NCBI GenBank assembly: GCA_963796455.1
Contig: CAWCLO010000001.1
Location: forward strand, 736,001 to 800,000
Direction: 5' to 3'
Length of the DNA: 64,000 bases
Source: Candidatus Sulfomarinibacteraceae bacterium
Lineage (GTDB): Bacteria > Acidobacteriota > Thermoanaerobaculia > Thermoanaerobaculales > Sulfomarinibacteraceae
How positions within the stretch are numbered: the first letter of the stretch is position 1; the number at the start of each line of letters is the position of its first letter. The translations under genes and the position numbers were made by a program. This document shows positions 1 through 64,000 of this stretch, in pieces. The notes below the pieces were generated by a model that worked only from the letters and a program-made list of their open reading frames with translations, searched no databases and was not told where the DNA came from.

Positions 1-28
1 CGCATGCCGGCGATACGAGGGGGGAACC

Positions 29-817
29 ATGACTGAAGGAACGTGGCTCGATGAAGCGAAAAAGAACTCTGGATTGCTGATTTTTCTCGGTGTCCTGACG
101 GTGATCCTGGGGGTGCTCGCCATCGGCACGCCGTTCATTGCCGGCGTCGCCGTCTCGGTCTGGGTCGGCATTCTGGTCGGGGCGGCCGGAGTGTTGCGGA
201 TCGTCCACGCCGTCAAATCCGGTCAGTGGGGCGTCGGCATCTGGGGAACCATCGTCGGTGTTTTGATGGTCTTTGCCGGAATCATCCTCTTTGCGCGCCC
301 GGCAGTCGGTGTGATGAGCCTGACGATTTTGCTCGCCATCTATCTCGTGGTCGAAGGTCTCTCGGAGATCTTTGTCGCATTCAAAATGAAGCCCGACCGC
401 GGTTGGGGCTGGATGCTCTTTGGTGGTTTCATCGCCTTCATTCTCGGCGTCATGATCTGGCGTCAATTCCCGATGTCAGGCGCATGGGCCATCGGCACGC
501 TCTTCGGCATTCACGTCATGATCACCGGGTGGGAGATGATCATCATCGGCGGTGGCGCGCGATCGATCGCTGGAACGATCGAGGACGCGGTCGAAGACAG
601 CGTCGACTATGCCGATGGAGCGGTTGACAGGGCGGGCGACATGGCGGGGGACGCCGTGGACAAGGTGAAGGACCTCGCCGATGACGCGGTTGAAGTTGCC
701 GGTGACGCGGTCGATAAGGCGAAGGACTTTGCCGGAGATGTGGTCGACAAGGCCGAGGACGTTGTCGAAGGAGCCGTCGACAAAGCCAAGGACGCATTCG
801 ACGGCGACAAGAAATAG
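29..817 (+). CDS. HdeD/DUF308-family membrane protein with acidic repetitive C-terminal tail
   Basis: Six hydrophobic segments with the HdeD-like GWGWMLFGG...WP motif; the last ~80 aa are A/D/K/V-rich repeats (AGDAVDKAKD). Confidence 0.8.
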   Translation: MTEGTWLDEAKKNSGLLIFLGVLTVILGVLAIGTPFIAGVAVSVWVGILVGAAGVLRIVHAVKSGQWGVGIWGTIVGVLMVFAGIILFARPAVGVMSLTILLAIYLVVEGLSEIFVAFKMKPDRGWGWMLFGGFIAFILGVMIWRQFPMSGAWAIGTLFGIHVMITGWEMIIIGGGARSIAGTIEDAVEDSVDYADGAVDRAGDMAGDAVDKVKDLADDAVEVAGDAVDKAKDFAGDVVDKAEDVVEGAVDKAKDAFDGDKK

Positions 818-830
818 CCGAGACCGCGCT

Positions 831-902
831 GTGCTGCGGGCGTCCCGCCCGCGCACCTGATCCGCCTTGTGGTGCGGCCGAGACGGCCGCGCCACAAAGG
901 CG
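831..902. repeat. REP-like palindrome pair (GTGGTGCGGCCGAGACGGCCGC family)
   Basis: Two hairpins just after a stop codon; the same core occurs at 18841 and ~25897. Confidence 0.75.
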
Positions 903-1037
903 CACAGAGATGTAACAGCGACAATTGAACCCGTCGATGGCGTGTGGAAGATCTCCTCTCTCGAGCTGATCGAGGAGCAGAGGCTCTCAGCACTTCAACG
1001 ATTTAACCCGAATCTCAATCGAGTACAATGCAGAAAC

Positions 1038-2165
1038 GTGGCAAAGATCCTATCGATTCAGGTCACCGTGGTGATCGTATCGCTCGTCCTGGCGACCCCT
1101 GTGGCAGCGCAACAGAACGCTCTTTTCGAGGACGAGGTGGAGCTTCTCGAGGAGCTGGACGACGAGAATAAGAACGAGTTGGTTGTCGCACCGATTCCGG
1201 TCATCAACCCCACCATTGGAGCTGGACTGGCGGTGGCGGCCATCTACTTCTACCAGCTCGACGAAGGCTCACAACCCTCCTTCACCGCTGTCGGCGGCGT
1301 CTTCACCGATTCGAAAAGCTGGGGATACGGTGTTGTGCAGACGGCCTATTTCAAAGACGACGCCTGGAAGCTCACAGCCGGCGCCGGCACCTTCGATCTC
1401 AACCTGCGTTTCTACGGTGTCGGCAGGCTCGGTGGCGATCGAGGCCTCTCGATCCCGCTCAACCAGGACGGTTGGGGGGCCGGCATCCGCGGCCTGCGCC
1501 GGATCAAGGGCCACTGGTACGGTGGTCTGCAATATTACTTCGCCCGAGTGACCTCCACCTTCGACCGTTCCGGTATTGACGGTCCGATCGATTTACCGCC
1601 GTTAATCGAACTCGACAGCCAGATCGCGGGGCTCGGTCTGATGGTCGAGTACGACAGCCGCGACAACCGCTTCAACTCCACCGAGGGGTCATTGTTCGAT
1701 GTGACGTGGAGCAACTCGAACGAAAGTTTCGGCAGCGATTTCGATTTCTCCTCGACCAAGATCGAGTACAACATCTATCGCAAGATTGCAGAACAAAAGG
1801 TCATCGCCGGGCGTGCGACCACCTGTGCCACGCCCGGAGATGCCCCGTTTTACGCCCTGTGCAAATTCGGGCAGGGCGTGGATCTGCGCGGCTATGTGGG
1901 CGGTCGTTTCCGTGACGAACGCATGGCAACGGTCCAGGCCGAGTTCCGTTGGCGGTTTTACAAACGATGGGGTCTGGTGGCGTTTGCTGGGTTCGGCGAG
2001 GTGGGCGAGTCGTGGAGCGATTTCAACTTCGACGACGTCCTCCCCAGCGCCGGTGTCGGGCTGCGTTTCAAGATCTCCAAGACGACCGGCCTCAACCTCA
2101 GCGTCGACTATGCCGTCGGCAAGGACTCGGATGCCTGGTACTTTTATGTCGGGGAGTCATTCTAG
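1038..2165 (+). CDS. BamA/TamA (Omp85 surface-antigen) family outer-membrane beta-barrel
   Basis: Signal-peptide-like segment after GTG at 1038, LRGY motif, alternating beta pattern, C-terminal F (YVGESF). Confidence 0.8.
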   Translation: MAKILSIQVTVVIVSLVLATPVAAQQNALFEDEVELLEELDDENKNELVVAPIPVINPTIGAGLAVAAIYFYQLDEGSQPSFTAVGGVFTDSKSWGYGVVQTAYFKDDAWKLTAGAGTFDLNLRFYGVGRLGGDRGLSIPLNQDGWGAGIRGLRRIKGHWYGGLQYYFARVTSTFDRSGIDGPIDLPPLIELDSQIAGLGLMVEYDSRDNRFNSTEGSLFDVTWSNSNESFGSDFDFSSTKIEYNIYRKIAEQKVIAGRATTCATPGDAPFYALCKFGQGVDLRGYVGGRFRDERMATVQAEFRWRFYKRWGLVAFAGFGEVGESWSDFNFDDVLPSAGVGLRFKISKTTGLNLSVDYAVGKDSDAWYFYVGESF

Positions 2166-2241
2166 GGCTTGAGGCGTGAGGCCCGGGGCGTGAGACTATG
2201 GATTTTCGGTCTCGTCTGGCTTCCGCTAGAATCCTCCCACT

Positions 2242-3918
2242 ATGAACAACCGAATCATCTTCTGCGTTGTCGTTGTCGCTGTCATCTTCACACTCTCACC
2301 CCAGATCCTTTGGGCTCAGACCACTGATCGCGACGCCCTCCGCCAACGCGTCGAATGGCTGAAGTCAACCCCGAACGCCACCATCGACGGCGCTCCGATC
2401 GCTGCAAGATCACTGATCCCGGCGCTCTACGAACGCCGTGGGTATGAGCCCGCCTGGACCCCGGAGATGGTGAAACAGCTCTTCGAGCAGGTTCTTCGTT
2501 CGGTGGAGCACGGTCTCAACCCCGATGACTACCACGCTGCACTTCTCGGTGCGCGCCTCGATCCGGGTTCGCGCGCCAGCGACCCGATCTTTCGAGCCGA
2601 TACCGAAATCCTCTGCACCGAGGCCCTGGCCCGTCTCGCTGTCACACTCAAGTTTGGAAAACTGAACCCGGCGGACCTCGACTCGGCGTGGAATTTCAGT
2701 CGCAAAATCGAAAACAGGGACCCGGTGCAGGTCTTGAACGACGCCCTCGAGAGCGGGAATATCGCCGCGGCCCTCGACAACCAGGCCCCGGATCTCAGAG
2801 CCTACAATCTGCTTCGCAACTCTCTGATCCGATATCGCGGCATCCTGGCCCAGGGTGGTTGGCCGGCGGTTCCCGCCGGACCGGTTCTCAAACCGGAGAT
2901 GACAAGCCCCCGGGTGGCAACCCTGCGCCAACGGCTCCTGATTTCAGGTGATCTCGAGGCATCCGGATCCGGCGACCCGGCGGCCTTCACGGAGGTTTTC
3001 GACGAAAGGCTGGAAGCGGCGGTCAAACGGTTCCAGATCCGCCACGGCCTCGATGCCGACGGCAAGGTCGGCCCGCGGAGCATTGAAGAACTCAACGTCC
3101 CGGTGGAGACCCGAATCGGCCAGATCAGGGCCACTCTCGAGCGGGTACGGTGGGTCTTTCGCGACGTTCCGGAGGATTTTCTGATCGCCGACATCGCCGG
3201 TTTTGAACTCTTTCTCTATCGGCAGAAAGAGATTGTCTGGAGGACCCGTATCCAGGTCGGCAAGCCCTACCACGCGACCCCGGTGTTCAAGGACATGGTT
3301 CAGTACCTGGATTTCAACCCGACCTGGACTATTCCGCCGGGGATTCTCCGCAAGGAAACCCTTCCCGCGATTCGGCGTGACCCGAACTATCTCAGCCGTA
3401 ACAACATGAGCGTGGTCACGATGTCGGGCACGATCGTCGATCCGGCGACCATCGATTGGGCCGCCACCGCCAACAAAGGATTTCCCTACATGATCCGCCA
3501 GGAGCCGGGGCCCCACAATGCCCTCGGCCGGGTCAAGTTCATGTTCCCCAACCAGTACATGGTCTATCTCCATGACACGCCGAGCAAAGGGCTGTTCGCA
3601 CGAGCAGAGAGAGCCTTCAGCCACGGATGCATCCGGACCCAGAACCCCTTCGATCTGGCCGAACTTCTGCTCGCCGACCAGGGTTGGGATCGCGCCCGGA
3701 TCGACAAGGTGGTGGCCTCGAAAAAGAACACCAGGGTCAATCTCGAGAACCCGATACCAGTGATGCTGCTCTACTGGACCGCTCAGGCCGACGCCGAAGG
3801 AACCGTCTTTTTCCGCAAGGACGTCTACAACCGGGATGCCCCGATTGTCGAGGGACTCGATGAGCCTTTTCTGGTCAGCCTCCCGGCAGGGCTCGAGGAA
3901 GCGATCGAGGGGCGTTGA
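2242..3918 (+). CDS. YcbB/LdtD-type L,D-transpeptidase with peptidoglycan-binding domain
   Basis: AVKRFQxRHGLxxDGxVG PG-binding motif; catalytic YLHDTP...SHGCIR. Confidence 0.9.
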   Translation: MNNRIIFCVVVVAVIFTLSPQILWAQTTDRDALRQRVEWLKSTPNATIDGAPIAARSLIPALYERRGYEPAWTPEMVKQLFEQVLRSVEHGLNPDDYHAALLGARLDPGSRASDPIFRADTEILCTEALARLAVTLKFGKLNPADLDSAWNFSRKIENRDPVQVLNDALESGNIAAALDNQAPDLRAYNLLRNSLIRYRGILAQGGWPAVPAGPVLKPEMTSPRVATLRQRLLISGDLEASGSGDPAAFTEVFDERLEAAVKRFQIRHGLDADGKVGPRSIEELNVPVETRIGQIRATLERVRWVFRDVPEDFLIADIAGFELFLYRQKEIVWRTRIQVGKPYHATPVFKDMVQYLDFNPTWTIPPGILRKETLPAIRRDPNYLSRNNMSVVTMSGTIVDPATIDWAATANKGFPYMIRQEPGPHNALGRVKFMFPNQYMVYLHDTPSKGLFARAERAFSHGCIRTQNPFDLAELLLADQGWDRARIDKVVASKKNTRVNLENPIPVMLLYWTAQADAEGTVFFRKDVYNRDAPIVEGLDEPFLVSLPAGLEEAIEGR

Positions 3919-3919
3919 A

Positions 3920-4576
3920 TCACTCCTCGTCGAGGAACTCGGATTCCTCGAGCCACTCGTCGTGCGGATAATAGATCCACAAAACCGAACCACCCTTGAT
4001 GGCGTCGATCAGCTGTTTTGAAATCCCCGGTCGAACCGCCGGACAGCCCCAGCTACGGCCAACCAGGCGGTCGTCGGCGCGGTCGCGGGTCACGTACTCC
4101 GCTCCGTGCATCACGATCAGCCGCTCGCGGGCGTTGTCGTTGACGCCTTCTTCCAGGCCGTCAAGCTTGAGTGAGTATCCGTGGCGGCCAAAATAGGTCT
4201 CGGCGCTGATGAAGAGCCCGAGGCTCGATTTGAGCGTGCCCTGATCGTTTGAGAAGCTGAGCGCCTCCTCCATCGAACCGCCCGACCCGCGAGGCCGGCC
4301 CATACCGTGGGCCACCCACTCCTGGTAGAGCAATTGTCCGCTCTCCATATCGATCACCCACAGCCGTTGCTGAAAGGAGGACTGCTCGTAGTCGATGATC
4401 GTCAGCACCGGCCGACGCACATGCCCTTCGGCATCGGCCTGAGCATAGGCCTCGAGCGCCAGTTCCAGCACCAAGGGCCGCAGATTGATCGTCTGCTCGA
4501 GGATGGTCTCCGGCTCGACGGCGGCAGCAAAACCGCATGCAAACAGAATCATGACGATGGGAGCGACGATCTTCAC
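3920..4576 (-). CDS. Murein L,D-transpeptidase catalytic-domain (YkuD-like) protein
   Basis: VAHG, SSLG and IVMHGA...GRSWGCPA motifs; signal peptide after GTG at 4576. Confidence 0.85.
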   Translation of the reverse strand: MKIVAPIVMILFACGFAAAVEPETILEQTINLRPLVLELALEAYAQADAEGHVRRPVLTIIDYEQSSFQQRLWVIDMESGQLLYQEWVAHGMGRPRGSGGSMEEALSFSNDQGTLKSSLGLFISAETYFGRHGYSLKLDGLEEGVNDNARERLIVMHGAEYVTRDRADDRLVGRSWGCPAVRPGISKQLIDAIKGGSVLWIYYPHDEWLEESEFLDEE

Positions 4577-4585
4577 AGGAGAATT

Positions 4586-4610
4586 GTAGGCGGGCCCTTC
4601 AGGGTCCGCC
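4586..4610. repeat. REP flanking the RAYT (GTAG + imperfect palindrome)
   Basis: GTAG-GCGGGCCC-TTCA-GGGTCCGC; it contains the RAYT stop codon. Confidence 0.85.
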
Positions 4611-5123
4611 ACCGAGAAGCTCACGCCAGAGAATATCTTCCGGCGAAGCGAAGGTGAAGAAATCAGGTCCGACCTCACCGACCAGAGGTGCGCCAAGCCA
4701 CTCAAAATCCCACCAGTCCTCAACCAATCCCGCCCGGACCGGATTGAGCAGAATATATTTCAGAGTCGCGTGGAGTCCGTCCTCCTTCCGAACAATATGA
4801 TCCCAATAGCCGGAATGCCACACATCGAGGCCAGGTGTCATCAATCGAACGCGACGTGAGGTACGACCCTTGAATCTGTTCATGATCGTGCTGAGTGGGC
4901 GACCCGCGTTGCACAACAAAAGGTGGATGTGGTCCGGCATCATGCAAAATCCCAAAACCGGATGGTCGCCGTGCAGCTTCAGGATTTCGTCACGGGCGGT
5001 TTCGGCGTGCTCCCGGTTCGCCAACCACCGTCCTCGCTTCGCCGTACAAACGGTCACCGAAACGACGTGGTATTGGCCGTCGAATACTTCATCCGGCAGG
5101 TGGTGTTTCTTTCGCCGTTGCAC
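4599..5123 (-). mobile_element. REP-associated tyrosine transposase (RAYT, Y1/HUH family)
   Basis: HUH motif MPDHIH, WxxGYWDHIVR and catalytic YILLNPVRAGL; REPs on both sides. Confidence 0.92.
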
Positions 5124-5166
5124 GGGGAGATCGTACCCTCTTCGAATCCAAAGAAGCACGGATCGA

Positions 5167-5244
5167 CCCGTGGGCGGGCCCTAAAGGACCCGCTTACACA
5201 GGATTTGACGTTTGTACGCGGGTCCTTTAGGGCCCGCCCACGGG
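5167..5244. repeat. REPIN: two inverted REPs upstream of the RAYT
   Basis: GTGGGCGGGCCCTAAAGGACCCGC (from 5170) and its reverse complement (ending 5241), separated by a short spacer. Confidence 0.9.
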
Positions 5245-5302
5245 AGTTTCGCACCCCGGCGTTTTGATCGCGACACTATTTTTCAGCATCGTGCCCGGGG
5301 CA

Positions 5303-5678
5303 TCAGCCGCGACTTGTGAGAAGTCGCCATGCGGCGAGGGCCCAGCCGACAATGAGGGCGACGCCGCCGAATGGGGTGATCGCGCCGAGCCACGACGTAT
5401 CGGTGAGAACCAGAAGATAGAGGCTCCCCGAGAAGATCACGGTACCGGCAATCAAGAAAACGGCGGCCGGCGTCAACCATCGCTCGGGCCAGCGGCCGAT
5501 CGCCCACGCCAGAGCCAGCAAGCCGAGGGCGTGATACATCTGGTAACGCACCCCGGTTTCGAAAACGGCCAACCGCTCCGATACTGACGGCGGCCTTCAA
5601 GCTGTGTGCTCCAAAGGCGCCCAAAGCAACTGCCAGTGCGGCGAAAATCGACCCGACTGCAAATATCCTACGTTCCAT
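5303..5678 (-). CDS. DUF423 (YgdD/TMEM256-like) membrane protein, frameshifted near 5580
   Basis: N-half ALGAFGAH and C-half YQMYHA...FSGSLY...GAITPFGG lie in two overlapping frames. Confidence 0.85.
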
Positions 5679-5812
5679 GTGTTCTCCCAACCAGCCCGAG
5701 TCTATAATCAACCATTCTCCGACCCGGGAATTTCATCTTGTTCAAGCCGTTGTATTAAACTGAAATGCTACGAATCCCCAAACAATACAAACGTACATCT
5801 AGGAGATCCTCA

Positions 5813-7360
5813 ATGCGCATCAAAACCGTCCTGATCCTAACCTTGGCCCTGGCAGCCTCCGGCATCGCTTCGGCCCAGGACCAACCCAATATCCTGGTCG
5901 TCTGGGGTGACGACATCGGTCGTTCCAACATCAGCGCCTACACCATGGGCATGATGGGCTACGAGACCCCCAATATCGATCGGATCGCCAACGAAGGCAT
6001 GATCTTCACCGACTACTACGGCGAGCAGAGCTGCACCGCCGGACGATCGTCCTTCATCACCGGTCAAAGTGTCTTCCGCACCGGTCTTTCCAAGGTCGGT
6101 CTGCCCGGCGCCGATCTCGGTCTGCGGGTCGAGGATCCGACCATCGCGGGTCTGCTCAAAGCTCAAGGCTATGCCACCGGACAGTTCGGCAAGAACCACC
6201 TCGGCGACAAGGACGAGTTCCTGCCCACCAACCACGGTTTTGACGAGTTCCTCGGCAACCTCTACCACCTCAACGCCGAGGAGGAGCCCGAGAACGAGGA
6301 CTATCCCGGCGACATGGTGCTCGCAGACGGTTCCACCTTCCAACAGAAATTCGGTCCGCGAGGAGTGATCCACAGCTTTGCCGACGGCCGCATCGAGGAC
6401 ACCGGCCCGCTGACCAAGAAACGCATGGAGACCATCGACGACGAGACGGTGGCCGCCGCGATCGATTTCATCGAGCGTCAGAACAAGGCAGGCAAACCGT
6501 GGTTTGTCTGGTGGAGCGGCACCCGGATGCATTTCCGCACCCACGTCAAGGAAGAGCTCCGCGGCATCTCCGGTCAAGATGAGTACTCCGACGGAATGGT
6601 CGAACATGATATGCACATCGGCGAGTTCCTCAAGGCGTTGGATGAACTGGGTATCGCCGACAATACCGTCGTCTTCTATTCCACCGACAACGGCCCCCAC
6701 TACAACACCTGGCCCGATGCCGCCTCGACTCCCTTCCGTGGTGAAAAGAACACCAACTGGGAAGGTGGTTGGCGGGTACCGGCGATGATCCGTTGGCCTG
6801 GAAAGATCAAAGCCGGAAGCCATACCAACGAGATCGTCCACCACATGGATTGGCTGCCGACGTTTGTCGCAATGGCCGGTGACACCAACATCAAGGCCAA
6901 CCTCGAAAAGGGCGGGGTCCAGGCGATCGGACGCACGTACAACGTGCATCTCGACGGTTACGACATCACGCCGTTGCTGACAGGCAAGGCCGAGAAGAGC
7001 CCCCGCCACGAGATTTTCTACTTCTCCGACGACGGCGACCTGACCGCTCTGCGCTACGACGACTGGAAGCTGATCTTTATGGAGCAGAAGACCCAGGGTG
7101 GTTTCCGTGTCTGGATGGAGCCCTTCGTTCCGCTGCGGGTACCATTGATCTTCAACCTGCGCCGCGATCCCTACGAGCGCGCCGAGATCACCTCCAACAC
7201 CTACTACGATTGGCTGCTCGACCGAGCGTATCTGCTGGTACCGGCCCAGACCTATGTCGGGAACTTCCTGGCGACATTCAAAAAATTCCCGCCGCGCCAG
7301 AAGGCTGCCAGTTTCTCCCTCGACCAGGTGATGGAGAAGCTCAACCCGGCGTCTCACTGA
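5813..7360 (+). CDS. Arylsulfatase (Cys-type), secreted
   Basis: PNILVVWGDD, SCTAGR sulfatase signature, GKNHLG; RBS AGGAG before ATG at 5813. Confidence 0.93.
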   Translation: MRIKTVLILTLALAASGIASAQDQPNILVVWGDDIGRSNISAYTMGMMGYETPNIDRIANEGMIFTDYYGEQSCTAGRSSFITGQSVFRTGLSKVGLPGADLGLRVEDPTIAGLLKAQGYATGQFGKNHLGDKDEFLPTNHGFDEFLGNLYHLNAEEEPENEDYPGDMVLADGSTFQQKFGPRGVIHSFADGRIEDTGPLTKKRMETIDDETVAAAIDFIERQNKAGKPWFVWWSGTRMHFRTHVKEELRGISGQDEYSDGMVEHDMHIGEFLKALDELGIADNTVVFYSTDNGPHYNTWPDAASTPFRGEKNTNWEGGWRVPAMIRWPGKIKAGSHTNEIVHHMDWLPTFVAMAGDTNIKANLEKGGVQAIGRTYNVHLDGYDITPLLTGKAEKSPRHEIFYFSDDGDLTALRYDDWKLIFMEQKTQGGFRVWMEPFVPLRVPLIFNLRRDPYERAEITSNTYYDWLLDRAYLLVPAQTYVGNFLATFKKFPPRQKAASFSLDQVMEKLNPASH

Positions 7361-7380
7361 CCCGACAACCGATCTCTAAC

Positions 7381-7406
7381 GGCGGGCCTGCGGGCCCGCC
7401 TTTTTT
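7381..7406 (+). terminator. Intrinsic terminator
   Basis: GGCGGGCC-TGCG-GGCCCGCC followed by TTTTTT. Confidence 0.75.
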
Positions 7407-7420
7407 CAAAAGGAACTGAC

Positions 7421-8425
7421 ATGAAGATCACGCGCACGATCCTCGCCGTTCTCACGCTGTCCATTCTTGCGTCCTGCAGCCAACCCACCGAACACGCTCA
7501 GACAACCGCGGCGGTCGATCCTCTGCCCTCCTGGAACGAGGGAGAATCCAAGCAATCGATCCTCGATTTCGTCGACCGGGTCACCGATCCGGCAAGCCCC
7601 GATTTCGTGCCCAGAGCTGAACGCATCGCCACCTTCGATAACGACGGCAATCTGTGGGCCGAAAAACCACTCTATTTCCAGCTCATCTTTGCAATGGATC
7701 GGGTCAAGGCCATGGCGCCGGAACATCCCGAGTGGGCGAGAACACAGCCGTTCCAGGCGGTGCTCGAGGACGACCACGAGGCACTCGTCGCGAGCGGTGA
7801 GCACGGACTCATCGAACTGGTCATGGCGACCCATACCGGGATGACCACCGACGAGTTCGAGACCGTCGTCACGGACTGGCTCGCCACCGCCCGTCACCCG
7901 AGCACCGGCCGGCCCTACACCGAGATGGTCTATCAGCCGATGCTCGAGGTTCTCGAGTTCTTCCGAGCCAACGGTTTCAAGACCTTTATCGTCTCCGGCG
8001 GCGGGATCGAGTTCATGCGGCCGTGGACCGAAAAGGTCTACGGCATCCCGCCTGAGCAGGTGGTGGGCTCGAGCATCAAAACGGTTTACGAGGTCCGCGA
8101 CGGCGAACCGGCCCTGGTGCGTCTCCCCGAGATGAACTTCATCGACGACAAAGCCGGCAAACCGATCGGCATCAACTCACATATCGGCCGCCGGCCCATC
8201 GCCGCCTTCGGCAACTCCGATGGCGATTTCCAGATGCTCGACTGGACAACCTCGGGTGACGGTGCCCGGCTCGGCGTTCTCATTCACCATACCGACGCCG
8301 AGCGCGAGTGGGCCTACGATCGCGAGTCTCATATCGGACGCCTGGACAGGGGTTTGGACGAAGCCGAATCCCGCGGTTGGACCGTGGTCAATATGCGGGA
8401 TGACTGGCTGACGATTTTCCCGTAG
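7421..8425 (+). CDS. HAD-superfamily hydrolase / nonspecific acid phosphatase, lipoprotein
   Basis: FDNDGNLW, VSGG, K and GNSDGD motifs; lipobox LASC. Confidence 0.88.
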   Translation: MKITRTILAVLTLSILASCSQPTEHAQTTAAVDPLPSWNEGESKQSILDFVDRVTDPASPDFVPRAERIATFDNDGNLWAEKPLYFQLIFAMDRVKAMAPEHPEWARTQPFQAVLEDDHEALVASGEHGLIELVMATHTGMTTDEFETVVTDWLATARHPSTGRPYTEMVYQPMLEVLEFFRANGFKTFIVSGGGIEFMRPWTEKVYGIPPEQVVGSSIKTVYEVRDGEPALVRLPEMNFIDDKAGKPIGINSHIGRRPIAAFGNSDGDFQMLDWTTSGDGARLGVLIHHTDAEREWAYDRESHIGRLDRGLDEAESRGWTVVNMRDDWLTIFP

Positions 8426-8452
8426 GGTGACCGTCACTCGACAGGGTGGCGC

Positions 8453-10705
8453 CTAGAACCGATCCCCGATGGCAAAGTAGAAGCGATCGCGATTGCCGTC
8501 GGCCCGGCCGTAGGAGAATATGATCGGCCCAAGAAAGGTCTCGCCGCCGACGAAAACGCTGCCGCCTTTGATCATGCTGCCCCACGAAGTGCTTTCGTCG
8601 AGGAAGTAGGTGTTGCCCGCTTCCAGGCTGAACCCGGCGAAGAACCTGACAGTCGCCCCGGCCATATCGAGGCTGAAAAGATTTCGATAGGCGGCAAGCC
8701 TCGCAAAGGCCAACTTTTCGCCGAAAAGCTCATTCGTTCCAAGCCCCGAGAGCCGCCCCAGACCGCCGAGAAAAAAGGCGTCGAAAAAAGACTCGATCGA
8801 CTTCAGGTTTTCGCCATACTCGAGATGCGGTTGCACGGTGTTCTTGCCGAAGGTCCAGGCATAGGTCGCCTCGGCCCAGATCCGTTCGAAATCGGTTTCG
8901 GCACCGAGAGCTTCGGATGACCTGCTGTAGACCAAATTGACCAAAGCGCCATGCTGCGGAAAGGCCACCGAATCCTCGGTGTCGATCGAGAAACTCGCTT
9001 TTCCACCACCGGTCTTCTCGCTGACGGACCCAAACTCCGGCAGGCCGATCCGCGGCGACCCGCGGTTGCTACCTGTAAATGCCGCAACCCGCAATTCGCC
9101 CCACTTTCCGAGGACCCGGCCAGCGGCAACCCGAAGATCGAGAGACTGAAACTCATATTCGGCGAAGGCCTGTCCATCCAACCAGATTTCCTGAGTTCCC
9201 CGGTTGTAGCTGAACGAGGGCTCGACAAACCACTGCATGCCCCAATCGAGAGGCTGGTAGAACTCGGTCGCGAATTCTGCAACAGTCCCGAATTGAATCA
9301 CGGTTTCCCATTCGCCTCCGCGCCGGTTCGCGGGAAGATACTGGTGGCGCGCGATCAAGTGATAGCCCGCACCGCCATTGAAATCGTCGATGACGCCGAG
9401 ACCGAACTGGAGCGATCCACGTCCGGTCTGTGGAGGCGGTAGCTGGATGACAAGCTCCTTGACCTCGGGTTCGATCTCTTCGAGCTTGAAACCGATGACA
9501 CCGAAGTAGCGGGTGTTGTACAAACCCAGCAGATCACCGATGAAAGAGGCATGATCGAGGTTCTCGGGTGGATCGAATTTCAGCGCCTTGCGCACCAATC
9601 GGTCATCCACCAGAGTCTCGTTTTCGAGTCGAATTCGATCCACTTCGACGGGCTCGCCCGGGTTGGCCCGAGGACGTTGAGTGAAGGTCTTCCAACGCTG
9701 CGGACCGGCTGCATCGCTCCGAAGCTCGTCGATCTGGAGACGGGCAGCCGCCTCTCCGATTGCGATTGCATCTTCCGCCCGGTCGAAGCTGACAAAGGAA
9801 ATATCGCCGAGATCGGGCACGATCAAAACGTCCCGCGGGCCCAGGAGATCCGTATCGCGGTCAACGTTTCCGGCCGTCAACAGGGAATTCAGTTGGGACA
9901 GAACACCCATGAAATTTTTGTTCGCCGCCTCGTCCTCGTCGACGAGCGGGCTCGAAATGTCGACGGCGATGATCTTTCCGGCCCCAAGACTTCGGGCGAT
10001 ACCGACCGGCAGATTCGCGGCAATGCCGCCGTCGACAAGATTGAGGCCGTCGATCTCGACCGGCGGGAGCGCTCCGGGGACCGACATGCTCGCCCGAATC
10101 GCGGTTGCGAGGCTGCCGGAATCGAGGACCACGGCGCCTCCGGTCGCGATATCGGCTGCCACCGCACGGAACGGAATCGGCAGATCGTCAAAATTCTCGG
10201 TCGCGGGCGATAGGGCTTCGATAAGGTGCAACAACAGCTCCAACCGCTGGCCCTCGACGACCCCCGAGGGGAGCACCGGTTTCAGGCCTTCAAAATGCAA
10301 ACGGGCCTGAATGACGATCGGTCGATCATCCTGTTTGCGTCGAAACGACCGATCTTGACGATCGAGACGATCGGTGAAGATCGTTTCCCAATCGATCTCG
10401 TGGACCAGGGCCTCGATCTCGTCTGGCGACCACCCAGCTGCATAGAGCCCACCGACAACCGAGCCCATGCTGGTCCCGACGATGAGGTCGGGGGCAATCT
10501 CCAGCTCCTCGATCACCCGAAGCACCCCGATGTGGGCGAAACCGCGTGCGCCGCCTCCCGACAAAACCAGCACGAGCTCGGGTTTATCGACCACCTTCTC
10601 CTGCCCGGCGACAGGCAGCGCCAGCAAAAGAAAAAGACCTACAACGACGGCATACCCGAATCGGCTGGATCTCACGACGCCTCCCCAATGGAACTCTCTA
10701 TTCAA
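8453..10705 (-). CDS. Patatin-like phospholipase fused to an Omp85-type barrel (PlpD-like)
   Basis: GGGARG, GTSMG and DGG patatin motifs; C-terminal barrel ending in F. Start uncertain. Confidence 0.88.
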   Translation of the reverse strand: MNREFHWGGVVRSSRFGYAVVVGLFLLLALPVAGQEKVVDKPELVLVLSGGGARGFAHIGVLRVIEELEIAPDLIVGTSMGSVVGGLYAAGWSPDEIEALVHEIDWETIFTDRLDRQDRSFRRKQDDRPIVIQARLHFEGLKPVLPSGVVEGQRLELLLHLIEALSPATENFDDLPIPFRAVAADIATGGAVVLDSGSLATAIRASMSVPGALPPVEIDGLNLVDGGIAANLPVGIARSLGAGKIIAVDISSPLVDEDEAANKNFMGVLSQLNSLLTAGNVDRDTDLLGPRDVLIVPDLGDISFVSFDRAEDAIAIGEAAARLQIDELRSDAAGPQRWKTFTQRPRANPGEPVEVDRIRLENETLVDDRLVRKALKFDPPENLDHASFIGDLLGLYNTRYFGVIGFKLEEIEPEVKELVIQLPPPQTGRGSLQFGLGVIDDFNGGAGYHLIARHQYLPANRRGGEWETVIQFGTVAEFATEFYQPLDWGMQWFVEPSFSYNRGTQEIWLDGQAFAEYEFQSLDLRVAAGRVLGKWGELRVAAFTGSNRGSPRIGLPEFGSVSEKTGGGKASFSIDTEDSVAFPQHGALVNLVYSRSSEALGAETDFERIWAEATYAWTFGKNTVQPHLEYGENLKSIESFFDAFFLGGLGRLSGLGTNELFGEKLAFARLAAYRNLFSLDMAGATVRFFAGFSLEAGNTYFLDESTSWGSMIKGGSVFVGGETFLGPIIFSYGRADGNRDRFYFAIGDRF

Positions 10706-10877
10706 TCTGGTTGAGATTCTATAGGAGAATCGAGAGGCCGAATGAAATTAAGCGTCACCGTGATGGCAAGAAAAAATGAAACACATTCGCGTCAACCTGA
10801 ACGGCAAGGGCGCCATCAACAACTTCGCGCCCGGTTGCGGGATCCCGCTCGAACCGCACGACGCCCTCGAGCTCTTT

Positions 10878-11432
10878 TTATTGCCCCGTCAGAAGCTCGA
10901 TGACCTCGGAGTGTCCGTTCTGCCGGGCAAAGCTCAAAGCAGTGTCGCCGTCCTTGTCTTCGAGATCCTTGTCCGCGCCGTGTTCGAGAAGGACGCGCAC
11001 CACATCGACCTGACCCTCCGCGGCCGCGGTCATCAAAGCGGTGAAGCCCTCGAGCGTGCCCTGAATATCGACTTCGGCGCCATTCTTCAGCAGATAGTCC
11101 ACGGTCCCCGGGAAGGGACCGCTCGAGGCGTACAACAATGGGGTTCTCCCGTTGATGTCCTTGGTGTTTATTACCGCACCGTGCTCATGGAGGAAGGCAA
11201 CCACTGCGCTGTGGCCGTTGAAGGCCGCAAACATCACCGGTGTGCGGTAGTCGCTATCAGCTACGTCGACATCCACTCCCGCAGCCACAATTCGTTCGAC
11301 CTCGTCCAGCTGCCCGTCGTGGGCCGCCTGCATCAGGGCCAGCTCCTCGGGGGCAAGTTTCAAGGGGGTCTGCGCAGACAGAGAGAATGCCGCCAGCATG
11401 ATCAGAACGATTGGAACCACAGGTGATTTCAT
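10878..11432 (-). CDS. Secreted ankyrin-repeat protein
   Basis: Repeated TPL/TAL...AA..G motifs; signal peptide after ATG at 11432. Confidence 0.9.
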   Translation of the reverse strand: MKSPVVPIVLIMLAAFSLSAQTPLKLAPEELALMQAAHDGQLDEVERIVAAGVDVDVADSDYRTPVMFAAFNGHSAVVAFLHEHGAVINTKDINGRTPLLYASSGPFPGTVDYLLKNGAEVDIQGTLEGFTALMTAAAEGQVDVVRVLLEHGADKDLEDKDGDTALSFARQNGHSEVIELLTGQ

Positions 11433-11619
11433 GGCCACACTGTAGCGGAGTTTGATTGACCCGGGTTGCCCAACGGCAACGAAATCGAGTGAATTCAGGA
11501 AGTCTCCTCTCCGCAACGAGGACGACACCCATGGTCTGATCCTCGCCACCGACCGGCCTGTCGCCTTCAGACCGGGGCCGTTTTTTCGTTGGTGTCGTTG
11601 CTACAATGCGCGGTTCAAG

Positions 11620-12375
11620 ATGATCACGATTTCCGATCTGTGCTTCCGCTACCCCGAGGGTGAATTCGAACTCAACGTCCCTTCGCTGGAAATCCATGCC
11701 GGCGAGAAGGTCGCGGTGATCGGTCCATCCGGTTCGGGCAAGACCACCCTCCTCCACCTGATGGCAGGGGTCCGGCTGCCGCAGGAGGGTTCGGTGGTAA
11801 CCGATGAGGTCGAGGTCACCGCCCTTCCCGATGGTGAGCGGCGCGACTTCCGGATTCGGCGGATCGGGATGGTCTTCCAGGAGTTCGAGTTGCTCGAGTA
11901 TCTGACCGTGCTCGACAACATCATCCTCCCCTACCGGATCAACGGCTCGTTGAAGCTCGATCGCTCAGTGCGGGACCGGGCGGCGGCGCTTGCCGATCAG
12001 GTGGGGATCGCCGACAAGCTGAATCGGCTTTCGACCCGGTTGTCGCATGGCGAGAAGCAGCGGGTCGCGGTCTGCAGGGCTCTGGTCGCCGAACCGGTTC
12101 TTCTGCTTGCCGACGAACCCACCGGCAATCTCGATCCGACCAACACGACGAGGGTGCTCGACATCCTGCTCGACGCTGCCGAAGCCACCGGCGCGACCTT
12201 GGTAACGGTCACCCACGACCACGACCTCCTCCCCCGCTTCGACCGCAACCTCGACGTCATGGATCTCATAAGCGTTTCGGAGGAGTCGGACACCTACCCT
12301 TCACCGGCCGCACAAAACGCATATAGCCCGCAGATCACGCAGATTGACGCAGATAGAGGAAAGAAAAATGATTGA
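11620..12375 (+). CDS. ABC transporter ATP-binding protein (LolD/MacB-like)
   Basis: GPSGSGKT, LSHGEKQR, LLADEPTGNLD, VTHD. The C-terminus runs into the adjacent inverted repeat. Confidence 0.93.
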   Translation: MITISDLCFRYPEGEFELNVPSLEIHAGEKVAVIGPSGSGKTTLLHLMAGVRLPQEGSVVTDEVEVTALPDGERRDFRIRRIGMVFQEFELLEYLTVLDNIILPYRINGSLKLDRSVRDRAAALADQVGIADKLNRLSTRLSHGEKQRVAVCRALVAEPVLLLADEPTGNLDPTNTTRVLDILLDAAEATGATLVTVTHDHDLLPRFDRNLDVMDLISVSEESDTYPSPAAQNAYSPQITQIDADRGKKND

Positions 12376-12794
12376 CGACTTTCCTCTCAAGGAAGAGACG
12401 TATCAGATTTTGGGCGCATGCTTCGAGGTTTATAACGAAATGGGTTGTGGGTTTCTTGAACCTGTATACCAAGAGTGTCTGGAAATCGAGTTGCGGACGC
12501 AGGGAATCCCTTTCGCCAGCCAGGTTGTTCTGGAGGTCGATACAAAGGTCGAACGCTGAACAAAAAGTACCAGCCCGATCTCATTTGTTTCGAATCCGTC
12601 ATTGTTGAATTGAAGTCCGTATCAGCTCTCGCTATGGAACATGAGGCCCAGCTCCTCAACTACATGAACGCAGGCTGTTTTGAGGTGGGTTTGCTCGTTA
12701 ATTTCGGTCACTACCCAAAGCTCGAGTACACCAGGCTCGTAAACCAAAATAAAAAACATCTGCGTCAATCTGCGTCATCTGCGGGCAATATGCG
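12318..12794 (+). mobile_element. Putative GxxExxY element 1 (37-bp terminal inverted repeats)
   Basis: 12318-12354 CGCATATAGCCCGCAGATCACGCAGATTGACGCAGAT is the reverse complement of 12758-12794 with 2 mismatches. Confidence 0.7.
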
Positions 12795-12798
12795 ATGA
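12368..12798 (+). CDS. GxxExxY protein (PD-(D/E)XK-like), frameshifted near 12540
   Basis: GFLEPVY in one frame; PDL...IVELK...QLLNY...GLLVNF in the next. Confidence 0.9.
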
Positions 12799-13976
12799 GG
12801 GATGTCCTCTTTCTCGCGTGGCGGTATTTGGCGCATAACCGGGTGAAGACGGCGGTGCTGGTGGGGTCGATCATGTTGATCGTCTATCTGCCGGTGGCGC
12901 TGCGGGTGCTGGTGCAGCAGTCGGCCGAGCAGTTGACATCGCGAGCCGAGGCGACGCCTTTGTTGGTCGGGGCCAAGGGCAGTCCGCTGGAGCTTGCACT
13001 TTCATCCCTCTACTTCGAGTCCGACACCCCCGAACTCACGACCTACGCCGATGCCGGACGCATCGCCGCCACCGGTCTGGCCGACGCCATCCCACTCTAC
13101 GTCCGTTTCAGGGTCCGGCAGCAACCCATCGTCGGCACCTCGCTCGAGTATTTCGACTTCCGCGGCCTGACCTTTGCAGATGGTCGCAAAATGGCGATGT
13201 TGGGAGAGTGCGTGCTCGGTGCCCGAGCCGCCGAGGTGCTCGAGGTGGGCGTCGGCGACACCGTGATCTCGTCGCCCGAAAGCGTCTTCGACATCGCAGG
13301 TGTCTATCCGCTCAAGATGAAGGTGGTCGGTGTGCTCGATCGCACCTACACCGCCGATGATGCGGCGGTCTTTGTAGACCTCAAGACCGCCTGGATCATC
13401 CAGGGGCTGGTCCACGGGCACCAGGACATGGCCGCACCTGAGGCGGCCACCGGCGTACTCTCCCGGGAAGGTGACAAGATCGTCGCCAACGCCTCGGTCA
13501 TCCAGTACACCGAGATCACCGAAGACAATATCGACAGCTTCCACTTCCACGGTTCGACCGCCGGCTATCCGATCTCGGCGGTTATCGCCGTGCCTCACGA
13601 TCAAAAGAGCGGCACCATTCTCATGGGCCGGTTCGAGGCACCCGATGAACCGGCCCAGATTCTCAAACCCACGTCGGTGATCGACGAACTGCTCGGCACC
13701 ATCTTCACGGTGCAGAACTTTGTCGTCGCGGGAATGCTGCTGGTGGGCCTGGCTGCGCTCGCGACCGCTGTTCTGGTTTTCGTTCTTTCGCTGCGTTTGC
13801 GAAAACGCGAGATCGAAACCATGGCCAGGATCGGCGGATCAAAGGCGCGGGTCGCGGGCGTGCTGGTCACGGAAGTGGCGGTCGTGGTTTTGATGAGCGT
13901 GGTCCTCGCAGGGATCCTGACCTTGCTGACAGCAAGGTTCGCACCCGCCGCCGTCCGACTCTTTTTGTTGCAGTGA
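12795..13976 (+). CDS. FtsX/MacB-type ABC permease
   Basis: N-terminal TM, large periplasmic domain, C-terminal TMs with RKREI...IGGS; His motifs HGHQD and FHFHG. Confidence 0.85.
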   Translation: MRDVLFLAWRYLAHNRVKTAVLVGSIMLIVYLPVALRVLVQQSAEQLTSRAEATPLLVGAKGSPLELALSSLYFESDTPELTTYADAGRIAATGLADAIPLYVRFRVRQQPIVGTSLEYFDFRGLTFADGRKMAMLGECVLGARAAEVLEVGVGDTVISSPESVFDIAGVYPLKMKVVGVLDRTYTADDAAVFVDLKTAWIIQGLVHGHQDMAAPEAATGVLSREGDKIVANASVIQYTEITEDNIDSFHFHGSTAGYPISAVIAVPHDQKSGTILMGRFEAPDEPAQILKPTSVIDELLGTIFTVQNFVVAGMLLVGLAALATAVLVFVLSLRLRKREIETMARIGGSKARVAGVLVTEVAVVVLMSVVLAGILTLLTARFAPAAVRLFLLQ

Positions 13977-14077
13977 AGGAGGTGACGTAGAGTGCTGAAG
14001 GGAATGACGATTTCGGATTCGCTCCCCTCGTCGGGTAGACCTTCACAAAAGGTGATGGTCTGTTGAGCGCAACATTA

Positions 14078-14535
14078 TTGAACCGCAAAGAACGCAAAGA
14101 CCGCGAAGAAGGTTTTTAAGGTTGGATATCGAAGACATTGGCGAGCGCGTCGTTGATTCGGCACTCAAAATTCATCGAGCTTTGGGACCCGGCCTTTTGG
14201 AGTCTGCCTACCAGAAGTGTCTTGAATACGAACTTCGAAAGGCCGGATTCCGGGTTCAGTGCGAGGTCGTAATACCCATCGACTACGAAGACATCAAGAT
14301 CGACGCAGGGTACCGAATAGACATGCTGGTTGAGGATTTGGTCCTGATCGAAAACAAAACTGTTGACCAACTCCTGGCAATCCACACGGCTCAAATATTG
14401 ACCTATCTCAAGATGAAAGACCTTCGGCTCGGCTTTCTGATCAACTGGAACGTCAAACTCATCAAAGATGGCATCCACAGGTTCGTCAATAACTTATGAA
14501 AAATCTTTGCGTTCTTTGCGTTCTTTGCGGTTCAA
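14078..14535 (+). mobile_element. Putative GxxExxY element 2 (32-bp terminal inverted repeats)
   Basis: 14078-14109 TTGAACCGCAAAGAACGCAAAGACCGCGAAGA versus 14504-14535, 2 mismatches; 9-bp unit CGCAAAGAA x3. Confidence 0.7.
14122..14499 (+). CDS. GxxExxY protein (PD-(D/E)XK-like), intact
   Basis: LGPGLLESAY, YRIDMLVE..VLIENK, QILTY and GFLINW motifs. Confidence 0.93.
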   Translation: MDIEDIGERVVDSALKIHRALGPGLLESAYQKCLEYELRKAGFRVQCEVVIPIDYEDIKIDAGYRIDMLVEDLVLIENKTVDQLLAIHTAQILTYLKMKDLRLGFLINWNVKLIKDGIHRFVNNL

Positions 14536-14603
14536 AAGAAAATCCCCGGACCATTCAGAATGTTGGTCACAGCAGTGAACGCGCCAAATCGAGGAGGCAC
14601 CGG

Positions 14604-15530
14604 ATGCGCATGTTTTCAGCACTCGTCGTAACAATCGTCATAGGTCTAGTTGGGTGCGGTGGCGGGGGACCGGCGGCGGATCAGCCGACCGAAGCCCCTG
14701 AACCAGTCGACAAACTGATTGTCTACACGGTCAATTATCCACTGGCGTATTTTGCGGAGCGGGTCGGGGGCGATCTGGTGGAGGTTCATTTCCCGGCGCC
14801 CTCGGAGGGAGACCCTGCGATGTGGTCGCCCGACGCGGACACGATCGCCACCTACCAGGTTGCCGATCTGATCCTGGTCAATGGTGCCGGGTACGCCAAA
14901 TGGGTGGAGCGCGCCACTCTGCCGTCGGCGAAGTTGGTCGACACTACGGCTGGTGCTGCGGATCGGCTCCTCGAACTCGAAAGCCAGGTCACCCACAGCC
15001 ATGGGCCCGAGGGGGAGCACGAGCACGCCGGCTGGGCCTTCACCACCTGGATGGACCCGACGATCGCAGTTGAACAGGCCCGCGCAGTTGCCGATGCCAT
15101 CGCCTCGCGTCGTCCCGATCAGGCGTCGGAAATCATGCAACGCTTTGCTGAGCTCGAGAACGACCTGCTCGATCTCGACCGTCGTCTCGAGGCCGCCGCT
15201 CAGTCGATCGGCGACTCGCCACTCGTTTTCTCCCATCCGGTCTACCAGTACCTCATCGCCCGCTACGGTCTCAAAGGTGAAGAGATCCACTGGGAACCCG
15301 ACGTCGTGCCCACCGGTCACGATTGGGAGCATCTCGATGAGCTGCTGGCCGGCCATCCCGCCCAATGGATGGTCTGGGAGGCCGAACCGCTGGACGACTC
15401 TGTGGCCGCTCTCCACGAAAGGGCCATCGACAGCATCGTCTTCGATCCCTGCGGCAACCGACCCGATAACGGCGATTTCATGAGCGTGATGACGGAAAAT
15501 GCCGAAGCGTTGGAGCGCATCGCACAGTAG
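14604..15530 (+). CDS. ZnuA-like metal ABC substrate-binding lipoprotein
   Basis: RBS GAGGAGG, lipobox LVGC, His-rich loop THSHGPEGEHEH, WMDP, SHPVYQY. Confidence 0.88.
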   Translation: MRMFSALVVTIVIGLVGCGGGGPAADQPTEAPEPVDKLIVYTVNYPLAYFAERVGGDLVEVHFPAPSEGDPAMWSPDADTIATYQVADLILVNGAGYAKWVERATLPSAKLVDTTAGAADRLLELESQVTHSHGPEGEHEHAGWAFTTWMDPTIAVEQARAVADAIASRRPDQASEIMQRFAELENDLLDLDRRLEAAAQSIGDSPLVFSHPVYQYLIARYGLKGEEIHWEPDVVPTGHDWEHLDELLAGHPAQWMVWEAEPLDDSVAALHERAIDSIVFDPCGNRPDNGDFMSVMTENAEALERIAQ

Positions 15531-15578
15531 AGGGAGCAGGTTGGCTTCAGCAGACCCGTACGCTCATCCTCCATCTCA

Positions 15579-15653
15579 AAACCGCAGATAGCGCAGAGGG
15601 ACGCTGATAATCAAGGGCCCGCTATCCGCGTTTATCCGCGTGATCTGCGGTTT
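15579..15653. repeat. Gene-less copy of the element-1-type inverted repeat pair
   Basis: AAACCGCAGATAGCGCAGAGGGACGCTGATA ... TATCCGCGTTTATCCGCGTGATCTGCGGTTT, 13-bp spacer. Confidence 0.75.
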
Positions 15654-15678
15654 CTCCGACAGTGGGTTTTCAGGCAGC

Positions 15679-16755
15679 CTACACCCAACGATAGATGATC
15701 GAATTCACATTCATCCCGGCGCCGACGGAGGCGATGATGACGGTGTCTCCAGGCTCGACATTTTGACCGTCCATCTCGCCGCGCGACACCAGATCGATCA
15801 AGGTCGGCACGGTGGCGACCGATGAGTTGCCGAGCCACGAAATGGTCATCGGCATGATCCCGTCGGGGATCTCGCTGACTCCGTAGAGTTTGAAAAGACG
15901 CTTCAAAATAGCTTCGTCCATCTTGGCATTGGCCTGATGAATGAAGAGCTTTTTGACGTGTTCGAGACCGACTCCGGCTTTGTCGAGACTCTTCTTGACG
16001 ACACCCGGCACGTTGGTCAACGCATAGTTGTACAGTTTTCGGCCGAACATCTTGAGGTACAGGGACTCGTCGCTCGACCCCTCTTCGTATGTCTGGCCCA
16101 TCCACATCAGGCTGGCATGCTCGATCGTGTCCGACCGCGCTGCGTGGGACAGGATCCCGATCTCCTCGTCAGTCTCGCGCCCTTCGAGAATGGTAGCGCC
16201 GGCGCCGTCGGAGTAGATCATGCTGTCACGATCGTGGGGGTCGGAGATTCGCGAGAGGGTCTCGCCACCGATGACCAAGGCCCTCTTCGCATCACCTGAG
16301 CGGAGATAATAATCAGCCTGGATCACGCCCTGGACCCAACCGGGGCAACCAAAGGGCAAGTCATACGCGATGCACTCGGGATTCTCGATCTTCAGATTCT
16401 GTTTGACCCTTGCAGCAAGAGTGGGGCAAAAATCGCTGCGACGATTCCCGGCGACCACATCGCCAAAGTTGTGGGCGAAGATGACGTAGTCGAGGCTTTC
16501 GCCGTCAATGCCTGCGGTTTCGATCGCATTCTGAGCGGCGATCGTCCCCAGATCAGAAGCCACCTGGTCGTCCTCGGCGTATCGCCTCTCGCCGATTTCG
16601 GTAATCTCCTGAAACTTGCTGACGGTTTTCTCGTTGTCAGCAAGATCGATGGGTTGTCCGTAATCCATGAAGAACCGGTTTTTCAAGAAATCGCCGGTAG
16701 CGACCTTCTGGGTCGGAATGCATCTTCCTGTTCCGATGATGACGCTGCGTCGCAT
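15679..16755 (-). CDS. fabH: 3-oxoacyl-ACP synthase III
   Basis: Catalytic FGCPG, HQAN and GNSSVA; DGAGA; VGAG. Confidence 0.92.
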   Translation of the reverse strand: MRRSVIIGTGRCIPTQKVATGDFLKNRFFMDYGQPIDLADNEKTVSKFQEITEIGERRYAEDDQVASDLGTIAAQNAIETAGIDGESLDYVIFAHNFGDVVAGNRRSDFCPTLAARVKQNLKIENPECIAYDLPFGCPGWVQGVIQADYYLRSGDAKRALVIGGETLSRISDPHDRDSMIYSDGAGATILEGRETDEEIGILSHAARSDTIEHASLMWMGQTYEEGSSDESLYLKMFGRKLYNYALTNVPGVVKKSLDKAGVGLEHVKKLFIHQANAKMDEAILKRLFKLYGVSEIPDGIMPMTISWLGNSSVATVPTLIDLVSRGEMDGQNVEPGDTVIIASVGAGMNVNSIIYRWV

Positions 16756-16906
16756 CACTCCTCCTCGCAAAGACCACCCCATTCGAAAATTTCAACGCCG
16801 GGGCAAGCCGACAGGGTACACCTTCCAGGGCCTGCGTCAACGATCGAGGCGCCAGACTCGCGGTGAAAGCAGGTCAAAACCAGCTTCGCTGCGCTAGGAT
16901 GCATCG

Positions 16907-18643
16907 ATGACACGGCATCGCAAAACACTCCCCGGCCCGGTATGGCCCTTTCGGATTGTGGCGGTCGGCTTCTTCATTGCTCAGATCGTTGTCCTCGAGG
17001 GAGCGGCCAGCGCTTTCCGGCAGCCAAAAGAGGCGGTGGTCCTGGCGGCATTCTGTCTCGCAATAGCCCTGGCGGTGGTTGGCGCGGCCCGGAATCGCTG
17101 CATCATGTTGCCTCGGGGACGCCTCGCCGTTGTCCTCCTCGTCTATCCGGCGCTTCTGGCAGCGAGCGCTTTGTGGAGCGCCAATCCCATTCGGGCTTTC
17201 GTTTCGGCAGCGTTGAGCGCTATCTGGATCGTGGCCATTCTGTGGATCTCGACCCTTCATCCCGACCGGAGACGTCAAATGGCCTTGATCACCGCCATCG
17301 GCGCGGTCATTTCGGTCTCCGTCATGCTGCTCCAGGTCTTTGGCGTCGCCGTGTTCCAGTTCACCGGCCAGTTCGCCATCGGCCGGTTTCGACTCTCGGG
17401 TCTGGCCGGAAATCCTGCAGACCTGGCGATGGCATCCGTCTTTCTGCTGCCCCTGTTGCTCACCTACGCAGAAGATCGCCGGTACCGAAAGCTGTGTGGT
17501 GCGCTGGCGATCGTTCTTTCGCTGGCTGTCCTGATCACCCAGACTCTTACCGGAATCGCAGCACTTGCTGCCGTGGCCGGCGTGTGGCTCATCCAGCACC
17601 GATCAAGGAAGGTCTGGGTCGGAACTCTCGGAGTCGCCCTCGTCATCATCGTCATTGCTCTCGCGGCCGGGCTGGATGAGCGGGTCGCCCGCGAAACCGA
17701 TCGCATCAGACAGGGAAACTGGTATCAGCTGTTCTCGGCTCGTGGGGACGGCTGGACGGCAGCTGCCGAAATGGTCCGATCACGTCCCATCCGCGGAGTC
17801 GGTGCCGCCAACTACACCCACCTCTATTACCCGAGCCGGGTCGAATTCCTGGCGCGCACGGGGGGCACCGGACGCCGGAACGAAGTTTCTTCGCACTTTG
17901 ATTGGGCGCACAACGATCCATTCCAACTGGTGGCCGAGATCGGGGTACTCGGCATCATCTGGGCCTTGTGTCTGGTATGGGCCATCGCCGGCACTTGGCG
18001 ACGAGCGGGGCCCCTCTTGCCGTTGGCAGCCGCGAGCTGGGTACCATTTGCACTGCTCCACTACCCCACCCACCTCGCGGTGGGATTGATACCAACGGCC
18101 CTCGTCCTCGGCCACCTCATTGCGTCGGATCACGATTCCAGGGAATTGACGTGGTCAACCGCACGCGTGCCCGTGGCCATAGTCGTCGTGGTTATCGCTT
18201 GCATCGGGGTGTACTGGCAGCTCCAGCGAACCGCGGCCAATTTGTGGATGGGCGCCCTCGAGATGCGCCTCATGCAAGCCGCGCAATCAGCACCCGAGAC
18301 AGCGGCCCGCCAGGCGGCTGCCGTCGAGGCGCAGATCCTGCAGCGCATCGAGGGCCTCCCCTACCAGGCGCCCGTTCTCTGGCGTACTGTGGGACGCTCC
18401 CGAATCGTCCGCTCCGACTGGCCGGGGGCGGAGCAAGCCCTCCGAAACGCCCACAAACTCTGGCCGCACGAAGAATCGGCCCTCTATCTCGGAATCAGCC
18501 TGGCGGCCCAGGGCCGTCGCAGCGAAGGCCTCCAGTTCCTCGGCCAGGTCTGCCGGACCAACCCCGAGCTCGTCACGCTGATCTCCGACCCAAACCTCCG
18601 CCGCACCGTAGAGGACATGCTGGAGGCCTATAGGCTTCGTTGA
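16907..18643 (+). CDS. O-antigen ligase family membrane protein with C-terminal TPR-like region
   Basis: Many TM helices, GLAGNP, PIRGVG, WAHND..QL.AE.G. Confidence 0.85.
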   Translation: MTRHRKTLPGPVWPFRIVAVGFFIAQIVVLEGAASAFRQPKEAVVLAAFCLAIALAVVGAARNRCIMLPRGRLAVVLLVYPALLAASALWSANPIRAFVSAALSAIWIVAILWISTLHPDRRRQMALITAIGAVISVSVMLLQVFGVAVFQFTGQFAIGRFRLSGLAGNPADLAMASVFLLPLLLTYAEDRRYRKLCGALAIVLSLAVLITQTLTGIAALAAVAGVWLIQHRSRKVWVGTLGVALVIIVIALAAGLDERVARETDRIRQGNWYQLFSARGDGWTAAAEMVRSRPIRGVGAANYTHLYYPSRVEFLARTGGTGRRNEVSSHFDWAHNDPFQLVAEIGVLGIIWALCLVWAIAGTWRRAGPLLPLAAASWVPFALLHYPTHLAVGLIPTALVLGHLIASDHDSRELTWSTARVPVAIVVVVIACIGVYWQLQRTAANLWMGALEMRLMQAAQSAPETAARQAAAVEAQILQRIEGLPYQAPVLWRTVGRSRIVRSDWPGAEQALRNAHKLWPHEESALYLGISLAAQGRRSEGLQFLGQVCRTNPELVTLISDPNLRRTVEDMLEAYRLR

Positions 18644-18674
18644 CACGGGGACGGCCTCGTCGACGCAGGAACCA

Positions 18675-19176
18675 GGATGCGGGATCACTCTTTTCCAAGA
18701 CGGAGTCTCGGACAGATTTCAGGAACAGCGACAGGGACGGCAAGCAGGGACAGTAGTCAGCATCAGCGTTCAGTCATCGGCGTCAGCGATCAACGGCCGG
18801 GACAGCGAACAGCACTCACTTCATCGGGGCTCCGGCCTTTGTGGTGCGGCCGTCTCGGCCGCACAGTGTGCAGGCGAGACGCCTACACCACAACGGCCGT
18901 TCCTTCCGGTGAACGACCAGGAGGTTGCCACTTCGCCGCATGGACTCCTGACCGCTGCCGCTGAACACTGACCGCTGTCCCTGTTCGCTGTTGCCTGTCG
19001 CTGACGCTGGACACTGTCGCTGCCGCTGCAATTCGGGATCGGGAACGGGTACGTGCCAACCGCGAACCGGATATGCCAAAAACCAACCCGTAAACCGCGT
19101 GTTGTCAGGTGGGTAACTTCAGGTGACGATCTGTTTTGGACAGCAGTGATCCAGCATCTAGCATCGAGCATCGAGC
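18675..19176. repeat. Composite intergenic repeat, copy 1 (nested REP doublet at 18833-18899)
   Basis: Colinear similarity to 25646-26098; imperfect inverted ends. Confidence 0.75.
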
Positions 19177-19181
19177 TTCCG

Positions 19182-19250
19182 AAAAAACGAGGCCCCTCGG
19201 AGGGGGGATCCGAGGGGCCAAGCGGAAGGAAGGAGGAGCTTCCGCACTCA
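19182..19250 (-). ncRNA. Candidate small RNA or structured 3' end: two hairpins with C-rich loops and a U-tail
   Basis: Minus strand GCGGAAG-CUCCUCCUUC-CUUCCGC, then GGCCCCUCGGA-UCCCCCC-UCCGAGGGGCC-UCG-UUUUUU. Confidence 0.5.
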
Positions 19251-19332
19251 TCCGTGATATGCCCGTGGCTACGACGGGGTTACACGACGGAATTCGCGGC
19301 AGAAGCTGATCTGGTCGATGGCGAGAAGTGGG

Positions 19333-20169
19333 CTAGCGAGACCCTTTGGCGGCCATGTGCTGTTCCTCGCAACGATTCCGACCGGCGTAGTTGTCGGGAT
19401 ATTCGAAACGGCAGTTGTTCCGAATCGTGTTGAAGGTCGCCGAGTCGAGACGGTAATCGGGACTGGTGCGCATGGTGATCGCGGTGATCGCCGTCTTTTG
19501 ACTTTCGACACAGTCAGAAAAATTACCGGATCCAGCGCCGTAGCGCTGGCCGCACAGAGTATTGATCGATTGGTCGGCCTTGATGGGATCAATTGGTGGC
19601 GCGGGTTCCGAGGCCAGCTCCGCGCGGTGGTCGGCCCGTAGTTGCGCATATGCCAGTTCAAGCGTCCGCTCCACATCCAGTAGTTCCTTCTTTGGAGTGG
19701 TATAGAGGGGTTGATTGATTTCGAAGGTGTTCAGCAAAGCGGCGACGGCGGATTCCGCGAGTTCGACAGCCGATTCCATTCGATCAAAGGACTGGTTGTA
19801 GCGTGGGTCGGGATCGATCATCAAAAAATCGCTCTCGGCAAGCCTGAATCTGTTGGCGCTGTCCTCGACCCGGCGCCGCCAATCCTCATCGAAGAAAACA
19901 TCCCCGGTGGCGGTTTCAGTCAGCACGATATTCAACTCTTTGACCGACTCGACGCATTCGGCGGCGGTGTCGAGAATCCAGTTTCCTGCGGTGGCAACAC
20001 GGGTCGTCCTCGAGGCCTTGGTCAGACTCGAATTGTCGATGACCATTCCCTTGGTTTCGGAACGCTCGGACCCGATCGGTCGCGTGGAATCGGCCAGACC
20101 TTGCGCCACAACCGGCGCCGCACCGACCGCGAACAAAACAATCAGGATCGCGAATGATCTGAGCTTCAT
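19333..20169 (-). CDS. Hypothetical secreted protein
   Basis: RBS GGAGG, signal peptide after ATG at 20169, Cys pairs near the C-terminus. Confidence 0.7.
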   Translation of the reverse strand: MKLRSFAILIVLFAVGAAPVVAQGLADSTRPIGSERSETKGMVIDNSSLTKASRTTRVATAGNWILDTAAECVESVKELNIVLTETATGDVFFDEDWRRRVEDSANRFRLAESDFLMIDPDPRYNQSFDRMESAVELAESAVAALLNTFEINQPLYTTPKKELLDVERTLELAYAQLRADHRAELASEPAPPIDPIKADQSINTLCGQRYGAGSGNFSDCVESQKTAITAITMRTSPDYRLDSATFNTIRNNCRFEYPDNYAGRNRCEEQHMAAKGSR

Positions 20170-20209
20170 TTCGTGCCTCCAACTGACGGATCGGATCCAT
20201 GCGCATTGG

Positions 20210-21574
20210 TCATGCTTCGATTCTATCAACAATGTCTTCAGGGAGTTGCCTGGCAGGAGGTTTCTTTCCATAAAAGAGGTCATCAAACCACAACATGGCG
20301 CGCCGGGCGGCTGCGGATCTCTTGATCGCGAATCGAACGAGGTTGTGGGCGGCATTGTCCGGGTGGGAATAAGGACAGACCCGCATACAGGAGGCGCAAT
20401 CGGTGCCGACGAGATTCCAATAACGAAAACAACTCTCCGAATCGATCGACCAGCGAAGACCGCCATCGATGGGTTTTCGGTCGCCGCTCGGAATGGCCGC
20501 AACCGGGCAGTTGGTGGCACACTTGCGACAGATGTTGCAGAAATCGATGACCGTCGGATCATCGCCGGGAGCGTCGGCCACGAGCGGTAGATCGGTGGTC
20601 ACGACGCCGAGGCGCACCCGCGGGCCGAGCCGGGGAGTCATCAGGATCCCCATTCGGCCGATCTCCCCCAACCCGGCGTCGCGCGCAACCAACGGCGCGA
20701 TGACCCGGTAGTTACCGTCAGTGTGGGCACGCGCCGGATAGCCCAGGCGTCGGATCCAGTTCGCGAGAGTGATCGCGATCTTTGCTCCTTCGACGTATTG
20801 CCGGGCTGATTCTTCAACCACCGGGCCTGCCGGAGCGTAGGAAACCCTCCCGTGGTCCATCTCCACAGTGAAAGCGAGCGCCCATCGATGTCGGAGATCG
20901 ATCGGATCACCATAGGCTCCGGTGCCGCGGCCAATGTGCGAGTACACGTGATAGGGCTGCAGTTCCGCGATACCGGCGTCCACCGCGCCGTAAGAAAGGG
21001 CCAGATCTTTCAATGTCGCCGACCAGTGCTCCGGCGACCGCACGACCTGTTGCTCGGCGATCTCGCCATCGACCTGGTCGCGAAGAGCTTCGGTGACATC
21101 GAAGCTGGCCTTTGCCGCAGCGAATGAAAGAGGTTCGGCCAACTCTGCCTCGGATGACAGCAAACCGGGCAACTCGCGGGTCCGGTCGTCACCGAGGCGG
21201 TTCTCGGGATGGGCGGCGTAATACATCACGTACTCGGGTGTGCCCTCGCGGAGTCGACCGCGAGCGAACATGATGTCGCGTTCGTCGACCTGTCGAGACG
21301 GGTTGCCTCCCGGCGCCGGCTCTTGCACCAGTCCGACAAAACACAGAGCCAAGGCCAGCAGGAGCAGAGTTGCGACGACTCCCACAACGACTGCTGGCAC
21401 GGGAGGCGGCAAATACGCCGCAGCAATACAAGGGAATGCGATCAGCGCAACGAGAATCAACGACACCCGCAAGGCACGTCCCTCGCCCTCTCTGAGAGAC
21501 ACCACGGCAAACGCGACCAATCCGATCGTCACGAGTGCGGCTACGGCAACCAGGATCCAGGACGCAGGCTCCAT
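20210..21574 (-). CDS. Reductive dehalogenase-like (RdhA/QueG superfamily) 2x[4Fe-4S] protein with N-terminal TM helices
   Basis: AGLGEIGRMG, TPRLGPRVR, TTDLPL, CNICRKCATNCP and C..YW....CASCMRVCP. Confidence 0.82.
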   Translation of the reverse strand: MEPASWILVAVAALVTIGLVAFAVVSLREGEGRALRVSLILVALIAFPCIAAAYLPPPVPAVVVGVVATLLLLALALCFVGLVQEPAPGGNPSRQVDERDIMFARGRLREGTPEYVMYYAAHPENRLGDDRTRELPGLLSSEAELAEPLSFAAAKASFDVTEALRDQVDGEIAEQQVVRSPEHWSATLKDLALSYGAVDAGIAELQPYHVYSHIGRGTGAYGDPIDLRHRWALAFTVEMDHGRVSYAPAGPVVEESARQYVEGAKIAITLANWIRRLGYPARAHTDGNYRVIAPLVARDAGLGEIGRMGILMTPRLGPRVRLGVVTTDLPLVADAPGDDPTVIDFCNICRKCATNCPVAAIPSGDRKPIDGGLRWSIDSESCFRYWNLVGTDCASCMRVCPYSHPDNAAHNLVRFAIKRSAAARRAMLWFDDLFYGKKPPARQLPEDIVDRIEA

Positions 21575-21634
21575 TTGCAGTCAACAGTAGCAAAGACCCG
21601 GAGGGGAGGAATTAATCGAACGGTTGCAACGAAC

Positions 21635-21895
21635 TCAGCCGGCGCCGGCCGGCGTATTGAGCCGGGGTGCCGGCAGTTTTTCGGCGAAACCGAGTTGGAT
21701 CGGCTGGTAGCGAATGCCGTTGTCCCCGGGGAATGGCTCACAGTGGTCGTGCTCGTTGAACAGGATTTCCACAGGAATACCCCGCGGATATGCCTTACAA
21801 CGGGTCCCATCCGGGCTGCGGTGGGAGCAGAAAGTGCATTGGCTGACTCTGAGATCAGCTGGATTACCGACGATTTTGAATTGTACTGGGGCCAT
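21635..21895 (-). CDS. Small Cys/His-rich hypothetical protein
   Basis: CxxCxH...CKAYPRGIP..IL...HDH..PFPGDNGIRY; RBS GAGG. Confidence 0.7.
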   Translation of the reverse strand: MAPVQFKIVGNPADLRVSQCTFCSHRSPDGTRCKAYPRGIPVEILFNEHDHCEPFPGDNGIRYQPIQLGFAEKLPAPRLNTPAGAG

Positions 21896-22050
21896 TGATC
21901 ACCTCGTCAGTATTACCTAGAGCAATTTCGATGCCGGGTTTGACTTAACGTTGACACTCGTGTCACGGATGACCATCGTCGCGTTTCGACACAACATCTC
22001 ACTGTGATACATGTCACAGGCGGGCGGCTCTTGAGCTTCGTCCAACGGAG

Positions 22051-22081
22051 AAACCGCGCTCATCTGCGTGATCTGCGGTTT
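22051..22081. repeat. Solo or collapsed arm of the element-1-type repeat
   Basis: CCGCGCTCATCTGCGTGATCTGCGGTTT matches the right arms at 12758 and 15623. Confidence 0.65.
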
Positions 22082-22099
22082 GTGATGGAAACGCCGATG

Positions 22100-23839
22100 C
22101 TACCGGAACGCCTCCGGGTGGCGAAGGTGGAAACCCGTTGCCAGCTGGTAGGCATGCGCCAACGCCAGAATCTCCGATTCGCCAAAAAGGCGGCCGTTGA
22201 AGGTGATGCTGGTCGGTGTGCCATCGGAGCGGAACCCGTTCGGCACCACGACCGACGGGTGGCCCGTGAGATTGGTCACCAGGAGGTTGTCACCGCCAAA
22301 GGAGGGCGCGATCCAGGCATCGAGACCCTCGATCATCATTTCCATCTCGCGCATCAGGAGCGTGCGCGCCCGATTCGCCTGGATGTACTCCACTGCCGGG
22401 ATGGTCCGTGCCTGGCGAAAGACGTTGGGCCAAGCATTCTCGATCTGTCGCACCAACAGATCATCCTGCCCCGTTCGGGTCAGATCATCGAATGCCGCGG
22501 CCGCCTCGGCCGAGAGAATAAAGGACATCGCTTCGGCCGGAAGATCGGGCAGCTCGATCGGCACCAACTCGAGACCCAACGAACGCATGACCTCGAGGCT
22601 CTCGAGATCCATCCTCTTCCACTCCCGTGCTCCGTTTTTGACCGCCTCTTCGGTCTGATCATCAAAATCCAATTCGCGCTCGAAGTCCGATTTGAGATAA
22701 CCGACTCTGAGAGATCGGATATCCAGAGCTGAGTCCCACACGAAATCGTGCCCGACGGCAGTCGGATCGAGCCCGTCCGCGCCGTGGATCGCATCAAAGA
22801 CGAGGGCACAGTCGTTGACGTCACGACACATGGGACCGAGTTTGTCCATGCTCCACGACAGGGCCATGGCACCGTGCCGGCTGACCCGCCCAAAGGTTGG
22901 TCGCAAACCAGTCACTCCACAGCGTGTCGAGGGCGAGACGATGGAGCCCCAGGTCTCCGATCCGATGGCAAAGCCCACAAGACCCGCCGATGTGGCCGAG
23001 CCCGGGCCCGCGGAAGATCCGCTCGAACCCTGCTCGGTGTTCCAGGGATTTCGGGTCATCTCGCCAAACCACACATCGCCCCAGGCGAGAGCGCCCAGAG
23101 TCAGTTTGGCCACCAGGATCGCACCGGCCTCGTCGAGCCGCTCAACGACGGTGGCGTCGTAGTCGAAAGTCTGACCCTCGAAAGGCTTCGCCCCCCAGGT
23201 CGTGGGGTAGCCCCGAACTGCCAACAGATCTTTGGCCCCCCAGGGTATCCCGTGCAAAGGTCCACGCCACAAGCCCCTCTCGAGCTCGCCGTCGGCCCGC
23301 CTCGCCATTTCCATTGCCCGTTCTTCGGTGAGGGTGATGACACAATGCAGATCCGAATCAAAACGGCGCAGCCGATCGAGGTAGATTTTTGTCAGCTCCA
23401 CCGAAGAGATCTTCCGCCTCCGGAGGAGGTTGCCCAATTCGCCCACCGGGAGGAAGGCCAACTCCGCATCATCATCGGGTCTGTCGGTCCTCTGCGGCCC
23501 GGGCGCCCTGGCCGTCAATGGCCGGCAGGAGCTTTCCATCCCGGGAAGCAACGGATCGAATTGCAGCGCCGGGGCAACCGAATTGTCGATCGCAAGCCCG
23601 CGCAGGGTCTCGTAATCCTTCCGCAGACCCTCGAGCCCGCTCAACATCAGCTCGCGCTCCTCATCGGTGAAATCGAGTCCGGCCATCCGTTCCGCGCCCC
23701 TCAGGGCATCGAGACTGATCGCTCCCTGCTCCGCAACCTCCGCCCAGAGAAGCCCGGGCAACACCGATCCCGCAAGACCGAAGCCGCCAAAAAAGGCCAT
23801 GAACCGTCGCCGATCAATTCCGCGGTCGCCGTCTCTCAT
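22100..23839 (-). CDS. Amidase-signature family enzyme with Tat signal
   Basis: DRRRFM twin-Arg leader; KD, GSSAG and GSETWGSI amidase motifs. Confidence 0.92.
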   Translation of the reverse strand: MRDGDRGIDRRRFMAFFGGFGLAGSVLPGLLWAEVAEQGAISLDALRGAERMAGLDFTDEERELMLSGLEGLRKDYETLRGLAIDNSVAPALQFDPLLPGMESSCRPLTARAPGPQRTDRPDDDAELAFLPVGELGNLLRRRKISSVELTKIYLDRLRRFDSDLHCVITLTEERAMEMARRADGELERGLWRGPLHGIPWGAKDLLAVRGYPTTWGAKPFEGQTFDYDATVVERLDEAGAILVAKLTLGALAWGDVWFGEMTRNPWNTEQGSSGSSAGPGSATSAGLVGFAIGSETWGSIVSPSTRCGVTGLRPTFGRVSRHGAMALSWSMDKLGPMCRDVNDCALVFDAIHGADGLDPTAVGHDFVWDSALDIRSLRVGYLKSDFERELDFDDQTEEAVKNGAREWKRMDLESLEVMRSLGLELVPIELPDLPAEAMSFILSAEAAAAFDDLTRTGQDDLLVRQIENAWPNVFRQARTIPAVEYIQANRARTLLMREMEMMIEGLDAWIAPSFGGDNLLVTNLTGHPSVVVPNGFRSDGTPTSITFNGRLFGESEILALAHAYQLATGFHLRHPEAFR

Positions 23840-23936
23840 GAGTCCTCCCTCGATTTCGCCCTCTTACAGAATTCTCAAAAAAAATGCGAGCTGCGGATAG
23901 CAGTCTACCGAAGTACAATTACCGCGGAGGGGCGCT

Positions 23937-25610
23937 ATGGATATCATCACATCGATCATCCGGGGTCGGCGGGCGACGCGTGGGGGGGTCGCCGCCGCGT
24001 TGTTCACTTTCCTGCCAGTTATCGGATCGGCTGCAGAATCCTTGCCGGTCGGGATCACGGCAGAATCGACCTTGCTCACCACCGTGCTGCGGATCGTGGC
24101 AGTTGTCTGGGGCGCCACCCTCCTTTTATTCGGCGCGCAGATCCCACGGTTCACCCTGATGAGCTTCTTCTTCGGCATCGCGGTGCCCGTGGGTCTGATG
24201 GCTTTCGGTGACTCCGGCTATTTTCTTGCCCTCGTGGTGATGTTGACCGTTATGGCGGTGGCGGCCGCGATTGTGGTCTGGCCTCGCCGTCTCGCGGTGG
24301 CGATGGCGTGTATCTGGCCCTTGCCTGCGCTTTATGTGGCACATCTCTTTTTCTCCGGATCGTTTGAACGCAACATGCCGCTCTTGTTCGGATTGGCAGC
24401 GGTGGGAGTGGTCCTGGGTGCGGTCCTACCAAAGATCGGCACGGCGCTCACGGCGGCCTCGCTCGGCACAGCCCTGGTGGTCACAGCCCTATCGGTGAAG
24501 ATCACCTTTTGGCTTATTGTAATTGTCGCCGCCGGGTCTTTCATCGGCCAACTATTGGTTCTTTTCAGATTGAAACGAGCCGAAGACAGTCTTGAATGGG
24601 TGGCCCATCGGCGCGAACGCCGCCGGCCGCGGCTTTTCACCCATACCTTCAACGCGAGCGCCACCGCACTGGTGTTTCTGGTTCTGATCGTGATGCTGCT
24701 GGCGCCCCAGTATGGCCCCGGCATCGGTCCGCACGGCGACCGCATCCAACGGCTGCTCGACAGCGGTGGTCTGCAACGACCGGGGCTGGTGATTTCGGCG
24801 GGCAACAACCTCTATCTCTCGGGACACGCGACGCCGGTGGCGATCGTCGCGCCGAATCCCGGTTTTTTCAGCCGCCTCGCGTTGCCATTCATCGGCAGGG
24901 CGCCCGGTGAAGAAATGCGATACCTGCGGGCGGTCAAGGAAAACCGCGAGTTGGAGAAGATGCGGCGGGCGGCCGCGATCACCTCGCAGGCCTTTGGAGA
25001 TATCGCACCCATGATTCGACCGGGAGTCAACGAATCCGAAATCGAGCAGGCGATTGTCGCGAGCTTTCGCCGCAACGGGGCCAACGGAGTGGCCTTCGAT
25101 TCAATCGTCGGTTCGGGGGCCAACGCGGTCTTGCCCCACTATGGCAAAAACAACGCCGAGATGACGGACGGGATGGTGGTGATCGATATCGGGTGCAGCG
25201 TCGACGGTTACGCGAGCGACATGACGCGGTCCTTCCCCGTCAACGGCACCATGAATCCCCGTCAACAGGAACTCGTCGATACAGTCAACGCTGCCGGTGA
25301 TGCCGCTCGGGCGATGCTGCGCGCGGGTGTCACCATGCGCGAACTCAACCGGGTAGCGCGCGAGGTCATCGAAGAGGCTGGCTTCGGGCCCTACTACCTC
25401 CATGGCCTCGGCCACCATGTCGGTCTGGATGTCCACGACCCACATGTCGACGAACTTCAGGCCGGTATGGTCATCACCATCGAACCCGGGATTTATATTT
25501 CGGAAGGATCGGACATCGACGCGGGGTATTGGGACCAGGGCGTGCGCATCGAAGACAGCTACATCGTCACCGAAGACGGGTATGAGGAGATCACCTCGTA
25601 CCCGAGGTAA
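23937..25610 (+). CDS. Polytopic membrane domain fused to an M24 (Xaa-Pro) aminopeptidase catalytic domain
   Basis: About 8 TM segments, then IDIG, SDMTR, HGLGHHVG, TIEPG and RIED metal ligands. Confidence 0.85.
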   Translation: MDIITSIIRGRRATRGGVAAALFTFLPVIGSAAESLPVGITAESTLLTTVLRIVAVVWGATLLLFGAQIPRFTLMSFFFGIAVPVGLMAFGDSGYFLALVVMLTVMAVAAAIVVWPRRLAVAMACIWPLPALYVAHLFFSGSFERNMPLLFGLAAVGVVLGAVLPKIGTALTAASLGTALVVTALSVKITFWLIVIVAAGSFIGQLLVLFRLKRAEDSLEWVAHRRERRRPRLFTHTFNASATALVFLVLIVMLLAPQYGPGIGPHGDRIQRLLDSGGLQRPGLVISAGNNLYLSGHATPVAIVAPNPGFFSRLALPFIGRAPGEEMRYLRAVKENRELEKMRRAAAITSQAFGDIAPMIRPGVNESEIEQAIVASFRRNGANGVAFDSIVGSGANAVLPHYGKNNAEMTDGMVVIDIGCSVDGYASDMTRSFPVNGTMNPRQQELVDTVNAAGDAARAMLRAGVTMRELNRVAREVIEEAGFGPYYLHGLGHHVGLDVHDPHVDELQAGMVITIEPGIYISEGSDIDAGYWDQGVRIEDSYIVTEDGYEEITSYPR

Positions 25611-25645
25611 CGTCGCCGAAATGGCGTTTCCGCGTGTTTGGCGAC

Positions 25646-26098
25646 GGATGCTGGATGCTGGATGCTGGATCATACTTGTCCAAGACAGAGTCTCGGATAG
25701 CGTTCAGGAACAGGCCTGAAGGTGGGCCAAGGCCCACCTTCAGAGTTGTGTCCTACTCCCTGGATCACTCGGCCCAAGTGAGAAGTGCCGCACAGCGATC
25801 AGGGACAGCGCCGGGGACCGGCGGACAGCGTCAGCCAACAGGAGTCGGCGTCAGCGATCAGCGGCCGGGACAGTGAACAGTACCCTCCGGCCTTTTTGGT
25901 GCGGCCATCTCGGCCGCACGATGTGCAGGCGAGACGCCTACACCACCACGGGTGATCCTTCTGTTGAACGACCCGGAGGTGATCACGCCGTCACTGCACC
26001 TGATCGCTGACCCTGAACACTGATTGTGCCCCGCCGCTGTTCGCCGTCGCTGCCGCTGCCGCTGCAATTCGGACACGGACGCGGACGCGGGCACACCA
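25646..26098. repeat. Composite intergenic repeat, copy 2
   Basis: Starts with (GGATGCT)3, carries an extra perfect hairpin at 25716-25743, REP doublet at 25887-25950. Confidence 0.75.
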
Positions 26099-26099
26099 A

Positions 26100-27161
26100 C
26101 TACCGCGAACCCGGCATCTCCTTGATATACACATCCTGCTTGGAGTACGGAATCTCGATTCCGGCAGCATTGAGGGCCTTGTACACGTTCCCGTTCAGGG
26201 TGTGGAGCACGCGACCTCGAAAGACCGGTTCCTCGATCCACGCCAGCAATTCAAAGACCAGACCGGAGGCGCCGAACTCGCGGAATCTGACCCGGGGCTT
26301 TGGTTCGGCGGAGAGATGTCCGACGCCCTCGATACACCCAAGAAGAACCTCTTCGACCTGATCGATATCCGATCCGTAGGCCGCTTCGACCTTGACTCGA
26401 ACCCGCATTTTTTCGTGCGGCCCGCCGGTCTGATTGACGATCTGGGCGTTGGCGATCACCGCATTCGGCACGGTGACTTCGACGTCATCCCGCGTCAAGA
26501 GCCGCGTCGATCGCATCCCGATCTCCAACACTTGACCGCGAATACTGTTGTCGAGCACGACGAAGTCCCCAACCTGGTACGGGGTGTCCGCCACAATGAA
26601 GATCCCTGAGAAGAGATTCGACAAGGTGTCTTTCGCGGCAAAACCAACGGCGATACCGAGCACTCCGGCCGATGCCAGCCACGAGGTGAGTGGGATCTCC
26701 CACGCAATACAAACGAAATACAAAAAACCGCCGGCCACCACGATCTTGAGGATCATCTCGAAAAGGGGCAGGGTCTTGGGTTCGATGAACTTCAGGCGAT
26801 CGACATTTCTGCTCACCACGAGCAAGAGGATTTTGCCGACGCGGAGCGCGGCCAGCGTCCACAGGAAGGCCAGGGCCGTCTTCACCACGCCGAGCACGAC
26901 GTAATCGATCTGCTCCGGTATATCGAACTCGAGATATGCCAGCATGACTCCGGTGAGCAGGATGGTCCAAATCAGGGGCTTTCGAACCTCCGCAGCAATC
27001 TTGTTGTCGACATCGGTGGTCGTCTTTTTTGTCACGATCTTGACCACCGTTCCGAAGAACAGCCGCACCAACAGGGACAGAAGGACCGTGACACCGAGAA
27101 TCACCACCTGTCTGACTCGAGGGTCATCGCCGAACGCCGACATGTATTGATCGAGACTCAT
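26100..27161 (-). CDS. Small-conductance mechanosensitive channel (MscS family)
   Basis: GIAVGFAAKDTLSN, PYQVGD, IGMRST, VPN, GIEIPY. Confidence 0.93.
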   Translation of the reverse strand: MSLDQYMSAFGDDPRVRQVVILGVTVLLSLLVRLFFGTVVKIVTKKTTTDVDNKIAAEVRKPLIWTILLTGVMLAYLEFDIPEQIDYVVLGVVKTALAFLWTLAALRVGKILLLVVSRNVDRLKFIEPKTLPLFEMILKIVVAGGFLYFVCIAWEIPLTSWLASAGVLGIAVGFAAKDTLSNLFSGIFIVADTPYQVGDFVVLDNSIRGQVLEIGMRSTRLLTRDDVEVTVPNAVIANAQIVNQTGGPHEKMRVRVKVEAAYGSDIDQVEEVLLGCIEGVGHLSAEPKPRVRFREFGASGLVFELLAWIEEPVFRGRVLHTLNGNVYKALNAAGIEIPYSKQDVYIKEMPGSR

Positions 27162-27315
27162 CACAACTCCTTCGCGGCTGATCCTGTTGAATTGGTGCCG
27201 CTCTTGAATCAATAGAGGCGAGCAGTATATCGCGCCGAACTGCCGCCACAGCGTCGCCCTCTGCTAGACTTTCGAACGCGATTCCGAAAGCACCAAACGC
27301 TCCGGGGGAACCACC

Positions 27316-29109
27316 ATGGAATTTACGGATTTCAAGAATGTGCACGAAATGCTCACCGCCACCGTCAACCGCTTCGGTCCAAGACCCGCCTATCGAAGCA
27401 TCACCGAAAGCGGCGATCTGAGTTCCATCTCGTGGATCGAGTTTTACGACGAGGTCCGGCGGACGGCCAAGAGTTTGATCGCCCTCGGGATCTCAAAAGG
27501 CGACAAGGCCGATATCCTGAGTTATTCGAACTACCGCTGGGTACTGACGGATATCGCACTGGCAACAATCGGCTCCTGCGCGGTTGGTATTTATCACTCG
27601 CTTCTGGCAAAGGATGTCGGGCACATCGTCAATCATTCTGATGCCGTCCTGATCTTTGCAGAGGACGAAGATCAGCTTGCCAAACTGCTGTCCATCCGCA
27701 ACGATCTGCCCGAAGTCCGCAAGGTCATCCTCTTCAAGGGCACGCCGCCGGACGATCCGTGGGTCATCGGTTTCGAAGACTTTCTCGACCTCGGCGCCGA
27801 CATCAAAGATGACGATCTGGACGCCCGGATAAAAGACGTCTCGGCAAGCGACGTCGCCACCATCGTCTATACCTCCGGAACAACTGGTGTTCCCAAAGGG
27901 GCGGTCCTCACCCACGACAACCTCACATTTACCGCTCAGACGGTGTACCACTCGTTCGAATCCGCTGACGGCGATGTGACGCTGCTCTTTTTGCCACTTG
28001 CACACGTCTTTGCCCGCACCTGCGTCTATACCGCTCTCTACATGGGGGCGACCACGGTGTTCGCGCGAGGAATCGAGAGCATCAGCGAAGATTTCAAGAT
28101 CGCACAGCCGCATTGGTTTCCCAGTGTGCCGCGGGTGTATGAGAAGGTCCATACCAAGATCATCTCCGGCGCCCAGGCGAAGGGAGGATTGGCGCTCAAG
28201 ATTTTCAACTGGGCCCTTTCGGTCGGCAATCAGGTCAGCGATCTCAAGCTCGCCAAAAGGCCGATCCCACCGCTTCTCGGCATCAAATACGGTCTCGCGA
28301 CCAAGCTGGTCTTTTCCAAGGTTCAGGATGCGCTCGGAGGCCGGGTCCGCTGGTGCATCTCGGGCGCCGCGCCCATCAACCCGGAGATCGCGAAGTTCTT
28401 TCACGCCGCTGGGGTGCTGGTTCTCGAAGGAATCGGCATGACCGAGAACACCTCCTTCACCAACATCAACCGATACGACAACTACCGCTTTGGCTGGGTT
28501 GGGCCCACCGGGCCCGGGATCGAGCAGAAAACCGGAGACGACGGTGAAGTCCTCTACCGCGGTCGAAACATCATGCGCGAGTACTACAAGATGCCCGCCG
28601 AAACCGCAGAGACCCTGACCGAGGACGGCTGGCAGCACACCGGTGACCTCGGCGAGATCGACGACGAGGGCTTCTTGAAGATCACCGGTCGGAAGAAGGA
28701 TCTGATCATCACCGCCGGCGGCAAGAACGTCGCCCCCTCGGCCATCGAAGGTCTCATTGCCACCTCGAAGTACATCAGCCAGGTGTGCGTGGTCGGTGAC
28801 CGGCAGAAATACCTGACCGCCCTGATCACCGTCGATGCGGACAACATCAGGGCCTGGGCAAAGGAACAGGGGATCGCCGACGACAAGCTCGAGGTCCTGT
28901 TGGCGGACGAGAGAACCAACGACCACATTCGGTTGATCGTCGAAGACATGAACAAAAACTTCGCCTCCTTCGAGACCATCAAGGATTTCCGTCTGCTGGA
29001 AGAGTTTTCCATCGAGAACGGGCTCTTGACCCCGACCCTGAAGGTGAAGCGAAACGTGGCGATGGAACGGTTCTCGGATGTGATCGAGGAGATGTATCGC
29101 GAAGGGTAG
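27316..29109 (+). CDS. Long-chain fatty acid-CoA ligase
   Basis: YTSGTTGVPKG, GIGMTE, TGDLG, GRKKD, TPTLK. Confidence 0.93.
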   Translation: MEFTDFKNVHEMLTATVNRFGPRPAYRSITESGDLSSISWIEFYDEVRRTAKSLIALGISKGDKADILSYSNYRWVLTDIALATIGSCAVGIYHSLLAKDVGHIVNHSDAVLIFAEDEDQLAKLLSIRNDLPEVRKVILFKGTPPDDPWVIGFEDFLDLGADIKDDDLDARIKDVSASDVATIVYTSGTTGVPKGAVLTHDNLTFTAQTVYHSFESADGDVTLLFLPLAHVFARTCVYTALYMGATTVFARGIESISEDFKIAQPHWFPSVPRVYEKVHTKIISGAQAKGGLALKIFNWALSVGNQVSDLKLAKRPIPPLLGIKYGLATKLVFSKVQDALGGRVRWCISGAAPINPEIAKFFHAAGVLVLEGIGMTENTSFTNINRYDNYRFGWVGPTGPGIEQKTGDDGEVLYRGRNIMREYYKMPAETAETLTEDGWQHTGDLGEIDDEGFLKITGRKKDLIITAGGKNVAPSAIEGLIATSKYISQVCVVGDRQKYLTALITVDADNIRAWAKEQGIADDKLEVLLADERTNDHIRLIVEDMNKNFASFETIKDFRLLEEFSIENGLLTPTLKVKRNVAMERFSDVIEEMYREG

Positions 29110-29170
29110 ATTCGCAAGTTCGGAGTTCGGAATTCGGAATTCTGAGTTTGCGGTTTGGGGTTTGGAATTG
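29110..29170. repeat. Degenerate 7-bp tandem array (AGTTCGG/AATTCGG/GGTTTGG)
   Basis: About eight 7-bp units directly after a stop codon. Confidence 0.75.
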
Positions 29171-29220
29171 TCGGCCGTTGTCCGACGGTTGTTCCTTGGG
29201 AGATCAAACAGGAGGCCACC

Positions 29221-29862
29221 ATGTCCGGCAAACCGCAGGAGTACGCAGGCGAAAAAATTACCATTCGATTTGACGGATCGAAGTGCATCCACTCGCGGAA
29301 CTGCGTGCTGGGTCTGCCGAATGTCTTTGTTGCCAACGCCACGGGGCCCTGGATCCAGCCCGACAACGGCACCGTCGAGGAACTGACAGCGGTCGCTCGG
29401 AGCTGTCCCTCCGGAGCTATCACCTACGAACGGCACGACGGCGGCGAGGCGGAACGGGCTCCCGACGTCAACGTCATCCGGGTGCTGGAAAACGGGCCGC
29501 TGGCGATCACCGCGGAGCTCGCGATTGAGGGGCAAGAACCGGCCACCAGGGCCACCCTCTGTCGTTGCGGCGCCTCCAAGAACAAACCCTACTGCGACGG
29601 CAGGCACAAGGAGGCCGGTTTTACCGCCACCGGCGAGCCGACCACCGAGGAATCCGAAGCTCTGGATGTGCGCAACGGATTGCTCGAGATCACCCCATTT
29701 CCGGACGGTCCGCTCGGTCTCTCGGGCAACGTCGAGATCTGCGCAGGGACCGGACGGACCCTCAACCGGGTGACCAAGACAGCGCTCTGCCGCTGCGGGG
29801 CCTCTGAGAACAAACCCTATTGTGACGGATCGCACCGGAAGGTGGGCTTCACCTCAAAGTGA
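29221..29862 (+). CDS. CDGSH iron-sulfur protein with N-terminal ferredoxin-like domain
   Basis: CIHSRNC...CPSGA plus two CRCGxSxNKPYCDG(R/S)H motifs. Confidence 0.92.
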   Translation: MSGKPQEYAGEKITIRFDGSKCIHSRNCVLGLPNVFVANATGPWIQPDNGTVEELTAVARSCPSGAITYERHDGGEAERAPDVNVIRVLENGPLAITAELAIEGQEPATRATLCRCGASKNKPYCDGRHKEAGFTATGEPTTEESEALDVRNGLLEITPFPDGPLGLSGNVEICAGTGRTLNRVTKTALCRCGASENKPYCDGSHRKVGFTSK

Positions 29863-29906
29863 CCGTGGCCTCGGAAGGGGCACATCCCGAAATCAAGGAG
29901 AGTGAC

Positions 29907-30881
29907 ATGGGACTTCTCGTCGACGGCGAGTGGAAAGATCAGTGGTATGACACCGGGAAAACCGGCGGGCGTTTTGTTCGCAAAACACCGCAGTTCCGAA
30001 ATCGGGTGAGCGCCGATGGTTCGTCCGGTTTCAGAGCCGAGTCGGGGCGCTATCACCTCTACGTGAGCTATGCCTGCCCGTGGGCACACCGGACCCTGAT
30101 ATACCGAAGCCTCAAAGGACTCGAAAAGCACATCTCGGTGTCGGTGGTCAATCCCATCATGCTCGAGAACGGTTGGACCTTCGCCCCAGCGCCCGGGGTG
30201 GTTCCCGATCCGATTCTGGGTGCGGAATTCCTCCACCAGATCTACACGGCCGCCGACCCCCACTACACCGGGCGGGTGACGGTTCCAATCCTCTGGGACC
30301 GGGAGACCGCAACCATCGTCAACAACGAATCGTCGGAAATCATCCGTTTTTTCGACTCCGAGTTCAATGACGCCGGAGCCTCCGGACCCGTCTACTGCCC
30401 GCCGGAGCTGCTCTCTGAAATCGACGACCTCAACGCGTTCGTCTACAAAAGCGTCAACAACGGCGTTTACAAATCTGGCTTTGCAACCACCCAGGAAGCT
30501 TATGAAGAGCCGGTCAACGCCCTGTTCGCAGCGCTCGATCAGCTCGAACTCAGGCTCCACGGCAACCGATATCTCCTCGGCGAGCAATTGACCGAGGCCG
30601 ATTGGCGCCTCTTCACCACTCTCCTCCGTTTCGACCCGGTGTATGTCGGCCACTTCAAATGCAACATCCGGCGCCTCGTCGACTACCCGAATCTCTGGGG
30701 CTACACCCGTGAGCTTTACCAGTATCCCGGTGTGGCCGAGACCGTGCACATGGACCACATCAAGGACCACTACTATCGCAGCCACCCGACCATCAACCCC
30801 ACCGGAGTGGTTCCAGCGGGACCTCACATTGATTTTCTAGAACCACATTTGCGGGAGGCAATCGGCGCAAACCCCAGATAA
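29907..30881 (+). CDS. yqjG: Glutathionyl-hydroquinone reductase (Xi-class GST)
   Basis: CPWAHR, TVPILWD, NNESSEI, NNGVY, HIKDHYY. Confidence 0.92.
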   Translation: MGLLVDGEWKDQWYDTGKTGGRFVRKTPQFRNRVSADGSSGFRAESGRYHLYVSYACPWAHRTLIYRSLKGLEKHISVSVVNPIMLENGWTFAPAPGVVPDPILGAEFLHQIYTAADPHYTGRVTVPILWDRETATIVNNESSEIIRFFDSEFNDAGASGPVYCPPELLSEIDDLNAFVYKSVNNGVYKSGFATTQEAYEEPVNALFAALDQLELRLHGNRYLLGEQLTEADWRLFTTLLRFDPVYVGHFKCNIRRLVDYPNLWGYTRELYQYPGVAETVHMDHIKDHYYRSHPTINPTGVVPAGPHIDFLEPHLREAIGANPR

Positions 30882-30996
30882 CGCGATGGACCCTCTCCCT
30901 TTCCCCCGTTCACCAATCCGGGTACGAAAAACCCATCCGAACAGCCGGCCGCTCACTCCCGAGAGATCGGACATCTTGAATCGGCCTCCGCCACGG

Positions 30997-31028
30997 AAAA
31001 GATGGGCCGGCGTTACACCGGCCCATCT
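30997..31028 (-). terminator. Intrinsic terminator
   Basis: AGATGGGCCGG stem with a U-run on the minus strand. Confidence 0.7.
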
Positions 31029-31070
31029 CGTTGTCGGTTGTTCCTGAGGTCACCACCTCAGATCAAAACC

Positions 31071-33216
31071 CTATGGTTCGAGACTCGTCGAGTCGTACAA
31101 CGGCCCTTGATCGACACAGGTGCCCTTGACACTGTGCGGCACACAGACCTGGACCGTCGCGCTGCACAGACCGCCGCGACCGTCATCCGCGGTAAAGGTC
31201 AGGTGGTAGACGCGACCGTCGCCGGGAACCTTCTTGGTGCCGGAGCGTTCGGCTCGCACATCGGCCGATTCCGTCCCGACACCCATCCCATCCGGCTCGA
31301 AGGAGCCGTCGCCGGCGGTCTCCACCGGCTCGTCCTGGAAGATGGAATCGATGGTGATCGCAAGAACATCTCCGTCTGGGTCCGAGACATCCATGATCGC
31401 AACCGGCACGAATTTGTGATTGGGCGGCCACACGCGATCGGGACCTGCGGAAGCACCACTGCAATCTGGAGGCTGATTCGGAGTATACGTGGCGGTGTCA
31501 GCAGCCTCACAGCTCAGCCCGCCGTCGCAGTACTCGACCGCAGCCCAGAAGGTGAGGTCTTCCGGATCCGTGCACGCGAGACCCGGATTGGTGACCGTGA
31601 CCACGTTGTCCGGGTCGATCGACACACCAAGGCACGTGTTGCCCTCGAAGGACCAGACCACGTTCCCGGGATCCACCACCAGATAGGCGTCAAGATCAAA
31701 AGTATCAAAGGGATAGACCTGGTCTTCGATCCCAGAGACCTCGGGCGTCTGCTGAACGGTGATCGTCGCCGCATCGTCCGCTTCACCAGGGGTTCCCCCG
31801 CCGACGGGAACCACCTCGAGTACGGCCTCCCACTCGTGTAAACCGACCGAATCCGAAACCACAGTCCATGTGAAGGTATCGCTACCGGTGAAATCGTTCA
31901 GATTCAGTGTGTAGACCAACCCACCGTCGTTGTAAAAGGTGAGCGTCCCATCAACACTGAACCTCTCCACGGTGTAGTCGACGACCACGTCGTATGAATC
32001 CACATCGCAAACGCATTCAGCAAGGGTGATCGCTACCTCAACAGGTGGTGGAGGCGCGAGCCGCTGCAGGGTCAGAAGCGCCCACCCTGACGACAGCACA
32101 TATGGATTCCATCGTTCCCAACAGTCCCTTGGCCAGCTCCCGTCACCGAGTTGGGAGTTGACCAAGACATCGGCAAACTGATCCGGGTCGAGGAACCAAT
32201 CGATTTCTTCCCCACCGACTGTGATGGTATCGATATCGAGGCTCTCAAGACCTTTCATCAGGTTGTACATGGCCTGTAGGTGTGTCGGAGGATTCCATCC
32301 TGTTCCACAGCCCCCCGGGTCGTTCCAGTGATTCTGGATGTACGCCATGGCGTCCTGAACACGTTGAGTCGCGGTCGTGTCGCCCACAAATGACATCTGG
32401 ACCAACAAATTGCCCGTCTTCAAGAGATTCTCCCAATCACCGGGAGACGATCGTATCCCGAGCCCCCGTCCGGACTCTGAATATAATCGATCCACAGATT
32501 GAGTTCGGATTTTACGAACGGAGGGATCGTGCTCGCAAACCCGAAGGCCGGGGCTTCAGCGTACCGAAGCCCGAGACACAACATATCCAGAAAAGCAGTT
32601 ATCGCTACGATAGCACTGGTTATTTGCGTAGTCGTAGTTCCAGCCGCCGCGGTATTGGCAGGCTGGGTCTGTCTGCGCCCACGCCAACCAATCAACCAGG
32701 TTTTGAACTACGACTCCATATGTCTGTCCCGTCAGCGGCCCAGCCGGTCACTGCCCTCGTCGGCTCCCTGCTTGAGACAACGGCCATCAGAGCGATACCA
32801 GTGGAGTAATTCGCATAGTGGATCTGAGTCGAAGATACCGACCCCCACTCCGTCCCCGTTTGAATCCGGATCGCCCGCAATCTGCGAATTGAAGGTAAAA
32901 CCAGTACATCACGGCCGAGAGCAAATAGTTTAGGCCGTCGATTACGTTCTGGGAGTACGGATATCCAGGGTCGAATGGAGAATCCATACCCGAGTTCGAA
33001 TGCACGTTCCTGAAGATTGACAAGGGCAATCCCGGTGGTGGCCACCTATTCTCCGCTACCCCACGAACCATTCGGGTTTTGAGTACTCGCAAGCCACGCG
33101 AGTCCGTCATCGATGGCCGTATGGATCTCCTCCTCGGTCGCCGCCCATGTCGGTGCGGTTCCGAGAAAACAACAAGAAAAGAACACAATCGACGCACAGA
33201 ACAATCTCCACCTCAT
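31071..33216 (-). CDS. Large secreted protein with prenyltransferase/squalene-cyclase-like repeats and Ig-like C-terminal domains; multiple frameshifts
   Basis: RBS GAAGGAG and signal peptide at 33216; Q..DGSW-type repeats; C-terminal WPPNHK...ERSG..DGRVY module; N-half split over several frames. Confidence 0.6.
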
Positions 33217-33408
33217 CACAATTCTCCTTCATATTTGAATATCTGGATCAGGACAAGAATCGACACCGCGATCTTTCAGCTGCTCTCCAAAGGCACCACC
33301 TCCCCGCCGAAGGCGCATCTCCCCCATTCAGCCGATGGGCACATCGCACTGCCGGTAGGAACACTCCTCCAAACCGCTTCCGTTTCATTTCTCTGCGTTG
33401 TGATTAGG

Positions 33409-33477
33409 AATGTAGGTTTTGTGGACACTCTTGTCCACAATCATTTGAGCAATAACTCATTTTATTTCAATTATTTA
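33409..33477 (-). promoter_or_regulatory. Sigma70-like promoter with overlapping palindrome and AT-rich upstream site
   Basis: Minus strand TGGACA-17-TACATT; perfect IR TTGTGGACA-N4-TGTCCACAA at 33419-33440; AT-rich 25-mer at 33453-33477. Confidence 0.5.
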
Positions 33478-33662
33478 ATAATGATAACTGTTTACAGATC
33501 ATCTATAGACAGGCGACTGCAGAATAAATGGGCATATTGGGGCAGTAAGTCGGAGAATCATATAAGACAAAGGGCCAATCTGAAGGACCGTCCCGGTCAA
33601 TGGGCGCCGTCCCCCAGGGCGGCGACTTTCACACTATCGAATACTCCCCCCGGCCGTGGTGA

Positions 33663-33998
33663 TCAATCGACCCGTTCGAGGGTCGCCACGACATTGGTGT
33701 CGTCACCCGCGACGACGACGAGGTCGCGGGTCCACGTCTGATAACCCCGGAGGCGGAATTCGATCTTGTGGGTGCCCGCCAGGAGATCGAGTCTGACCGG
33801 TGCGGTTCCGCGGAACTCTCCGTCGATGGAGACTTCGGCCATGCCGGGACGAGAATCCAACGCGACGGTGGCCGACGGAGGAGGTGGAGGCGGGTTCTTC
33901 ACGTTGCCGGATTCGTCCACCGATATACAGGCAACGGAACCCGACAACAGCAGGATCAACGACAAAAGGGAAAAAACTCGGGATGCAATATTCGCCAT
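33663..33998 (-). CDS. PEGA-domain lipoprotein
   Basis: Lipobox SVAC, Pro linker, SRP..AEVSIDG..RG.AP...GTH.IE...GY. Confidence 0.85.
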   Translation of the reverse strand: MANIASRVFSLLSLILLLSGSVACISVDESGNVKNPPPPPPSATVALDSRPGMAEVSIDGEFRGTAPVRLDLLAGTHKIEFRLRGYQTWTRDLVVVAGDDTNVVATLERVD

Positions 33999-34074
33999 GC
34001 AAGCCTCCTGGTATTTATACGTCCGTCGTCCTTGCTGCGTTCTGATCAATCCACACCGCGGAGATTCACCGGCA

Positions 34075-34114
34075 CCCTTTCTCCCTTTCTCCTCTGCCCC
34101 TCTGCCCCTCTGCC
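34075..34114. repeat. 8-bp tandem array (CCCTTTCT/CCTCTGCC)
   Basis: Five 8-bp pyrimidine-rich units in an intergenic region. Confidence 0.7.
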
Positions 34115-34171
34115 ATTCTCGGGCACAGGCACAGACTCAATCCTCAAGCTCCAGGGCCCAAGCCCCAAACC

Positions 34172-34525
34172 CTACTTATCCGACCACACCGCGAGTTGGT
34201 TGCCCGAGGGGTCGGCAAACTCGAATCTCCTGCCACCGGGAAAGCTGAAAATCTCCTTGACGATCGTGCCGCCGGCCGATCGGACCGCCGCCTCGACCCC
34301 TTCGAGATCCACAGCGTAGATCACGACAAGCGGTCCACCGGTGATGACCTCGTTTTCCTTGCGCAGACCTCCGTTCAACCGCCCATCCTCGAAGCTCGAA
34401 TAGTCGGGGCCCCAGTCCTGGAATGCCCAACCGAATGCGCCGGAATAAAAGGCCTTGGCGGCCTCGATATCGGTGGTCGGGAATTCGATGTAGTCGATTC
34501 TCCGGTCATGCTCTTCCTGACCCAT
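34172..34525 (-). CDS. VOC/glyoxalase-family protein (in frame with the upstream peptidase)
   Basis: IDYIEF, FY..AFGW, PGGRRFEFADPSGN; has its own RBS AGGAGG and ATG. Confidence 0.85.
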   Translation of the reverse strand: MGQEEHDRRIDYIEFPTTDIEAAKAFYSGAFGWAFQDWGPDYSSFEDGRLNGGLRKENEVITGGPLVVIYAVDLEGVEAAVRSAGGTIVKEIFSFPGGRRFEFADPSGNQLAVWSDK

Positions 34526-35659
34526 GGGATCCTCCTGTCTGTGTGATTCAGCGAGCATATCCTGGAGCACCTCGATCGGAAAGGCCTCCAGCGTGTGGCC
34601 CTGATACCCGGTGACCGTGGTCGCGGTGAGGAGCGAGTTCAGTACCGCCTCCTCGACCGCCTCGACAGTGGCGAGAAAGAGCGGACTGGTGAAGTCGTTG
34701 GCGAGCAACTCATCGAATCGAGTCATTTCCTCGGCGGTATAAGGAACGGAGTTCCGGGTCGAAAACGCGATCACGAAATCTCCCGATCCGTTGCTCATAT
34801 AGGACCCGGTCCGGGCCAGACCCATCACCGCCCGCGAGGCCATCCGCTCGAGGTTGCGAGGCGAGAGAGGCGCGTCGGTGGCGAGGACGATCATGCACGA
34901 TCCCCCACTCGCCTCCACTCCGCCGCGGTAGGGCACGCGCCCGAGGCGCTCGCCGACCTGCATTCCATCAACGGTCAGCACCCCGCCGAAATTCGACTGA
35001 ACGAGAGCGCCCACCGTGAAGCCCCCACGATCCTCCGGGAGGACCCTCGAAGCGGTCCCGATTCCCCCCTTGAAGCCAAAGACGCTGGTGCCGGTTCCGG
35101 CGCCTATGGAGCCCTCGGCAACCGGGCCCTCGGAGGCGTCCTCGATCGCCCGTTCCACATCGACCGCGTTGATCGCGCAACGTCTGATATCGTTCAACCA
35201 ACCGTCGTTGGTCTCCCCCACCACCGCGTTGACCGACTGCACTTCTTCGTTACCGGGTTGCAGCAGGGTCCAATCCACCACCGCCTGAACCGCGGTTCCG
35301 ACACACAGAGTGTTGGTCAGAACGATGGGTGTTTCCAGGTTGCCGAGTTCCTGAACCTGGAGAAAACCGGCCGCCTTGCCAAATGCGTTGGCCGGAAAAA
35401 CCGCCGCCGGCACTTTGGACTGAAAGAGATTGTCGCCATGCGGGAGAATGGCCGTCACTCCGTGCGGACCGAACGGCCCTCGATCACTGTCCGGTGCCCT
35501 ACCGCCACGCCCGCCACATCGGTGATCGCGTTCAGTGGCCCCGGTTCGAGCACCCCTGGCTCGATCCCGAGTTCACGAAGTCGCGGACGTTCCGAAGCGA
35601 GAGCAAAGCCTGAGCAGCATACGAAAAGGGATAAAAACGACAAGGGTATTTCGGGACAC
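34526..35659 (-). CDS. dmpA: DmpA/P1 (S58) aminopeptidase, frameshifted near 35458
   Basis: NAITDVAGVAVGH, GAGTG, KGGIGTASR, G|SC cleavage site, NGSGDF. Confidence 0.88.
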
Positions 35660-35720
35660 TGAGACCCTCCACTGTGATCATTGGGCCACAGTGTCCCACA
35701 ATCAATGCCCGGGGTACTGG

Positions 35721-38700
35721 TTACTGCAGCCCGACGACGACGCTCCAGATCGAACAGTCCCCTGATTCGAATCCATCGACAAAGAACGGAAGTTCTCGAT
35801 AGCTCACCACGACCGCATGGTCGATACCCGGCATCGTCACCTGATTGACGAGCAATGTGCTGCCGTCGTCGTCAGAGCCGGTCCATCCCGAGACCTCCCA
35901 TCCCGGTGCCGGGACCGCTGTCAGGCTGATGATCTCGCCGGTTTCATACAACCCGGCATCACAGCCATCCGACTGCGCGGGGTCGGCCATCGGCGCGGCG
36001 CCGGCACCCATCGCACCCAAGGTCAGATAGTGGCAGTCCGAAGGATCCAGCAGAGCCCAGAGCTCCCGCGAGTGTGTGCCCTCGAATGCTCGGAAGAAGA
36101 CGAGGCCGTCGGCATCAGTGATCCAGTCCGGCTTCGAATCATATTCTCCGGGATTGATGTCCCGGAGCATCACGGTTCGGGCCTCCGAACCGTCGCTCCA
36201 CCACAACTCCCTCCCATGAACCTTGTCGTCGGCAACAAACACAAGTGAATTCCGGGCAGCCGTCAGATTGTACGGGCCACCAATTGGTCGGGTTCGGGTT
36301 GGGATATATATCCTTGACCATCACCGTCCCACCTTCGGTGCCATCCGACTTCCAAAGCTCGCCACCCCAGGTCCCCTGATCCGGCGTATTGCTTTGAAAT
36401 AGAGAGTGTCGCCGACAGGGGTCAGGAAGTTCGGCCATGAGTCGTTGGACCCGGGCAATGATGTCCTTGACCATCATGGTCCCTGCAGTGGTCCCATCAC
36501 TCTTCCAGAGTTCCTTTCCGTGATTGACGGACACCCCGCCGTCGTCGGCGCGGAAAAAGAGGGTTCCGTTCATCACCTCCAGGTCGGCGGGGTAAGACCC
36601 ACGATCTGCCGGAGCGATGCTCTTGACCATGACCGTGCCGGACTCGGACCCGTCACTCTTCCACAGCTCGTAATCGATAGCTTCGTCCCGCGCCGAGAAG
36701 AACACAGTCGATCCAATCGTTGTGAACTCCTTCGGGAAGGAGCCTGTACCCGAGTCTGGGTTGATGTCCTTGACCATCTGCGTCCCGGCGCCGGTGCCGT
36801 CGCTGATCCAAAACTCCTTACCGTTGGTACCGTCGTTGGCCGCGAAAACGAGCATGCCGTTGAAATCCGCCAACTCACCGGGATCGGAATCCGCCGCCCG
36901 GGTTGATGTCCTTGACCATGACGGTGCCGGCTGCGGTGCCGTCACTCTTCCAAATCTCCACGCCATCTTCGCCGTTGGAATGAGTAAAGAACAAGGTATC
37001 GCCGACACTCGTCAGATTGTCGGGGGTCTCCATCCAACCGTCGTAGATGTCCTTGACCATCTTCGTTCCGGCAGCAGTGCCGTCACTTTTCCAGACCTCA
37101 AAGTTGTGGACCCCGTCTCTGGCGATGAAAAAGACCGTACCGTCGACGTTGACAAAGGTCTGGGAGAACCACGTCATCGCACCAGTGTCCCAGGGGAAGG
37201 CGCTCGAGGCGCCGGGCCAGATGTCCTTGACCATCACGGTGCCCTCGGCCGTCCCGTCACTCTTCCACAGCTCCATGCCGTGAATACCGTCGTTGGCGGC
37301 AAAGAACAGGGTCGAACCGACATGGGTCGGTTCGGTGAGATCATCGGTCGAACCGTCTTTCAGATAGAAGGGACTTCCCGCTCCCAGCACGATATCCTTG
37401 ACCAGAGTCGGAGTTACATAACTCGCCCTGACCGTGTGGTCGCTCGATGGCATGCTGAGGCTGTTAGTCGTCAAAAAAGACCCGTCGTCATCGGTGCCGA
37501 CCCATCCACCAACGGTCCAATCGGCCGACGGGTATGTGGTCAAAAGAATCGTCTCTCCCGCGGAAAAGGTGCCACCCGGACAACCTGGGCTGTTCACCGG
37601 CGTGGGTTCCGGGTCGCTTCCCGAACCCGAATGGCGGAGGACCAGCTCATAACAGCCTGGAGGCACCTCCACATAGGTCACGGCGGCCGCATGGTTCGAC
37701 GCCGGCATCGTCAAGATATTGACGCGATCGAAGCTGGTCGTCGTCGTCGGTTCCCGACCATCCGGACACGGCCCAACCGGACATCGGAGAGGCCGTCAGG
37801 GTCACCGACTCTCCCGAGTGGTAACCACCTTGTCCACACCCCGGCGACGATGCCGGGTTGGCAAATGGATCGGCCCCCATCCCGGTATGACTCAGGCTGA
37901 TGGTGTAACACGGGATCTGCGAGTACTCGACGCCTGCAGAGTGTGCCGACGCCGGCATGGTCAGGGTGTTCGAGATCGCGGTGCTTCCGTCGTTGTCGGT
38001 GCCCGTCCAACCGCTGACCATCCAACCCGCCGATGGTGCCGCGGTCAGGGTGACCGGAGTCTCGGCAAAGAACTCACCGGCAGAACAACCCGGCGAGGAC
38101 GGTGGTATGACTGTCGGATCGGCGCCGAGACCGTGTGACCGAGGGTCAACGGGTAACACGTTGGCAGAGTCTCGGTGACGGCCCGGTAGGCGTTGACGCG
38201 ACCGAACCCGGTCCCCTGATCCCAACCGGGCAGCTCCCAGGTCATCGGCCGTCGCCATCAGCTGGGCCTCCACCTCGGCCGCGGTCATGCTCGGATCCTG
38301 ACCGAGCAGCAGGGCGGCCACACCCGCCACCACCGGAGTGGCGCTGGACGTGCCGTTGAAGTTGTAGTTGTAGTCGCCTTCGTCATAACCGGCCGAGCCA
38401 ACCTGGTCGGTGGTGTACATGTGAACCCCCGGCGCCACGATGTCGAGCTCCGGACCGTAGCAGCTTCCCCACCAGAACTCGCCGTCACAGCTCGTCGGCG
38501 CTTTCCGTTCATCACACGGGCTGGTGGCGCCCACGGCCAGAACCGTATCCAGAGCTCCCGGGATAGATCACCGGTCCGTTGCCGTTGCCGGAGGCAAAGA
38601 CCACCACCGACCCGAGACCACCTCTGCCGCCGGATTTGGCGTCCGCGATGGCCTCGTTGATCACCGTCGAAGGTGAGCCGCCTCCCCAGCTATTGCTCAA

Positions 38701-40446
38701 GACATCGGCGCCGTTGGCGACCGCCCAGTCGAATGCATCGGCCATCCACGAGTCCGACGTGATCAGGTTGGCGTCCGCATCTTCATAGAAGATTCGCACC
38801 GGCATGATCTTCGCCGCGCGGGCGATGCCCGCCACGCCGAGCGAGTTGTCCGTGATGGCGGCCGCGATGCCGGCACAGCCGGTGCCGTGGGAGTCGTCGC
38901 GGGTCGGAGCGCCGCCACCGGTTCCACCTCCATCGGTCGCGTCATAGCCGGTGACCAGCTTTCCGGCGAGATCAGGATGTGCCAGATCCACCCCGTCATC
39001 GAGAACCGCGAGGGTGATGGTGTCGCTGCCCAGGGTCACGCCCCAGGCGTCCGACGCCTGGATGTCGGCTCCATCGATCCCCCACATCTGCTGGTTGTTG
39101 CTGAGGCTCCACTGCAGCTCGTCGAATTCGTCCGAGGTCAGGTTCGCGTAACCACCGGTGATCTTCTCGATCACCACCTCGTCGACATAGACACCTTCGT
39201 AGCTGAAGAGATCGTCGCTGTCAACATCAGCCCGATCCACACCTCGCTCTCACCCCTGAGATCACCGAGGGAACCCGCGCGTTTGAGATCGAATGCAATA
39301 TTGACCCAGCCACCCAGACCGCCGGCAATGTTCCCCGAATATTGCCTGCCCAAGAAGTTCTCGCCATCGATCGATGCCAGAATTCTGAAGTAGTCGTACC
39401 CGCTCTCGGTGTTGATCCACGCCTGGAGGTTGACCTGGGCATCCTCGGCATCACTGAGATCGAACGGTCCGTACACCATCCACGAGTTCGCGTTCGTACG
39501 GATAGGGCCCTGGTGGGGTCACGCTCGACCCCACGCAATACCCGCTATTCGCGCCCTCGTAGGATCGATAGTCCACTTCTCCCCAGCTGGGGTTTCCATA
39601 GAGTGTCCAATCATCAGGAAATAGGCCCTCGAATCCCTCGGTCTTGATCTGCACCCGGGTCACCGCAGGCGGCGCGACTTTGGGAGAGGAGTCCATTTTC
39701 AAGGCCGGCAGGGTTGCGAACGCCGGTTCGACGATCCGTAGATCGTTTCTGCCCTTCTCGATCCGGGTATCGGGCGGGAGGATCGACCCATCCGGCGCAA
39801 CAATCAGCCGTCGATCGCCCGGTTGAAGATCGATCGGGCGAGGAGGCATGACCCTGACAAAATCGGGATGGGCGTATTCGATCTCGTACATTTCGTGGAA
39901 TTGGTTGGCGGCGCTGAGGGCGACCCCATCAGACGTTCGCAGCACAAAGGTATTCTCGCTCCGGCTCAGTCTCTTGACGATCTGCACCCCGTGTTCCCGG
40001 TTGATGCGATCGATCTCCGCTGCTGAAATTCCAGCCTTGAAGCTCGCAACGAACTCGTCGGTGACGATCATCAGCGCCCCCTGAGACCGATAGACCGGGC
40101 TCACCAGCTCCACCTCGCTCATCGATTGGAGCTCAGAAAAAAGAGCCTGCCGGCCCTCACCCGAGAGTCGATCCAGGATCGGGAGCATCATCAGCCGGTG
40201 CTTCGAGAGATTCCTTCTGCGATCCGCGGCGATCTCAGCCGGGAACGAAAGGCCGGTGGTCTTGGCCCCGGGTTCCCGCAAGCGGACCGCGACCCAATCT
40301 GGTGAGATCTCGAGATTGATGCGGTCTCCATCCGAAAAATAGAAGTCGGTTGGGGCTTTCCCAGAACCCTGTGAAAAAGCTGGCCCGACATTGCAGGCCA
40401 TCATCACGACCACAGCAAGCATCACAAAGCGAGATCTTCTCATCAT
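35721..40446 (-). CDS. Large secreted S8 subtilase with ELWxxDGT repeats and repeated beta-grasp modules; many frameshifts
   Basis: Triad LDDGVD / HGTGCAG / GTSSATP; multiple ELWKSDGT; (V/I)TLTA.P..GW.V.GW.G repeats; C-terminal FFVDGFESGD. Confidence 0.8.
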
Positions 40447-40711
40447 TCCCCCCGAGGTCGAATACCTGAGCTGTACCCTCTTGAGACAAAAAACCGACTC
40501 GAGGACAGAGTTCACCCCCATTCGGACCGGGAGGAGAAATCTGTCCATCCATTATCGGTTTGTGCATGTAGGTGCCCGCGGGAAGGCTATCGACATTTTA
40601 GTGACTATTCAACAACCAGATAGACATAACCTATTGTTTTTGAATAACTTAAGAACAGGAATCATTTAGATTCGAACAGAGAAATCGATCGGCGAACAAG
40701 GCAGCAAGGTT

Positions 40712-43423
40712 TCACTGCGTCTCCGACGCTCCAGTGGCAACCCGCGCCGCGGCGATTCTGGCGGCGAGTTCGCCCGCCTCCACCACTTCCCCGAGACGAA
40801 GCAGCAGATCCTCGTAATCCTCCATCGCGGACACGAGATCAGGATGCCCGGCCTCGAGCGAATTCTCCCAGATGTAGATCGTGCGCGCGCGGTAAGGTCG
40901 GGCCCTCTCCGGTTCACCCATCGCGTCGTAGAGAGAACCCAGGCCGGCAGTCGTGTAGCCGATATCCGGGTGATCCAAACCAAGTACCTGCTCCTGAACC
41001 TCCAGCGATTTCATGAAGAGCTCTTCCGCCTCCTCATATTCACCGAGATCGGTGAGCAGTCTCGCCACATTGGCCCGGGCCTTCGCGACTTCGGGATGAT
41101 CGGGACCAAGGGCCTCCTCGAAGGCCACGAGCGCGCGCTCGTGGTAGACCTTCGCCATTTCATCATCACCCAAAGCGCGGTGATAGACACCGAGGTTGTT
41201 GAGACAACTGGCCACGATCGAATGATGGGGCCCGAAGGCCCGCTCGCGCACAGCGAGCGATTCTTCGAGGAGCGGTCCTGCACTCTCGAGGTCCTCGGTC
41301 GAGAGGAAAAGCGTCGCCAGATCGCTGAGGCTTTCACCGTAGGCCGGGTGATCCGGACCGAGAGACTCGCGGTAGATGACCACCGCCCGCTCCAGGGCCA
41401 CCTGTGCCCTGTCGTGTTCCTGGAGCGAAATCAACAGGGTTCCCAGATTCCCCAGGGTCCCCGCCAGGCTGGGATGATCCGGGCCCAGAATATCTTCCTT
41501 GATTGCCGCAGCTTTCTCGAGGTAGGGCAATGCGGCGGGGTAATCGCCCATTTCACCGAGCACTCCGCCGATGCTGTTCAGGCTCGAGGCAACCATGCGG
41601 TGATGCTCACCAAAAGCATTGCGATTGATTTCGAGAGCCTTTTCGAAGAGCTCGAGCGCCTCGTCGAACTCACCCAATCTGACGTGCAGAATCGCGACGT
41701 TTGAATACCCCATGCCGAGCACCGGATCGCCCGGTTCGAGGGTCTTGCTGTCGATGGCCAGCATTCGCTCGTAGAGCTTCAGTGCTCCATCGTAGTCGCC
41801 CCTGTCGCTCAGTATCAACGCCATGTTGTTCAATATGGCCGCCACCCTCGGGCTCTCCGGGCCGGCCGTCTGCTCGCGGATCACCAGTGCCCGCTCGTAA
41901 AAGGGCCAGGCCTCGTCATATTTCGCCTGTTCGCGGAGGGACTCTCCCAGCTGGTTCAGCACCTCGGCAATATCGGGATGATCGGGCGGCAGTTCCGCCT
42001 CGCGGATCGCCAGGCAGTCCTCGAAGAGCCCTTGAGCGGTGTCGAAGATGCCCAGGCCGATATAGACCCAACCCATGGTCGACATCAACCGGGCCTGCAC
42101 CAGCGGTTGATCGGTCAGCTCGACGCGGATCCTCTCCGTGCCTTTATCGAGAACTTCCCGCGCCGTGACCTTTTCGAACGAGCCCTCGGTGGGGTTGGAG
42201 ACCTTGAAGAGCCCGACCAGAAAATCCGACACCTGTTTCGCAGTCTCCGCCTCGCGCGATGCCTCCTGCTCCGCATTTCGGGCCCGGACCATGCCCAGCG
42301 TCGTACCAAAGATTCCGAGCACCAGGGCCAGGAAGACGATGGTGCCAGCAATGAACCCGAGGGTATGTCGGCGGACAAACTTCGTGAACCTGTAGGCGGT
42401 GCTCGGTGGCCCGGCCTGCACCGGTTGATCGCGTAAATGTCTCTCAATATCGGATGCCAACTCACCCGGCGAGCTATAGCGCCGCGTCCGGTCCTTCTCC
42501 AGCGCCTTCATGGCGATCCAGTCGAGATCACCTTTGAGTTGGCGGCGAAGTGTGGACGGCTCGGATCGACGGTTCTTTGCCGCCGTTGTCGTGTCCTCCC
42601 CGAGCCCCGAAAGCCGCGTGCTTGGTCGTGGTGGCTCGTCCTCGCGAATGACCCGCCGCATCTCGTCGAATCCGGCACGTCGAAGCTCACCGCCATCAAA
42701 CGGTTGAATGCCCACGAGCATCTCGTAGAGCACGACGCCGAGCGAGTAGACATCGGTCCTCGTGTCTACGTCGAGTCCCGTGAGATCCGCCTGCTCCGGA
42801 CTCATGTACTCCGGGGTTCCGATAAACTCGCCCATCGCAGTGAACACGGATTCTTCGGTCAGTCGTTGCGAGGTCGCCTTTGCGATGCCGAAGTCGATGA
42901 TCTTCGGCACCGCCTTCGAATCCTGGATCATCACCATCACGTTCGAGGGCTTGATGTCCCGGTGAATCACGCCCTTGTGGTGCGCGTGTTGGACACCATC
43001 GCAGATCTCGATAAAGAGGGCCAGCCTCTCGTTCGTATTCAACCTGTTGCGGTCGCAATACTCGGTCAACGACATACCCGGCACGAACTCCATCACGAAG
43101 TAGGGACGGCCATCGGCGGAGGTTCCCGCGTCGTAGACCTGGGCAATATTGGGGTGGCTCATCAAGGCGAGGGCCTGGCGCTCGCTGTCGAAGCGCGCCA
43201 GGACTTCCTTCGACTCCATCCCTCTCTTGATGAGCTTGAGCGCCACCTTTCGGCGGACCGGTTCGAGCTGCTCCGCCTCGTAGACCTCCCCCATCCCGCC
43301 CTCGCCGAGTTTTTGTAGAAGGCGGAAACCAGGGACCGTATCCGAAAGATCCCGGGGAGACGTCAATTTTTCAGTGATTTCTTCGGTCTCGATCGTCGGC
43401 TGGTCGTGATCGCTGTCCACCAT
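40712..43423 (-). CDS. Hanks-type Ser/Thr protein kinase with TM helix and TPR repeats
   Basis: LGEGGMGEV, VALK, HRDIKPSN, DFG, GTPEYMSPE; multiple 42-aa LGPDHP TPRs. Confidence 0.95.
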   Translation of the reverse strand: MVDSDHDQPTIETEEITEKLTSPRDLSDTVPGFRLLQKLGEGGMGEVYEAEQLEPVRRKVALKLIKRGMESKEVLARFDSERQALALMSHPNIAQVYDAGTSADGRPYFVMEFVPGMSLTEYCDRNRLNTNERLALFIEICDGVQHAHHKGVIHRDIKPSNVMVMIQDSKAVPKIIDFGIAKATSQRLTEESVFTAMGEFIGTPEYMSPEQADLTGLDVDTRTDVYSLGVVLYEMLVGIQPFDGGELRRAGFDEMRRVIREDEPPRPSTRLSGLGEDTTTAAKNRRSEPSTLRRQLKGDLDWIAMKALEKDRTRRYSSPGELASDIERHLRDQPVQAGPPSTAYRFTKFVRRHTLGFIAGTIVFLALVLGIFGTTLGMVRARNAEQEASREAETAKQVSDFLVGLFKVSNPTEGSFEKVTAREVLDKGTERIRVELTDQPLVQARLMSTMGWVYIGLGIFDTAQGLFEDCLAIREAELPPDHPDIAEVLNQLGESLREQAKYDEAWPFYERALVIREQTAGPESPRVAAILNNMALILSDRGDYDGALKLYERMLAIDSKTLEPGDPVLGMGYSNVAILHVRLGEFDEALELFEKALEINRNAFGEHHRMVASSLNSIGGVLGEMGDYPAALPYLEKAAAIKEDILGPDHPSLAGTLGNLGTLLISLQEHDRAQVALERAVVIYRESLGPDHPAYGESLSDLATLFLSTEDLESAGPLLEESLAVRERAFGPHHSIVASCLNNLGVYHRALGDDEMAKVYHERALVAFEEALGPDHPEVAKARANVARLLTDLGEYEEAEELFMKSLEVQEQVLGLDHPDIGYTTAGLGSLYDAMGEPERARPYRARTIYIWENSLEAGHPDLVSAMEDYEDLLLRLGEVVEAGELAARIAAARVATGASETQ

Positions 43424-43649
43424 CGGAGATTTCCCCTCTCGCGTGGTTGTCGAGCTATCGGTCAGCTCAACCAAGAATCTCACCAAGTGCCAATCGTGGT
43501 CAGGCGTACACAGCCCATGTCGACCGCGCGACGATACTCAGTGTGACGAACCGATTTGACGGCGATGAGGATACCACCCGCATGCAAAATCGACACACCA
43601 AATGAACTGTTATCTCAATTACTGTGTCTAATTCAGGGGTTGTGAAAGG

Positions 43650-44381
43650 CTAAGGATCAATAGCCGAGTTCGGAGTTTCCCCGATGGTCGCTTCCCTGAT
43701 CAACGCCTGAGCAAGAACTGTCAGTGGATCCAACCACGGCAGACTCGGCGGGTATCTCTGCAGGATCAGCGAAATCTCGGTGCACCCGGCGATCAGCGCC
43801 GTCGCGCCCTGCTCGCTGACGTCTCGGATCGCAAGGCCGATGGAGGCCTTGGTTTCCTCCGAGACGCCGTGCAACTTGACCATTTCGAGTGCGTCCATGA
43901 CGGCGTTCTGGACCCCGGGAGCACTTGGACCAACCGCGATCAACGAGTTTCTTTCCAGCGCTTCGTGGTACAGCCGGGTGCGCAAAGTACCGTCGGTGGC
44001 CAACACTCCGATTGTGGTGTTTTCACCGAATTCTTCTCGTGCCTGGATGGCCGTCTCTTCCACCATATCGACGACCGGTGTGTCGATGCACTCCCGCACG
44101 TCCAGGAGAAAGGCGTGGGCGGTGTTGCAGGGAATCCCGATCACCTCCGCGCCAGCCGCCTCCAGATTGCGGGCGGTTTCGCCAAGCGCCCGGATAACCG
44201 GCTGCAATTGGCCGTCGAGCAGGGCGTCGCTTCGATTCGGAATTTTTGGATTCGAGTCGATGATGACCCGGAGATGGTCCTGTTCGACAGCCGCCGGTGT
44301 GTGTCGGGTGATCCGAACCAGAAGCTCCGCCGTCGATTCCGGGCCCATGCCACCAAGTAGACCGATGATTTTCTGTTTCAC
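43650..44381 (-). CDS. Aspartate/glutamate racemase family protein
   Basis: IGLLGGMGP, PCNTAH, AGCTE. Confidence 0.92.
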   Translation of the reverse strand: MKQKIIGLLGGMGPESTAELLVRITRHTPAAVEQDHLRVIIDSNPKIPNRSDALLDGQLQPVIRALGETARNLEAAGAEVIGIPCNTAHAFLLDVRECIDTPVVDMVEETAIQAREEFGENTTIGVLATDGTLRTRLYHEALERNSLIAVGPSAPGVQNAVMDALEMVKLHGVSEETKASIGLAIRDVSEQGATALIAGCTEISLILQRYPPSLPWLDPLTVLAQALIREATIGETPNSAIDP

Positions 44382-44416
44382 GCCGGATATCTTATCCCGG
44401 ACCTCTTCCGAGATCG

Positions 44417-44441
44417 AAAAAAGCCTCCCGAAGAGGGAGGC
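44417..44441 (-). terminator. Terminator downstream of tRNA 3' fragment
   Basis: Minus strand GCCTCCC-TCTTC-GGGAGGC-TTTTTT. Confidence 0.75.
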
Positions 44442-44453
44442 ATCGATTCAATC

Positions 44454-44505
44454 TGGAGCCAACGGTCGGATTCGAACCGACGGCCTGCTCATTACGATTG
44501 AGCTG
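44454..44505 (-). pseudogene. 3' half of tRNA-Thr(CGT); att-type duplication 1
   Basis: Anticodon arm GCTCA-ATCGTAA-TGAGC, T arm GTCGG-TTCGAAT-CCGAC, acceptor strand ending TCCA; no D arm or 5' strand. Confidence 0.85.
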
Positions 44506-44766
44506 GTGTGATATTGATTTTAAAGAATTTAGATAGTTCCTTATCCGGTTTTACCCCACCATGAGTATCCGGTCATGGTGGTACCGTCGAAGACCACGCG
44601 TCGGTATTACCGGACTCGAAGTCATCGGCGAATCGAAGAGAGCGAAATGTAGAGCTTTTCGAGGAGGCTGAAAAATGAACGATCGATTCGCGATGAAAAC
44701 CGCGAACGTGGGAGTCGCGTAGACCCATCAGATCAACGGCCTCGTCCATGTGGTTCCGCGAGATCG

Positions 44767-44814
44767 AGGCCGCGCGAGGCGCGGGCTTGGGTCCGCTGGA
44801 ACGAGGTGTTAGGT
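44767..44814 (-). repeat. Truncated integron attC site
   Basis: Nearly identical to 49656-49703; only one core box retained. Confidence 0.7.
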
Positions 44815-44827
44815 TCCAGCAGACTTC

Positions 44828-45328
44828 TCACCTGTTGATGTACCTGGTTCCAAGCTTAGGGGGTGGCTTTCGACGACTTCTCAACGGGGTCCTGCTGCGC
44901 CAATCTCGAGAGTTCCTATTTCGGTTTCGGCTGTGTAGATTCTGTGGGTCGTCTGACAACGCGGGTCCGTAAAAAGAGCTTTGATCGATGCCTTCCTGCC
45001 AATCGACGAATTGGTCTTCCTTCCGGAATATACCCAGGTCTTCTAGCGAGTGGCGAAGGAAGACAAATACCCAACCTGAAACAGTGCAGAGCAGAAGAAG
45101 CCAAGCAACGAACTTCAGGTCGCTTCCTGCTCCTTGCCGGATGTATTCGCCCAACTGACCAGAGACATCAAACAAATCGAAGGTTGCAAGAAATACAAAG
45201 AGCAGTATTCCGGCCGCGGCGGCCCAGATCGCTACAATGGCGCAGCGCGCGAGTTGGGACTTTTCTTCTGACACCTTGTCACCTACTCTCCATAAAATCT
45301 TTACGAAGAGCGAGGCCGTAAATTCCAT
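44828..45328 (-). CDS. Hypothetical membrane protein (probable gene cassette)
   Basis: Two TM segments; the ORF ends 13 bp before an attC inverse core. Confidence 0.5.
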   Translation of the reverse strand: MEFTASLFVKILWRVGDKVSEEKSQLARCAIVAIWAAAAGILLFVFLATFDLFDVSGQLGEYIRQGAGSDLKFVAWLLLLCTVSGWVFVFLRHSLEDLGIFRKEDQFVDWQEGIDQSSFYGPALSDDPQNLHSRNRNRNSRDWRSRTPLRSRRKPPPKLGTRYINR

Positions 45329-45445
45329 TTTCCCAGCGCCGTTGATGAGACCGAACAGACGTGAAGGTATTGTTGAGCAGTCAATTACAGATTCGGTTCC
45401 CCGTTCTGTGCTCGTGCCAGATCACGGGTCCTCGTACAGGTAGCG

Positions 45446-46746
45446 TTAGAGGTCCGTCCGGTGACTGGCCCGTATCTCTGCCGCCCGGGAATCCGCGACG
45501 CCGGCTTCTTCGGCAAAACCGAGCCAATTGCCCACAGATTTGATGACGCCGTCCAGCATCTCGTTCGCGCGGCTCTTTTTGATCCCAGCGGTATCCGCCA
45601 GGTTGATCAGATCATCCCGACTGATGTCGGCGCGCTTGCCGTTGACACTCATCTGGTGCCGGCTTGCCAATCCCCGTCCGGGTCCCAGGCATAGGTCACA
45701 TCAAAGGCAGGAGTCAAACTCCAGTCTCCCCGCCGATTCATCAGAAAGGCGATGTTCTTGACGTGATCGTCGTGATTGCGACCGACGATGTTGAACATCG
45801 CCCGCAACACCTGCTGATCGAGGTCCGCGCGAGGCATCCCGAGCCTCTTCATGACCTGGATCGCCTGCTCATAGGAATAGCTTGCAGGCTGACTGTAGTC
45901 AAAATGGGCGATGGCACCCAGGGATTGCATGTGGCGTTTTCCACCTGTCGATGTGCGATCGAAACGTTTGGTCATGAAATGGCTCCGACCGCCTTCATCA
46001 TGAAGCCTGCATGGCGTCATCGAGATCCCGGACTCAACGGCCATCAAGTGATAGGCATATTCGATCCGGCCGTAACCCAGCGGATCCGCAAGCTCTTTGT
46101 CACGGTTGTTCGAGACCCCGTCAAACTTCATGAGCCAGTGTTCAAAACCCTCACCGCCATCGACCTGACCTGACCGAAATTCGTTCGTGCCAGGATTCCA
46201 GGCGAGAATAGCCTTGGCGCGTGCGCCCCCTGCTGAGGTCCCAACCCGGAGAATATCCTCGATCACTTCTTTATCGTCAACGCCGGAAAACACGCCACCC
46301 AGGGCAGACCGTTTGTCGAGGATCTGGTTTGCCAGACCGACAAGTTTCGCCACCTCGATTTTGCTGGTGCTCGTAGGTGGTCCCAGGGTGGCCGGCTCGA
46401 ACTCGAGCGCTCCCATGCCTCGCACACCCACATAACAGAGGCGTTCTACAGGGTGGAAGCTCGTTGCTGTTCTTCCCTGCGAAGCGAGCCACGCATCAAT
46501 GACGGCATTTCCAAATTTGTCCGGGAGTGAGTCGGCAAGCAATCCCGGCAACCCCTTGAAAGTATTTCGAGCAAGCGCCGGGAATTCGAATGGATTCTCA
46601 CCGAGCGGCATCATGAGGGGAGCCAACTGGATGCCGCTGTGCAGGAAATCCGGCGCATACTGAAATACACCGACCTCCCGATCCTCCAGCCACGTCACGG
46701 CTCCAATGGTACTGCCCCAAAGCACCACTCTCGCATCGTTATTCAT
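45446..46746 (-). CDS. hipA: HipA-family kinase toxin, frameshift near 45665
   Basis: DSLPDKFG, SAGGARAK, WLMKF, NHDDHVKN, LTPAFD. Confidence 0.92.
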
Positions 46747-47107
46747 CGTCGTTCTCGCTGTCGCCCCAGACCCAGGGCCCGTGTTCCTCACCCCGTGCGT
46801 TCGGGCGGGCCCGCTTGCGCTCGAAACCCGTCGCCCCTATACGCTCGATCGGCCTGACGGTCGGATCCGGAAGCAGCGTCTCGAGATTCTGCTGAATGCC
46901 GAGAGCCGCCATCACACGAATCAACGTGTCGAAGGACACGCCCTGGCCCTTTTCGAGTCGGCCGATCGTCCGGGTCGAAACCCCGGCTTCCCGCGCGAGC
47001 TGTTTCTGGGTCACGTTTCGAGCAAGCCTGATGTTCTCGAGTCGCCTGCAGAGCGCGGCCTCGATTTGACCGCTCGATGCAATCGAAAAATCTATTTTAT
47101 ACGACAT
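46739..47107 (-). CDS. XRE-family HTH antitoxin (HipB-like)
   Basis: RLARNVTQKQLAREAGVS..TIGRLEKG; overlaps the hipA start. Confidence 0.88.
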   Translation of the reverse strand: MSYKIDFSIASSGQIEAALCRRLENIRLARNVTQKQLAREAGVSTRTIGRLEKGQGVSFDTLIRVMAALGIQQNLETLLPDPTVRPIERIGATGFERKRARPNARGEEHGPWVWGDSENDDE

Positions 47108-47489
47108 ATTTTACCTGCTATCGTCAATATTTCAAATTAATACGAAACATATTACCGATTTTACCCGCATCAACCTCTCGCCTGTTATCGGCAACATAAT
47201 GCCTATTATATATGATCACACCACCAAACAAGTAATTTTTTACTGATTATCCCAAAAATATGAGAAGGATCCAGTAAAACGATCCCCTGACAGGGTTGCA
47301 CGATGCTCGCTCAACCTTGAACTGGTTCTAGGCCCCGCTCCGCGAAACTCGCGTCAATTTGAGACAAAATCCAGAAACAGTACCTCAAGAAGAGACGACC
47401 CCGAGAAATGTGCTTCCATATCCTCAGCTGATTCTGGCATCGATATTGCGACTTATCTATCCGGGAGACGCATCGGTTCAATCCGAGGA

Positions 47490-49490
47490 TTGCAAGATGG
47501 CCAATCGGTAATCGCTGCTCGCTTGAAAAGAGAACCCGAGCCGCGGAAGTGCAAAAGGGGCACGCCCATGACAAATCCAACCTGTTCAAATCCTGAGAGC
47601 CGGCCCGAAAAGCCAAAACAAAGTGTGATCAAAAAACGGTTGGCGGCACTCAAAAGCGGAACAGCTTTCGGCCTTGTCGGCGGTGCGTGGGCCGTCGCGG
47701 GCATCGTGGCGATCGGCTGGTCAGCCTCTACCCACGGATCGACAGTCGATCGCGGTCTGATCCAAAAGGCGGTTCGGTCCACGGTTTATATCGAAGTCGA
47801 AAGGGTCTTTCGAGGTTCCGATTTTTCGAATGCCGGGAGTGGTTTCTTTGTTCACTCGGACGGATTCATCATGACCAATTGGCACGTGGTTGCCGATCAG
47901 GTCGAGCTGCGCATGAGGGGAGTCATGCGCGAAATCTCCCTCACCGTCCTTCAGATCAACGTAATTGTCGACCCCGGTACTCCTCGCGAGCGAAAGTTAC
48001 CGGCTCGAGTGGTGGGGCGAGACCGAAAAAGAGATCTCGCACTCCTCAAGGTGAATCACCAACCTTCCCATTGGATCGAACCCAGTGACAGAGTTCGTGT
48101 TGATTTGATGGACGAAGTCTTTGTCGTGGGTTTTCCTTTTGGAGATTTGTTGACCTTCAACGAACATGGAGGGATTTCCCTCAAGGGTCACCCGGAGCCA
48201 AGCATCAACTCGGGACGAGTGACGTCCCTCCGGAAAGACGACCGAAACCGGATCGTCGCGGTCCAGACTGATGCGGCGATCAACCCTGGGAATTCGGGTG
48301 GGCCCATGCTTACCACGAGCGGGCAACTCGCCGGCGTCGTGTACTCGGGTGTTTCGGGAGGCTCACAAATAGGATTTGCGATCTCGCCCCAATGGGTGTT
48401 CGGCTTCTACCTCGACCGGCTCTTGACGGTCAGTTTCGTTCCACCCTATATTCCGAATCCTCGAAGTCCCGTCAAAATCACGATAGAACCGGGAATATTG
48501 CCGCTCAAAGCCTCCCGCATTTCGCTCCATCTGGAAGGAGCTCACTTCGATCCTTTCGACATTGAAATGAACGAGTCCCTCTCAGGGTGGGAAGCCAAGA
48601 TCTCCGTTCCAGAACGGCCCGAAGAGATCTCTGCGGAGCAGTCCTACTCGGCCTCCCTCAGAGTGTTCGACCAGGCCGGGAGACAGTCATTCCAACGGAA
48701 GTACCGACTCACCGAGGTGAATTCAGCGGAAACCGGCTTGAAGAGCCATCGCGACCCTGAAGCGATGATGCGTGACCGGAGACTCGCAAACTCATTGACA
48801 CTCGAAGAATATGCCCGAAAAAAGTCAGCCGAACGCGCCGCTGGCGAAGAGGACAATTCGAACTCTTCACAACCAGAGCAAACATCACCGAAACGCGACC
48901 CCGACCTCAAGGCTGAATTCCGTAAAGACCCTCCCGAGCTTCACACGAATCTCACCCTGTATGCCAAAGAGATGTATCGAGAAGGCCGCTACCAGGAAGC
49001 GGTCGAGGTCCTCGAGAGAGTTCTGAAATATGACCCGGGCGATGAAATGGCTCGCGAGTATCTGGAACTGGCCTCCGAGCGCCTTCAGATCCAAGAGAAC
49101 TCGAGTTCGCCCCCGAGGGACGGTGGTTTCTCGGTGGAGGAGACCGTGGTTCCAACGGAAACAGAAACGGCTGAGATTCGAGTGATCTTCGAATCCCCAC
49201 TTCGTGCCGGGAGGATCAATTTCTGGCTCAACGACGAAACCCTGGAGGTCGTCGATTTCGCTTTCAAAAAGAAGCTGTTCGAGAAGGGTCTTTCAACCCG
49301 GGTCGAACGGATCTTCGAGATCGCGCCCGGCCACCATCGGTTTTCCTTTTCTCTTGCGGACCAAGACGGCACGTCGCTGGGGCTCTTCTCATTCGAAGAG
49401 CCCTTTCAATCTGGAAGCCGATGGACGCTACGAATCGATATGCCAACGGCGGGATCAAAACCTCAGGCATTCCTCATCGAGAGAAAATGA
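47490..49490 (+). CDS. Membrane-anchored trypsin-like (S1C) serine protease with TPR
   Basis: TNWHVV / DLALL / GNSGGP triad, one TM, TPR near aa 490-525. Start uncertain. Confidence 0.82.
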   Translation: MQDGQSVIAARLKREPEPRKCKRGTPMTNPTCSNPESRPEKPKQSVIKKRLAALKSGTAFGLVGGAWAVAGIVAIGWSASTHGSTVDRGLIQKAVRSTVYIEVERVFRGSDFSNAGSGFFVHSDGFIMTNWHVVADQVELRMRGVMREISLTVLQINVIVDPGTPRERKLPARVVGRDRKRDLALLKVNHQPSHWIEPSDRVRVDLMDEVFVVGFPFGDLLTFNEHGGISLKGHPEPSINSGRVTSLRKDDRNRIVAVQTDAAINPGNSGGPMLTTSGQLAGVVYSGVSGGSQIGFAISPQWVFGFYLDRLLTVSFVPPYIPNPRSPVKITIEPGILPLKASRISLHLEGAHFDPFDIEMNESLSGWEAKISVPERPEEISAEQSYSASLRVFDQAGRQSFQRKYRLTEVNSAETGLKSHRDPEAMMRDRRLANSLTLEEYARKKSAERAAGEEDNSNSSQPEQTSPKRDPDLKAEFRKDPPELHTNLTLYAKEMYREGRYQEAVEVLERVLKYDPGDEMAREYLELASERLQIQENSSSPPRDGGFSVEETVVPTETETAEIRVIFESPLRAGRINFWLNDETLEVVDFAFKKKLFEKGLSTRVERIFEIAPGHHRFSFSLADQDGTSLGLFSFEEPFQSGSRWTLRIDMPTAGSKPQAFLIERK

Positions 49491-49643
49491 TCAACTCATG
49501 AGGAAGATGGAACGCAGCAAACAGCAACACGAACAGCGTCGAGGCCTGCAGAATGTGCAACCCTCTTCAAAAACTCGGCGCCGGTGGGGAAGCATCCCGA
49601 CAATACCGGTGATTCGGGGCAGTCTCTTCGTTCATGAGCTGTC

Positions 49644-49703
49644 TTCGGTGGCCCAAGGCCGCGCGAGGCGCAGGCTTGGGTCCGCTGGAATGAGGTGTTA
49701 GGG
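49644..49703 (-). repeat. Degenerate attC site after mazF
   Basis: Inverse core and internal stem present; distal GTT box lost. Confidence 0.7.
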
Positions 49704-49728
49704 CTCATAGTCATCGAGCGGTCCTTCA

Positions 49729-50070
49729 TCACGTTAGGAGCGCATTGAGTTTCCCGAGCACTTCATTCATGACGGACTGAGGCACTGTGCATGCACACTC
49801 AGCCCTGCGAACTCGCCAATCGAGACTCTTGACCTGATCGGCCAGTACCACGCCTCCGATCTCGAGGTCTTCTGGAAGGGTTACTTCGAACGGATAGCCC
49901 TTGACTTTGCTCGTCACCGGACACATGAGCGCCAAACCAACCCGTTCGTTGTACTCGATCGGCGACAGAACCAGCGCAGGCCTTCGACCTGCCTGTTCGT
50001 GGCCGGCCTGCGGGCTCAGCGAAACCCAGACCACGTCACCTCGTTGCGGGGCCTCTTTTCCGGCTACCAC
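49729..50070 (-). CDS. mazF: MazF/PemK endoribonuclease toxin
   Basis: P.RGDVVWV...GHEQAGRRPALVLSP..YN, CPVTS..KGYPFEV, DQVKSLDW. Confidence 0.95.
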   Translation of the reverse strand: MVAGKEAPQRGDVVWVSLSPQAGHEQAGRRPALVLSPIEYNERVGLALMCPVTSKVKGYPFEVTLPEDLEIGGVVLADQVKSLDWRVRRAECACTVPQSVMNEVLGKLNALLT

Positions 50071-50306
50071 TCTTCGGATCCGACAGCGTCGCCGTAGATC
50101 TGCTCACCATGCACGTTTGCTTCCGTGACTCGCGTCAACAGGCTGCTGAGTTTATAACGCTGAATCGACGATGGGCGGATTACAAGATTTCCGTCTTCGA
50201 GAGAAAGCTCAACCGGGGTGTCCTGTGCCAATCCCAAGTCAGCCGCAAAGGCTTTCGGAATTCTGAGAGCCAGGCTGTTTCCCCACTTCTGAACCTGAGT
50301 TTTCAT
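50064..50306 (-). CDS. mazE: MazE/AbrB-fold antitoxin
   Basis: KWGNSLALRIP; overlaps the mazF start. Confidence 0.95.
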   Translation of the reverse strand: MKTQVQKWGNSLALRIPKAFAADLGLAQDTPVELSLEDGNLVIRPSSIQRYKLSSLLTRVTEANVHGEQIYGDAVGSEEW

Positions 50307-50366
50307 AACGCCTCCGTATCTACAAAGAAGATACATTCTGGCGAGTCTGCTGTCAAGCCGTGTCGC

Positions 50367-50445
50367 CCCTAACGGTCAGGAAGTTCAGCGGACTACAGTC
50401 GGACCCGCCGCTGAGGTGAGGGTCCGCTGGAATGAGGTGTTAGGT
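50367..50445 (-). repeat. Integron attC site (79 bp)
   Basis: CCCTAAC ... CAGCGGAC/GTCCGCTG stem ... GTTAGGT. Confidence 0.85.
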
Positions 50446-50452
50446 TGATGGA

Positions 50453-50663
50453 TCACAGCGACGCTCTGAACTCTTCAACGGTGAGGCCGGCGTCTCGGAC
50501 GATTCCACCCAGTGTGAATGCGTTGACAGGATTGTGCCGCGGAATCGTGACAATTCGCGTGCCGTCGGTCATAACGATATGTTTGCTCTGGCGGGCGATG
50601 CGAAATCCGGCCTTTTGAGTGCCCTGACGGCCGCAAGGTGGTTACGCCAGGTATTCGAGGCAA
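50453..50663 (-). CDS. hicA: HicA-family toxin (frameshifted, absent from ORF track)
   Basis: Manual translation: MPRIPGV..LAAVRAL..AGFRIARQSKHIVMTDGTRIVTIPRHNPVNAFTLGGIVRDAGLTVEEF. Confidence 0.82.
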
Positions 50664-50665
50664 CT

Positions 50666-50860
50666 TCAGACCGCGATATCGATCTCGTGAACCACGAGTC
50701 ACCGATGAGATCTCAACGACCTCAAGGTACTCACGAATCCTGCTTCGATATTTTCGAGAGCTTCCCTTTCGGTGTCACCTTGAGACCAACATCCTGGAAG
50801 TCCGGGTACAGAAACGGCGAAGCCTTCTTCGTCTTCGTGCAGGGCTACTTTGTACTTCAT
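50666..50860 (-). CDS. hicB: HicB-family antitoxin (frameshifted, absent from ORF track)
   Basis: Manual translation: MKYKVALHEDEEGFAVSVPGLPGCWSQGDTEREALENIE..IREYL. Confidence 0.85.
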
Positions 50861-50885
50861 GGCTGTGTCTCCAGACCCATTGTAA

Positions 50886-50954
50886 ACCTAACGGTCCGAG
50901 TTCAGCGGACACCACCCGCCGCGGGTTGGGGTCCGCTGAAACGAGGTGTTAGGT
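50886..50954 (-). repeat. Integron attC site (69 bp)
   Basis: Complementary ACCTAAC / GTTAGGT ends, internal TTCAGCGGAC / GTCCGCTGAA stem. Confidence 0.88.
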
Positions 50955-51371
50955 CATTCCATTTAAGTCTTTACATCCCCAAGAGGGAATCAAACCCCTG
51001 AATTTGGAAAAAGACTGCCAAAAGGCCAAGCGCACCCAAGATCCATCCGCAAATGGCGATTGTGGCCCATCGGCGATATCGAGCCAACAGATTGATGGCT
51101 TCAATTTCTCCGATAGCCCAATTTGGGGTTTCTCGGTACCACTTCCAGAATAACGAGCCGCCAGCCTGCGTGCTTGAGAGGTTCCAGGACCCAACCTCCC
51201 GTTTGCTTTCGCCGTCACCGGGTGGCCGTCCGTCGCTGATCCGATCTGATGGTGATTCTCATACTGATATTCGATGGTCTTGCGGCGACGCTTGTCGCTA
51301 TCGAAATGCTGTCACAAATACAACGAGACCGATAGATAGCAGTTCAAGTCAATGTCTCTAGAACATCCGAA
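50949..51371 (-). other. Probable gene cassette with a broken ORF for a small membrane protein
   Basis: Bounded by GTTAGGT (51372-51378) and an attC; hydrophobic stretch WATIAICGWILGALGLLAVFF in one frame. Confidence 0.45.
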
Positions 51372-51850
51372 ACCTAACTACTGTTAGCGATACTAACGAA
51401 TCGGATGGAAACGTACTCCTGGAGCAAACTAACAACTCTCCTGCCGGTCGAGACACCTTTTCGCATGTCCCCTGTATCAAGCACTATCCCAGTGAATCGT
51501 GGCGCAGGCTTTTGAGTTGTTATCGTGCTTGGATCGCACCCTAACAGGACGGGGGTTAGCGTGCGCACGGTTTGCCCCAGGGCTTCGAATCAGGATCGCA
51601 GCTCGGAACAAACACTCGTCTCATGTCTCCTTCTTCCATTGTAGTCCACCGGTTCACAACATCGGCATATCGATGCCAAGAGGAACGCTCCAACTGTCTT
51701 TTTCCGTCGCCCTGTTCATATTCTTGTTCGTGGCCGTATTCAGACGTTTTACCGCTCTCTTCGACAACTCCCGATCCAACGTTTCAGAGGCAAAACGAAT
51801 TTTGGCGCCTATCGGTACGTATGCGATGTGCCGGTGGCACCTCGATGGCC

Positions 51851-51885
51851 AAAAAAACTTCAGCCCGCCGATCTGGCGGGCTGAA
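51851..51885 (-). terminator. Terminator downstream of second tRNA fragment
   Basis: Minus strand TTCAGCCCGCC-AGATC-GGCGGGCTGAA-G-TTTTTTT. Confidence 0.8.
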
Positions 51886-51899
51886 AGTATTTTAGGCTT

Positions 51900-51947
51900 T
51901 GGAGCCAACGGTCGGATTTGAACCGACGACCTGCTGATTACGAATCA
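51900..51947 (-). pseudogene. 3' half of tRNA-Thr(CGT); att-type duplication 2
   Basis: TGATTCGTAATCAGCAGGTCGTCGGTTCAAATCCGACCGTTGGCTCCA; 5' half absent. Confidence 0.85.
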
Positions 51948-52015
51948 TGGCGGAGAAAGGGATGCCACTTGCTGGTCAATCCTTTGAGGACGGATGTTGT
52001 GCCAATGCTCTGGTT

Positions 52016-53531
52016 TCAAACCCGGATTGATTTACGAGAGCGATATCGCCAGTGGGCTGCAGAACCGCTCTCCGCCGCGTGATGCATTTCAACGGTACGG
52101 ATCTGGACTTCGAACACAAGTCCGTCGCGGTCTCGAACACTTGTGTGAAGGCTTTGGTACCCGTTGGCTTTCGGTTCGGCGATGTAATCCTTGAACCGAA
52201 ATGGTTCAGGATCGAAGAGCCGATGGACGGTATTGAGTGCAAGGTAGCATTCGTCTTGGCTCGGCACGATGATGCGGAAGGCGAGCAGGTCGTGAACTTC
52301 CTCGAACGTCAGGTTTTTCTCCTCCATTTTTCGCCACACCCCGGCGGCGTGTTTCGTGCGGCATTGAATCGCTACAAGTGATACTCCGTCCGCGGAAATC
52401 GAGGACTTGATATTCTCTTCGGTTGCCGCGCACCAATCTGCGCTGGCCATCGACCATCGTCTCGAGGTCGCGGGTGACTCGTCCAAAGGCAGCGCGAATC
52501 AAGCACTTTGAGAGCCGCGTTCTCGGCGCGGGCTGCGGAGCTCCATTTCACCAAACTTCTCAGCCTCCAAGGCATCTTGCTCCCAGATCTGGAGGGCAGC
52601 CTCCCACGCACGTGGATCTTCTGGAGCGTACTCCTCAAGAAGCGCGCAGCGGCTGCGGAGGTAGCGCCGGAAAACTCCCTGATCTGTGGGTTGCCCTGGG
52701 CGATTCAATTCAAGAGGGTCAAACAGCTGGGGATCGACATCAGACGTGGGAAGTGATTTCGAGGCTTCCATCGCTCGCCTGTGCGCGGCAACCAAGAGCC
52801 GGGCGCCATTGGTCAGACTGGCGCTCATATGGTGAAAACGCCAGGCTAGCCACCGCAGCTCGCGCGCAATATCACCCTGCCGAAGCTTGGCCGGGTAACC
52901 CATTTCGACCTTGTGGATGGACGTCAGCAGGTGATTCAACGGCCTCGTAACGAGCAAATGGATGGTCAGCTGGACCGCGATAATTATTGCCAAAAACTGC
53001 AACGCCTATATCGAGCCAGGCGGCGTATCGCCGGGTCGTCATTTCAGTGATGAATTCGGAATCACTCTGCCAGGCGGTCAGTACTCCACCTTCGGTTTCG
53101 AAAAATTTTGACCTGAACGGGAACCTCGGCGTGGAGTGAATCGGCGGCGGAGAGGAAATGGTGCTTGAGAGTGCCGACGCTATCGGTCGGCCGTCGTTAT
53201 TGACGAGCAATAGATTGAAGTCGGACTGGCCTCGGGCGACCTCTGCACGCGCACTGGACAACAGTTGTTTCTCTATCTCGCCCAGACTCGAGGCCCTCTC
53301 GATTTCAGCGGCCAACGGTGCCAACGATTCAGCCAAGAGATCCTGGCGGGCAACGAGTTCTCTGCGCTCCTCCCGATACAGTTGCACAGCTGTTAGCCCA
53401 CCGAGGAGCAGGCCAACGAGCACCGAGATGGTCACGCCGAGCACGACACCCAAAGGGAGCCCCCCTCGTGGTGGCAGGCGGTCCCCTTCAATGAACGAGC
53501 CCTTTTCCATGATTTTCGACGGGTCGGACAT
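52016..53531 (-). CDS. TM-sensor-TM-HAMP protein fused to a RelA/SpoT (p)ppGpp synthetase domain; several frameshifts
   Basis: TM1, ~120-aa extracytoplasmic loop, TM2 with HAMP (VTRPLNHL...EL..LA..F..M), then RTKH..VWRKM, DLLAFRIIV, RFKDYI..PK.NGYQSLH, EVQIRT..MH. Confidence 0.75.
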
Positions 53532-53587
53532 TGTTTCGATGGTGGTAGAAGATGACGTCAAGGCATCCATACGCGCTTTGCGGAGCT

Positions 53588-53602
53588 GCAAACAACGTGC
53601 CC
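53588..53602 (-). promoter_or_regulatory. Sigma54-type -24/-12 promoter candidate
   Basis: Minus strand GGGCACG-TTGT-TTGC matches TGGCACG-N4-TTGC with one mismatch. Confidence 0.55.
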
Positions 53603-53722
53603 GTAACGACAGTGCAATGCTCCCACGGGGTTTGGGATTGCACGCCAAATTGGCACCTGCCGGGGTTTGATCGCGACGGACGCGGTTTTGCGAGAATTAG
53701 GCCGTGGGGAGCATAATAAGTT

Positions 53723-54222
53723 GTGTGGAACTCATTGATTGGAGAGGCGGGGCCCTCAGTCAGTTCTACGGAGTCATCGATTGAAACATGGGCAGAAAAC
53801 CATAAGCCGGCCGCGGCAGTACCGACACAACTGTTGCTGGCGTGGGTGATGTGGGCGACTGTGGGGTCCGCTCTGGTTTTTCTGGGGGCGTTGTGGCTGT
53901 GGGAGTCGGCACCGGTTGTTGCGCCTTGGGTCGCGGCGGGTTCTCAAGCGGTCGGACTGGTCAAATCACGGCTGGTGCTCGACCGAGCAGCGCGAAGGGT
54001 TGTCGACCGAATTTGTGCCCGAGGCGATGGCCGTTGCCTCGGAGGGTTCCTCTCCCTGCCCACTGGGGTCTTGTGGCCTTGATGATGATCGTCGGCCGCC
54101 TGCTCCGAGGCACCCTCGCACATGGAATCGTCGGTCCACTCTATATTGCGGTTGGCACGGCTCTCTGCTTGTCTTCACGCATCTCCTGGCGGGCGTGGCG
54201 CGAGTCACGCTCGACCACCTGA
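53723..54222 (+). CDS. Small hypothetical membrane protein, frameshifted
   Basis: Four hydrophobic segments over two frames; RCLGGFLS...W.LVALMMIVG.LLR. Confidence 0.6.
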
Positions 54223-54254
54223 AACCGGCGCCTGCCAGCTACCGGCGCAGTGGG

Positions 54255-54960
54255 TCACTCACCTTCTTCTTCTTGGACGCGTCGTCGATGATAGTGGACG
54301 CTCCAGTCTTCCAGTTCCTCTGCCGGTGGACAGGTGAGCCCAAGTACGGCTGCCGTCACCAGGAAGGCAAAGGGCGGTCGCCGCCACCAGCCAGGACGGA
54401 ATGAAATCACCCACGTGAAGCCGAGAGTAGAACTCGGCCAAGTTTGTGACGCGAGTCGGGTGAATGAAAAGCTTGGCAACCCAGACCGCAGACATGAAGC
54501 CGATGACCAACAGGTAATTTCGACGGAGCCTCAAGCGCATGCCGGTCAGCCAACTGATGGAGAAGTGGGTGTGGCGCAGGTCGGCCGCGAGCAGGCGCTT
54601 CCAGTCAGGACTCGGATCCGACTCTTTCGCTGGGCACAAGATATTGGCAAAGAACCCGGACTCGAGGAGGTAGAGCCTCCACTTGCTGTGGTGAAGGTGA
54701 CGGTACCGCCGGCCTTCCAGAAGAATCGAGATCATTACCAACGCCAGACCCAACAGCAGCGTGTAGTGAGGAACATCGGCTGACCCGAGGGTGAAGGTCG
54801 TCAGGGCGGTCGCGAGGATGACAGCCCAATTCGATGTGACGTCAAGGCGTTGACGCCACACCGACATGCGGTTCATCTCTGCCCGGTACAGGTGGGCCAC
54901 CGCCATGACCATGTCGCGGTCGTTGGTGGATGTGTTTGCCAATTCTGTATCTCGAACCAT
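54255..54960 (-). CDS. DUF2270-family membrane protein, frameshift near the C-terminus
   Basis: HLYRAEMNR..WRQRLDVTSNWA, EGRRYR, RLRRNY. Confidence 0.85.
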
Positions 54961-55159
54961 CGGTGCACTCTAGCATGAGGGCATACGCTCGCCCCTCGAA
55001 GGCGGTTGCGTGGTTCGGATTGGCGGAGCTGAGAACATCGGTGCCAAGGTTTTCGAAGCTCGTTACCGACGCAGATCTCCAGAGATCTCTTGTTCAAAAA
55101 GCACAGACGGTATTCGTCCGGAACTGGAGGTGGCAAGCGAACGGGCGTACACTAACTTG

Positions 55160-57233
55160 GTGAATACCTACCGAAGTTATCCCATTATCAGAGGTGTGCT
55201 CGGGCTGGCGGATCGCATTCATCTTTTTTTGAAGTACACCGAACACTCATACATGGTGCTCGTGGCGGTTGTGATTGGGCTGCTCGGGGGTCTCGGTGCG
55301 GTGGGTTTCCGCGAGTGTATCCGCCTTTTTCAGCTGGCTGCGTGGCATACCGACAACGTGACCCTCGAGTTACCTCAGAGAGTTGCCCATTGGTGGAAGA
55401 TCATCGACGCCTGCGGCGGGCGGTCTGATCGTCGGGCTGATCATCGTGCGCTTCGCTTCCGAAGCCAAAGGGCATGGCGTGCCGGAAGTCATGGAGGCGG
55501 TGGCGCTTCGGGGCGGTCGTATTCGTCCGCGGGTGGTTATCGCCAAACTCGTCGCATCCGGTGTGTGCATTGCCTCAGGAGGATCTGTGGGTCGGGAAGG
55601 ACCGATCGTTCAGATCGGTTCGGCGATCGGTTCGGCGGTCGGCCAGTGGTTGCGGGTCGGCGAACGCCGGCTGCGGACTCTTGTCGGTTGCGGCGCCGCG
55701 GCCGGGATCGCCGCCACCTTCAATGCGCCGGTGGCTGGCGCCCTGTTTGCGGTCGAGATCATTCTCGGCGATTTCGGCGTCACCCAGTTTTCCCCGATTG
55801 TGATTTCCTCGGTCACGGCGACCGTGGTCAGCCGGCACTTCCTCGGCGATTTCCCGGCGTTCGAGGTTCCGGCCTATCGCCTCGTCAGCGCAAATGAGCT
55901 CTTCGCATATGGCGCACTCGGGATTATCGCTGGACTCGTTGCCCTGCTCTTCGTTCGGACCTTGTATGGCGCCGAAGATCTCTTCGACAAGATCCGCTTT
56001 CCCGCGGTCCTCAAACCTGGCGATCGGTGGCGTGCTCATCGGGTGATCGCGATCCGTTTCCCGGAGATCTTCGGCGTCGGCTATGAGGCGATCAACGAAG
56101 CGTCTGACTGGCGACCTGGGCTGGAGGCTGCTGCTCATCCTCGTGATTGTGAAGATCGTGGCGGTGTCGCTGACAATCGGTTCGGGCGGGTCGGGCGGAA
56201 TTTTCGCGCCGTCATTGTTCATCGGTGCGATGGCGGGTGGCGCTGTCGGTACGGTTGTTCACACCCTGTGGCCCGAGAATGTCGGGCAGCCCGGGAGCCT
56301 ACGCTTTGGTGGGCATGGGCGCCGTGGTGGCGGCTGGCACCCACGCGCCGATAACGGCCATCGTCATGATCTTCGAGCTCACCGGCGACTACAAGATCAT
56401 CCTTCCACTGATGATCAGCTGCATCATCGCGACGCTCCTGGCGACGCGGCTGCAGAAGGCGTCGATCTACACCCTCAAGCTTCTGCGGCGCGGCGTCGAC
56501 ATCCGCGGTGGGTTACTCGGCCAACGTGCTCGGCCACCTGACGGCCCGCGACGCGATGCGAACCGAGTATGCCGAGGTCGGGCGCGCCGACCAGCTCATG
56601 CCGGTGATCTCCCGCTTTGTCGAACGACCGGGCGACACGGTCGTGGTGACCGGCACCGATGATCAGCTTCTTCGGCGTGATCACCGTCGACGATATCCGA
56701 CCGTTGATGACCGATCCGGACAGTCGGTACAGGGCTGGTCATCGCCGAGGACATGATGCGGACGGGCGGTTTCCCGGTATTTGCACCCGACGATCCCCTC
56801 GAACGAGGTCATGCGACGATTTGGGCAGCTACCGATTCATCGCACCGGTGGTCGAGGACGGCCGGCTGGTCGGCACCCTGTGGCCCCAGGACGTGATCGA
56901 GTCCTACAACGCGGAAATCCTCAAGCGCGACATGGCCTCGACCATGGCCGTAACAGTCGGCAACGGCACCCCGGCGCGAGCCCTGCCCGGAGTGCGCGGC
57001 ATGAGCATGGCGGAGGTTCCGGCGCCGGCGAGCTTTTTCGGCCGCAGCCTCGGATCCCTCGACATCCGCAAACCGTTATGGGGTCAGCCTGCTCCTGATC
57101 AAACGGAAGCGGCGAGGACGATGAAGAGATCGTCGACGAATTGCCCGATGCGGCTTCGGTCTTCGAGGAAGGCGATGTGATGTTGGTTCTGGGGAACGAA
57201 GATCGCATCAGCCGATTCGAGAAGGATGGCTGA
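55160..57233 (+). CDS. ClC chloride channel/antiporter with CBS pair and TrkA-C domain; multiple frameshifts
   Basis: [43 protein letters not shown]-terminal FFGRSL..LDIR. Confidence 0.88.
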
Positions 57234-57239
57234 AAGCGC

Positions 57240-57506
57240 TTGCGACCCGCGTTGTTGGTATTCATGACCTTCGGTGGTCTCATCATGGCCGGTTTTGGGG
57301 TGCTTCAGTTTTGGATCGATACGGAATGGCTGCATGAAGCCGTCATCGATGGTCATCGGGGTGGTGGATCCCGGAGATGGAGTCAAGGGAAGAGCACGGT
57401 CGTAGCTCCTCCTGCGGACACGGTTTTTTGCGAAGGGGAAGTATTGCTGCTCCTCGGGAGAATCGACAACCTCAATCCATTCACCACCACATATCAGACA
57501 TCCTGA
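57240..57506 (+). pseudogene. Short ORF ending in a TrkA-C-like fragment
   Basis: VVAPPADTVF.EGEVLLLLG resembles a TrkA-C C-terminus; too short for a full transporter. Confidence 0.35.
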
Positions 57507-57558
57507 CGATAAAGATTAACCTCTGTCGAAAACCACCAAACAGAGGAGTATACGCAGA

Positions 57559-60500
57559 ATGGCTGGTGCGCTGTCATTAAAAAATCTGCTACGTAAGGTC
57601 TTCCCGTTTCTCGAATGGTTTAGGGAACTGACACCAGCGACGATTCGCGCCGACTTCGTTGCCGGCCTCACCGTCGCCCTGGTTCTGGTGCCCCAATCCA
57701 TGGCCTATGCGCAGCTTGCCGGTCTGCCTGCGTATTACGGTCTACGCGGCCTGCCCTCCCACCGATGATCGCAAATCTGTTCGGGTCGAGTCGGCAGCTG
57801 GCGACCGGACCGGTCGCTGTCGTGTCACTGATGACAGCGGCTTCCTTGGAACCCCCGCCACCGCCGGCGGCGAGCAGTTCATCGCCTACGCGATTTTGCT
57901 CGCGCTCATGGTGGGAATCTTCCAGTTCTTCCTTGGTGTAGCCCGGCTCGGGCTTGTCGTGAACTTCCTGTCGCACCCCGTGGTCAACGGTTTCACCAAC
58001 GCCGCGGCATTGATTATCGCCACCTCGCAGCTCAACAAAATCTTCGGTGTGCAGGTCGAGAAGGCCGAGCACCATTACGAAACGATCATCCGGGTGGTGG
58101 AATCCGCGGTCCACTGGACCCATCTGCCGACCTTTGCAATGGCTGTTGTTGCATTTGCCGTCACGTTCGGCCTGCGGCGTCTCAACCCGCGGCTGCCGAA
58201 TGTGCTCATCGCCGTGGTCGTGACCAGCCTTCTTGCGTGGGTTTTTGGATTCGAGCGCAATCAGACGCTGTCAGCAGGCGCAGTCGACTCGCCGCGGCTT
58301 CCTCTCCTGATCGAAGAATTCAATTCGGCAGTCACCGAGCAGCGCCACATGGAACAACTGCGGTCGGATATGTGCCATATTTGACGCTGGAGTCTCGGCT
58401 GAAAGCGGCTCCTTTTGTCAGGGTTGCCATTCGAGCCGAGATGTCGAGGCCTTCGTCAATAGTGCGGTGCTCACCAACGACGACGGCGTGCTCACCCGCG
58501 TGCTCGCCCTTCATCAGATGGCCGGACTCCTCGATACCCATATCGCCGAGCTCAAGGAGCAGGTGTCCGAGAAGCGGACCGACCTGCTCGATCATCTTCG
58601 ACCGGGTCGTGGGCGAGGACACGCATGGCGGCCTTTTCGAGCGTGGGCGCGTTCCGGACAATGGTTTCCACCAGATGGTCGGCGTGGTGGCGGCTCAAGG
58701 TTGGTGGCCAGGCCCTGACCCTGAAAACCTCGTGTTCGTTGGCGGTGGTGCGGTGGTCGGAACCATTCCACGCGGACTGCCTTCGCCAAAGATGCCCCGC
58801 CTCGACATGACCGTCATTCCGAAGCTCTTCGCACCGGCCATCATCATTTCGCTCCTGGGATTCATGGAGGCGATTTCGATCGCCAAGGCCATGGCCGCCA
58901 AGACGCGTCAAAGGCTCGACCCCAACCAGGAACTCATCGGCCAGGGTCTCGGCCATGGTTGGCTGCGTGTTCCAGAGCTACGCCGTTTCAGGTCGTTTTC
59001 GCGGTCGGCCGTCAACCTTCAGGCGGGGGCCAGGACGGGTCTGTCCACGTTTTTAAGTCGGCGTCGTGATGATCGTCCTCCTGTTTGCGCCGCCGATGCT
59101 CGATGACCTTCCCCAGGCGGTGCTCGCGGCGATCATCATGATAAGGTGATCGGCCTGCTCAATGTGAGTGGATTTGTTCATGCCTGGCGGACCAGCCCTT
59201 TCGACGGCCTGGTATCGGTCATTACATTCGTCGGCACCCTCGCCTTCGCCCCCCACCTCGAATGGGGCATTTTCCATCTGGGTCGTGCTTTCGCTGGGAG
59301 GCTATCTCTTCCGATCGATGCGGCCACACGTCGTGCGCCTTGCACCGGCCGCAGACGGAACCGTGCGCGAGCCCGGCTCACCGGCATGATCGGGCTCTGT
59401 CGCTACATTGCCGTTGTCGGTTTCGACGGTCCCTCGAATTTCGCCAGCACCTCGTACCTCGAGGATGAGATTCTGCGACAGGTTGCGGAGCATCCCGACC
59501 TCCGCTATTTGCTCCTTTCCGGTAAGGGCATTAGTGAGATTGACGCCTCCGGTGAGGAAACGTTGCGCGACCTCGTGGATAGGCTGCGGGCAACGCAGAT
59601 CGAGATCGCCGTCACGCACCTTTCGGACAAGGTTCTCAAACGTTCCTGAAACGCTCCCGCCTCTTCGATCGGATCGGCGAGGAAAACATTTTCGCGACGG
59701 ACGTGCGGGCGATAGCAGCAATCTCACCGACGGCTCACCGCCCTTCCGACGAGGTTGAATGCCCGTTTCACGGTGTCGTCCCTCGCCTCGCCGAACTTTC
59801 GTTGCACCCCGATGGCTCGTCGATGATGCCGAGCGCTACCGCCTGGCGACCTGTCGCCACCTGGCCGTGTTAGTATCGAAAGCCCGATCAACCGGCGAGC
59901 GTGCGCTATGTCGAGGAGTGGGTGTTCGAAAGAGTCGCGAATCGCCCCGATCTTCGTCACGTTGTGTTCGTCGCCCACGGGATGACCTCAATCGATGAGG
60001 AAGGAACATCGCCTGAGGCTGCTCGCGAGCGAACTCAACAAGAGGGGCTTAGAGGTTTCATTTTCTTGCGGGATCCCGGATGATGTGGTCGACGTGTTTG
60101 TCCGCGCTGGCCATCCCGAAATGTTGGAGCCATCCCACCTTTACCCGACCGGGGTAGTTGCCATAGCATCGGTCTGGGCGCAGGCCCATGTCGCCTCTGA
60201 TGAGCGGACCTGTCCGCTGTATCCCCTGGCACCTCAGTTGACCGAACTCGGTGTTCACCCGAAGGGTGGGCTTCGTGATGCCATCCGCTCCGGTCTGCAC
60301 GTCTGCCCGACGATCGGCGTTCTGAGGCTGGACAGCGCTTCGGGCTTTGCCACCCACGGGGTCGACGATCGGCGGCGAGTTCCATCGCTGGCGGCAACGT
60401 CGTGAACGGGTCAAGACGGTGATTTTTGTTTGTACCGCTCTAACCCGTTTGGAATCCGCCCAGGCCGAAAACCTCCTCGAACTGGTGAACCATGCCCGTA

Positions 60501-61152
60501 ACGCCGGATTCAAGGTGGCACTGTGCCGGCTGCCGGACGCGGCAATCGAACGCTTGCCCGTACCGGCGTCGGTGACAAAGTGGGTCTCGACGACATCTAA
60601 ATCGGTGACCGGCGCCCTCGCTGAAGCGTGGAATGAGGCACATCCGACCTCCGGCGATGAGCACTGTCCGCTCGAAAAGCTCTTGCCGCACGTCACCGAG
60701 CTCTCTCTCCACGAAGACGGCTCGTATCTGAAATTCCGCCAGATACTCTCTGGCGCGATGCCGTCATATCTCGATGGTCCGGTTTGACGGCAGGCTCGAT
60801 TACTCCACGCTTTCACATTTTGGTCGCGGTATCGACAGCGTGGTTGACAACTCTCCCGAGCTTCGCTGCCTCATCATCGCCGGCCACACCCTGGAACGGA
60901 TCGATGAAGAAAGCGGCGGAGGCCCACTGGAGGTCTTCGACCGCCTGCGAAAACGGGGTCTGCGGGTGTGTGAGCGGGCTCCGCGACGAAGTGATCGATG
61001 TTCTCAGACAGACGGGTGTTCGCGAAACCATTGGTGAAAAGTGCATCTTCCCGACCCAGGCAAAGGCCATTGAGAGCGCCTACGAGGAAACACATCAAGA
61101 TTCGGATGAGAATCACTGCCCGTTGATTGAGGTGGTGCCGCTGACGACGTGA
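57559..61152 (+). CDS. SulP/SLC26 anion transporter with four tandem STAS-like modules; many frameshifts
   Basis: [51 protein letters not shown]; four repeats ending in CP(F/L). Confidence 0.82.
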
Positions 61153-61237
61153 CGGCACCGCTGAAACTCAGACCGGGAAACTCCAATGACAACCGAAACG
61201 GTCGCCTACGGGGATCGAAGAGGTGGAATCCTCGCCG

Positions 61238-61668
61238 CTACCAACCCTTTGTGTGCATGATGCCGTCGATGTTATCGAGGGCGATTTTTTCTTCGTGCGC
61301 CAGACGCGCCGCACGAGCAGATCGGATGCGCTCCACCAGAGTCTCGACATCGGTTGGTTTCTCGAAGATATCTACGGCTCCAAGCCGTGTCGCCTCGATA
61401 GCGGTTGCATGATCGCCCGTCCGGAAAGGATCATCACCTGCAGATCGGGGTGCGCCTCATGGAGTCTGCGGAGTGTCTCGATGCCGTCGAGACCAGGCAT
61501 GGCGAGATCCAGCAGTATGGCGTCAAAGCTTTGATCCTCGATCAATCTCAGAGCTTCCTGCCTGGACGAAGCGCAGGTGACCTCGAGACCCCGGATGCTC
61601 AACCGCTCGGCGAGCGCCTCGAGAAAGGTGGTCTCGTCATCAACCAGTAGAACGCGATCTTTTGCCAT
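61238..61668 (-). CDS. Single-domain response regulator, frameshifted
   Basis: VLLVDDE, LLDLAMPGLDG, ILSG, KP in the shifted frame; ends KGW. Confidence 0.85.
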
Positions 61669-61687
61669 TCAAGCCTCCATTTTGCGA

Positions 61688-62378
61688 TCATACACCCGTT
61701 GTGGCCGCCTTCATCGGTGCATCAAGGCTGAGAACTATCCGTGTCCGCCATCGGGATCCGGCATGATGTGCGGTGCCGTTGTCAGAGCCGCACAGCCGGT
61801 TTCGAGTGCTGCGGCCCTCGATTCCTCGCTCGTAAGATCGGGCAATGGGTCGGCGCTGCTCACGACCACCTTCTAGGGCACCGGCCTGCTCTCCACCCAT
61901 AGCTCGATCCGTCGTTCGGATGAGGCAGACCCGATCGCGAACATGACACAACAATGCAGGGCCACCAGGAGAGAAACGGGTCGCCATGGTGTTCGATGGG
62001 CGACGCCGGAGGACGAACCGTCAATTTGACTTCCGCCAGACGCGCTTCCCTTGCGGCCAGCAGACCAAAAAGCGCCAGGTTCTCTCCGAGATCAAACGTC
62101 GTATCGGAGTTGTCGACGCTGTGCGACAGACTGTGGAGACAGCGGTTGATCTCTTCACCGCGGATGACCTGCGATTTGATCCGGCCCGCGAGATCGGCGA
62201 CTCGAGCAAGGCCGGCCCCACCGCCGTCGGCGTTGGCTTTGAGGATGTCCTGCTGAAGGCCGGTGAGTTCATTGATGATGTTGAAGATGTTGTTGACCTC
62301 GTGTGACAGTCCCGCACCCATCGAGCCGAAAAACAGCAGGCCCTCTCTCGCCAGGCGTTGTTGTGGGTCATCGCTCAT
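61688..62378 (-). CDS. Histidine-kinase-like protein (H-box, degenerate ATPase part), frameshifted
   Basis: GLSHEVNN H-box; no clear G-boxes. Confidence 0.65.
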
Positions 62379-62760
62379 CGCCGTGTATCTTTTCTGGGCT
62401 GTTGACAGCTTGCCTGATCGTCTCCAACAGGTCCTCGAGGTCAATCGGTTTTTGGAGGTAGGCCACCGCCCCGAGACGACGGCCGATCTCTCTGTCCTCG
62501 GTCGAGCCGTGACCAGTCATCAGTACGACCTTGACCTCTGGATGGCGTTGGGTGACCGTTCTTAGGACTTCCAATCCGCCGATCCCAGGCATCTTGACGT
62601 CCATGATCACCACACCGAAAGAACCGTCCCGTAGCAGATCGAGAGCCTCGTTCCCCGACGTGACACCAACGGACTCGATACCGCGCAATTCAAGCCTCTC
62701 GACGACGGTAGTGACAAGCTCCTCTTCGTCGTCAACGAACAACAACCGCTGGTTCTCCAT
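62368..62760 (-). CDS. Single-domain response regulator
   Basis: LLFVDDE, MDVKMPG, MTGHG, QKP. Confidence 0.92.
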
Positions 62761-62765
62761 ACTTC

Positions 62766-64000
62766 TCACCCCTCTTGAGACATCGGCAGAACGACCGTGA
62801 AACGGGTTCCCTTGCCGGGTTCACTTTGAACCCGGTCTCTCCACCGAGCTTCCGAACGATGCCATAGGTGATCGACAGCCCGAGACCGGTGCCGTCACCG
62901 GCCTTGGTAGTGAAAAACGGTTCAAAGATCCTCTCCATGTGTTCCTTCGGAATACCCACGCCATCGTCGGCAATCGCGACAAAAACCTGGGGAAGCTCCT
63001 TCCCTCGCGATCTCGATTCCGATGCTGCCCCCGTCCGAGACGGCTGCAAAGGCGTTGTTCAGAATATTGAGAAAGACCTGTTGCAGTTGTCCGCGATCAC
63101 TCGTGATGGTCGGAACATCGGGTTCGAGTTCAAAACTCACCTTGACGTCTCGATACTCGGCCTCCTTTTCGAGGAAGGTCAGAACTTCTTTGAGCAGGTT
63201 CTCGAGATCGATGGTCTCGGTCTGAACATCCATGTGGCGCGCAAATCCGAGCAATCGATGGGTGACCTTCTTGCAGCGTTGAACCGACCGCAGAATCGAA
63301 TCAACAGCCGCGATGAGCCGCTCTTTGTGTTCGATCTCGGGTCCAGCCGTGACCAGATCCCGAAGAAGACCTGCTTTTTCGTTGACGATTGCGAGCGGAT
63401 TGTTGATCTCGTGCGCAACGCCCGAGGCCAGCCGTCCGATAGAGGCCAGTTTGTTGCTGTACTCCATGTGGTGATACAGCGCCGCCCGTCTTTCATCAGA
63501 CTCTCGAATCCTCCGGATGAGGAGGCCGGAACCCCAAAGAATGACACCCAAAATCAAGGCCGCGCTGACGACCAGAAAGCCGACGAGTTCATTGCGAAGC
63601 GTGAACCACCGCCCCATCGCCTCGTGGGCAGGTTTGACGTGGACCAGGATGAAAGGTGAACTCGCGATGTATGCGGAGGACATGAAGATTCTTTCGCCGA
63701 GGATGTCGACGATCTCGACATCCTCAACGCTCGGGGAGAAGTGGGGCACCGGCATCGGAAACGGTTGCAGGATCTCTCCGTATCGCCGCGAAGGCGATTG
63801 CAGAATTCCGTCGCGATTGATGAGGAACACATCGTCGGATGGTTTCAAACCGGCTGTGAGAATCTGCTCGCTGAGCATGTCCGCATCGATGGTCGCGCGG
63901 AGAACGTAAAATGCACCGTCGACCTGATCGTGCTTGGTCGCGATGGCGAAGTGCGGCGAGTTGCGGAATCCGAGGAAAACATCGCTGGTGTAGGTGCCCA
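62766..64000 (-). CDS. Membrane sensor histidine kinase (5' end outside window), frameshifts near the C-terminus
   Basis: [39 protein letters not shown]. Confidence 0.92.

Follow-up and report, generated by a model that had tools for sequence, protein, structure and literature searches.

ORF-bearing intervening sequences (IVS) of 23S rRNA hold a small gene between inverted repeats within the transcript. Other described systems place an enzyme gene next to a repeat of its own. In the Ssn system with its NTS/SRM repeats (Chenal et al., 2025; PMC11893778), the gene of a small single-domain nuclease lies between its own repeats, and the repeat is dispersed outside genes, takes part in mosaics and varies between homologs together with specificity. 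In the RAYT/REP/REPIN system (PMC5581495), a low-copy and long-resident enzyme gene is accompanied by a high-copy extragenic cognate repeat, which also occurs in mosaics, and the gene-less form consists of two inverted repeats with a spacer. Tandem arrays of short units, enriched between co-oriented genes, have been reported for Xanthomonas and Nostoc; these heptamers are G-rich words of the quadruplex type, and the abstract of that paper names no cognate enzyme (PMC4692102).

GxxExxY proteins (TIGR04256; PF13366 PDDEXK_3) are widespread and have no assigned function. Their function is listed as 'Unknown', with multiple transfers, in PMC3424549, where the table passage gives neither a target nor flanking repeats for GxxExxY. 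A literature search that included six repeat strings, with subscription journals and supplements outside its scope, found no account of arms flanking GxxExxY genes. Here, we describe two GxxExxY genes that lie between inverted arms of three short units in an ABC operon, and compare them with their homologs and with the systems above.

The ABC Operon and Its Two Elements

The window, which is the whole stretch of 64,000 nt that was analysed, corresponds to C1:736001–800000 of genome G000. According to profile searches, the operon is ordered as ABC ATPase, element 1, MacB/FtsX permease, element 2, and ZnuA-type binding protein. Each element comprises a left arm, a GxxExxY gene, and a right arm. 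The features are listed below.

11620..12375, + strand: ABC ATPase, LolD/FtsE-like (profile match, sequence)
12318..12354, + strand: element 1 left arm, core CGCAGAT three times, at 12329, 12338, and 12348
12368..12798, + strand: GxxExxY gene 1 of branch A with Thr11; the frame shifts near 12538, and relatives have intact orthologs
12758..12794, − strand: element 1 right arm, inverted
12795..13976, + strand: ABC permease, MacB_PCD / FtsX (Pfam match)
14078..14109, + strand: element 2 left arm, with CGCAAAG, CGCAAAG, and CGCGAAG
14122..14499, + strand: GxxExxY gene 2 of branch B with Gly7; the intact ORF starts with TTG and encodes 125 aa (profile, model)
14504..14535, − strand: element 2 right arm, inverted
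14604..15530, + strand: ZnuA-type substrate-binding protein (profile match)
15579..15653, no strand: gene-less hairpin whose element-1-type arms are 13 nt apart; it separates the binding-protein gene from a convergent fabH-like gene

Two GxxExxY genes had been reported at consecutive junctions of the operon. Both indeed matched TIGR04256 (133 bits for gene 2, 56 and 74 bits for the halves of gene 1, at a curated cut-off of 35), PF13366 agreed, and both were co-oriented with the ABC genes; gene 1, however, is frameshifted in the G000 assembly and has no intact ORF. It starts with the ATG at 12368 and changes frame near 12538, and its halves match profile positions 1–49 and 50–116. The 5′ frame ends with a stop at 12557–12559, and the 3′ frame crosses the right arm to a TGA (12796–12798) that overlaps the ATG of the permease. 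At the other end, the ATPase frame traverses the left arm of element 1 and stops just within gene 1, past its ATG. Such read-through frames at both arms would keep the translation of the operon coupled. The gene 1 ortholog is intact in five relatives (G004, G013, G018, G022, and G023). Frame changes between G000 and relatives were also found in housekeeping genes near C1:452–455 kb (1/21 loci; two queries in the dS comparison), and the frameshift in gene 1 may therefore be a real break or an assembly indel.

The arms of element 1 were as first described, with three copies of CGCAGAT at a spacing of 9 then 10 and a right arm that ends at the permease ATG; they are 37 nt long and 95% complementary. 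For element 2, the coordinates were correct and the arms agree at 30/32 positions, but the threefold CGCAAAGAA that had been claimed for both arms is found only in the right one, since the third unit of the left arm is CGCGAAG. The earlier note also stated that the repeats differ between the paralogs and are matched within each of them. The words do differ, CGCAGAT compared with CGCAAAG, yet both are variants of one motif, CRCNRAN.

No Rfam match at the gathering score was obtained in 11500–16500. The promoter and terminator scan gave chance-level results, with a single weak promoter-like match at the left arm of element 1 (1 found, 1.3 expected). Contigs from four sequencing runs, which stem from other organisms or relatives (best share of words 0.13) and leave the frameshift site uncovered, contained apparent 'skips' across element 1, which turned out to be gene-less hairpins with other loop letters and not excision.

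The GxxExxY Protein

GxxExxY proteins had been introduced as proteins of ~125 aa with a PD-(D/E)XK fold, and gene 2 agrees with this description: its product has 125 aa, its top fold matches are PD-(D/E)XK proteins, and the D, E, and K residues are invariant. The model of gene 2 (pLDDT 96) matched 3ijm best (Z 8.3, rmsd 3.2, 99 aligned), followed by Cas4, Uma2/DUF820, Hjc, and restriction enzymes at Z 6–8; none of these matches was close. Foldseek gave no match at E 0.001, and the sequence search of the PDB gave only T7-type endonuclease I, at E 0.6–0.9. Residues D67, E77, K79, Q91, and Y30 were invariant in 58 aligned members, and the QxxxY element resembles motif IV of RecB/Cas4-type nucleases. 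On the evidence of the model, the gene 2 product has a PD-(D/E)XK fold with D...ExK residues and is a predicted nuclease.

Distribution of the Arms

Inverted repeats were found around many other GxxExxY genes. An inverted-repeat score of at least 16 was observed around 34/80 gene 2 homologs belonging to several phyla, compared with 0/371 shifted windows. The pooled set comprised 197 loci, of which 196 had a profile match and 171 had full flanks. An arm was defined as three strict CRCNRAN units, a pattern that was derived from the same 171 loci, many of which are kin; with this definition, strict arms flanked the gene on both sides at 84/171 loci and on one side or both at 123/171, whereas the controls gave 1/511 and 8/511. 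The CRCNRAN arms around GxxExxY genes span phyla. Where strict arms were missing, variant arms built of words such as CAGGAT or CATGAAG were often present, and some genes showed no arm at all. In two later sets, 21/39 and 21/33 genes were devoid of strict arms; among the 21 of the earlier set, many carried variant arms and some carried none. An agnostic detector of tandem 5-mers was less sensitive (62/171 and 22/39 loci; control 11/511).

The arms are not private to the two genes: three-unit arms of the strict form numbered 296 in genome G000 and fell into 113 clusters, compared with 0 in one block shuffle. The three abundant arm types comprised 146, 98, and 51 arms and match the three GxxExxY genes of the genome. 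Only 10/322 arms fell within called ORFs, which cover 69% of the genome. Nearly all arms were intergenic, either as hairpins or embedded in long palindromic mosaics together with repeats of other kinds. Gene-less arms multiply in the intergenic DNA of gene-carrying genomes.

Outside the genus, five genomes with a gene match (one of them a weak fragment only) held 8–301 NAAG arrays, and 31 genomes without a gene match held 0–2. In the sister family, no gene match was found in 24 genomes, which together held a single NAAG array and lacked CRCAGAT arrays. Within the genus, 7 of the 24 genomes had no detected gene and yet held 10–157 NAAG arrays, in assemblies that were 65–95% complete. Five genomes in which no branch-A gene was detected held 30–59 CRCAGAT arrays, all of them incomplete assemblies. 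The array counts in these gene-less genomes of the genus speak against a strict coupling of gene and array.

The persistence of arrays where no gene was detected would also fit a protein that binds the arms only as an operator or anchor, for self-regulation or for organising the chromosome. The spread of the arms would then be due to recombination by the host or to other elements, such as the mosaic repeats. The frequent occurrence of arms within long palindromic mosaics of other repeats is consistent with this, and so is the chance-level promoter-like match that overlaps the left arm of element 1. However, array abundance outside the genus follows the presence of the gene, the catalytic residues are invariant, and an operator would not need an inverted copy downstream of the gene. 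We consider an operator or anchor function unlikely.

The Repeat Word and the Protein

A FastTree tree was constructed from 183 near-full proteins, after 13/196 had been left out as short or duplicate. Its two main branches part the gene-1-like (A) from the gene-2-like (B) proteins. The co-phylogeny of protein and repeat that the earlier note had envisaged was observed, and the type of arm tracks the protein at two positions of the word. The seventh and last base was G in 89/90 typed branch-B genes and a base other than G in 44/45 typed branch-A genes, while 48 genes were untyped. In 133/135 typed genes it thus conformed to the deepest division in the protein tree, and it changed 3 times on the tree, compared with at least 32 times in 200 shuffles. 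The same rule applied to 18/18 typed genes in 10 further genomes (39 new genes; 48/54 loci examined) and to 12/12 typed genes in 15 more genomes (33 new genes; 48/55 loci examined), giving 30/30 over both later sets. Different word types were found side by side within one genome among the 10 further genomes. By these comparisons, the repeat word follows the protein rather than the host. Since a deep split of this kind amounts to only one event in evolution, the last-base rule alone shows co-inheritance, not recognition.

The fifth base, which is A or G, switched about 18 times on the tree. The best-correlated column of the protein alignment holds a residue that lies in helix 1 of the model, 15 positions ahead of the first Gly in GxGxLE. 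This residue is Gly7 in gene 2, with the word CGCAAAG, and Thr11 in gene 1, with the word CGCAGAT. Among the 148 scored genes, Thr was accompanied by G in 37/37 cases and was found in 0/96 A-type genes; Ser was ambiguous (12 G and 17 A), and three Gly proteins had G. The link between Thr and G was present in both branches A and B. In 18 path-independent contrasts, 13 went the same way, 0 went the opposite way, and 5 were ties, and the helix-1 column ranked first of all columns, with the reservation that the 13:0 count uses unsupported branches and that the ranking T>S>other was chosen after the data were seen. The stricter test on starred branches retained 5 pairs only and was not significant, and kin share labels. 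In a held-out set for which the prediction was fixed beforehand, Thr went with G (5/5) and Ala or Gly went with A (2/2), while Ser went with G in one case and with A in three; one gene was unscored. Taking both sets together, Thr occurred with G in 42/42 genes.

No other observation points as strongly to a protein that reads the word as this link between residue and base, which is a sign rather than a proof. An operator or anchor protein would explain it equally well. In our view, the GxxExxY protein quite probably reads the word of its flanking repeats.

Properties of the Arm Pairs

In 88 loci with two arms, positions 2, 5, and 7 agreed between the arms at 0.94–0.96. In 46 loci of the AAG type, the free position 4 agreed at 0.41, compared with 0.27 when permuted and 0.22 for the nearest neighbour. 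The mean identity of the arms was 85%, and they were perfect in 4/78 loci. The arms of one locus behave like two copies of a putative binding site.

As an alternative, the earlier note proposed that the inverted repeats form an RNA stem that loops the gene out of the operon transcript. The arms would then pair as in the ORF-bearing IVS of rRNA, for RNase III-type processing or for shielding of the operon. Both elements do fold into a single enclosing stem (z −5.95 and −6.26), as any inverted repeat would. The longest flanking ORFs were co-oriented on both sides in 74/120 loci, the alternative cargo of slot 1 described below is a four-helix-bundle gene of the IVS type, and the agreement of the free base within loci was above chance, all of which would suit such a stem. 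However, the mismatches between arms had no G·U bias, as wobble-compatible and incompatible changes were equal (78 vs. 74; 31 vs. 30 loci), and the low share of perfect arms also counts against pairing. Moreover, a stem leaves the conservation of the word across phyla and its link to one residue unexplained. With so little in the arms to support it, an RNA stem appears improbable.

Turnover and Age of the Slots

Relatives provided alleles that were empty or refilled at both junctions (1/10 and 5/8 empty). At the junction between ATPase and permease (slot 1), five of the 10 relatives carried a gene-1 ortholog, one was empty, and in the other four heptamer arrays enclosed a four-helix-bundle gene (TIGR02436). 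Of the eight relatives compared at the slot before the binding-protein gene, two carried a gene-2 ortholog, one carried a mosaic of other repeats, and five carried nothing; one of the two orthologs had an in-frame stop and the other was frameshifted. In the permease tree, G006 was the sister of G018 (support 99), and slot 1 of G006 contained a four-helix-bundle cassette behind retained left arms of the gene-1 type. That suggested a likely replacement in the G006 lineage. The TIGR02436 genes have no nuclease fold and share the layout of a gene between tandem arms in the same slot, which indicated that the layout needs no nuclease. The intergenic DNA of empty and filled alleles was too diverged to resolve the insertion junctions. 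Loss or replacement took place at the slots, and relocation may be deduced from the many different neighbourhoods: the close homologs of gene 2 had 57 upstream neighbour clusters among 82 loci and 47 downstream neighbour clusters among 78.

The orthologs in slot 1 had pN of 0.08–0.27 and pS of 0.65–0.88, and dS was saturated. The maximum identity of paralogs within a genome was 34–65% in 8/9 genomes with at least two near-full genes, and 90% in the remaining one. The saturated dS and the divergent paralogs suggested that these genes are old, selected residents rather than fresh insertions.

A minimal, actively mobile element of 460–480 bp had been postulated for this locus. In this form it would be an autonomous IS-like element, with the arms as terminal repeats and the nuclease as transposase, and the polymorphism of the slots, the varied neighbours of gene 2 homologs, and the one paralog pair at 90% could be taken as its traces. 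The lack of a target-site duplication that was noted at the outset proved general: shared flanking words of at least 5 nt were found in 32% of 84 loci and in 28% when permuted, which is no excess. In addition, the distance between arm and gene spanned about 100 nt, the outer boundary was not fixed, and only two loci with these patterns were found in viral contigs. Together with the divergence of the paralogs and the saturated dS, these results are at odds with active mobility, and an IS-like element is very improbable.

Proposed Mechanism

The explanation that we favour, and hold to be somewhat probable, is a nuclease with a cognate repeat. The GxxExxY protein would bind the tandem CRCNRAN words and probably cut at or near them. 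The arms would probably be copied and spread when one of them is cleaved and the break is then repaired from, or recombined with, a second arm. The same repair or recombination between arms would occasionally exchange or drop the gene cargo. The unit of gene plus arms would be an old resident of operon junctions under purifying selection, which is lost, replaced, or relocated over genus-scale time only. In this it would operate like Ssn/SRM and RAYT/REP, with an enzyme of a third class. That the protein itself drives the spread of the arms is a serious possibility, although it falls a little short of probable.

Comparison with Known Systems

The GxxExxY loci share with Ssn a small single-domain nuclease gene between its own repeats, which was reported for 42% of Ssn homologs (PMC11893778) and was found at 84/171 loci here. 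As with SRM, the repeat is dispersed outside genes, takes part in mosaics, and varies between homologs. The enzymes differ, since Ssn is a GIY-YIG nuclease (cd10448), whereas the GxxExxY genes here encode PD-(D/E)XK proteins for which TIGR04256 / PF13366 was the only match found. SRM forms a hairpin by itself, whereas each arm here consists of three heptamers in tandem and has the second arm as its only pairing partner. Cleavage has been shown for Ssn (PMC11893778), while the GxxExxY protein is a predicted nuclease.

The analogy to RAYT/REP that was drawn earlier was appropriate with respect to the long-resident, low-copy gene and its dispersed, high-copy cognate repeat, which flanks the gene. 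Mosaics occur in both, and the gene-less form again consists of two inverted repeats with a spacer (PMC5581495). RAYT, however, is a HUH (Y1) transposase, and no Y1_Tnp match was located on GxxExxY genes, the six Y1_Tnp matches of the genome being elsewhere. In contrast to RAYT/REP, several GxxExxY types exist per genome, each with its own word. As the GxxExxY protein is neither a GIY-YIG nor a HUH enzyme, it belongs to neither system.

The loci also lacked the target-site duplication, the fixed termini, and the near-identical gene copies within a genome that mark classical IS and MITEs. The TIGR02436 cassette, which fills slot 1 in 4/10 relatives, recalls the IVS of rRNA, yet the elements lie between protein genes and not in rRNA, show no wobble signature, and have a word tied to the protein. 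The arms resemble the Xanthomonas and Nostoc arrays as short-unit tandem arrays between co-oriented genes, but their words are not of the G-rich type and appear to have a cognate enzyme.

The GxxExxY family now has a defined candidate substrate and a prediction that concerns one residue. If true, the proposed explanation would account for a class of abundant intergenic repeats in Acidobacteriota, Chloroflexota, Planctomycetota, Nitrospirota, and deltaproteobacterial lineages. Nucleases of such small size, with specificities that vary naturally, would be useful tools. In its most complete version, which is tentative and rather doubtful as a whole, GxxExxY would form an independent family of repeat-associated nucleases, the third after RAYT (HUH) and Ssn (GIY-YIG). 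Each enzyme of 125 aa would read its tandem CRCNRAN array by a simple code of residue and base, in which the Thr of helix 1 selects G at position 5 and the branch-defining residues select position 7; by cutting there, it would spread arms through intergenic DNA and swap small gene cassettes at operon junctions. Such a third convergent system of nuclease plus repeat would bear on how REP-like repeats spread.

Gene Slots in the Source Genome and Its Relatives

In addition to the two junctions of the ABC operon, a third slot for GxxExxY genes was found in the source genome (G000), between two other co-oriented genes.

C1:453903-454360 (L100), G000: third GxxExxY slot

Its orthologs were L097, L099, L101, L102, L104, L105, L110, L111, L114, L115, and L120. 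Depending on the relative, this slot was occupied by GxxExxY genes from two subclades, which differed in their arms, with CACAGAG in one and CACNAAG in the other. In several third-slot loci, the left arm could, as read from the sequence, serve as the start of the ORF.

Within the ABC operon, the interval between the permease and binding-protein genes contained an extra secreted gene of 342 aa in three relatives; this gene had no NCBIfam match and was absent from the same interval in G000.

L208:3183-4208, G006: extra secreted gene
L209:3114-4154, G018: extra secreted gene
L215, reverse strand, G004: extra secreted gene

Slot 2 of L215, on the 5' side of the binding-protein gene, lacked a GxxExxY gene and carried stacked other repeats, comprising heptamer arrays (GGAATTC and GATGCTG) and about five 35-nt palindromic units in tandem.

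GxxExxY-like ORFs that were longer, were divergent, or had tandem domains were present in genome G073 (C27:69984-70745 and C100:3980-4740) and at L286, L319, L321, and L324. Strict arms were absent around all of these ORFs, which possibly represent a subfamily with another role.

Amplified Four-Helix-Bundle Gene

A TIGR02436 four-helix-bundle gene (135 aa) was amplified in G000, with 83 tblastn matches genome-wide, 62 of them at 90% identity or more. Each copy had a conserved leader of ~200 nt and was accompanied by fuzzy, inverted CAGCGA-type arrays.

C1:128715-129014, G000: TIGR02436 gene copy
C1:371930-372229, G000: TIGR02436 gene copy

Copy numbers differed among the genomes (72 in G000, 42 in G006, 29 in G004, and 17 in G008), and the element was not found in 5 of the 15 genus relatives in this comparison. 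On the minus strand of the window at ~18820-19170, the translation corresponded to the leader and CAGCGA-type arm of this element; judged by this sequence, the stretch is probably a partial copy.

Transposase Match, Gene-Less Arms and Palindromic Mosaics

An IS200/RAYT-type transposase match was located ~7 kb from element 1, on its upstream side.

Window 4752-5087 (G000 C1:740752-741087), minus strand: Y1_Tnp match

Arms were also found without a gene, both as a hairpin of element-1-type arms, matched by many contigs of other organisms from sediment sequencing runs, and as palindromic mosaics of 0.5-1.3 kb, with ~30 similar clusters in G000.

Window 15579-15653: gene-less hairpin between convergent genes
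C4:284777-286048, G000: gene-less mosaic
C1:1961-2733, G000: gene-less mosaic

In these mosaics, arms of each of the three GxxExxY types were joined to other kinds of repeats, some of which may resemble REP- or SRM-type palindromes.
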